Shown here piece after piece: positions 1-64,000 of a stretch of DNA of 64,000 nucleotides. Each line of letters begins with the position of its first letter. Within the stretch, counting starts at the first letter, position 1. The position numbers were made by a program, and so were the translations under genes. The notes below the pieces were generated by a model. That model was given only the letters and a program-made list of their open reading frames with translations, did no database searches and was not told the origin of the DNA. This DNA comes from Phoronis australis (lineage: Eukaryota > Animalia > Phoronida): assembly GCA_002633005.1 (NCBI GenBank), contig NMRA01000609.1, positions 172,977 through 236,976 of the forward strand. Direction: 5' to 3'.

Positions 1-1977
1 ATGACTAGTGACTTCGTTGCTAGGTTGTGGGACATCCTGCGAGGCGGCGTTCCGTGGTCGTTATAAAACTAATGTGATCACGTGCTTCGCTCGTAATGCA
101 GTGGCAATTGTTCTAGAAGATTCGTATGATCTTGCGATTTCGCGAGAAAACAAGTAGAAAGTGTGTAGGATAAGTTTTACATCAGTGCTGCATATTTACT
201 ATGACCTACCTCCAGCGGAGGAATACGCGGAGAGTGAGTTTATAAAAGTGTTGCCGTTACCTGGCGAAGACCAATGTGAAAATATAAGTAAAACGCAATT
301 ATCTTTTAAGTGGGCCAGTCTGCGCTCTTACTGGGAGTCTTCGTTGCTAAGTTTCATCAAGGTTGCATGGCGCCATTTTTATGAACAATCATGATCCAGA
401 ATAGATTGGAGCCGTCTAATCTTTACAAGGAACTTCAATGGACGCTACATTCCTAGTTTCCTCTAATAAGGTATCGCGCATACTCGCGAACACTCGCCTT
501 TCACTTACGTGAGATTGCGTGGCCTTGTGAGATCTTACTTTTTGGCGACAATCTTGGGTCTACCCACCAAATCTTTGGTGCCATTTTGTCCAATTGATTT
601 TAGTGTCATGCGGTCAATAAGATACCGGGTATATTCGAAAAAGACGACGTTCTCAAATTCTCTTTTCTGCTTTCCATTACATGTTCATTAGGCTTACGTG
701 TCTTGAGTAAAACATTCAAACCAATATTTCACATTTCATATATCATATTCACTTTACCTTCCTCTACTATAATTTTATAAATATTATGATTCATAGCGAA
801 ACTACGCTAGTTACATTGACTCCTGCTTGTTTTCATAAAAGCGGTCAGGTGGCGATTTGTGTGGGTTCACAAGAACAAATGATAGTGTATTTCTCCACTG
901 CCGTTATCATACAGCTTAAATATTATTACTCTGACTAAACACACCAAGTCATAGCAAAGGACAATGCGTTGTTATTCTTTAGTGTTTTCTCAGCAATTTC
1001 CAGCGCGCCAGTTGGCTTGTATCAGCGCCCATGAATATTTTTTTTTACCGTTTGTTTTGTTCTGGCCATCACCTCTTTCGCCTCACACAGACAGCAGCAA
1101 AGTTTTGTCAGTAGTTGTAAATCTTCACTAAGCTATCATAAATGAGCGCTGCTTTAGTAATTAATGGCTTCCTTATCAAGCCTAGAGTGGTACTCATTAG
1201 TTATGGCTTGTCTTCCAATGTTCACGATCTATGATTAAATGGACAGTTTTCGCGTGTATAAATAGAACTTTTCAATTGCACTTAAGTGTGTACATTCGGA
1301 TTCCATTATAACTCTCGATTATGCTTGAAACATTCTGGGCGTATTGACGACAACCTGTCCCTTACTACTGGCTACAAAGGGGTAATGTTTATTCTTTGTC
1401 TCGAATATGAACGGCACAGAAGCTCAATGACAGTATTGACTGATAAAGGATATCGGACACCATTACTTTCATTGATAATATAATAATCGATAAGGCACGT
1501 TGACAAAACAGTTGAGCTGAAAACGTCGCTATGTAACCTATTAATTTTAGGGACTTCTTCTGGTGTCAACCTTTGTTCTGGGCGATTTTTGTTGATTTAC
1601 GTTGAACAACTTTGTATTTCAATCGAAGTTCTGTCTACAAGTTATAGCGAAGTGACATGTAGAGTGCGCCTTATATTTCTTCGGCTAATAATGTTTACCA
1701 CTTGTAGCAGCTCCATTACGACCCGTTAAGGGACACCGCTGTTTCATTGCGTTTCCGTCATCTCTTCATGCGTGCTCTGAATTAAAAGGTAAGGGTTAAA
1801 TGCTTGATACACGTTTTATTAATATAAAACTTGTGGGCATACGTGTGTGTGAGTGGGTGTATATAGCCGTGCGCACGTGCGTGTGCACTACTGTGCGCGC
1901 ATATTCGGTAGCAATGGTGCCCGGGTTTCCTTTCCACATAGAAAAGTCAATCAGCAGTGCGATCGCTAGTTATCTTT

Positions 1978-2112
1978 ATTATCATCATCATCATCGTCGT
2001 CGCCATCATCCTCATCGTCATCATCGTCATCATCACTATTATTGTTATCATGTTTAATATTACCGCCATGATTGTTATTGTTATCATTATCGTTACCATC
2101 GTTGTTATTATT
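1978..2112. repeat. Imperfect (ATC)n/(ATT/GTT)n trinucleotide microsatellite
   Basis: atcatcatcatcatcgtcgtc...attgttattgttatc; source of the spurious poly-His, poly-Ile and poly-Met ORFs. Confidence 0.9.
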
Positions 2113-4538
2113 TTGTCAATGAACCTACAAAAATTTTGGTGGGAAATCATAAAGCGCCCTTTAAAACGAAATTTGCCAGCAATTATGTCTACTTACAGGT
2201 AGTTCTATGAAAATCGACCACCCATGCCGTAAGAAATAGTAAAAGCTTTTCTCAATAGAATCACTCCTTTCAATTAACAGCGTTACGAAAAGTCTGCTTC
2301 GCCTAGATGTTGGTGATACCCTTGACAGCTCAAGCAATCAGTTGTTTTTTTAAACAGAACCTATTTTAACATGTCAAAATGATTTTGTTGTCTCTTTCCA
2401 AAATTCGAGAACTATGTTCTAACCGCAGAATCCAAGATTTCTCTTGCTGTGAATTGGGTGTTATATACAGCAAAGTGATTATTAAAAGACGCTTGAAAAT
2501 TCCGTAATGTAGAGGAAATTTCAAAAGGAAACTCTATGAAAATCTGGGAGTATGGTTGCCGTCAATTCCCTGTGTCAAAGTATGGTTCGAATGTACACAG
2601 GTATTGTACATGTGCAGAATTTCTCTAGAACTTGGATGGCTCAAGGGCTTTACTGTACTAAACACAAATAAGACTGTTGTGGACAAAAGATACTGGCGAG
2701 ACAAGCTGGTAGCATGATCGCGTGCTTCGTTTGTAATATGTCACCATACATATATCTCGCAAAGACGTGCGTGATCTTACATTTTCTCCGGTTACTTGCG
2801 TCTACCGAACGCAGATCTATTTCCAACCGCGAATGAGTACCATGCTTAACACCACGTACTTGTACAATGTGTGGTCTATGTTAAGGGTACTCGAAGTAGA
2901 TAAGCCATCAGCTATCTGCTTAACAAGCTACTAGTGACAATATACGCGTTTTCTTCCATTCGTGACGCACGATGAGTTGAACACTATTCTTTCTTCTCCC
3001 GCTGTCTTCAATAACCATAAACATTGACATCGGTAATTATCGTTGTACTGGTCACGGAAGTACATGTATAAACACTCACTGTTAACATTTCACGGCATTT
3101 AAATGTCCAATGTTATCCTGCGCAGTTTCGCTTGGAAAACATTTATGATCATGGTTGCCAATGGAACGGCCATTATTGCTTTATGTAAATGGTTTCGTTT
3201 TGTGCCGTTGTATTTCCTAGAGATATATGTCGGAAGAACAGGTACTTTCCATGACTGGAACTAAGTTGTAACCGACACGAACAAGATAGGCGACTAAAGA
3301 TAGATTCATTTATCCATCGCTCTGCGCAGTATAGATTGAAGGGCTAATGAATATTTTTCAATTGACAGGAACAAAAATAGTTCACTTATAATTACTTAAA
3401 AATACTTTGAACTGTCACAGTCTCTTTGGTATGCGTAACGCGTTTCTCATCAAAGAAAATCCAGTAATAGTAAACTCTCTTTGTCTGCTTTCGGAATCGG
3501 AATCTCTTACCTTCATCAGTTGTAAAACATATGCAACACGAAAGAACGATGTACAAATTGCAAAAAACGCGAATGAAATCGACCAGAAATTAAATCAGAC
3601 ACCTTCTTCCGAAAGCTATTAAGAGACATGATACCATTTGTTATCAACACTCTTGCTTTTTACCTAGAGTAAATATGTAAATTGACTTCCATAATTCACC
3701 TCCTTCGTATAAAATAAAACTAATGTTGTTATTGAAATTCAGTTGAGACCTATTTATGGAAAATTATACCTTGAAGTTCAATCTGACTGTGAATTTTGTT
3801 CTTGTCCTGTCAACTTGAATACAGTGAAACTGTGTTGTCCATACAGCGCAGAGAATCCAAGTATTGTGTTCGAGTGGGATAATCCCGCATCAGTTTCACG
3901 TGCGGTTTCACATGCTTTATCAAGCTTATTAATGCAATGTGAAGCTCGGACTGGAAAGGATGGGGCCAAAATTATGAAAAACTAACGAGGGTTGGGAAGG
4001 ACGAATCAGAAAATACGAAGAACGGAAAAGAGATGGGATCCGCCCGTAGACAAAAACCGAGAGCAAACCGGTTCAAGAGTCCCCGTTTTGCCGGTCCACA
4101 TCCCATTTTATCAACATCCTAAGTCGGGTCCGGAAGTTCTCAGAACGAGTTTGGTGTTACAGGGCCATAATTTAAGTCATCAAGTTGTATGACCCTTTCC
4201 ATTTCCTTCTTTCAAACGGACGCCGCTAAAAAGGGAAATCGTTATTAAGGCGGCCCTGTCAACTGACCATGGTAGCGCCAAGTGCGTTCTTAAACGGGAG
4301 AAAATGTCAATGGGAACTGACTAAGCGTTGAAGTTTCAGTGGTCGAGTTTACGGCAATCAAAAAAGATTCCAGTGAAAACGGTCACTTAACGACCTGATA
4401 ACGAGTTTGGAATGACGAGGTCCATCCATAATGTTAACGTAATAACAGTTGAAGAGTTGGGCGATCAACATTAATGCGTTACCTGCATTGTGTGCACTGT
4501 CTGTGTCCACGACCGGGAATAGCATTGGGGTAAAACTA

Positions 4539-4838
4539 TCGTTGGCCAAATGCGTGCGTAAATTAAATCTTGTTAGTGGCGAAAATTAAAGTTAATTTAC
4601 GCACACAATGTAAGTGCGTGACGTTCACCCATTTTGCCAACGATAAATTTAGGTTGCAAATAAGTAATTTACACCGTTAAAAGTTGACTTACGCCTCAAA
4701 TTATTACTTTACGTCGTAAATAATTAATTTACGAATTTAAAATTTAATTCACGCCGTTAACAATTCAGTTACGCCACTGACAAGAATTAATTTACGCACG
4801 CAATTTACGTGCGTGACGTTCACCCATGTGGCTAACGA
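4539..4838. mobile_element. MITE-like element with terminal inverted repeats and TA flanks
   Basis: TA|TCGTTGGCCAAATG ... CATGTGGCTAACGA|TA. A subterminal inverted pair links tgcgtgcgtaaattaaatcttgttagtggcg (4551-4581) and cgccactgacaagaattaatttacgcacgca (~4772-4802). Internal aatttac(g) subrepeats. Confidence 0.7.
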
Positions 4839-6629
4839 TATAAAACCTCCATTTTTCCGCTTATCTGCACGCGCAGGGCTTCCCCACGAACAACGTTTTT
4901 CGTTTCGTAACCCCCGAATATAATTCTGTCTTTTATTTCGATCTTGTTTCTTCTACAAGACCGTGGCATTTCCTTTTCCCATTGACATTCTTGAATGTGA
5001 TTTGAATCGATCGGATTGGATACCTGAATTAGATAAAAATGTTGTTTGATAAAACTTAACGGAAAAGAAGGTGAATCACGAACAACAAAGGTGCGTTCGC
5101 GGTAGAGGATTAGCGTTGCACGAGGATAGTTAGACGCTGGTTTCTTACATGTACATGCACGCGACCACGTGTTAGAAGGTACCGTACAAAAATTGATGTT
5201 AGCATTTCTGTTTATTAGTGACAATTAATCCATTTTGTGGGGATTCTTCAAGTCGCACGAATTGCATTCGTTTGTGTGGGAACATTTTATGATCATGAAT
5301 TTTTGTAGCAGGCATGTGTCTTGACTTGTAATTGTGTAGTTCGCCACAGGAATTTTCGTGTAAACTCAAGGAACATTTTCCCAATCGACGTGAAAAATAT
5401 GAAAATTGAACATTGCTATGACACGTATCCACTATTTCATAAATGGAATTCTGACGTCACAATCCCCTCTCAAAATGGGTTTTCACATAGAAATTTGTTA
5501 AAATTTCGGATCGTCCTTTGGCGACAAACGTACCACAACACTTTTTTGAGATTCGACTCTAAAATTGTCCTGTCGTATCACATGCTTGCTGTAAACTTTG
5601 AAATTTCACGCAGTGTGATTTGTTAATTTTCTACTAATATTTCAAGATAATTGGATTGGTCCCCGAGTCCTAGTCCTATCGTTAACAACGCCCTACTGTT
5701 GGCAATCGTGTACATTAAAAACATTTCAAATCCCGTGGTCCTTGTTAGCAACACCACCTTTAGTCCTGCGTTGGCGTTCGAGAGCGCATAACTGGCATTT
5801 TTCAAAGTCGGTCAAGGAGTACCTGTCCCACAAGAAAATCTGTAATCGTTCTACAGGTGAGCCTGTGTTTTTTCGACTACAAAACTTAGTCAAGGGTTTG
5901 ATATAAGCTGGCCTTCGGGCTGTCAAAAAACTACTTTCTACCATAAAAATGGGCCCAACTTTCTACTTCTTGGATGATGAATGATTTCTGGCGGGAAATA
6001 ATTGACAATTCTCAGGCGATGCTCGGCGCACAAGCATGGACGATCCGCCGTGACAGACCAACTTATCAGGCTTAACCTCGATCAATAGCAAACTGTCAGT
6101 GTTGTTTTCAAACCCGTATTTAATCTGAACAAGGCACGATTTAAGGTGATATTCATAACGGTAAGTGTCCCAACTCAAAAGTTGTATTTGACGGAAGGCG
6201 CGGGTTTGAAACCCCGGCAGTCCACGTTTCAAGTACTATAAATCAGCGTTCCGCCGAAGAAAGTAACCTCTCGTTTAGACCATTCACCGTTATAAAAGAG
6301 GTCTCAATTATGCTCAATTATTGTTACTCCATACCATGATCGGTGAATAAAATGACACGCCGTGACAAGTTAATTTCGAGCGCCTGGTTTCAAGTAGTAA
6401 CGAGCCGTCAGTTCTTTTGTAGAGGTCCGAGACTCCATTTTGACCAGGGAATAATTTGAGAACATTTCTCAGCGGTAAACGGTTTAAATCAAAAGTTGGT
6501 TTTGTGGATTTATAGCCGTTTTAAGTATTCGTGTCGGTGTTGGATTCGCCTCTCTCTGTAGGAAAAGCAATAACAACTACCCTTCATAAATATTTAAACG
6601 GACATTATCGGTTTTAAAGCGCATTTTGT

Positions 6630-7500
6630 TGTCTTATTGTTGGAGGGGATAGACTTCTTGAAGTCATTAGCTTTGACCAGGGCTATAAAACAACAAAATC
6701 CGTTGTGCTTTTGTGGTTTAATTACAAATCGCCTAATTCTCGCCGTTGTCTGCCAGACATGTATTCGCAAAGATCAAGGCCGATGTTGTTACCAGTTTAA
6801 CTACTTTTGAAATACTCGGCTATGTCATGCGTGATATCTGGCTCAGCCGTTGGGCGGATATAGTGGCAGGTTTAGAGGGGGGGCAAGGTGGCCATGGTCC
6901 CTCCTAAAATTCTCCCAGATTCCATTTGGCAGTTGGGGGTGCGAATGTTTGACGGGCAAAATCCTGGCTAATACTGTGCCCTGCCCCCCAACTCAAAATC
7001 CTGGATCCGCCCCTGGGATATGCTACATGCACAACGGAGTTAGCAGGTTCGATTACCCACAACAACCTACTTTCAGTAAAATTACGCTTCTCGCTGATGA
7101 TGCCCCTCTGATCGTGTACATGTACTTGCATGGCCTCACTACTTAGTTTATCGTCTCGGAAAGTGAGTAAATTTTGTTTTCTAGTTCTTTTGAACAAAAT
7201 GTGTTCCAACACATGGACTTTCAATGGGAGTATCTCATAGTTCTAGGAAAATTATTGTTTTGACGGCAGAAAAATGCAATGATGGAATTATTGTTGAATG
7301 GGGGAGACTTCGAGAATCATTAGCTTTGACCATGGCTGTAAAACAACAAAGTCCGTTGTATTTTTGCTAATTTTATTACAAATCACGAATTCTCGCCGCT
7401 GTCTGTCAGGCTTTCGCTGAAATCAAAAACTGTGTCTTTGCCACGTAAATATGCTTAATGCTATTCCATTTAATACGTGGGATTTGACTCAGTGGTCGGT
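6630..7500. repeat. Diverged direct duplication (~6630-6850 and ~7285-7495)
   Basis: Both copies share tcattagctttgacca.ggct.taaaacaacaaa.tccgttgt...attacaaatc...attctcgccg.tgtctg. Confidence 0.75.
6861..7015. mobile_element. Short non-autonomous DNA-transposon-like element (second copy ~17290-17380)
   Basis: gtggcaggtttagagggggggc ... aactcaaaatcctggatccgcccctg; the same ends recur at 17290-17380. Confidence 0.6.
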
Positions 7501-10500
7501 AGAGTAATCAGCTTCTACTGAAGAGCTGATGGGTAGCTGCTACTGTTCACGCTAACAATTCCCTTTTAAAACAGAAATATCAATTGAGAGCGGTAAATTA
7601 CCCGAATTGTAAGATTGGTCATTACCTTTGAGTGACTTAAAAACACGTTTATCCTGGGTGATCGTAATTAAAAAGAACGCGTACGTCCAAGAACTGTAAT
7701 TTATTGGAATTGCTAGATTCATTATATAATTCAGGTCTAGAGATATCGCATTATCGGGAAATCTGTTAGCAATACGCCAACAGTCGTATGCTGCTTCATC
7801 TCAGTCAGTCGGTAGGAATCTTTACACAGAATCTTTACGTCAGTAATGCAAATGATAAATAGCAAAAAAGATAATCTGGAGTTGGTTTTATGTACTTTAT
7901 GTACTTTATGTTCACAGCGTGAAGAAGAATTGCTTTCAGCGACAGTACTGTAGAGACAGAGTTGTATAAATCGTATGCTCGAGAGTCTGTGGTTTTCACA
8001 ATGCCTCTTGAGTTCCTTGTTCTAATATTGAATTAAAGACATTCTTTCCGCTTCGTAAAAGAAATTTGACTACAAGCCAGTATAGCTTAGGTTGACTCCC
8101 AAATGATATTCTTTCAACACGAAATCAAATGTTTTCAAAGTAATAAGAAGTAAATGTGAAACTTTTATTTTTTGTTTCTGGTGGTGGTGCACCAACAAAA
8201 TGGCTACCATATCTAAACGGCATTGAAATGCACTTTTTATGATCTGCCTGTAAATAACGCTCACGGATCACTTCCCTTATAAGCAAGGAACAATTGAGAT
8301 CAGTTTTTATATCAGTTAGTAACTTTAAAAAAAATCAAAAGTTTTTTCAATGACGTGACGTTAGTTTATGGGAGCTTTAACGTCATACAGTTGACAGAAC
8401 TCAATCTCAGAAATTCAAAACCTGACAGGTGTTTCCGCTTACACAATGACAGTTAAAGACTAGTGTGATCACCAAGATGTGTTGATGGAATTTTTTGACG
8501 TGCTGTCTGCCAACTCTAAAGATTTTATTCGAGCGTTTCTTCTTAAAACTGAACTGTGATAGAGCTGTTGTTGAGCGCGATCACGTGCCATTTTATTCGT
8601 CCAATATGGAAGGCGGACTGCCGACAGGAATGAAATCGTTGATAGTATGGCAAGTGTCGAATGACGGTCAAAGCATACATTTTCTAGAGAAGAATTTGTT
8701 TGTGCATGAAATTCAGTTTTCTAGTTAGTCGTGTGGGGTCCCTTAGTATTGTGACGACCTAGGGAATAAAATATTAGCGTTAGACACGTGACGCGACAAT
8801 GGCATTCACTGAGTAACCAGTACTGAGAATGCATGGCCTCACCTTCCCATCACAACCCGTCCTTCTCACTCATCGTCCGTCTTTCACATTTTTGAATCCG
8901 TCCTTCTTATAGTTCTAGTCATCCTGTCGGTAGACCGATCTTCGCACTGGGCAATAAAGCCTGGGCATGCGCAGTCATGGATAACAATAATTACTGAAAA
9001 TGGGTGGTGGTTGTGATAGCGGTGGTGGTTGCGGTGGTGGTTGTGGCGGTAGTGTATCCTGAAGCTGAGAAGTCACGGGAGAAAAACTTCTGCGGGTTCA
9101 CCGCTGTTAAAAATATTTACGGAATGTTTAGCATGAAATCTGACATCAATCGATCCAGAAAAGTCATGTTTTGTATAAGGTCTAATTAGTGAATGAATCC
9201 TGTCGCTATTTCCTGCGAAAAGTCGATCCTGCATTTGTTGTTGTGCCTATGTATTAAATAAACAAATCATACAATCTTACGCACCTCATTTTGATCCAAT
9301 TAGAGGGTAACTAGATTGCAGCTAAAAGTTGATATCCGGTCCAACCCCTTCAGGGCTTTGACAACATAGAGCGTGTACAACCTGTACTTGGTGAAGCGTG
9401 AAATTACAATAGATCCCCTATACGATTTTGTATGAGAAAAGCAATTCAAAACCCTATGATTATTGGGTTACTGTTTCGACCACGAGTAAGAAGCGCCAGA
9501 TCCGGAAAACGCTCTGCTTGACACGTGGCGGCGAGCGCTATCTGTTGGTAAATGGGGTAGAAAGTAATGACTTCGTTATCCATTTTGCTTGAAGGGAAAT
9601 TCCCAGCACAATACAATGTTCATTATTTCGAGTTACCCCGACCTGTCTTAAACGGGGTTGTGCAACCCCCGGAAATTTGTCACATCTGTAATATTGCGCA
9701 ACTTGCTTCGCAACCAGCGTTCAAAGGACAGTGTAGACTTTTCTTTTGCATGTACAGTTAACGAGTTACAAGCGCTTCATCGGAAAATGATCGATTTGAT
9801 CTGTTTAATTACACAAGCGCTTCATAAGGAGTCTGTGACCTGTTAGTAAATAATTTACTAGTCTATTATACAACAGGGTTGAATAGTTACACATTTTCAA
9901 GTTGTGACTCTATTTAATTACCGTGATGTAAGGCGTCTGTTGAGAATGTCTCCCTATCAACTTATGCGAAAGTCCATTATCAACATCCGTGGTTTGAATT
10001 TGTTACAACATTAAGTTTATGTAAAAACCTTCTCTAGAACTCTGCATTTAGCGAAATGTCTGCAAAAGTATTGATTTTAACTGTGTAAAAATACATATTT
10101 TCAGAAAGTAAGAAGAGTATTGAATTTGAATTTTTTCTTTATACCAATGAACTGCCATTAAGTGGGTCACGTGACAAATTTTTTTCAGTGAAATTTAGCA
10201 AAACAGAAAGGAACATTGATAGGAAACAACGTTATCAACAACAAGACTAATATAGATTTTTAAGGTGAAATCCTAAAAACGCGGTCACAGCTTTCTAAAT
10301 TATTGTTTCGTTTACGTTTAGTGGAACTTGAATGTTATCCCATAAAATTATACAAGAGTCTTATTTTTGATATCCTCTAGGGTCCAACACAACCTCAAGA
10401 CATTGATTCTATGGCACACGTGACAATAAAACCACTGAACTAGATTTCACAAGATGGACTTTGCTAATGCGGTCGTAAGCATTCCGCTCGCTTACCGTGA

Positions 10501-12068
10501 AAGATTCAAAACGAAATAATAATGAATCTGTAATCGGGAACTTTAAAACTGAAAAAGGTCAGAGTTTGTATATATCAGATCAAAGCCTTTCCTAAATATT
10601 TCAGTTATTATCAAAATTGTAAAGAAGACACGGAGTTTGACCCTTGGCAAATTCGGAACGCCATATCTCAGAGATAGCTGATCGGATTCACATGAAACCT
10701 TCGCATATTAGGATTTTAAAATGTTCCAGTTCTCAAAAATAAGTCAGACTGTTTTAGAAAATTGTGACTTCAGTTAGTCATGCCTTGCCGATTTAAAGTT
10801 TTTTTTAAGTCAAGTTACCTTCACACTAGGCGCAAACTGTTAATGAGGCTCGCAAAAGCATTATTTCGTTGTCAAGATCTCGGTAATCATGTGGTAGTCC
10901 GTTATTTGTTAGTAATCTAAAATAGGGTCGAGTGTACTTTGAATGCCATTTTCTCGTATAACCCGGGTCAGAGCTGTTGTCAATAGGCCCATTAAGTCAA
11001 ACCCAGTCTCGACTCTTTGCCCCTAGCTGCTAACCTCGCCACCCTTTTCCTGCCATGTATTAGGGACAAATCAAACCTTATCTCAGCAGTGCGGCTATAC
11101 AGTTGTACGCAACTTGTTTCGTTTCGTGTTCTTGTTATCTAGGCTCTCCAACGTAAGAGCTAGCCAGTAAACGCTGATTAGAGATTATCATCGTACTCGA
11201 TAACATGAGCGACGACTGAAAAACTTGGCAAATTGTTTAACCATCATTTGTGATTTTCTCAGTATTTGCAATTGCTTGTTCTGCGCATCAGAGCAGAGGA
11301 AATTAATTTTAGGTAAAAATACTGATACAATAAAAATATTTTCATTAATTCATATTACGTTTGCATGTCGTAAATAGCTCAAATAGTTGGCGAGAGACGA
11401 ACTGGTCAAAACACCGTGTAAACAGAAGACGTTACAATCGTCTTGACACCTGGTGTGCCATTTTAAATCACTCCCAGAGGTTGTGCAGATTGTTCCAGAC
11501 AAAGTTTTTACCGGTTGCACATGCCGTGTAAACGCAGAGGGGATTAACCGAAGGCAGTTCCATTCTATCACGCATTTCTCGATAGGAGTTAACTTGAAAC
11601 TGCCTTTTGTGACTACTGCTTCCGCGCATTCTCGCACTGACACGATTTCCGGTTTGTTCACAAGTTTCAGTTGTACCGTGTAAACACACACGACCTTGAA
11701 ACAGCCTGTACCCATTCCCACTGCCGTGTGAACGCAGCATTCATCAGGACGATTCTGCACACCCACTTTCCGAGGCCTTACTTACGTATAAGCTAACCAA
11801 TAAGTGGATTACACTCCTATTTCTCGAGCAAGTGCATTGTGTATAGAGATTCCATCGATGACAAGAGTGCAGTAATCTATCAGAAGCATTGTGCAGTTTC
11901 TTGAACGATGCTCATATAAATGAATTGGTGTTAAGTGCCTCGTTAAGATACTGTACACTACTCTACTGTTGCGATGCTACGTAGTCAACACGACATTAAA
12001 CTCCGTTGTAGCGGATTGCTGAAATTTGTGTTAACTTTTCTAATCAAGAATTTTCTTTTTCAGTTATT

Positions 12069-12187
12069 ATGCAAAAAAATTTATACTGGCTCACGGCTGC
12101 CCTCGTGATATGGTCAGCGTTAATCCTCACGTCGGATGCCATGTGGTACAGATTCCGAAGACCACGGTGGAGAAAAATAGATTGCAG
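12069..12187 (+). CDS. Elevenin-like precursor coding exon 1 (signal peptide to first Cys)
   Basis: MQKNLYWLTAALVIWSALILTSDAMWYRFRRPRWRKIDC+AG; donor CAG|GTACTG; 119 nt. Confidence 0.88.
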
Positions 12188-15100
12188 GTACTGTGTATGT
12201 CCTTTAACATTTCATAGCACTCTGCTGATGCTGGTTGGCGGTTCGGATGAGCAATATTCTCTTATATTTACTAATTTTTACACTTTTAAAATCTAGATGA
12301 GTTGGTCTTTTTGGTATTATAAATGTAATTGATCGTTGGCCTATTAAAACTGGTTCTGCAAAAAGAAGAAAAAATGTACGTGCCCTCGAGAAACCCCTAT
12401 AACGATCGACCGGTTTCGGGGGGTTTTGAAAAAATCCACTGAAGTTGACAAACATAAAAAACAATCGTTACAGTAGAATTTTAAAAACTGCATAAGTGGC
12501 ACTAAAACGTCATGTTTTTGTGCAGTGAACACATTTTCACCGGTACCACAGTATCCTGTGGCCGTATGACGTTAGAAACGTCATGGCTCCCAACGCTTTT
12601 CGAAAGCGACTAGTAATTCTCGTGTGGCACTTTCCGAGAAAGCGAATTAATACGATCTGGTGGACTCTCTACAGGCAAGTCGAGATCGGTAATTAGTTGA
12701 TCTACCTTAAATAGATATTCTCTCTGCGAAAAAAGACAGTTTCAGATGTTGGTAGTTGCGCGGAATCCAACCCATTAATTCCGCACCGGCATGTGTTAAA
12801 TGGCAGGGTATTTTAAGCTTATTAGACACCGGTTTGGTTTCAGCGAATGTTTGGCAGACACTCGCGAGAATTCGTGATTTGTAATAAAATAACGCAAAAC
12901 ATAACATATTTTGTTTTTACAGCTCACGTACTTGATAATAGCTTTACGAAGTCTACACTATTCAAGGATAATCTCGAAATCCCAAAATTGCGTTTTCTTG
13001 CCCAAAAAAACGTTAATGTGCCTTTAAGTAAAAATTAATTACAAGAATGTGTTAGCACAGTCCTGCCTCGGGTGCACAGTCCTGCCCGAGTACACAGTCC
13101 TGCCCCGGGTACACAGTCCTGCCCCGGGTACACAGTCCTGNACGAAGTCTACACTATTCAAGGATAATCTCGAAATCCCAAAATTGCGTTTTCAAGCCCA
13201 AAAAAAACGTTAATGTGCCTTTAAGTAAAAATTAATTACAAGAATGTGTTAGCACAGTCCTGCCTCGGGTGCACAGTCCTGCCCGAGTACACAGTCCTGT
13301 CCCGGGTACACAGTCCTGCCCCGGGTACACAGTCCTGCCCCGGGTACACAGTTATGCCCCGGGTACACAGTCCTGCCCCGGGTACACATTCCTGCCCCGG
13401 GTACGCAGTCCTGTCCCGGGTACACAGTCCTGCCCCGGGTACACAGTCCTGCCCCTGGTAAACAGTCCTGCCAGGGAACAAACGTTTTCTCTGTTCGTTT
13501 CTACATTTTTGTATCTTTATCTGTTTTTACTCTTTCTTCAAAAGTGTGTTTTTCCACACAACTTGACTCATTCGTCTACCAAATTTGTTTTAGAAACTGA
13601 TAAATAAATCGTAGATGAAAGGTTTGGAAGATTTTTTTCTAATATTTAAAGTATTTTTTTTTGCAGAAAATATCCATTTGCTCCGAGATGTCGAGGCGTG
13701 TGGACCGTAAAAAGAAGTTCTCCTGCCGTCGACAATGTGAACGAATATGTTGATTACCCAAGCATACTAAAGGAAGACTACCCTTTAATAAAAAGATTAA
13801 GAAGGTAAGGTGTTTTCATATAATAACGCTGCCAGAAGGATGGGGGGCGGAGGGGGGTGGGCAAAACTATGCTTTGACAAGGGATGTGAAAACGAACCTG
13901 ACCGAAGTATCCCCGGTGACACCAACTTTGTTTCTGCACCCGGTGGAGTACGATTGACTGACGATGCTCTTTTGCAGACAAAAAGTATGTTAACTAACAC
14001 CTTGGTTTGTTCAGTATTTTGGATTTTTGTTTCATGTTTCGCTCACTGTATGGTTCGCGACTGGAAGTAAGTTTGGTTATTTTTCCAAATACATTTTGAA
14101 ATGAATTCAAATTTAATGGCCACCAATTCCCCTGTCACTCACTCTTTACACATACGGGGACTGAGTCAAGATATATGTGCCATATAGTTCTGTTCACTGA
14201 GTTATGAACAGTAACTTTACGACGCAAGTGCTTGCTTATGGTCAAATCAATAGCACGAGACTTGCTTCGAAAAGGGTCTCTTTTTAACGAGAAATCACTA
14301 CGCAACGCCTCTTTCCACCTAAAACTCAGTTAACGACAGTTACATTTTCAAACAATTAAGCCCAACTATAAGGCCGACTGGGTCGTTGTTGGCGACGTTT
14401 GGGGGAATTTACAATCGGATTCTGTTAGATCAGTGTTCCTACTGCAAACGAAAAACGTATTACGAAAAGAAAAGATAGCTGAACTCGGCAAACCTGGGCC
14501 GAGAACCTCTCGTACCCTTCGCGGCTGTTCTGGTGAATAAGAATCCAAGGTCAAGTGGAATGTTGCCGTATGCGGAGCGCAACAAAGAGGATCGATGGTA
14601 CAATGCAAACTTGTTCCATATTACACTAATTCACGGGGCATGTGCGTGTGAGCGTGTTCGTCCTTGTGTCCGCGTGTGTGCGTGTGTGTGCCTCAGAGTG
14701 CATGTCCCTGTTTGGACATCTGTCGTAAACAAATAGTCCAAAATTTTACCAGAAAATGGTAATGCTGCATTCCTTAGCTCTTTGTTTTTCTTGGGTTATT
14801 TATGGATCACGCACTGAAGACATTAATTAACTTGATGTATTGTCATGGTGAAAAGAGGGATTCCATCTTCCAACCAATCAGAATGATTAAATACGATTTT
14901 TCCCGCGAACCAATGAGAAGACAGAATCAACAAGATTGTCTTTATCTCTGGGTATACACTTTGCTCTCGTAAAACGAGGATTCTGAGGTGGTGCGTGTTA
15001 TATATTACAATGACGTGACGCGTGAATATATGTATACAGTACGGGTACTATTACAAAGGGCGAGCAATGTACAAAAAGTACCGCTCTCAGCTCTGGAAGT

Positions 15101-17455
15101 GGTCCAGAGAGGCAGCTGGACTGAGAGACTAATACAAAAGTCTGTTGTCGTGGGAAGCATGCAGTTTTGTAGATAGGCATGTGCGGCATTATGGGTCACG
15201 AAGTGCATGCTGGGACATCTGTTGGTGGTGGTGCTAATGGCGGGAAAAAGTGGGTGACAGGGATGACGACAGTCTGATTGACAACATCACTACGGCGTTT
15301 TCCCGTTGCTCCCAACTTGTTCGATTCTATAGCCCAACAACATGTTGGGAAGATGACTCCTGTATCCAATATCTTACACGACTGATTAACTCCATTGTGG
15401 CATTTATGGTTGGAAGGCCAGCTCTCTTTTGTTCGATAATTACTCTAATCTCCAATAAGATCGTATCTGACTGGGCTGTATTGTTAAAAATAAAAGTTAA
15501 GTTATAACATATATGAACATAAACCAATAGCATTTCTGAAATCTTCGTCAAATGGTGTTCATGTTTAGTTTTTGAGTCGCCAAAATCGCCCAACTACAAC
15601 CGAAGTTATGACAATCTATTCTTTCAGAACGGAAATATTTATATGTTACTTTCACCAAAAATACACTTTCGGCTTAATTACTGTTATCCCTGACATAATG
15701 TCTTCTGGCGCTTTCTGGGTTTAATTCTTAGTATTGTGCATTGTGTTTTTCGTAATTATAACGATAAAAAAAATGTTTTCCCAGGTCGAGTTTCGTAAAC
15801 ACAAGAACCTCGCGAAGAAAGCTAGTGTGATCATGTGGTTTGCTCGTAATACATGGCGAAAGCCCTTGTAGTCCTGCGTGGTTTTGCGTTTTCGCGAGGT
15901 TCTCGCATCTACGAAACGCACGCCTGGCGTTTTGCAAGCGCTTCCATTGAGCAAAACACGATTGACCGACAAAGAGTGTACGCTGGGACCTCGTTAAAAA
16001 ACAAGACATCGCGAGATTACGTGAGATATTGTCGTGTATTTCAAATGAAAGCACGTGATTTTGGCTTGATTTTAGCTGGGTCCTGATGTAGGTTAGTGAA
16101 CGCTCCCCAGTTCAATAGCGAGTGGGACTTGAGATCACCCCATGGCAATGAATCGGCAGAATCAAGATTCGGGCCCCAAGCTTTTTAGTAGCCGTTTAAT
16201 ACTTTGTCTCTTTCCATTGTTTCATAGTTGCTAAATACTTGCCAGGGAAGCAGCGATGCCTAACAGTCTCCCCTACTGAGGTAACCAGGGATATATATTT
16301 TTGGTAAAGCTGGCATAGTCTATCCTTTAAACTATGACTTAAGCCTATTATCATTAAAATCTTTGAAACAAAGTAGTACTAAGCTCTATTCGTCTACAAT
16401 AAAAATTTTGAGACAATTTTAAAAAGGATGAAGTCTTTTAAACGTGCAAGAGTTACAGGCCCTTAACTGGTACGTGACTTATACCGCCGTCGTTCAGACA
16501 TTGAATTTTTAATGCGTCTCATCAGAAGGTAGATCAGCCGCTTACAGGGCAATTCATTAACCCTCGTGCTTTTTATCAAAGTACAATTTTTTGATTTAGA
16601 CTACTAATCGTTGGGAAATTGACCTCAAATAGCTCCCGAGTCAAAATAGGAGTGATTTCTGGTTTGGAATTGATTGTTTGTCATTTCTTCATGCTAAGCT
16701 CATGAAATTTCAAGTCACCTAGTGACTTGACAGTTCATGAGTTTAGTCTGGAGAAATGACAAACTGTCAGCTGTTCCCGAGCTCGGAGATCAGACAAGAC
16801 CAATTCTGCTATCGAGTTAATGCCCCCTTAAAGTTAGTGCTCACAAAGGCATCCTATTTCCGGTGCAACGTGTAATTACCATAACATCAATGTGTAAAAT
16901 GACGTGCGCCATCATGGGCGAACAGCGCCTAACCACAAATCGCGTCATTCGAATGTAGGCTTTTCACAGTAAGAAGACAGATTAAACGTCAGACGAGCGT
17001 TCACGTTTGAAAATATTTTCACATGGCGGAACAGACATCCATCAGCGTTCTGACTGGACGACCCGCGAACTCTGTATAATAGAAAAATTTATGGAAGGAC
17101 ATAATGTCCACTTGGCAGAATCTACTTTGTAACAAAGTGAGAACGTGAGAAGCTGTTTAATGCCTTTATTTTTGGAAAGGCTGGGCAAGGATACATGTAC
17201 CTAAATGATGACGATATCAGCTTTGAGAAAAATCGCAAACAGGGTTTCTAGCCTATCAGAAGTTTTTCATAAAGTCAGTTCTCTAGAACTGGCGGATTTA
17301 GGGGGGGGGGGGCAAAGGGNAATTCTGGTTATTCCTGTGCCCTGGCACCCCTAACTCAAAATCCTGGATCCGCGCCCCTGTCTATAATTATTTTTTTGTG
17401 AGCGATGTCAGTAAACTCTTGTTTTTTGTATTTCAGCTACAATGCCCGAAGGTAG
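12069..17455 (+). CDS. Elevenin/L11-like neuropeptide precursor, 3 coding exons (12069-12187, 13667-13804, 17437-17455), 91 aa
   Basis: Spliced product MQKNLYWLTAALVIWSALILTSDA-MWYRFRRPRWRK-IDCRKYPFAPRCRGVWTV-KR-SSPAVDNVNEYVDYPSILKEDYPLI-KR-LRSYNARR*. It has a hydrophobic signal peptide, a C-x8-C ring with the elevenin-type DC...FAP.CRGV motif and dibasic cleavage sites. Introns are canonical and phase-matched (both phase 2). An acceptor ttttctttttcag at 12063, just before the ATG, implies an upstream non-coding exon. Confidence 0.85.
13053..13475. repeat. 19-bp minisatellite (GGGTACACAGTCCTGCCCC)n, split by an N with a duplicated flank
   Basis: Arrays at ~13053-13140 and ~13251-13475; the overlapping ORFs show 19-aa periodicity. 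Confidence 0.92.
13667..13804 (+). CDS. Elevenin-like precursor coding exon 2
   Basis: Acceptor ttttttttgcag; (R)KYPFAPRCRGVWTVKRSSPAVDNVNEYVDYPSILKEDYPLIKRLR; donor AAG|GTAAGG; 138 nt; phase matches exon 1. Confidence 0.88.
15781..15905 (+). repeat. Dispersed repeat family A (copies ~72-146, ~2715-2790, ~15781-15905, ~18010-18135)
   Basis: Shared core tgatcacgtgct(t)cgctcgtaat...tgatcttgcgttttcgcga. Confidence 0.7.
17437..17455 (+). CDS. Elevenin-like precursor probable terminal coding exon
   Basis: Strong acceptor cttgttttttgtatttcag; phase-compatible (S)YNARR then TAG. The coding part is short, so it is less certain. Confidence 0.6.
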
Positions 17456-18577
17456 TAGAAAGGCGAAGGAACGTTTCCAGTTACATTCCGTACGCACAGT
17501 CAACATTTCTAAGGATTTTGTGAAAATCGAGAAAATGGGTATTCGAACACAGTATTAGAGCAACACGCCTGTGTCAACTCTACATTGCAATAACTAACGC
17601 ACGTGGGGTAGCACAGCGTGCACTAGATTTGACTAACGGAAATACTGTCTAGTGTGTTACTTACTGATCAGCTGAAAAAACTGTGTGATGGTATGGCAAT
17701 GTACAACGGCACCTCAGCACGGCCCGACATTAAAAGCAAGAACGCCCCGCGCACTCGGCGTTGGCCCGCCATGAGCTTTGGATATTTACTTGGGAATTTA
17801 ACAGCGCAAGACTACTGTACCTGAGTGGTTAAAGGACTGGATAATTGTAAATATGAAGAATTTAAAGGTGCTGTAATCACCTACGTTATGGAAAATGTGA
17901 TGTGCAAACATATTTTTATATGGGTTTGACACGCATTTCAGGAAATGTAACAAGCATGCTATAAAATAAATTACTTTGTGAGCCAATTATCATTTAATAA
18001 CCTTATAACCTCCTGACCCGAGTTCCTTAGATGCAGTAATCTCGCAAAGGAAGCTTCTGCGGTCACGTGCTTTGCTTGTAATGCGTGGCAACATCTCGCG
18101 AAGTTTTGCGTGATCTTGCGTTTTCGCGATGTTTCCCCGCCTTCAGAACGCACACATGCTATCCCTGAACAGGTACTTTGTTTGATACTACGCCATCGCG
18201 TTCCTGTCCTTTGTGACAATAAATCAATTCCTGGACGGGCATACTGCCTTGGCGTCAGAAAATAACTGGCTACAGGGACGTGGCTAGCTGTACCATAGAA
18301 GCAAATACGCACGTGCGTCATAGACAGAAGGCAATAAACTTTAGTGTTCACTGCAAATTAATTTTCCAAAAATTTTCACCATTTTTATTCAAACTATATC
18401 AATATCAATGCGCACCAGGGACATATGGACATCGATCACGACTAGTAAGAATATATCACGTCTACAGAACGGCGTGACGTCATAAACCCGCGTTCCGTCG
18501 GAGAAACTAAATGTTCATTTACCGCAACTTGTGGATCCTGGTATCGATCAATCTGAACTGGAAAAACTTGAATTCAA

Positions 18578-18895
18578 TTTTATAACGGTAAAAATCAAAT
18601 AGTTGTTTTTGTAACGGAAGGCGGCTTTTAAAGTTTTGCTGTAGACACACCGTTGGAGGGATGCCCGTTAGCCTCTTTCAAGCTGTGGAACGGAGTTTTA
18701 GCACCATGACAGTCGGTTGTTATCAGTAGCGCTATTACACATTTATAAGGACAAAAGCATCGATCCCGACTGAGTGGCTGCAGACGTCGCCAAATACCTC
18801 ACTACAAAAGAGGTCGATTGTCTTAAGTTTGTTTATTGTGACTAGTCCATCCTTCCTGTAATTAGTTTTGATTTAAGCCACTTACCGTTATAAAA
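18578..18895. mobile_element. MITE-like element with TIR TTTTATAACGGTAA...TTACCGTTATAAAA (shorter copy ~6155-6298)
   Basis: 14-bp terminal inverted repeat; shared internal agttgt.ttt..acggaaggcg in both copies. Confidence 0.65.
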
Positions 18896-19697
18896 ACTAG
18901 TCTTCTTTTGTTCCGCGCTCATTTTAAAAGTGATCTCTGTATTTGAGAAGAACTGACAGTCCATTATTTCTTCAAACCAAAAATTTCAGGTCACGGCGTG
19001 ACCTGAAATATTATGAGCTTGGTCTTAAACAATAACAATCTGTCGGTCCTTCGAATGCCTGAAATCACCTCTTATTTAACTGAAGAACAATTTGAGACTA
19101 ATTTCATAATAGTATGCCCTAATTCGAAACATTTTGACAGAACACTGCCACTTTAAGAAATAACTTAATCACTGTGGAATTAAGTTTTTTAGCCTAGTAT
19201 TTCTACATCGCTGCTTTTACATAATACAAACAAAAATCGGTTCCAGTCAATTTAAACTTTAAGGCTCATTTGGAGTTCAGCACGCAGTTAATGACTCTTA
19301 TTTATGCTATTTCATAGTCAAAAAGTGAATCGCGATATTCACGTCTTAATTGTCAAAACTTTGTCACCACCAGTTTTCGTGGCATGATTTGTGCGTCCTA
19401 GTCAAACATGGCTAATTACGTGCCTACACCGTGACAAGTGAGTAGTTAATGAGCTAGGTCTTATGAAGCGACAACCTATCATTTCTTCTCAAGTCAGCAA
19501 ATCAGTTATAACCCATACGAGGAACAGGATGAGATCGAATTTTTAAACAAAAATGACATAAACCAACCGTTGGTTTTTGACATGGACGAGTTGTTTCCAA
19601 CCACGAAATGAGCACGGGATCTTGAGGAGGAAATGTTGAGGCTGACGTTCACTAGGTGGCGTTAATGCCAGACGAGTTTCACACGTAGAAATGTCTG

Positions 19698-20061
19698 CTC
19701 CTAACTATGCTAATGTATAGCAGGAATTAAATGACAATGCTATTTGAACATCATCTACACTAAACGAAGTGCAGTTGTATTTACTGACAACTTGTAAACG
19801 TAAAAACAAAAAATGCAAGTAGGCGACCTTTGCACTAATGACGTGCCTTGGAGACTCGATTATATGGCATCATTTTGCAGTGTGATTCCCAACGCCACGT
19901 CACGATACTTGCTGGATACGGTTGAGTGATACACTGCGGATCATTTTCGACACAAAACCCGTTTAGCAATTTTCAACCAACTTCATATTCACATCGTCGC
20001 TATATAATTTGACCAAGCAATAACATATAGATAAGGATTTAGCGGGCAAGTTCCACTTTAA
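19698..20061 (+). repeat. ~370-bp dispersed repeat, second copy at 38531-38908
   Basis: Both copies start ctcctaactatgctaatgtata, end caagttccactttaa and are colinear in between. Confidence 0.85.
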
Positions 20062-23000
20062 TAAGACCATTATTCTACAGCTGCCCCCACGATGGACTGC
20101 TCTTTTAGAAAGAGAGGCCTTTCCCGGACTTCTACGTGCATATCGCCCATGGGTTACGTACACTGGGAACAGTGTTTTTTTTTTCACGCTCGCAACTGCT
20201 CTGTTGGCTTGGTGCAGAATAACACAACATAAGAAGGTAGGCAACACTTTGTCGAGGAGCGTAGCAGTCAGAAATGCAGAAAGGTCGGGAAGACTGTCTC
20301 AAAGACAGATAATGTCGGAGACAACCCACGTTGTAGCAGATTTAAGATTTGTTGAGGCAAATCTGTGAATAAAATTTGATGAGCATTATCATTTATACGA
20401 AACTCCTGTAATTGTAATGTATGTATTATCACTTACATACAAACCAGTCTACTGAACGAATAAACGGACAAAATTGGCAATGAGAGCATTTGGTTTGAAC
20501 ATGTAGAGTGAAATAGAGAATGCGAGGGAGACAGTATTTATTGAAAAAAGGAAAATTTAAATTCGGCCAAACTTTACTCACTTGGACTTGAAAGTTTTCC
20601 CACGGTTTTGAAACATTAGTCCAGCATGTATGCATGCAGCTATACGAATGTGCTTTTTTTTCGGTTGGTGTGCTAATACACCTTCCGCATAGGACAAAGG
20701 TGAACTGACCAATACGTATCCGTTTATAACGACAAACGAAACCTCACGGTCTTTTGAAAACGTTCATTTCTTCAAAGTGGAATTCTTTTTAAAACGGCCA
20801 GACTCAGTTTTGCGTAATTCGAGTGGGCGCGAAAAACGATGGAAACCGAGGTTAACTGTGAACAGAAATCGTTTTGATGACGCAAAGAAAAAGTTTAGTT
20901 TTTTAAATGAAAATGCAACCGTGTGGACAGGGTCTTAAATTAAACGGATATTCTATGAGATAGCAAAATATGCTCCCATCTTAAATTAATTTATTAACCT
21001 TGGCAACACTTGACCTCAGAATTTGGTAAGAACGATATTTACACGGTTGCATATGTTGCCCTGTTGAGCAGGCTAAAAACGAAAATGGAATTAGACCTTA
21101 TAGTCTCGTAAAATCTGTCTTATGATATTTCTTTCCGTGATATAATTATATTTCCATCACCAACACGAAAATCAAAACCATCAGCGACTCTAAACCCCAA
21201 AATTGCGATTTCAAAATGCCACATACATGTACACATTGCCTGTGACTTGAGTTGCTAACAAAAATAGAGTCTCATCGTTTTTTTCTGGTCATCAAACAGG
21301 GTGAATGCAGCTTTAAATGTTTTTCATAACCATTTTTCAAGTGAGTTCTGTAGAACCCACTGCAACACTAACTCTGAGTCAGTGCTAAAACCAATCTCCA
21401 CTGCTTTTGTCCAATCACAGAGAGTACAAGACTTCAAGTAAAGCGACGAAACCTACATAAGACGTTTTCGACCTCGTGCTCTGTTGTATTTTCTTTTCAA
21501 ATGTAGTACAAGTATGAGTACACCGGCAATTGTTACTTTGTAGTGACGTTTTGCTGTTTGTGTTAAGATGAAAGTCAGTTTGTCAACGGATTTGTAAACT
21601 TATGCTGTTGGCATGGCAATGGTCATAAACATGGATCTCGTCTGCGGAATGAACAGACGACGCTTGTTTTTCTTGTCAGAATGATGAGTTGAATGAGTTG
21701 TTTTCTACTTTTGATCACAGCGTAGGAAAATGCCTTTATTCCATTTCTTCGCTAACTGATCATTCACGTACGTCTTAATAACAAAAATTGATCTTCTTGC
21801 TTGTACAATTTTCAGACACTAGACAGGTGTTCGCTTCCCTTTATTAAGCCGATTTGTTTCCCACACTTTGTGCGCCCAAATACGCGTTTTTTCTCGAGTG
21901 TATTCCTAGATTATTTTAAAATTTATAGAACTTTTAAGTGTCTTAAAAGACACTTAAAGATAACCCCCCTCCCCATTCACCAATTAAGAACACAGGAGGA
22001 GTTTCACAAGTCGAAAGATATCACTAAAACAAACATTCTGTAACTTCCGGTCTCGTTTGACGGAAGTTGAGTGCGTACCCATAATGCATGAGTCAGCTGT
22101 CACTCACTACGATGCAGCCATTTTAGGTGGTAGTGCACCACCAAAAATTAAACTAAAAGATTCGTATTAAATTCAGTTAACTTTGAACATATTCGGAGTT
22201 GTGTTGAATGAGCATTTTTTGGGCATAAGTTTCGACTAAACTAAATTACGTTAAAAATCGTTTTATGTAGTTATTTTGTACTAATATGAAGCGTAAGGAG
22301 CATCTTTATTAAAGTACATTATCCTAGTCCAGTAGTGGCTGCACGTGAGCTACAACATGTTCTATTGTAAGTTTTCTGGGCCTTAAGAAATTTCTTTTCA
22401 AAGAGCACTTACTTCTTCTATGAAAAAATCCAACAAAAGTTTGGAGAAGCGAATTGGCACCCTTTAAAAATTGCCACCGGCGTTAGGAAAAATCGTTCTA
22501 ATTTTTTTGTAGCAAGAAACCGCGCGCCCTTTGACAAAAATAAACCGATTTAAGTCAGATTTACGATAAAATCGGTTTCATTTTGATACTTCAAGTACTC
22601 TGATTGAAAATTATCTCTAGGCTTACGAAAACTTGCCCGTTTCAGACCAGGCTCACTATCTACAAAGCTTGCTTGTAACGACGGGTTAGTGTCAGCCGCT
22701 GAAACAATGTGGCCGCCAGGTGATACCCCAGCGTTTTACTGGAGCCAATTTCACTTGAAATAAAGGATAAGAAAACGACGTTATTGTCTCGGAAGAGCAA
22801 ATGCGCCTGTGGAGAAATTTGTTTTGGCCCCAGAATACATTTTATTGCGCTTTAAGATTATGTAGGACGCTAGGAAATTGTTCGCAACATCATATCTCAG
22901 AAATAGCCGATAGATTCGTATGAAAATTCTTGATACTATGCTTTGTGCACTGTTACCCAAAATGTTAAGAATTGATCTTAAATGTTTCACTTTTGCAATG

Positions 23001-23919
23001 AGGTGCTTTTGAAAAATAGGAGTTTATGATTTTCGTGAAAAAGTTAACGTTGCGCGAAACAAAAACGAAATATTCTAGAAAACCGTAGCAGCGTTTTTGA
23101 GACCTTGGACATGTCAAATAAAATTTAAGTTATCGATAACAACACTGTTTTGCTAAGGGTGTACCTTTCGTGTTAGCTATATTTTACTACAGATATGATC
23201 ACGTGACTCAAGCAATAACAGATTGCTATTTAATCATAAATCAAGTTCTACAGTAGTCTTTCTACTTCAGACACTATAATGTCTTTAGTTGTAGACATTT
23301 GGATAAATACTCTGACAGACCTGTCATTATAAGGTCCTGCATATTTTTAAGGAAACAAGTCAGGTGATGGTGCTCAAATAAAATCTTTGATAATTCGAAC
23401 GACAGATTCGTGAACGAGCTGGACTTTCCGCTAAGAGTCGAATAAACCATCGGGCCTAGGCAAGTTACCGTTTGTAAATGATACATGTAGGTAAGCGAAT
23501 AGTTCGCCTTCTGGGAGGTAACAGTCGACGTGGACTGGCGATCATAAAAGTAAAACTTAAGATTAAAAATTTCAACTGAGTATTAAACCGGGATGGACAA
23601 AAAACGAACACGTAGGCATCCAAAAAGAAACTTGAAAACACCGGGGTGGCATTTATCCGACAATGAGCGCTAATCTGGATGAACACGGTATTGGCGGAAA
23701 GGAGGCGAATCTTAATTTTGCAGAGTCCTAAAGCTGCTTATCACGATGAATGCGTACTTTCATTTCCGCTGGTAAATGACCTCCAGTTATGATTAAAGAA
23801 GATTTTATTGCAAATCTGCTACTCCAAAAGGCAATCCATTAGATATAATAGGACCAATCTAAGAAGGTGTAAGAAAGTAAAGGAGAAAGGAATAAAAATG
23901 GCAAGTTACCTTGATAACA

Positions 23920-23925
23920 TTTATT
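23920..23925 (-). terminator. Candidate poly(A) signal for POLR2H
   Basis: AATAAA on the - strand ~1.5 kb past the gap that likely holds the last exon. Confidence 0.35.
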
Positions 23926-25473
23926 AATCTATTTACAAAAATAGTTGAGACATTGAGGTTGAATACAGACTATTCATCACCTGGACATCAATACTACACT
24001 CAACGTGTAGGCGGTCCCAAACAAGAACGCCCTCATTTCACCTAGTCAAACACGTAGTGCCTGGATAAAATGCAAATAACAGGTGAAAAAAACTGAGATA
24101 AGAAATCAGCCTTTTGTTTATACTCTGGATCAAAATCACAAGGTCAAAGAATGTAGCTGAAATGAACATTTTCACAGTATCACCTAAGGTATATCTTCAC
24201 ACAATATGGCCGACAACTGAAATTGTATTTTGTCAAATTTCTTCACAAAAACAAAGATTACGAAAATTTTAGTATATTACTTGCATGGTTTGTACTTTAT
24301 AGATGCCAAAAAACAACTTTTAGTAAATTTTCATCATTTTCAAAAAAGTAATCCGCCTTTGAAAAATAAAATTCTTTAAATTATTTTTGGTTAAATAAGA
24401 GAACTACCTAGAAGATGTGAAACCGTGATTATTTCTCACGTGACAACTTTGACACCAGTCATATTTGTAGTGAAAGTACAGCAAAGGCAAGAATTTATCA
24501 AAAAACGGTGAATCTATTCCCTTCTTCAGCACACAGAATGATAAATAAGTGTAGTTGTCACCAAAAGTAAACTTTAAGAATATTTTACTATATTTGCAGT
24601 CAAAAAACAACAGCTGGTGAAAATTGAGTAGCCAACTTTTGAAAAATAGACAAATGACAAAAGGGGCAAGACAGAAGAATTACTAGAGTCACTGTTCTCA
24701 GACAGAAACGATCCCCAAATCAGTCTTTTTCACTTCAAGCATTGTTGTGAATGTGTACAATTTCCCAGAATTCTTTCAGATGGTAACTACAGTATAGTTC
24801 TTTAAATACCATAGAGCATTTGGTTTAAGCTACAAATCTTCCATGAGAAAGTGAAAAAAAAATACTTGTCCACCATATTGTATCCTAAACGGACAGGTAA
24901 GAAATGCATTGGGTGAACCTTGAACATCAGATCTTCTTTGCACATGATTGACCAGGCATCTACAAAACATACTGTCCCATTCATACGAGTCAACGGAATT
25001 CATTTAACACCAGTTTGCACATTAAAAAATACCCTACGATATGAAATTCCCTAAAAAGCTAGCTTTTTCATTAATAGAAAGACATGCGAATCGAGTTCAA
25101 AACCGTGTAAATTATTAGCATCCCCTTGTAACCTCATTAGTAGTCCACCGAAAGACACGAAGGCAGCTCTGAAAAGAAAAGAAAATGGCACAAATGTATA
25201 CGTTGCTAACAACTGAAATGAACACTGGACCCCAGACGTTCAAAATTTACTTGGGATTCAACTCAAAAATAGAAATTCAGTCGTGTGAATGATCAATTTT
25301 CAAAGTCGAGGTTCAAGTAAAGCTCAGTGAATATGACCCGAGGTGTCCAAAACACAACAGCTTCTGTTCACACAGTAGAAGATGGCTTCAAAGTACAGTA
25401 GAATCTAATCCTGCTTTGTATAGGTCAACAAAAAATCACGAAATCTGAGTTAGACTGAGGTCCTGTGAAAAAC

Positions 25474-25701
25474 NNNNNNNNNNNNNNNNNNNNNNNNNNN
25501 NNNNNNNNNNNNNNNNNNNNNNNNNNNNNNNNNNNNNNNNNNNNNNNNNNNNNNNNNNNNNNNNNNNNNNNNNNNNNNNNNNNNNNNNNNNNNNNNNNNN
25601 NNNNNNNNNNNNNNNNNNNNNNNNNNNNNNNNNNNNNNNNNNNNNNNNNNNNNNNNNNNNNNNNNNNNNNNNNNNNNNNNNNNNNNNNNNNNNNNNNNNN
25701 N
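25474..25701. other. Assembly gap (228 N)
   Basis: Run of N. Confidence 0.99.
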
Positions 25702-26680
25702 ATCAGACATCACCATTGTTGTGGACTAGCTGTAAAACACTAGAGCAGCCACTCAAATATGAAATTCCAGAGTTCGACACCCAATTTACAGGAAAAGAAA
25801 ACAAGGCCTCAATGAACTCAAATTTTACCCTTTTGGTGACTCATAAACTCTACTGAACACTACGATTACCGGTCAAAAATGACCACCTTCAAAGTAACAT
25901 CAAATAAGAATGGGGTGGTTTAAGACAACAACAATGCCTTAGAGCCTTATTCTGACCACACGACAAACAAAAAGTGTTAACTTGCCTGGTTCATGACTCA
26001 ATTTTTTGCGAGAGTCAAATTGTGTGATCGTCATTGCTTGAAACGGAACATCCCAAGCACTTGTCAGTACTGTCAATCAGCGCTCAAGGTGACTTTAATA
26101 TACAGCAGCAAGGGAAAGACTTCCCATTTCAAACAAAAAATCCACTTTTTGACACAACAAGGAAGTGTTTTTGCTCAATGTTTTCTTCTCTCATGAGGAA
26201 GATACCAGTCGCACGGTAGCAGGTGGCTAGACTAGCTTTAGGAAAATAAACGTTAAGAGTTTAATATCCTTCGAAGTCCAAGTACTTTCACTTGCTGCAG
26301 CCGTACCTATAGACATTTGATGTGAATATCCTGCAAAGCACCCACGTCACTTTTCGGAAACGTGGAAGTACTTTCAAAAACATGCCCATTATCTTCCATG
26401 TACACGGTCTTGTTTGGTAACACAGATAATAGAATACAAAATAACTTACGCAGTTGTCATTGATAACTTTTCGCCACTTCTCATTTGGTGTCTCAATAAC
26501 ATTCAACAGATTTTAAGCAAAATGTGGGGCAACTCGGAAATCGTATTTGTAGTCAAAAAACTGTAAGGGCAACTTTAAATTCATGTCCGAGAAATCACTC
26601 TAGGGTACTTCCACAGGATGGTACTTGATCAGAAAACCACAAAAGGTCCAGAATTTCTCATAACTAGAAAGCAAACTTAC

Positions 26681-34298
<7,618 letters not shown>

Positions 34299-36837
34299 CT
34301 AAATGTTTTTATAGTAATTATTGAAAATTTTTATGATGTTTAATCATTTTAGGAGGAGTGTGAACATTGACACAGAATTCAATGCTAGTTTGAACGACAT
34401 AATTTTGAGACTACTTTTTTTTTAAATCTCCACTAGAGGTCTCTTTCATAGGAGACTCCGGTATGCTTGGTATTCAGCCAAAAAGTGATTCCGCAGGCGT
34501 ACTGACTTGACATCATGAAACAATTCGGTGTTTCTCTTCTGCGCACTTATCTCATCCTGACCGTGAAAAAGAAAACCCAATTAACTGTTATTTTATTTCC
34601 TTGCATTTCCCTTTCCTGATCAGTTACCAGAGTCGCGTGAGGCAGTCGCCGGTCGGATTACACCGTGACGGTGCAACCCGCTGGCGGCCCCGGCCGCGTC
34701 AGATCCGAGTAGCCGGGAGTCAGAGCCAAACATTTTTTTCAGTTCTCCTTTCAATTCACGTGGAAAACAAGTTGTGGCAATTTTTTTGTGTGCACAGATA
34801 GGTGTAATCCCACATTTAAAAGCTCCGAAACTCGTAATCGTTAGTGGTAGCGCCGCACCTCATTGAGTTGCAGCCGCGCGCAGGAGTAACACAATTGGCG
34901 CCGCCGGCACTGTTCAGTTGGCGCGTGTTCTGTTTGCGATACCGTGACTGATATTTACTTTCACCAGGGATGTAGATCTCCAGTCGAATATTTCACCTCA
35001 CGCCCAGTTTAACTGGTTACAGACGTGAATATCCGATTTCTCTGCACTCGGGCGGGGTGCTCCTATGTGTCCAGGTTCATTGAGTTTTAATAATTTAAGT
35101 GTTGGACGGAAGCCAAACACTAAAATACAATCCCTGAACAGTCAATACAACTCGGGAACTCTTGGGAACTCCAGAACCGGACAGTGAAAAGTGTGTCCAG
35201 ACTAAGTTACACACGGTCAAGGGCGCCGGCGTCAAGGTCCTCGTTGAACTATTCAAGACCGGCCTTAGTCTGTCAGAAAAATAACCCATTATAGTTACGT
35301 TACTGGACCCGAGTTTGGCGTGTTCGAAATTGAACTTTCCCTATTACATTTGACGTCAAAGCGTTGACCCGGGTAGAAAAACCGTGAGTCCTTCCCAGTT
35401 CCTATACCGATGATGACGAAAAAATTGAATCAGCTAGGTCACAGTCAGTTCTCGGAAAAATCTGATGTGACGCGATTATATTGTTAGATATGCGACTTTG
35501 GGAATTTTTCAGTTGTACAAGGATTAAAGATCATGATAAGCATCGCAGCGTTCAAAAAGGGGGTAATAGTCAGTATGATGTCTCGATCGACCGACTGAGG
35601 AGAAAATTGGTTCTCCATATGCCCTGTAAACTACCATTATCAGTCCCAAAAATCTACCGATCTTTGTTCATTTAATTTGAATTTAGCTGCCTTATACGTC
35701 AAACCCGAGTCCACCAAAAATGCCTTAAAGAATTTTCTTTTATATTGCCGCTTTAGAAAGCAAGACCTGCCCCAGTTTAATTTATTGTCTATTGTTTATT
35801 ATCATGTTGACCTCAGGAGGTTATGAGGAACTTTGATACCCGAGCACTGCGATTGTGCACTTAATCACGTATCTGCATATCTTAGTAAAGGTACAGGTTT
35901 TGTAAATAGTTTGTATAATTTAATGTCCCGAATGTACACGAATCTGCCATTGATCTTGTTTGGGTCACGTGATGAGTTCAAAACTACCATTTAGGAAAAA
36001 GGTATACTCACAGCAAAACAACTGTAACGATAATATGATATAATTTCCTTTTTTGAGATCTCAAAAACGCAGTCATATTTTTTAATTTTTACTTTTGTAA
36101 ATTGCAACCTTTTGATTATTTAAAAAATTATGAAAGTCCTAATTTTCGATAGCTTTTTATATCAGTAAAATTCTAAACCATGTCCCACCAGCCATTGTTG
36201 AACACTGCATGAGTTATTATATCTAATTCTCCACGTAACCGTCTACAAAAATCGAAACTCGTAAAACAACGGATATTACTTCGGATGCCAGTGCCACATC
36301 GAATGTACTTATATTACTGATCGTTAAAACTTTATATACTGTCACCTCCTGTTGCAAGTCGTCCCCTCTGTTACGTTTTGTCCTGACTGACAACAGAAGA
36401 GTGTCTGATTCAAGTTGTTAACCATAGTCAAATAATGGTCAAAGCGTTGATAGTTTACAGAATATCATAGATCTATCCCCAGTCATTAATCATCTTTTTG
36501 TTGTGGAGGGGACGTTTGAACTTGGACATGGCTTATAATCCATTGGATAAAATATTTTCGAAAAACATGACAGGCAACAACTGCAACTAAAGCTGAACAT
36601 AATACACTGATTGTAAACACATTTCAATTGCATCATTTGTGTCTCGTCCTTAATAAAGAGTACGCCGTTCGAAACGTGGGGAATATTAGTACTGATACTC
36701 GTCGTTTTATTTTTACTATTTTATATTCTTATCAGTCAGTAACTGCACGGCATTCAAACATCTATTTTATATAGTTAATAATTTTTATTGTCCCCCCCCC
36801 CGCTATAAGTAGTTAAGTAACCCGTCTTTCATCGAAA

Positions 36838-37410
36838 CCTAGACTTTGCTGCCCACGCGAGGCTCAGACCTGCCCGCGCACAAAATTCTTCACTCGCACA
36901 CGCTGTTCCCTTCCCCGTGACGTAAATTTCCCCTCCCGTAAATCTTTGTTCGTACTCACCATTCCCTGTTTGACTTCCCCATTCACGGACATACTCATCG
37001 ACCGTATCTTTTCCTCGATCACTACATACAGTGAAGGTTATGCGGTAAATGAAATTTCGTTTAAAAATTATCGATACTTTATCGATACTCCTGTATTGAA
37101 CGCTAATTGAGCTCAATAGCACTTTCAGTGTGTCGTTAACAAACAATTGTTTTTTTTTCCAATTTTACAGGCACTAATTGCAAAATGGTTCTGTTGAAAA
37201 GGAATAATGTGTTTTCATGAAAGGGCTTTCCATTGTTGGTTTGTGGGGGAGAAGAGTTGGTCCGAGCGCGGCAAAGATATATCTGCAATACGCGAAAAGT
37301 GGTGTGGGAAGAAGAATGTAAGTCTACGAGAGGAATAGCTTGCGCGAGACTCCCCGAGAGAGTTTGGCGCGCAGGCAGGCACGTGCCGCGCGCGTGCAAA
37401 GAAGCCTAGA
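36838..37410. mobile_element. Old, degenerate element with ~100-bp GC-rich inverted arms
   Basis: 36838-36940 (cctagactttgctgcccacgcgaggctcagacctgcccgcgcacaaaattct...) aligns to the reverse complement of ~37305-37410 (tctaggcttctttgcacgcgcgcggcacgtgcctgcctgcgcgccaaactct...). Confidence 0.55.
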
Positions 37411-39733
37411 TACGTGCCTCAAGTAACTAAGTTAGGTCACTTCCCCTATAAATCTTCTTTTTTATCGTATGTGTTAGTATTTAGGCCCATCCGCCTAAAT
37501 GCAGAGCTATATCGGTATTTAGAATTTGGCGTTTGCGAAACACTTGAGCCAAATCACGAATTAAGAACCTTATAAAACTGTATTTCCTCACTATAGGGTC
37601 TATTTAACTGCCAAAACGACAAGAAATGAATGAAACCTCTTGGGCTCATCATCAATTTCATTATATCCATTAACCGTGATAGATAATGATTTCTGTTATC
37701 ACGACCAACGTCAGAAGAAAACTTCAGTTTACTGAGGTTGGTCAACCACCCTAAAATTGCGAATTCGAGAAAGACGCATGTGCGTATTGCCCGAGACTAC
37801 GCGTGTGCCTATTGCCTATGAGATTTGAGTTGTCGGCTCAGTCAACAGATCAGTATCGGATTACTGTGGTAATGTTTCTTAACCCAAAATAGTTTCGGCT
37901 AAGAATTCAACATGAATAGCGGAGTAACGACGAAATACACCTAAAGCAGCATGCGAGTCATATTTCACTTTTTAAGGGCCCCGTCAATCTTTTTATTCGG
38001 AAATATTTTTTAAATTTTCCACTCCATTTTCATAAAAACTCAAAATAATTATCTGTAATTCTGTGCTGAAGTATACTATCATTTATATGGATGGTTGTAT
38101 AATCCTATTTTGTACTTGATGACACCAGTATTGAAATCACCAGTTAGAGTCTGAACTCTAAATCTCAGGGTGAGGGACAAGGTTCTCCATTCTTGTATGG
38201 ATTTAAGGTAGTGGGATATTTCCAGCATTTTTTAATATTTTTGTGACCCATCATACCATCGAATTACCACTGTTGAGCAGAAAATAACAAACGTGTAAAA
38301 TGTCCGTGAATGAATGAAATTGTGTTTCGCTGGTGTCAACTGGGCCTGCCTTGCCAACCAGATAAGACACTGGGACAAGAGAAAGCTACTTTTGTGTCCC
38401 ACAGCACTAAAGAGCTCTATGGAGAATGCTTCCTATTGCAAGCAGAAAACAAATATTCACGAAGGTTCATAATAATACAAAATGTATTTACAAATCATAA
38501 TACAAATGCCATTAAAGATGTATTTGCATACTCCTAACTATGCTAATGTATAACAGGAACTACACTACAATAATATTTTAACATAATTTATGCTAAACAA
38601 AACACAGTTGTATTCACTGACAAATTGTAAATGTGAAGACAAAAAATTCTGCTAACAGGTGACCTTTGCATTAAAGACGGTCAGATAGCTTGCATCATGC
38701 AGTGCTATTCCCCAGCACCATGTCACGATACTTACTGGACACAGTTCAGTGATTTACGGTGGATCACTTTTGCCACAAAACCCATTCTTAGCAACATTGG
38801 CAATTTTCAACCTGCTTTGTATTTACAGTGTGGCTATATGTCATGTTTCTTACTAATTTGGCCAAGCAATCATAGAGATGAGGAATTGGTCTGCAAGTTC
38901 CACTTTAAGGTTACGTAAGACCCTTGAACAAAATGTCCAAATTTGGCTAACTTCGGAACACAGCTCAGAAGTGGGATAACCCCCATATGCAACGACATTC
39001 TATTCCTTTTTGTGTAGTATCTAACAATTTTTACATCTCAAACAAATGAAAGACCAATACATTTTACTAACACCTGTGTAGTAATGCTTCATAATTCTTG
39101 AGGGAATGAAACATACTAAGAAAAGTGACAACATCTAACATGTGTCAAAAGCAGATTCCAATACGCTTAACATCTAGAAAGTAGAACACAACACTACACT
39201 TTATGCATGTATAGTCTCCGTTATATGCATCTGGTCGGAAATATATTTCATCTCATTATTATACGTTACACATCACACTTGTCACAACATGATCATCACG
39301 AAAATAAACATCTCTTATATTTTTTAATTTACACGATTTTCTTACCCTACAACACTTCATATTTAAATAGAACAGACACAAAGACAGTCCCATGTTCAAT
39401 GTCATGACGCCAAGATGCCACCTCGATCACCTGGTGCTGCAAACAACTTTTATCAGACCAAATCCGATTCCCCACCTTGAAGGCTCATTCAGTTAACAGC
39501 AAAAATTATTGACAATTTCCAGTTTCGAGGCAAAACAGCAATTACAGAATGACCTTTGACCTTACTAACTTTCCTGCTAATTCTTCATCACTCATTATGA
39601 CGAAGCAAAATCAAACTGACAGTGAATTACACCTTCTCCCAGCTTCGACATGTCGGGGAATTCCGCATCATTTTGTCTGAATATCCTTAGCATATACTAA
39701 AAGAAATGGATTTCTGTCTGAAGTCACCATTGC

Positions 39734-42700
39734 TTATCTCTGTTTTGATCGGGTCGACCTTTTGGGTCTCGTCTGTGGCTGTGGATCAGAGTCGACGGTG
39801 AGAATGTCCGCTGGCATTGCATCTGGGCAGTTGCGGTTCTAGAAGAAGTACAAATCGTCCAAAAATGTGTACCCATGCACAATTTCTCACTTTGCGATGT
39901 TCTAAATGTTCGACGTGCAAGGAAATGGGAACTGAGCTAACGTGTGGTTAAAATGAATTCAACAAAGTCCAATGACTAATTAACCATTAACAAAGAATGC
40001 ACAAAATTTTCTTCAGTGAAGAAAGTGTTTAAGAAAACACACATCGGGTTTACGGCCAAAGATTATTATTGGCTGAGAAAGACCGCTTTGACTAGAGCCA
40101 TAAAACATGAAAAACACCCCTAGAGGGCGCCATGCTCATTGTTCATTCTAATGCCATCACTTCAACGTGTTCATGTGGTAACGTCTACACTAATTTAGCA
40201 TGTCACGTGAGATGTTATACATTTTTCTTTACTCGTTTGATTTATCTCAGAATTGTGTTAACGCATATACGAAACCTTTCGAACACTAGATCAATCATTT
40301 AACCCATATTTCTTCCTCACAAATGAGAAGAGTTGAATACGGGATGAGGCTATTTCACATTCATCATACTTACAGGGGTTTTCACTTTCCATGTTCGTGG
40401 TTTTGGTGTACTGAAAAGACAACAACAACAAAGACTTAAAAAGTAGCCGTAATATTACAATAATTGCCATGTGATGGACACCCCTTGAAGAAACATCTGA
40501 GGAGAAAGATGAAACTGGAATTGTTGTTAATTATTCATTTCAAACAAAAAAGTGACGCACTACTGCCCAAGGTTTCAAAAGTAATTCTTAAGCACAGGCC
40601 CCAACATGAAGTGACTCAACTATTGAGTGGACTGAATTCACACTCTCTATTTCAAGGACTTCAAAGACAATAATTTATCTCTTAAGTTGCATAAAATTAC
40701 AACATTGTTGACAAAAACCTTGAATCATATACAGATAGAGCGAACATAATTTCAAACCCGTACAAAACCATTTCTTAGGTACACCCCCATGTCTCAAAGA
40801 GCAAGTCTTAAAATACCAGATTTCCTATCCCCACTGTTGGCTGTCAGCCCCCTTACTCCACAATACATTTCGTGCACAGAAAATGTCTATGATACTATGA
40901 ACAATCGCTCACTAAGAGTACTCACGGTTTGTCCGGAGAGAACATGCAAATGAGATCAGCAGACAAACCCTTGTTTCCACTACTTCGAGATGGTTCTGGA
41001 AGAGAATTCGCCAAGTTATGTGAACAATGCTTAACAAAATGGCATGAAATTGGCTGGAGCAATTCCCTGCTGCCTTGCTCAGGTCATTAATGCTCAACTC
41101 GTCAGCTTGCATAAAGTAGCCAGTCTGCATGAAGTCATCAGTCTGCATTAAGCCGTCACACTTCCTTTGGTTCCTATTACAGGCCCATATTTTGGCATAA
41201 ATCATTATTAGGATAACTGATAGCCTTCGTCACTGTCCTGAAGGTGGCGCCATGCAAGATAGCATGTATCATTAAAAACCAATGGTGTCAAAAAAAAAAC
41301 ACACTGATTGGAAGTACTGGTTAATATTGAAGACAGAAACACGTGGAGTACAAGCCATTGCAGTCCTCTAAGCGAATGTCCCTTAAAAGTTAATCACTGC
41401 ATATTGTTACTAGTTAATAAATTCAAAAGAAAAGCGAAATAAGTAAGAATATCTCCTATTCTATACTACACTTAATTCTAACTTTGCCCTTTAACAGCGG
41501 CAGGACGATGAGAAATTATACCAACTGTCGAAGATACGAAACTTATAGAAAAGTTATTTCTGCACACCGTGGGACTGGGGGCAATTGGAACTGGAAGTGA
41601 GAGCAAAATTTCAGGACAAGAAACTGGCCTGTGAGTATTGAAATCGGAAGGATGGCTCTAGGGCATGTCAAGTGACTTACCGCTTGACCCAAAGACCCTT
41701 ATCGGCATGGCAGTGGGGATGGGTGACGGGGCCACCATGCTGTGCTCTCCACCATCCATGAAGGTTATGTCGTTTACACTACCTGCAACCAAAGTAGAAT
41801 GTTGTAAACAGCGCCACCTGAAGTTCTGAGAGTACAGCAAAAGGATCTCAATGTAAACTATATGGTGGGCTAATGACACAGAGTAAGGCAAGCTTTTGTA
41901 CACGTCAAAGTGTAGTCATTTGATATTGATGGAGACGCTGACAACATTAATGACGATGACTCATAATTGCAAATTGATTATTAGTTGCTTTAAAAGTTGT
42001 ACCCTTGATAAACGTGCGAGTTCATTCACAATGAGTGTTACTGGTTAATATGCAGTACAGGGGCAACTGACTGGGTCATGAACAAGTAGAAATTTTGGCT
42101 TCCTAGTCAAACGCCAGCCAAGAATTCTCATGAAGTACTTACGGTCAGGAGTACTTATAGCTCGTGCATTAGCATTCTTCTTTACAGGAGTCTGTGAAAA
42201 GGAAAGAATGTGAGTCACGATTTCACAAAATATTCAAAAATTCAGTTTCCATACCATTTCCTTGTAATGTGCTTAAATGTGAACTCAAGAAAAAGCATAC
42301 AAATCAAAAATCTACAAATCTGGACATAAAAATTCTCTTGCCATAAAAGCAATGAGAGGGTAATCTACGACTGAATTGAAGTGGTCAAATTTTGGAAGGA
42401 TTGGCTACAACGTAACAACACCAGGGGGCAGTGTCTGCAGAAACGCAAAGTTTAACACCATATAGTTCTTGATTTTGACACGGCGAGATACCACCCTGTT
42501 CACATTTAAAAATAGACTGAAGGACAGAAAATGAGGAAAATACAAATAATTTATGCCATTTCTAATAATACACATCCAGATGACATCCAATGCTCCGAGA
42601 AGTGTCCTTTCCAATGAGATATAATATTGCCAATGGTTCTCAGTCCTGAGCAACGCACTTTTGACATTATTCAGTAACTTATCTTTGCCTTAGGGTGCGG

Positions 42701-45700
42701 GTTTTTCAGATTGAAAATACAGATTGTCAAGATCTTTAATGGATTTTAAATTTCCCCATTAAAATTCGCGAAAATTTGCTTAAATACATAATGCTTGACG
42801 TTCCTGAAAATCTAAGGAAATATCCTGACCTATGTTGAAAAATAAAATATTATATATGGCACTGCACAAGATATCGAGTAAAGTTTTGAACCAAAGATCA
42901 TATAACATCCTAATAAACAAATACCAGTATGCACTTACTAGAAACATTTTATCTGCTAACTGATAACATGAGAACCAATGACGGGTCCTGCTACCTGTTT
43001 AAGGAGCTATCTTTATACAGTGAACGCCAGTGGGTAACAGGGGGCTGCTACCTGGTTAATAAGTTATCTCTATACTATATAGAACACTGGGTAATAGGGG
43101 GCGCTTTTGATTTAAGGCATCTATAAGCCAATGGCGGGTCCTACTACCTGGTTAAGGATTTATCTCTATACAGTGTATGACAGTGGGTAACAGGGGGGTG
43201 CTTTTGATTTAAAGCATCAATAAACCCACCTTCTGTCATACTGTCATAGAAACCTTTGATTTGGACCATCTACATGGACCATGTATGCTAAATAACTGGC
43301 ATAGGCCTGTTCCTTATGCAAATCAGAAATGATTTCTGGCCTTGAATAGTAATCCTGACACGTCGTTATTGTCCCGGGTCACCAAATGACATGTCGTTAT
43401 TGTTTGAGACCAAACCCAGGTCACCAAGTGGCACGTCATTATAGTTTGAGACCATTCCCAGGTCACCAAATGACACGTCATTATTGTTTGAGACCATTCC
43501 CAGGTCACCAAATGACACGGCGTTATTGTTTGAGACAATCCCCAGGCCACCAAATGACATATCATGGGAGACTGTCTGTTCTTCTCAAGCCCAGAGGCCT
43601 ACTCCAGTCCATGTAACGAACAAGTTGAGACAAATTTTATGACCGTAAATGGCCTAAATCAAAACTTATCTTGGTTGAAAGGTGGATTCAATGCATAAAG
43701 CAAAGAGAAGTTCCGCTCTTTCCTGGTAGAGGGCAGGGAAGTCACCACGTGATCAATCGCCACATGTAAAGAAAAGATTTCCCACCAGCACATGACAAAA
43801 GGGTATTGTTATAAATAAACCCTACATATTAAACAATACTGCACGTAATATCAACCAACCACAAATGCTTCTTTATTTAACGCTGTCTCAGTTTTCTCAT
43901 TTTCCAGTTTTGACACATCTTCAGTCGACTCTGAAGAGGCTGGTTTCTTTAATTCCTGAGCGTGTCCCATTGCTTTACGTGCAGAATTTATGACATTCAT
44001 CGCAGACACGGAGACAGTCCTGAAACGATAAGAAACAAAAAATGAAACATGCATACAAACTACTGAAAATATACGTAATAACATATAATCAAAAATAAAT
44101 TAAATCTGTTCAACTATGGTACTTACCAACAATCCCTAAGCCCTCAAGGGCATTCCACGCCTTCTCGCAGAATGGTGGAACGATTAAAATTGCGGGACAG
44201 GACATTCCTACTGTGCTCTGGCGACGTTTGATCGATACTAGCGCTCTAAGCAGCAGACAAGGCAAAGTTGAACAGATTTAATTTCTCTTTGATTATGAAC
44301 TTTCCTGGTTCAACAAAGACTTACATTGCAAGGTATTTAAAATTTTCAAAAAACATTTTTATTGTATTAAGAGTTTACATTATTTGACAAGGTCATCACA
44401 CAAACTTTTCCAAATTCCAAATGTCAATGCTTCATCCGAATAAATGTAGGACCAGTCAACGCTCAAATAAATGAAGAATGGCACTGGCTGAGCCCAGTAA
44501 GCACACAAATTTGTAATTTTCGAAAAAAGATGTACCTGAGAGGACTTGCAGCCGGCTGATGTAGCATCATAATTGGTGTCTTGGCCTTCGCAGCGAGTCC
44601 CCCATTTTCTGATTTTCTTGTTCTGGCAGGTGTCTTCACTCCCCCTGTGGCTGCATTAGCCTATTGGACAATACAATGTCAGTTATTATTATACACTACC
44701 ACCAATACTTCTGATTGGCTGAAACACAGTATGACTGCTTCCTTAAAAGGTCAATGTTGTTTTTATGGGATTATTACTCGATGGAGTTTTTGATCAGAGC
44801 TGTAAAACTGAAACGTATGTTTGTGTTTGTGATGTCATTACAAATCGCCAATTGTTGTCGTCTACCAAACACTCGCTGAAATCGAGGCCCATTACTTTAC
44901 CAGGTACATATTGGGAGACGGAATTAGCTTAGGCAGCAGAGCAATTGGCTGTGACGCCAGAATTCCGGATCCGATTCCACGCTGAGCCGATAATGCCACT
45001 TCAAGAAGTGATATTGTTCAGTTATCCATGTAATATCACTTTTCAAACCGCCCAGAAATGATCTGACCAATAGCAGGCTGCAGAAACCATAAACTCCTCA
45101 TCATACACCCAAAATTAGTGAGCACAAAAATGGCAAATCAGGAAAAATATATCAATCTAAGGATCAAGAAATATAAGCCAAGAAGCACAGATGGTCGTTT
45201 AGTAAAACAAATATAGACTGGTCTCTCTTGCACGTCAGATTATGTGGACCTCGTAAAAGCGATGATGGCAAAATTGCTCTACCTAGGTCCATATTACTTG
45301 ATATTTGGTAATTAAAAAGGAGAAATGGAGAATTATTGATGATTTAAACCCAATACAAAATTGCACCATGATAAAACTAAAAGTAACTGCACAAGGAAGA
45401 CAATATTTCTACAGAAAAATGTAATTTCAAACCACGGTAAAACTGTACAAAGAGAAACTAATTTCGTGCCATCGTAAAATTAAACAGTACAGAAAAACAC
45501 GTTATTTTCACACCACGAAAAACCGAAAAAGTTCAGGGAAAACGCCCTTTTGTACCGTGATAAAATTAACGCCGTATAGGACAATACTGTAACTAATCCA
45601 TATCACGGTGGAGCTGAAATTGTGTCAGAAGAATTAGTTTTGTACTGAAGACTCACAGTAAGTGACTTCCTAGCAGATGTTGTGTCAGTCGACGACTCTT

Positions 45701-48700
45701 CAGAAGACGCTTGCTGCTCCTGCTCAAACTTTTTTAAATCAAATTCTATTTCCTTGGCTAACTGGGGATCTGCCAGCAGAATGTCTACAAAGTGAGAACC
45801 AGTGAGTGTGTGAATCTGACAAACCACAGGAAATATTGTAAAGAAGTAAACTTAAAATACACAGAAAAACACCCACTTGTTGGGGTTAAATGAGAAAACT
45901 GACCAATTGTCAATGCCGGAATTGATTAAAAGGCCGTTTAAACACACGATGAATCACAAGAATCATGCTAAAATAGCTCCAGTAGGTCTCAAAACAAGTT
46001 CACAATATTTCTTGTCGAAAACCGGTGACATTACTTTCAAAATAAAAATTTTCGGTTAATTTTCAAATAATTTATTTTTAGCATTGTTATTCGTCAGATT
46101 TCTTTCTAGATTATCACCATTTCTTCGACAAAGTCGGACAAATTTCCATGAAATTTATCAATTTTTTTGAAAACCACTGCAACAAGTTTCAGAATAATAT
46201 CTTGCCATGTCTAGTTATCCTAAGTTTAAGAATAAGTTCACAATCTGTTCAGAATATAAGGTTTGAATTGCCGAAACAAACGCTGCACTACTATTAATCA
46301 GCTGACCTTTGACATCGTTCTTGTAGTCACTCATCAGCAGATGGAGATAGGCCATCAAGTTCTTTAACACCGGTGACCGATGTTTCTCAAGCAGATGTTT
46401 CAGGCCGATCACAACAGGGACCACATTCTCAATCACGTTCTTTCTCATCACCTGCCACATGACATCACAAGATTAAACGATGCAGATAATTAACATAATT
46501 AAGAAAAATTCATTTAAATTAGCAACACCCACCTGCATAATTATGTAACAAGCCAAGATAAATTTTGATCAGAAGTCGATGTAAGCCAATAGGTTTCAAA
46601 ACTTCACATTCAAAGTTTTACACATAAATGGACAGTCTAAATAATTGTAAATGTTCCTTGACACGTTGCGATAAACGACTGGATGAAAATAGCACATTCA
46701 GTCTTGGGCATTATTTTCTGAATTCAATCTATTTAAGTCTCAGCTTGAACATAAAGTTAATTTCCATTTAAATGTCCTGCAACTCTTTCGTAATTTTCCC
46801 AAACTGCATTCACACTCTTCCTGTGACAAGAAGCCCAATAAGACCACCAATACGAGTAAATAAATGATACAAGAACACAAAAATATTTATAGTCAACTAA
46901 ATGTCTTTTTGACCATATGCTTATATTTGACAAAATAGTCATATAGTTGACTACCACAGTCCACTACTAGACAGTGTGACAGATTTTTTCCAAACTATCA
47001 CCAGTTACCACAACCTATTAGACTCTTCGTTTGCGGAGGTAGAAAAACGCAGTGTGTGACTGACCTAGTTCTTGAAATGAAGTGGAGATCATTTTATTGC
47101 TCCTCAATCAGCTTCTCAATTTCAGTGTCTGCATTGTAACTCACCATGCAATAGGAAAACTTTATTGACAGACGAACTTTAATGTAAAGTAATGATTCCA
47201 TGGCAGCAGTGTACAACTACGGGGCAATTTACCCACAATGCTCCAGAGATGTGGAGCATTGTGGGTAAATACTAAAAAATCGAAGAGGGCGCTGTAGTAC
47301 TCCCGGAAGTGATTATTAATTTTGAAAACTACCGCACCTGAGATATCAGTGACTTTTTCGCTTTGTCCATCACAGCCATAGCCATGTCCTGCTCCTCGAC
47401 AATGTCGTCCACGGGCCGTGACCTCATCGACGTCAGTTTTATCTCTGCACTACATAGAACATTGAGACAGTCCTGCAACACGGCGCTGGAGTCCGCATCA
47501 AGAGGAAGTGCACCGCTGACCATAGCATCTAAAACCTGCAACACAATTGGATCTTCATATTACCGATTCACGTATGTTCTGGTAAAATCCCACGGTGTTT
47601 AAACAGGAAAAACAATTTTGCTCAAAAATCTTAGCCGGTTGACCTGACACAACTGACGAAGAGAATCAAGAGCAGCCATTGATATGCTGTAACAAACCAA
47701 ACCAATTCTTTTCCTGGTCTTGTAGAGGTTTAAGGCTATGCGTTGTTCATTGACTTGAGGAGAAGAATGGATCATTACTGACACTCCAGTGGTACAGGAA
47801 CACATACTTACGTCCTTACAAAGTTTTGAAGAGAGTTGAAACTTGTGCTCATCGGTCATGTTCTCCAACATAAACTTGTACACTTCCATTCTTCGGCTGC
47901 AAAGATGATCATTGGCACATTATACAACATGACAGGCAGATCTATCACACTGAATTATGCCACTTCACTGTATAGTTTGAGTGAATAGATTTGGAATGTT
48001 TCAAGTCAAAATTGTAAATATCAAGTGAATGTTTTACTTGAATAGTAGGTTTTAAAAAGCTGATATTTTTTCTAATTGAATATTACCAAAATTATGAGAC
48101 ACAAATTTCCTGGTAATTTTCAAACTATTTAGTGCTATTTGCAGTAGGATTTCCTAGTGAGTTTGCATAACAACATCAGACAAATATCAACAAAAATCGT
48201 CAGATTTGTTTGTAAACCACTGAAAGTTAGTTACGAAAAGTCGGTGGAACTATTTTCATAAAATTATCCAACAGAGGGGGTGGAAACAGTTCATGAAGAA
48301 AATGTAATTTAAGATTTAGATATTAAAAAATGAGTTAGATGTTGACCACATTGTAGTAATATTGATAGGGACTCGCGACTTGACTTTCCTGGATGTTTAA
48401 ATGAACAAACCCTACCTGGCGTTTGCAGTCCCCTTCAACGAGAACAGAGCCATTTCTCTTTCAGACTGCGAGAACTTGTTGTAAACTGAAAATAAAATGG
48501 AAATTCATTGACCAGAAGAAATCTGTGCGAACGGACATGGAAACGCAAATAACATTTTGGCTGGATTTAAACAAGTCGTTGAAAATGTAGATTGAAGAAA
48601 ATGTTTTGACTTTCTTTAAAACAAGTAGAAGTAAAACATAAGAAAGCCCACTTTCATTTTGTAATGATCAAAATCTTCGCACAAAGTCGTGCTTTCACTA

Positions 48701-51700
48701 ACTGAAGCTGCGGAAATTTTAGTAGTAAGTCACTTACTAGAATGCTTGTCATAGCTGTTATGTGGAAAATGTCGACTTAAGATACTTCAGGTGTCCATAA
48801 AACAAAACATAAGCGCACTTGCATTCTGTAATGGTCAAAATTTTTTGCACAAAGTCGTGCTTTCACTAACTGAAGCTGAGGAAATTTTAGTAGTAAGTCA
48901 CTTACTAGAATGCTTGTCATAGCTGTTGAAATGGAAAATGCACTCAACAAAGTGGTGAAAGAACATCGTTGGCTTCCGTTGCAGAAGAATGTGGACCAGG
49001 CAAAACTGGGCTGAAATTAAGTGGAAACAATGTGACTCCCAGAGATGACCAAACAGATGGAATAATATTGCATTTAAAAGTAATAATTTATTAGTTACTT
49101 GCATGCTTCTAGACGTTTACAAAAATCAAAAAGTGGATAATTTTTCATGTCAGGGTGTTATCTGAACAGAATTTAATATTAATAATCATTTGATAATTGC
49201 GACTTATATCGAAGGAGATTATTGAATAATAAGTCTTGTATTCAATAGTTAAAAGTAGACATTCCATCGCCATATTTAAATTGTTAAATGTGTCATCTAC
49301 AAATCAAATTTCCTCATTTGTAAGGCTAAACATGTAATTTATTAGAACAGAACTTTTTCAATAACAAAAATCAAACATATTTCACATATTTCTTATAACT
49401 GCAAGAATAAATCTGAACTTTGCCCAGCAACAGGACAGAAGTGATCCTCTCCTGATCATATATGACTCAGATCTGTTTTAACGTGACTTACCCAACTCCT
49501 TTATTTCACTGTGTTCATCAATCACTGTCGTTATAAAACGATAGAACAACGAGCCCTTCCACTTTACATAATCTTCCTAAAATAAAAATTAAAAAAGTTT
49601 TCATTCGCAAAAATTAATCCACTGTTACCATGGCTTTCATATGCTGAAATCAGCATCAGAAAGAATGAGAATACGAGATTGGTAAATGTGACCACCAAAA
49701 GCAACTTGAACCAAATCCAGGAAATATTCCAAGATGTTTACCTGAAGTAGATGAGTGAGAAGTATTAGTGTCTGTTTCCTTATGAGTGGACACTTATCTT
49801 TAAGGCAGCTGGCGATGTTAGGTACATAGGAATCTACCACTGCTGTGTATCTGTAGAAGGGACATTGTACGTTTATGATTACACAAAATATTTCAGTTAG
49901 TAAAAATTGTTTTATTTCGAATACTAACAACTTTGCTCTGTTTAAATGTCTGTGACGTTGAAACACACAAAATATTTTGGACAATGAGGAAATAATTAAC
50001 ATCAAACAACAGACATGATTAATGGTAGATTTTCACTAGGTTAAATTAAACTCTCTCGTATTCCTTTTTGATCACAAGATCTACATTCTTTTTGATAGCA
50101 AAATCAAAAAAGTAAACAAAAAGGAGTATATCTCACCTGACACACAAGTCACACATTATGATAATCACATTATTCCTGATGGCCATGTCAGTTGAAGTTT
50201 CCATCTCTCTCGCCAGAGCTGCCACCCATTTCTTGGCTAAGTCCTCGTGTTGCAAACACAGCTTTCCTGAAATATCACCGCAAAGTTTCAGTAAACCTTT
50301 CCAAAATTCACACACATAAAAATTAATGATGCGCATTAACTTTGATTATGCTGATGCTAGATTACGAGTCCTCTACAAAGATACACCTTACTGCGCTATT
50401 CCTGTCTTGGAAGCTTACATTGTTTTAAAAACAAGCCGTTTTCGTAACATTGAATTTTTTAAAAAACTGTAACAATGTTCAGTATTGATACACAGTTGAT
50501 CCTATTTGGAGTTAATGCCTGATTGAAAATTTCAAGCTAGAAGATTTTCATGAGCCAAGTCTGCAAATAGTGATAAAGTTGGACAGATTTTCATAATTGA
50601 TGATCGATAGTGTCCAGCAAGCAGAAATAGATTATAATTAATAATCAGATTTCAAATGAATATATTGAAATCGTGCATTGTAGAAACGTCACGTAAGACT
50701 AGAATAATTGTCGGTAAATCCTGGTGTTAAGACAGTTAACTTTGTTTTTAGCTACTGCAGAATATACACTTATGATTGACATATGTACCAATGATAAAAA
50801 CATATGTGTGTCACAAGCTCGTTCCCAGAAATGAAAAGGAGACCGAGGTTAACAAAGTAAGGTCATATACAAGTGTAATGAATAAGAATGAAAAAAATGC
50901 AGCATGTACAAAATGATAATCACTGGTAATATGGGCAATAAAAAATAGCTACAAGAGATGTTGTAAGACAGTTCATGAAGAGAATGGAGGAAATTGTAGA
51001 AATTATGTATTGTGGCCCCAGAGTTATACAAGAAATCAACACTCGTCAACCAAATATTATTTTTGTGTAGTAGTTAAAAGCTTTGTTTGCATGCTTGCAC
51101 AGAATTTCTTCCATGACTGAGAACAGATGGCAAATATTGCTGCAGCAATGTCAACAGTGAAACATCGCAAGATTCTTTTTCCACAACTCCATGATTGACA
51201 GCACGTGACAAATATTACATTTTATGTCACCAATGAAACAATGCGAAGTTCTTTTCCACAACTACATCTGCACTCTACTTATCTCAGTGAGTCGCAGAAC
51301 AAATACCAATCCCAGCTGCACGCCAGCAACATGACAGAATTTCAGCTAAGCCCATAAAAGGCAATGCTAACGTTATGAACTGAGCATGAACAAAAACATG
51401 AGCAAACATTCTAAAAGTGAAATTCCAATTTTTGTTATTTGCATCACTTTTATAGACACTGATGTGAAAAAACCTTTACTTATTTTGTCCATCCAATTTC
51501 TGGTTAATTCGGGACAGATTTATCGATTTTGGAAAACCAAGTGCGAGCGCTTGATGTTTGGCCATGATTATTTTTCAAGTTGAAATCAACTTACCAAGAG
51601 TAATGTACGCAAAGGCGCGTATCCTGTTGGATAACTTTGAAGCGGGCACTGGCTGAGACTCTCCATCAACTTAAAAAGAAAACAAACGCAATTCTGCAAT

Positions 51701-52777
51701 ACTTCCAAATTCTGTAATTAGAATCATTGCCAATTCAACAGTTATGGGAAAACGTACATCAATGTTTCCAAACATTTTATACAGGCGGTAAGAAGAAAAT
51801 GTGACATGGAATGTTTAGGCAATAGTCACTTAGAGGTCCTGGATTTCGAGAACCAGTTTGATGCCTGTTTTCAGTTGATAAAACTGGTTCTCAAATTGAT
51901 TATTATAAGAGAAGCACCAATCAAAATCTCTTGACAACCACAATTACAATGTCAGTCAATGCCACAGCATGCCTTTGATGTTACTCTTCACAGTGCCAAC
52001 AGAGGGCATACATGTAGTTACAGCCAACAGAAATCAGAGCTGAATTCGAAAGCGTTTTTGCGACAACAGCGCAATCCCAGTGCACAACTACATACCATGT
52101 GAACGAATGTGTTGGAACCCTTGCAGATACCCTTCAAGTCATGGGAAGAGAAAAATTTCGTCTTCATTCCTCCAACTGCATTATTCGCTGATACTAGAAC
52201 ATGACTTTACTAAAGGGATGCAGGTATTCAATACTGTTAATGGGAACCTTAGGCACATAATTTTTATCCAATTTGAACTCTGATAAAGTCTACTAAAACT
52301 CACCATTGATAGGGGAAGTAGCGATTAAACTTTGTACAAGGGCAAACAGTCTCTTGGGCACTTTGTTAGGACAATGCTGGGCTGCCTCTCCCAGTGTGAA
52401 CAGGTGGCGTGTTACCCTGTCTTCGTCACCTGAGTCATCTACAAATGCACAACCATGAGATATAATGCAGTTCAAAAGAACAGTATAGCACAGAGCTTCA
52501 GTGCAGACTCTCACATTTCAGGTCCGAGTTTGAATCTTGTGTTGGTAAACACTGATTGAGACGGGACGGTACCATGGAATCCACGCCCTTGTCATGACAT
52601 GAGAGTTATTAAGATTGAGTGTTATAATTTCTTGTTAGCATGCCCTTTGTATGTGGACGAAAATTTGGCATTCCAATTGCTGTAATAGATATACCACTTG
52701 TTTTGGTCGCTTGTCGAGTTCACAAGATATTAATGTCATAACCAATTTTTTTCGTACTTGCAGTTTGTTTAAACCAA

Positions 52778-52835
<58 letters not shown>

Positions 52836-55800
52836 AGGGTGGGTGGGTCGGTGGGTGCATTTCGTGTGTGTGTTTATGGTGTGCTTATTTCTGTAAAAAG
52901 GGGCCGGTGGCCTAATTACATTTCTCCCTATCCTCAGCTTTATCTGAACATGCCCAGGAATCAGGACATCCCGTCAACTGGGAGTCTGTCAACGTTACTG
53001 ACAGTGAGAGCCATTATTTTCTCAGAATGATCAGGAAAGCCATACAGATTAGACAGCACAACACCTCTATTAACAGGGACAGGGGTAGAGTTACCCCCCA
53101 TCTACAACAGACTTACTGCTAGTCAAATGCCACCTACAAAACCCAAACAACGATCGTCATTGTGAGGAAGTCAATCCCCGTGATTGATGAAAGTCTCAAT
53201 GGCGAGGTAATTAACCTTGCTTGTGGTATGATAACCCTTTGTGAATATTTTTCTCAAGGTGATGAACATTTTTGGAAACTTGGTGATGGCTTTTCTCCCT
53301 TTGTAAACAATAATGAAAGAAAAACCAAGAAAAGTTTCTCCAGCTTGTAATACACCTTACAAGCCTAAAGTATTCAGACAAAATGACCCAGAATTCCCTG
53401 TCATGACAGCTGGGCAGAAGCTGAATTCGTCGTCAGAGTAGTCTCCCCTGATGACAGAGAATGAAGGAGAATTAACAGGAAAGGTCATAAGGTGGCTAAG
53501 CCACTCTGTAATAAAAATGTTGCCACCCTGATACCTATTACCATTGATTTTATAGTTATTATTATTGGTTGCCATGACAGGAAAATGGTATTTTGTCCGA
53601 TTACAAAGCCGAAAACAAAGCTTTCCCCTCCTGACACCTGAAAAAATTTCAGTGCACACTGGAAAGGCTCAATCTTTTATTACAAAATGTTCGATAATTA
53701 CACAAAACTTTGGTAATACTTTATACCTGCGTTATCACTTGACACATAGCTGTAGAGAAAACTGTCGCACTTCTTCATCAAATCCTCACACCAGTCAGCC
53801 ATTTTTTCCTGGATAGCTTCGTCGCCGTCTGCCATATAGAGCTGTAACAATTGGTGGTGAGAGGCATTTACAAAATTTTAAAGAGGTTTGGAAAGCGATA
53901 AATAGACTAAAGTGCAATATCGAAAGTGGTTCTCTGCCACTGAAACAAAATTCGGCCAGCTCACCAGGTATTTTTAATGTTTGTTCGTAATTTTTCAATT
54001 GCTGTTCATATCAAATCATTTTCTTTTAGATTCAAATTTCAAAAAATGACCTGTCAACTGATCGCCATTTTTCTCGCGCAAGGCAAAGCACGCCTCCTTA
54101 TTTGGTATGGCAAGATATAGACAAAGCACATTTCCCTTATATGGAAAATGTGACCTTTGACCTCAAGCGACTTCATGCAACTGCACTTGCATTCATTTAT
54201 CATAAGTGGGATGGAGATTAAAAACTCTGTGGTAACCACAGAAATTTTTTTTCGGGAGTATTTCAAAAATCGTGAATTTTGTTATTTTTTCTGGAAACTT
54301 CTTCACAGGGGAAAGTGAATTAATCTGTACTAGACATTGCGAGATGGTACTTTCGTTAGAAATTGTTTAAAAGATATTTTTGATGAGCTTTTGTGTCCAT
54401 GCCTGTTTAAAGCGGCTATGAAACTGCCTTCTGCCAAACACACACTCACTGTTGAATAAGAGCAATTACCAACTGGTTTCTAATAGTTCCTCGATCAAAA
54501 CCGAGGTGATTTCTTGACTTGGAAAGTACTGGCAGTTATTGTTTGAGCCCAGGCACTATAAGTTTGTTTGTCAAAGCATATCATTTAATGGAACAAGCAC
54601 AAACTGTCCCTTTTTACCGAACATGGAAACCACTTCTCATTTGAGTTAGGAATAAGTCGAGACCAGTTTAATAACATAGAGAATGGATTCACATTTAATG
54701 GCAAGTCACTATGTGTCCTATCTAAAAATTTTCAAACTTTATACTTCGTGCAAATACTACATTAATTTATTTTTCATACTGTCCTCTCAGTGAATTTCTG
54801 GTTGAATTTTGTTAACGAAATATTGCCTCGGAGTACAAGTCTGATAAGCCTATTAAAAATACAATATTATGTCAATCTCGATGCCTGAAATTAAAGATTT
54901 TCTGAAATACAGCAAGTTGCACTACACTTTTCTTCACCGTACCTTGGCCATACAGGACATGCTAGATGTTATCAGTTGCGGTGGTTGGTTGAATTGTCCA
55001 AGAATATCCTGCAAGTCACCTGAAACAACCCATCGTGTTAATCAACACATCTCTCACTCTAAGGTCGCAGTTTTCAACAAGATCATTTTGAGTCAAATAC
55101 CAACCATTCAACTGACACAATCTCAAGAACACCTAACTAGGACATCGCTGTATACATTTTTGATCACAAGTGGTATTTTGTCTCTCAAAGCAGCTAGACA
55201 TAGATGCACGTAATTATAGACCCACGTGCTTATATGAGAAGCAGAGGTTATATCCGGAACCAAGAGCATGCACCTATTTATGAAGATCTTAAGTAAAACC
55301 GAGGATCAAAAATTTTAAAATACTCCAAGTCAAGAGTAAAACTTAACTTTCCATTACAAAAATGTGGACATGGGCATGCATTAAATGTAACACAAATTAT
55401 TAAAAGAAAGGTACTGAGGATGACAAAAAACAGAAAAACAACATCCAGTTTTAACATCCTCATGCAAAGAATAGCGACATGAATCTGTAAGTGATTATTT
55501 CCGGCACATACTCATGGGACAAATACCGTAATATTGACGATGATATAACACGCAATAGAGCTTCATGCCCAGCATAATTCACGGCAAACTTAAAACTAAC
55601 TGAAAGTCAAGTTCTTACCAATCACTCGTGTGCGATCTGTCTCAGCCAGTTTCTTGGCTACGTTCCCCAAGACTGTCAGAACTCTGGTTAACGTGTCGAA
55701 ATCCAAAGACTTGAGATGTTTCTTCCAATAGTCGATGACAAATCCAGCATTGAATTTGGAAACAAACGTAGTGATTTCAGCTAGCATAAGCCAGGTGGCC

Positions 55801-58800
55801 TACAAAACAAAATCTGATTGATATAAAGTGGTTTATTGAACTTTGTTGCAGCTTAAAACAAGTCAAGTATCATAGATTAGACAGATTAGACCAAAACATA
55901 TTTTCTAACTAGACTGATTTTGAAAACTATGCCTCATAGTTTGACAGAAAACAAAAGGACCCCGACCCACTCCAGTTGGCATCAAGTGAAACTGGGGAAA
56001 AAGAAGGATGGCAACCCATTTCAGTGGGCATCAGAGGAAACTGATGAAAACGAAAAAGGTTCCCGAAACAGATCTTTTTTGTTTTGAACATATGGACAAA
56101 TCAGAAAATGCATCACCACATCAATTTCGAAATTTTCTTTGGACTTACAACAGTACATGTTAAAAAAGTGTGACGAAATTGTGCTTCTTCGACACGGTTG
56201 ATAACGCCCAATAAGGACTGGTAAGGACATACCGTCACTCATAATTCCAATTCTTCTAACGACTAAGCATGAATTCCATTTGCACTGTGTTGTTCATTTA
56301 TTTCTTCGCTTTCAAAATCCTTTATTAAAACAAGAATAAATAAAAGTATACCTAGTTTACCCGGAATTTGGCTGTCATGACGGCGAAATCTACCTGCATT
56401 CATTCATCACGGGGGGGGGGGGGGNGAATTCCGGGACATTTTGTCTCATTACAATAACTTAATCATACTATACATTGAACTGTATTGATCTACTTTACTG
56501 ATTTATTTTCATTCAATACCTTCAAATTTCTTATGCCTTTATGGATATTTAAATATAGCTGCAGAAGCCTAATGTTATCAAACACTTCAACTTAATACTA
56601 AAAACGTGACAATGCGGTCCTTGCTAAACTATAAACCACACATTTCCGTGCAAAGAATGACACGAAAAAGAGAGTTCGCGAAAATAACCTTGATTCACCG
56701 CCGCACAAATGATCTCCACAAAATGCAATCACAATGAGGAAAAAAGTGAACTTTTCATTTTTCTGATGTGGTTCAGTGACATAAATTGATGAAAATGACA
56801 AAATAATTAAATTTTAGTGGTTCGATATAATAAATAAAAAAGAAATAATAAACAAAATTAATAATCAACATACTGCGTTGTTGGCTGTGTTCACATGTTG
56901 CTGTAGAAATGTGACGGATGAAGATTTTAGTTTTCCTTGTCGATTCCACATCTGAAAAGCTTTTTGTAAGAATCGCCTGAAAGAAGAACGGAAGTCTGTA
57001 TTGCTACTAAACATTGGGCAAATTGTGTATTTCAACACTACTTGTACAAAAAAGATTATAAACAAACAAGAAGCTACATGCAACAACCACTGCTGAGAAA
57101 AATGGCAATCACTGGATTTTTTCGCATTACCAAATTTCTCGTCATTTTTTGATATACTTCCAGTTATCATGACAAAATGATTTTACTGGTAACTTCAAAA
57201 TTAAACTTGCAGAACAATATAGCAGATTATTGTCTAAAATCTTTCTTCGCATGATTTTTTGGGTTTGATTTTGAGGAAAATTGAACCCTACAGTAGGGGT
57301 CACACTAAAGTCAACTCTATTCAGCCGCACGTCTCTGTGAAAATGAGTTTTTGGTAAAACTACACACCAATATACCACTCCTTTCCAAGGATTAATTCCA
57401 AATAGACCCCTGGTTTCTCCAGGTGGCCATTACAGTGTAAAACTCATCAGGGGCCTAACCTCAACTCCGCTCCTTGGTCGCTAGCCAGAATACCCAGCAT
57501 GCTCCAGGTCATGTGACCTTGCTCATCATGCCCCTGACCACACACGTTGTTGAGAATGATCGGCTCCAACAGCTCCAGACATTTCTCCTGAGCACTCGTC
57601 TCTCTGTCCAACACCATGGGTAGGACACCCTCCAACCATGCCCTACAGATACACGACAACATCATCACTTTATATTACATGATACAATTCAGTGGCGGCT
57701 TTCATGGCCACATGGATCAAACACGACTTAAAAAGGTTACTACAAATAAAATACATGCTTGAAAGCAGTGCAGTTATCGACAGATAAGAATAAATAAATA
57801 GTAAAAGTTAAGACAAGTGTCTGTACTAAAATGTTTTAAGATATTCAGGTTAACAAGCCTTAAAAGTTAATGTTAATAGGACATCTTCGTTACCAAGGAT
57901 CAAATTTATTAATATTTTTTTTGAGTATAATCAAAAATAGAACAATAAAACGTAACATTTTTAAAACACTTGACAACAGAATCTTTTTACCCCAGTTATT
58001 CACAATCATTTTCTAAAAATCTTGATTTTCACGGAGATCAAAGGAATTTCCACGAGCATTCATTTTTTTGCATGAAACTGACAAATTTTGTTTCTTTGTT
58101 ATGTTTGCTACAAAAACATGTCTGGGGTTTTCTTTTGAGACCTTTTCACCCGAGACCTTAGCTCTCAAAACTGAAAACTTCAAAATTCCTTGAAAAAAGG
58201 AAGTCTTGACTTTTGGCTGCTGAGCTCTCTGTCTCAGAATCCTTAAAAGAAAATCCGAGAAATTCTATTGTAGTTAACAGTGTAATAGAAGATAAGGCGA
58301 ACTCTAATAGTCTAAAAGGAAAATTGTGTTTTTGAAAAAACGCAATCGTGTGATTCTAAAAATCTGGGCATCGCTTTCATACACATTGGTCATCAAAAAA
58401 TTTAAAAATATGAAGTTTTATGGGTGTACTATTAATACTAAAAGGTATTTATAAGAAGTTCTATCTTTAGTGATGAAGGTGTCTTATTACCTTTAAAAGA
58501 TTAGTTAAGCATGGTTATTTGCATCTCTCATCGCCACAGTTAAATAACAACTAAAGTATAACAACACCATTGTCACACAAGTAAAATACAATGTTTTCCT
58601 CACACAGTTCAGTTGTTTTAACCAAACTTCGTTTCAAAAAACTCAAAAACGTACCGTTGGATGACTTTGTTTAGAGGCATCTCATTCAGTAACGCTGTTA
58701 GTGAGATTTGCGCCTGCTTACGCACGGATAACGCAGGATCACGGCATCTCTCCTTGATTACGTCCAAGTCTTTAGCATTGAAGTCAATACCGCTCAGTCG

Positions 58801-61800
58801 CACGATGTTTTCTATGGCTTGTAACGCTGCCTTACGCACATTGACCTTCTCGTCAGCAGTGCGCTGACGAAGCATAGTGACAAACCCTTGGGCATCCGGT
58901 ATTGCTGCAACGCATACAGAAGAATGAATTGCTTTGTGTTAAAATGAACTGAAAGCACTCCGAGAACACAGGCTGCTGTTGAGGGAACGCAAGTACAATG
59001 TAATGCACTGAACTTATTCATTTAACAAAATGGGGACTAGCATGCAGTCATCAACAGCCTTTTTCAACACGTTTCCCTTCATTTTGATGAGAAACTTCAT
59101 AAAACAAAAGTGTACATGAAAACCAGTTTAGCTAAAATTTATTTACAAATGACCCAATTTCAATATGTCAATTTCACATCACAGAAGAATTAAAAGTCAT
59201 CTGAAACTGATGTCACGTCTACTTACACACTTCACCACCAGGTGTCAGCTGTATAGTATTTAAAACCGATGTGCTTGCAACACCAGGAGCAGTCCCTGCC
59301 GCACTTGTCTGTGTCTCTCTAGCTTCGCTGTTCGGTACGACATTCTCCTCTAAAAAGACCAATTCTGTTAAGCGTGGCACAGCAAAAAGAGCAATCATGT
59401 TTTGATTTGGCCAAAGCTAAATTTGCGAATCCTTTCACACAAGTGTCAACAAAGGTCTACACTTAAAAAGTTTAAATTTGAGCTCTCGTGTATAAGCCTA
59501 CGTGGGCACTTTAGCAACCATCGGTTTAATAAATCCATAAAGTGCTGAATTCTAGGGTGTCATCAGACTTTCAGTGGCTTTGCTGTAGTTTTTGTATTTT
59601 GTAAGACCTTATCAACTTGTCGGTGTATTCAACCAAATGCTTACATAAGTATAGATTTTAACTCGGCAAAAGTACGCATTTTCTGACAGTAGAAAGACTG
59701 TAGAATTTGATCTTTGCCTTTATACCAATGAGTCATTGTTTTAGTAAAATTTAGCAAAAACGAAAGGTACATCCAACTGTATCAAATGAATGAAATGACC
59801 AATGAAAATTCATTCAACATAAATATTCGAAGATCAAATCTCGAAACAGCTGTTACAGTTTTCAAAATTACCATTTCATTTTCGTTTTATGCAACATTTA
59901 AGGTTTTTTAACTAAATCATTTACGTCCTATTTTGATAGCCCCTCATGCAAATGTGGAAACTTTTGAAAACAATTCCTAATAAATTTTGGAAAACAATGC
60001 ATAAAACATGGTATCTGAAAGTTTCATTTGAATCCAATCAGCCATTTCTGTGATATGATGTTCCAAAGTTTGTGAAATTTGGTTTTTTTTCAAGGGAAAA
60101 ATACAGAAAATTAAATATGAAAATATGTATTTGTTTGACACGACGTCTGCTACATCTGGACAGGAACCATTAGTAGTGCATTTTCCAATGGCCATTTTAA
60201 GTTTGTTTAACAGCAAGATTGATTATGGAAGATACATATGAAACGCATTCCTACCACTAGGTGGCATGTCCTGTTTCACTGGAGTAGGCACCAATCGAGT
60301 GACAGGCTGTCGGCCCAGAGTTTTTGGCGTGACGATCTCGCGTAAGGCATTCACCAGCATTGGCTGTGGAGAGCAGCTGCACTGAGCTAGGGCAGCAATC
60401 GCACGAGCTCTCACTCTGGAACACAAACAGACCGATGATGAGGCTAGGAGTGAGTGTAACATGACATAGTTATAGGTCCCAGGAGTTTCAAAATTCATTT
60501 GGAAAATTAAGTCGTCTTCAATTAACTTAAATGTAAAAAAAACATTCACATTGAAGTTATATACAGCGATAACTGGGACCAGTTTTAAATAACTACAACT
60601 AGAATACATAAATCAAGTTTTATTGTCATATCAAATCTAGCCAATGAAGCAATTAGTGAACTCCACTCCATATCTCGGTTAATTTGAAAAAAAAAACAAG
60701 CGGATTATATACAGAGAAAAACAATTAAAGCAAAACTTCGACAAGACCAATATTTATAAAGTTTGTGACAAAGCTAAGCAATCGGTGAATTCCACTGGTA
60801 CCTTGCAATATTTGAAAAACACACAAAATGCTTTCATGCCATTCTATGTGATTTAAAAAAACAATGTTGTGAGGTTTTTTTACTAACAAAATATGAAGAA
60901 ATCCCCAACAAATAAAAAACCTTACGTTGGTGCAATGTCTGAACATCTCGACAATATCATTTGGAGCAAAAATCGATGACTGAGAAATACCGAGTCTGTG
61001 CAGCTGTCTACAAAAGAACACAACAGAATAACAATCAATGCAAACAATACATATTTGAGATCATTTTAAGATACTCGTTACATGACATTGATATCCTCGG
61101 GACACACACGAGATGCGTGAACAAGACTATCAGTTCTCAAGCATGTAACAAAAGGCCATTAAAGCACAGTAGGTTACAGTTTGTACTCAGTATGAGACCT
61201 GCACTCACCAACATAAAAAAGCGCACATCCTGCCAGGGTATCATGTTTTCGAAAAGCCGCACAAAGGCATGGAAGCAAGTGCAAGCAAGGTTTGAAATCT
61301 CATGATTTGCCAAGTGCCGAGTAAAAAAACTAATCCAGCGTCATTTTTGCTTGTCTACGATGGATTTTCATTTTTGGAAAAATGATCAACCAAAAACCCC
61401 CATCACTGACTCAATTTTCAGATCAGAACCAAATATCCTTTTTTGGTCTGATAAGTATTTAATGGAATTCACAAATGAAGAATATTTGTTATCAAGCAAA
61501 AACACATTGTGTTAACAGTGCCTATGAAAACGATTACGTTATGACACATTACCCCCACAATGTTACCTTCCCTTATGATTTTGTTTTGAATATCGTGAAG
61601 AACTGAAAGCTCTCCAAAAGCCAGAAAAAAGAGGGTCACTATTTTCCAAGAATATCAATAGTCGAAAACTGTAGAGGCATTGACTGCACTCTTTCACACG
61701 TGACAAAGTAACACGAAATGTTTGCAGTATAACAGTGTTTGAAAGGGATTTTGCAAATGGCAGTTAACAGCTAATCACTTGAAAGGTTTGTTCAATCAAA

Positions 61801-63988
61801 AATCATGATCACAGAGTCACCATTAAATAGCTGTTCAAACCAAGTAACTTGATTAATATCTAAGAGAAGTTTAAATCAGCATTATTCCAAAATCTTTGTT
61901 AATGTAACTATTATGTTTACTATTATTACTACTACTGGTGTTGTTGTAGTTGTTATTATCGCTGTTATTGTACCTACCATCTGGTTGTCTCTCCGGATTG
62001 GCTAGTAGCAGCGATGCGATATCGAGACCAAACACACGGTAGTTGATCTGAAGTGAAAAAACACGTAAAAAGATAAACCAAAAACATGTCCAACCTGAAT
62101 GAGTTTAAAACTATTCAAAAATAGATTCAGCCACTAAAAATCATTGTCAGACAAATTCCAGTAGACCAACATGGGGATTTTGAGGTCAGAGAAAAATGTT
62201 CTCGCCAAAAATGGATTCCGAAGGCAAATTCACAATTTCACCGTTTAAGTCAAGTTTGAGAGAACTTAAAAAATAAAATTAAATAGGGTATAACATACAA
62301 CACATCCAAGAACAAAACGGGGAGCATATCTTACTTTAGAGGAGGTAATATGGCCTGGTAGAATGAGTGACCCCTTCTCTTAGCCAAGGTCGTGCGTGCA
62401 AGACCCACAAGGGTACACTCAGCTAGACCCTTGAGTCAGGCCTCTAGCTCCTTATCTCCCCTTTATCTCTTATTAATAAAGCAAAAAAATTAGTTCCAGG
62501 CGATCAGTGCAATGGGGTCACCTAAGTAACCTGCAATTATTTTTTAAACTTTACCTTAGCATTCCGTGAATAAGTGTGGATCCACTCTATAAGCTTAGCG
62601 TATACAGAATTGTTCAACTTCATCATCAAATCAACCACGGCCTGCAAGTATAGATTGAGAAATTAAAAATCATCCAATCCAAGATTCCAAATCATACTAC
62701 GAATAAACAATAAGCGAAAAGTATTCAAACAAAACAATGCAAAATTCCCCGCCATGACAGTTGGGCAGAAGCCGAATTTAACGTCAGAGTAGTCTTCCCT
62801 CATGACCGAGAACGGAGGGGAATCAACAGGAAAGTTATAAAGGTGGCTAAGTTAATCTCTAACTAGAATTCTACCATCCTAATAGTAATTACCAGTCATT
62901 TTTGCTGTTAACAGACCTAGGCCTCATGATGGGAGAACAGTATTTCGTCTGATAACTTTTGATACTGTACATCTTTGCAAAAACAACAACGCTGTTAACC
63001 TCGCTAACCTTTAAAGGTTTAGAATAAGTTTGAAGGGTTTACAGAGTGAGCACGCACTCACAACACTTTGGGTAAGACAATCAGCCGTTGTTAGTAAACC
63101 ATTTTAGCGAAACGTCATTGTTAATTTTTACCAGATTAGAACTCACAATAATTTTCAATCACTAGAATTGGAATTTTTTGTAAATGAATTCCAGTTAATT
63201 ATGCAGGGAATGCCTTTTCACAATAAATAAAAGTGGCGTTTGGTCCTATTCAACTGTGGCAAGCCAGGTTGTTAGTGCATCGATAGAAATCCAAGAATTA
63301 AATGTTAAAAATGAGCTCACATTATGTCACATCTGGAATGACAATGTTACTCACTTCAGCAGTTCTATACAGTGTTTGTCTGGGTCATTTGACTACTGGA
63401 AATTTTAACTAAAATTAGAAAGTTTAACTAAATATGAAACTACAGTACATAATACAAGCAATCGGAAGGCTATACTAATAAAAGGAAACTGGGATCTTAG
63501 ATAAAATATTGAATTAATGTGTGACAATTTTGTTGATTATATTTTGAATGGTACATGGGAATTGTTTAAGACTAGCACGTATACAGACTGGGAACAAATC
63601 ATTCCAGTTTGTGAAGTTTTAAGAATTTTGTTGTAACGTACACCGATCGTGTGCTTTTCAAATTTGGCAGAAGTTTAGTTATAGCTTATCGCTTATCACG
63701 TCTGATATCGGCCAGTCAAACACTTGCGTAACTGCAATTGACCAAATCCGCACAATTTGTGGGTGAAAACGTCCCAAAACATTTTGTGAGACATTTTTAT
63801 AAAACAAAGAACAGAATTTAATTGATGATTTTGTAACCAAATGAAAACGTCATGAGAGCATGTCACGTGACAGTACCTGTGCTACCCTCTGGCGGGACTC
63901 TGCCCTATCAGGACATCGTACACAAAGGTGTTGGACCAGTATTCTTATACTCTGTAAAACATTGTCGCCAAGTTCGTGTAGTAGGTGG
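39734..63988 (-). CDS. NCAPD3: Condensin-2 complex subunit D3 (HEAT-repeat), 5'-truncated by window edge; 30 coding exons, ~1151 aa
   Basis: Exons in transcript order: 63877-63988, 62555-62641, 61978-62047, 60926-61007, 60255-60415, 59227-59349, 58655-58904, 57460-57642, 56874-56976, 55619-55799, 54943-55019, 53727-53841, 52304-52438, 51595-51669, 50137-50266, 49742-49850, 49492-49576, 48906-49010, 48416-48485, 47812-47896, 47338-47535, 46307-46451, 45657-45784, 44536-44660, 43860-44019, 42143-42191, 41681-41782, 40926-40995, 40374-40410, 39734-39838 (TAA). All are GT-AG and phase-consistent. Diagnostic CAP-D3 motifs: [85 protein letters not shown]. The donor at 43860 and the low-complexity tail exons are less certain. 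Confidence 0.95.
42970..43225. repeat. Degenerate tandem repeat in NCAPD3 intron
   Basis: Recurrent ctacctggttaa...atctctatac...cagtgggtaacagggggc and cttttgattta.gcatc. Confidence 0.7.
43355..43562. repeat. 42-bp minisatellite, ~4.5 copies
   Basis: Unit ccaggtcaccaaatgacacgtcattattgtttgagaccattc; overlapping ORFs show 14-aa periodicity. Confidence 0.9.
44915..44995 (+). mobile_element. Degenerate tRNA-derived SINE head or tRNA pseudogene
   Basis: A-box-like tagcttaggcag, anticodon-arm-like ttggctgtgacgccag, B-box-like ggatccgattcc; no intact acceptor stem. Confidence 0.35.
52778..52832. repeat. (GT)n microsatellite
   Basis: Near-perfect GT run. Confidence 0.97.
52934..53210 (+). mobile_element. 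5'-truncated Penelope-like retroelement remnant (C-terminal part of GIY-YIG endonuclease)
   Basis: From 52934: [51 protein letters not shown], then after a frameshift ELPPIYNRL. This fits the PLE endonuclease pattern SA..EH....GH...W......D.E.....R.I.EAI.IR.....NRD.G..LP. Confidence 0.8.
53156..53203 (+). ncRNA. Degenerate minimal type I hammerhead ribozyme associated with the Penelope remnant
   Basis: Stem I gtcatt/aatggc; core gTGAGGA (C3 altered); stem II gtcaatc-cccgt-gattgat; GAAA; gtcTC cleavage region. Confidence 0.6.
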
Positions 63989-64000
63989 CTGCAAAAGGAA

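What the first reader, a model, noticed from the sequence alone, without database searches (positions are those of the whole stretch)
12064..17455. Hidden elevenin/L11-type neuropeptide precursor gene with an atypical C-terminus
Seen: three phase-matched exons give signal peptide + RK-IDCRKYPFAPRCRGVWTV-KR. The peptide is split across an intron, so no single ORF shows it. Known: elevenin/L11 peptides (Aplysia L11, insect elevenins, nematode SNET-1) have a C-x8-C ring with a consensus like DC..F.FAP.CRGV.A followed by KR, and are mainly characterised in protostomes. Inference: this is an elevenin-family ligand with a divergent GVWTV tail instead of GVAA/GVSA. If the host is a deuterostome such as a hemichordate or echinoderm, which I cannot establish here, it would be a candidate ligand for an uncharacterised elevenin-type signalling system in that lineage.
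Basis: partly seen in the sequence, partly recalled or inferred. Interest (0 to 1): 0.85.

Follow-up and report, generated by a model that had tools for sequence, protein, structure and literature searches.

The report
Known horseshoe-worm elevenin neuropeptide gene
This is a real, spliced and expressed gene for the nerve-signalling peptide elevenin, whose protein matches one already published for the horseshoe worm Phoronis australis (a protostome, and so most likely the host), which makes it an ordinary, already known gene rather than the missing deuterostome elevenin.

Summary
The gene is real. Three coding exons (12069-12187, 13667-13804, 17437-17455), joined by two phase-2 GT..AG introns, give a 91-residue precursor with a C-x8-C ring split by the first coding intron and followed by KR. 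RNA reads support both junctions. It is not new. The translation is the same, residue for residue (compared by eye), as 'L11_Phoronida_Phoronis_australis' in the supplement of PMC8557429, which also lists two elevenin receptors for that species. The neighbouring NCAPD3 gene groups with protostomes (UFBoot 97), so the deuterostome idea fails. The 'atypical' tail is only partly atypical: 7 of 19 nemertean, brachiopod and phoronid species have the Trp. Only the one extra residue is rare (2 of 19, both Phoronis). All nine residues called conserved in Aplysia elevenin are kept. Three exons with two phase-2 introns is also reported for a cone-snail elevenin gene. Small additions here: two alternative non-coding 5' leaders, and an uncertain N-terminal cut. 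Verdict: already known, low interest.

The parts
1762..1788 (+). 3' end of non-coding 5' exon A (its start is not determined); splices to 12064 across a 10,275-nt GT..AG intron
   Evidence: 3 reads of run X4 carry this stretch as loose end before 12062; located in the window by motif; intron ends GTAAGG..TTTCAG
12064..12187 (+). first coding exon: 5 nt of UTR, ATG at 12069, signal peptide, basic N-terminal stretch and Ile-Asp-Cys39; ends in phase 2
   Evidence: RNA piece 12063-12187 in X1 and read depth in X2-X4
12069..12140 (+). predicted signal peptide, residues 1-24
   Evidence: hydrophobic core (9-residue Kyte-Doolittle about 2 for windows starting at residues 7-13); small residues at -3/-1 fit a cut after 22 or 24. 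SignalP was not available.
12188..13666 (+). coding intron 1 (phase 2), which splits the Arg40 codon inside the disulfide ring; holds a 19-bp tandem array and a 197-bp duplication
   Evidence: junction read in X4
13667..13804 (+). second coding exon: rest of the ring, Cys48, six-residue tail (last residue Val54 at 13707-13709), KR site 13710-13715, C-terminal spacer; ends in phase 2
   Evidence: RNA depth and contig piece 13711-13802
13805..17436 (+). coding intron 2 (phase 2, GT..AG, 3632 nt); contains dispersed repeats
   Evidence: joint seen in 4 of 4 runs
17437..17940 (+). last exon: last 5-6 codons, stop at 17453-17455, and 3' UTR to at least 17940 (candidate AATAAA at 17965; 3' end not determined)
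   Evidence: X1 contig piece 17435-17940 and read depth

Best explanation
This is the expressed, spliced L11/elevenin precursor gene of a phoronid, most likely Phoronis australis, predicted to be secreted and cut at KR to release one disulfide-ringed peptide that likely activates the worm's elevenin-type GPCRs. Shown here: exons, both coding junctions, + strand expression, an intact 91-aa frame and identity to the published precursor. Inferred from the family: signal-peptide removal after about Ala24; Cys39-Cys48 disulfide; convertase cut at Lys55-Arg56 with the basic residues trimmed, leaving a free, non-amidated C-terminal Val (no Gly before KR); release from neurons or neuroendocrine cells; and Gq/IP3-Ca2+ signalling through one or both of the two L11-clade receptors listed for this species. 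The mature N-terminus is open: 18 residues if cut after Arg35-Lys36, up to about 30 if only the signal peptide is removed. The physiological role in phoronids is untested; neuromodulation or neurohormonal control is the likely class of action.
For: Gene model and frame. RNA junctions. Identical 91-aa sequence under the heading L11/elevenin in the supplement of PMC8557429 (compared by eye). Two L11/elevenin receptors counted for P. australis in the same supplement. NCAPD3 search: the 15 best of 49 hits are all named lophotrochozoans, and the best echinoderm hit ranks 24th. Tree on 647 columns and 24 rows: window inside protostomes (UFBoot 97) and lophotrochozoans (80). All nine residues called conserved in Aplysia elevenin (I4, D5, C6, F11, P13, C15, R16, G17, V18) have the same residue at the matching place, and the ring is required for activation of three Aplysia receptors in an IP1/Gq assay (PMC10175484 section 7). 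Three exons with two phase-2 introns are reported for the Lautoconus ventricosus elevenin gene (PMC9963005 passage).
Against: I found no peptide-level or receptor-activation data for a phoronid; the mass spectrometry in PMC8557429 was on the nemertean Lineus. The exon 1-2 junction rests on 3 reads in 1 of 4 runs, plus the published transcript-derived protein. No phoronid or hemichordate NCAPD3 was among the 49 hits, so the tree alone cannot name the phylum, and nodes inside Lophotrochozoa have support of only 58-77. P. ijimai has the same ring and tail, so the species call rests on the flanking residues, where P. ijimai differs. Pfam gave no family for exon 2 alone and only one sub-cutoff unrelated match for exon 1, and the protein search with exon 2 alone found nothing.
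Confidence: 0.96

Rival explanations
1. The host is a deuterostome (hemichordate, echinoderm or amphioxus) and this is the missing ligand for the orphan elevenin-like receptors there.
For: The gap is real: PMC10175484 says elevenin-like receptors are predicted in Saccoglossus and Branchiostoma with no precursor predicted. No hemichordate NCAPD3 was in my tree.
Against: The precursor matches the P. australis one over all 91 residues. NCAPD3 identity is 58.6% to Owenia, 55.2% to Lamellibrachia and 53.8% to Lineus, against 47.4-48.7% to three echinoderms and 45.6% to Branchiostoma, and the protostome node has UFBoot 97.
Confidence: 0.005
2. It is elevenin, but the Phoronis form (six-residue tail, long basic and aromatic N-terminal stretch) is a functionally distinct variant, for example selective for one of the two receptors or released as a long cationic form with a second role.
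For: The six-residue tail occurs in only 2 of 19 species listed, both Phoronis, and all three Phoronis species have a longer basic stretch before the ring than the brachiopod and nemertean precursors shown. In Aplysia, trimming both ends (fragment 5-17) lowered potency at all three receptors.
Against: The changed positions are not among the residues called conserved or scanned in Aplysia. Tail variety is wide in these phyla (Trp in 7 of 19, Tyr in 1, Phe-Ala-Val in 2), and elevenin length already varies from 19 to 27 residues. No functional data.
Confidence: 0.12
3. A chance joining of unrelated short reading frames, or a silent pseudogene.
For: Exons are short; single-exon searches found no family or homologue.
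Against: Spliced, strand-specific RNA; intact frame; strict motif in 0 of 100 shuffles; a close orthologue in P. ijimai with the same ring and tail.
Confidence: 0.005

Closest known systems
Phoronis australis L11/elevenin precursor (PMC8557429, supplementary precursor list, transcript TRINITY_DN286489_c0_g3_i3)
   Same: All 91 residues, compared by eye
   Different: None in the protein. The genomic exon layout and two non-coding 5' leaders were worked out here; I did not see them in the passages and supplement parts I read.
Phoronis ijimai L11 precursor (same supplement)
   Same: Same length, ring, six-residue tail and KR site
   Different: Substitutions in the signal peptide, the N-terminal basic stretch and the C-terminal spacer
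Aplysia californica elevenin (L11) and receptors apElevR1-3 (PMC10175484)
   Same: One peptide copy soon after the signal peptide, C-x8-C ring, all nine conserved residues, no amidation Gly
   Different: Tail has six residues with Trp rather than five; longer basic N-terminal stretch; precursor is 91 rather than 151 aa; receptor activation is shown for Aplysia, not for Phoronis
Hoplonemertean (Malacobdella, Nipponemertes, Paranemertes) and Glottidia elevenins
   Same: Trp at the same tail position
   Different: Five-residue tail ending in Ala; ring follows the signal peptide almost directly
Cone-snail (Lautoconus ventricosus) elevenin gene (PMC9963005 passage)
   Same: [quoted passage not shown]
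   Different: Exact intron positions could not be compared from the passage read

Membership tests
L11/elevenin neuropeptide precursors | Two Cys with 8 residues between them | tested here: met
   Cys39 and Cys48, the only two Cys in the precursor; definition from PMC10175484
L11/elevenin neuropeptide precursors | Conserved I/V-D before the ring, F-x-P in the ring, R-G-V after it | tested here: met
   9 of 9 residues called conserved in Aplysia elevenin are matched
L11/elevenin neuropeptide precursors | N-terminal signal peptide, single peptide copy close behind it | tested here: met
   Hydropathy and -3/-1 rule only; SignalP not available
L11/elevenin neuropeptide precursors | Dibasic KR site after a short, non-amidated tail | tested here: met
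   KR at 55-56 with no Gly before it; the tail is six residues, against five in 17 of 19 species listed
L11/elevenin neuropeptide precursors | Filed as L11/elevenin in a curated orthology analysis | tested here: met
   Same sequence under 'L11/elevenin' in PMC8557429 supplement
L11/elevenin neuropeptide precursors | Three coding exons with two phase-2 introns (reported for one gastropod; not an established family rule) | tested here: met
   against the passage
L11/elevenin neuropeptide precursors | Mature cyclic peptide is made in vivo and activates an elevenin-clade GPCR | not testable with these tools
   Two such receptors are listed for P. australis; no genome was held to search; no assay possible
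Deuterostome elevenin-type ligand (hypothetical) | Host is a deuterostome | tested here: not met

The most novel reading that the evidence does not exclude
Phoronis elevenin is a lineage-specific variant: its one-residue-longer, Trp-bearing tail and long basic N-terminal stretch change which of the two phoronid elevenin receptors it activates, or give a second long form, and two alternative 5' leaders drive it in different cells or life stages.
Probability: 0.12. Interest if true: 0.25.

Novelty: already known. Interest (0 to 1): 0.06.

Why it matters
As found, it matters little. The precursor and its candidate receptors in this species were listed in 2021, in a lineage where elevenin is expected. 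The modest gains are a read-supported gene structure that matches the phase-2/phase-2 layout of a gastropod elevenin gene, which could guide searches for split elevenin genes in deuterostome genomes, and two alternative 5' leaders.

Tried and rejected
No whole genome is held for this window, so I could not search for the receptor or for the second 5' exon beyond the window. Pfam scan of the two main exons singly: no elevenin family; exon 1 had one sub-cutoff match to DUF4034 (E 0.08), set aside. Protein search with exon 2 alone against proteins of 80-2000 aa: no candidate, which is weak evidence because the conserved motif is short and split. Run index: no listed holder on record as RNA; the lays, not the index, gave the evidence. 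Earlier scan notes: nothing. The second 5' leader seen in reads was not found in the window with up to 3 mismatches. Spliced-leader trans-splicing was considered for it and judged unlikely because it is at least 115 nt in X1, longer than the leaders I recall; not tested. Alternative third exons were listed (15 candidate acceptors); the reads show 17437. High read depth at 15280-16180 and 17230-17380 is on both strands with many mismatches and unlike flanks, so it is repeat cross-mapping, not exons. Structure prediction and complex prediction were not run: they would not change the verdict. For the tree I used 23 of the 49 NCAPD3 hits, chosen to span named phyla; unnamed hits and near-duplicate taxa were left out.

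Full report
Observation. An acceptor ends at 12063 and the ATG lies at 12069. Coding exon 1 ends at 12187, exon 2 spans 13667-13804, exon 3 begins at 17437 and the stop is at 17453-17455. Both introns are GT..AG in phase 2. The joined frame is 276 nt, 91 residues and a stop, with Cys at 39 and 48 only and dibasic sites at 30 (RR before Pro), 35 (RK), 40 (RK, inside the ring), 55 (KR), 82 (KR) and 90 (RR). The first intron splits the codon of Arg40, so no single reading frame shows the ring. Residues 7-21 are hydrophobic and the -3/-1 rule allows a cut after 22 or 24 (SignalP was not available). The strict exon-2 half-motif was found in 0 of 100 shuffles, a loose version in 5 of 100.

Expression. 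Four public runs were listed and all four were laid. On 13480-17960 the joint 13804/17437 appears in 4 of 4 runs (one contig; 5, 4 and 5 reads). Depth covers exon 2 and 17437 to about 17940, and in the three raw-read runs the exon reads have first mates only on the minus strand, as expected for a + strand RNA in the usual stranded library. On 11850-12350, depth stops at the end of exon 1 in 4 of 4 runs. A loose end behind 12187 is listed in 1 of 4 runs (X4, 3 reads), and its 30 letters are window 13667-13696. Depth is low (about 2-10 reads in the 18-19% of each raw run that was read). Two non-coding 5' leaders splice to 12064. One (3 reads, X4) maps to an exon ending at 1788, across a 10,275-nt GT..AG intron. 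The other (X1 contig, 4 reads in X3, 4 in X4; at least 115 nt) is not in the window with up to 3 mismatches and probably lies upstream of it. X2 and X4 also have a few reads running unspliced into 11850-12060.

Host. No genome is held. The window also carries POLR2H (Pfam RNA_pol_Rpb8) and NCAPD3 on the minus strand. One NCAPD3 exon gave 49 hits among 278 candidates. The 15 best are all named lophotrochozoans (Lingula, Owenia, oysters, Lamellibrachia, Lineus and others), and the first echinoderm ranks 24th. A tree from 17 exon pieces (647 columns; 23 of the 49 hits, chosen to span named phyla) puts the window inside protostomes (UFBoot 97) and lophotrochozoans (80), among non-molluscan lophotrochozoans with weak support (58-77). 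No phoronid or hemichordate was in that set, so the tree excludes echinoderms and chordates but does not name the phylum.

Known status. The supplement of PMC8557429 lists, under 'L11/elevenin', a Phoronis australis precursor that is the same as the window's translation at all 91 positions (compared by eye with the exon translations). The P. ijimai precursor has the same ring and tail but differs in the flanks, so P. australis is the likely host. The paper's text reports L11 precursors and L11 receptors in nemerteans, brachiopods and phoronids (passages). Its species table gives L11 precursors in 19 of 23 species and two L11/elevenin receptors for P. australis. A search for 'elevenin' with 'Phoronis' returned 4 papers, two being that work and its preprint; by listing, none is a functional study of phoronid elevenin.

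How atypical is the tail? Among the 19 species (22 sequences), Trp at the same tail position occurs in 7: three Phoronis species, Glottidia, Malacobdella, Nipponemertes and Paranemertes. Lingula has Tyr there. So the Trp is common in these phyla. A six-residue tail between the second Cys and KR occurs in 2 of 19, both Phoronis; the other 17 have five. In Aplysia the residues called conserved are I4, D5, C6, F11, P13, C15, R16, G17 and V18. The ring is required, and G17, R16 and P13 matter most (PMC10175484 section 7). All nine are matched here (I37, D38, C39, F44, P46, C48, R49, G50, V51). The differing positions were not scanned in that work, though a fragment trimmed at both ends lost potency, so an effect of the tail is not excluded. 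The elevenin gene of the cone snail Lautoconus ventricosus is described as three exons with two phase-2 introns (PMC9963005 passage), the same layout as here.

Mechanism. Shown: transcription, splicing and an intact precursor. Inferred from the family: entry to the secretory route, a Cys39-Cys48 disulfide, a convertase cut at KR 55-56 with trimming to a free C-terminal Val, and activation of a rhodopsin-beta GPCR of the elevenin clade coupling to Gq, as in Aplysia and Platynereis. That clade lies near the CCHamide and endothelin receptors (PMC5818035 passage). The N-terminal cut is open. RK at 35-36 would give 18 residues, but RK also sits in the ring, the predicted Aplysia peptide keeps basic residues ahead of the ring, and Pro after RR at 30-31 would hinder cleavage there (my own knowledge of convertases). 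A form of up to about 30 residues is therefore possible. The mass spectrometry in PMC8557429 was on Lineus only, and I did not check whether it detected L11.

Verdict. The deuterostome reading, which carried the interest, is refuted. The gap it addressed is stated in PMC10175484 (elevenin-like receptors in Saccoglossus and Branchiostoma, no precursor), but this locus does not fill it. Already known; interest 0.06.

What I saw of each paper. PMC8557429: passages and supplement searches plus parts 15 and 62 of 387; its gene-structure supplement was not read, so I cannot say the exon layout is absent from print (searches). PMC10175484: abstract and sections 3, 5 and 7, plus passages. PMC5818035, PMC12002301 and PMC9963005: passages only. 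Other papers: search listings only. Supplements of bioRxiv preprints were not consulted.

Noticed in passing
window 12946-13337, single N at 13141: A 197-bp stretch is present twice head to tail (97% match) with a lone N at the join, inside a 19-bp tandem array. This looks like an unmerged contig overlap in the assembly, so the first coding intron may really be about 197 bp shorter.
   Followed up: partly
window 12063 (5' side), runs X1, X3, X4: A second 5' leader of at least 115 nt splices to 12064 and is not in the window; the X1 version differs from the X3/X4 version at 3 of 30 letters shown. Likely an alternative first exon upstream of position 1.
   Followed up: partly
   Followed up: yes
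window about 41700-64000, minus strand: NCAPD3 (condensin-2 subunit D3), 18 tblastn pieces to the Owenia protein at E<0.01; its 5' part runs off the window end.
   Followed up: yes
window 26677-26925, minus strand: An exon of POLR2H (RNA polymerase Rpb8, Pfam E 2.6e-13); the other exons were not mapped.
   Followed up: partly
window 15280-15630, 15880-16180, 17320-17375: Dispersed repeats in intron 2 with high read depth on both strands and many mismatches, from copies in other transcripts; not classified.
   Followed up: no
window 11850-12060: A few plus-strand-type reads in X2 and X4 run unspliced into the end of the 5' intron: pre-mRNA, intron retention or a third, proximal start.
   Followed up: no
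window 25474-25701: Assembly gap of 228 N; single Ns also at 17320 and 56425.
   Followed up: no
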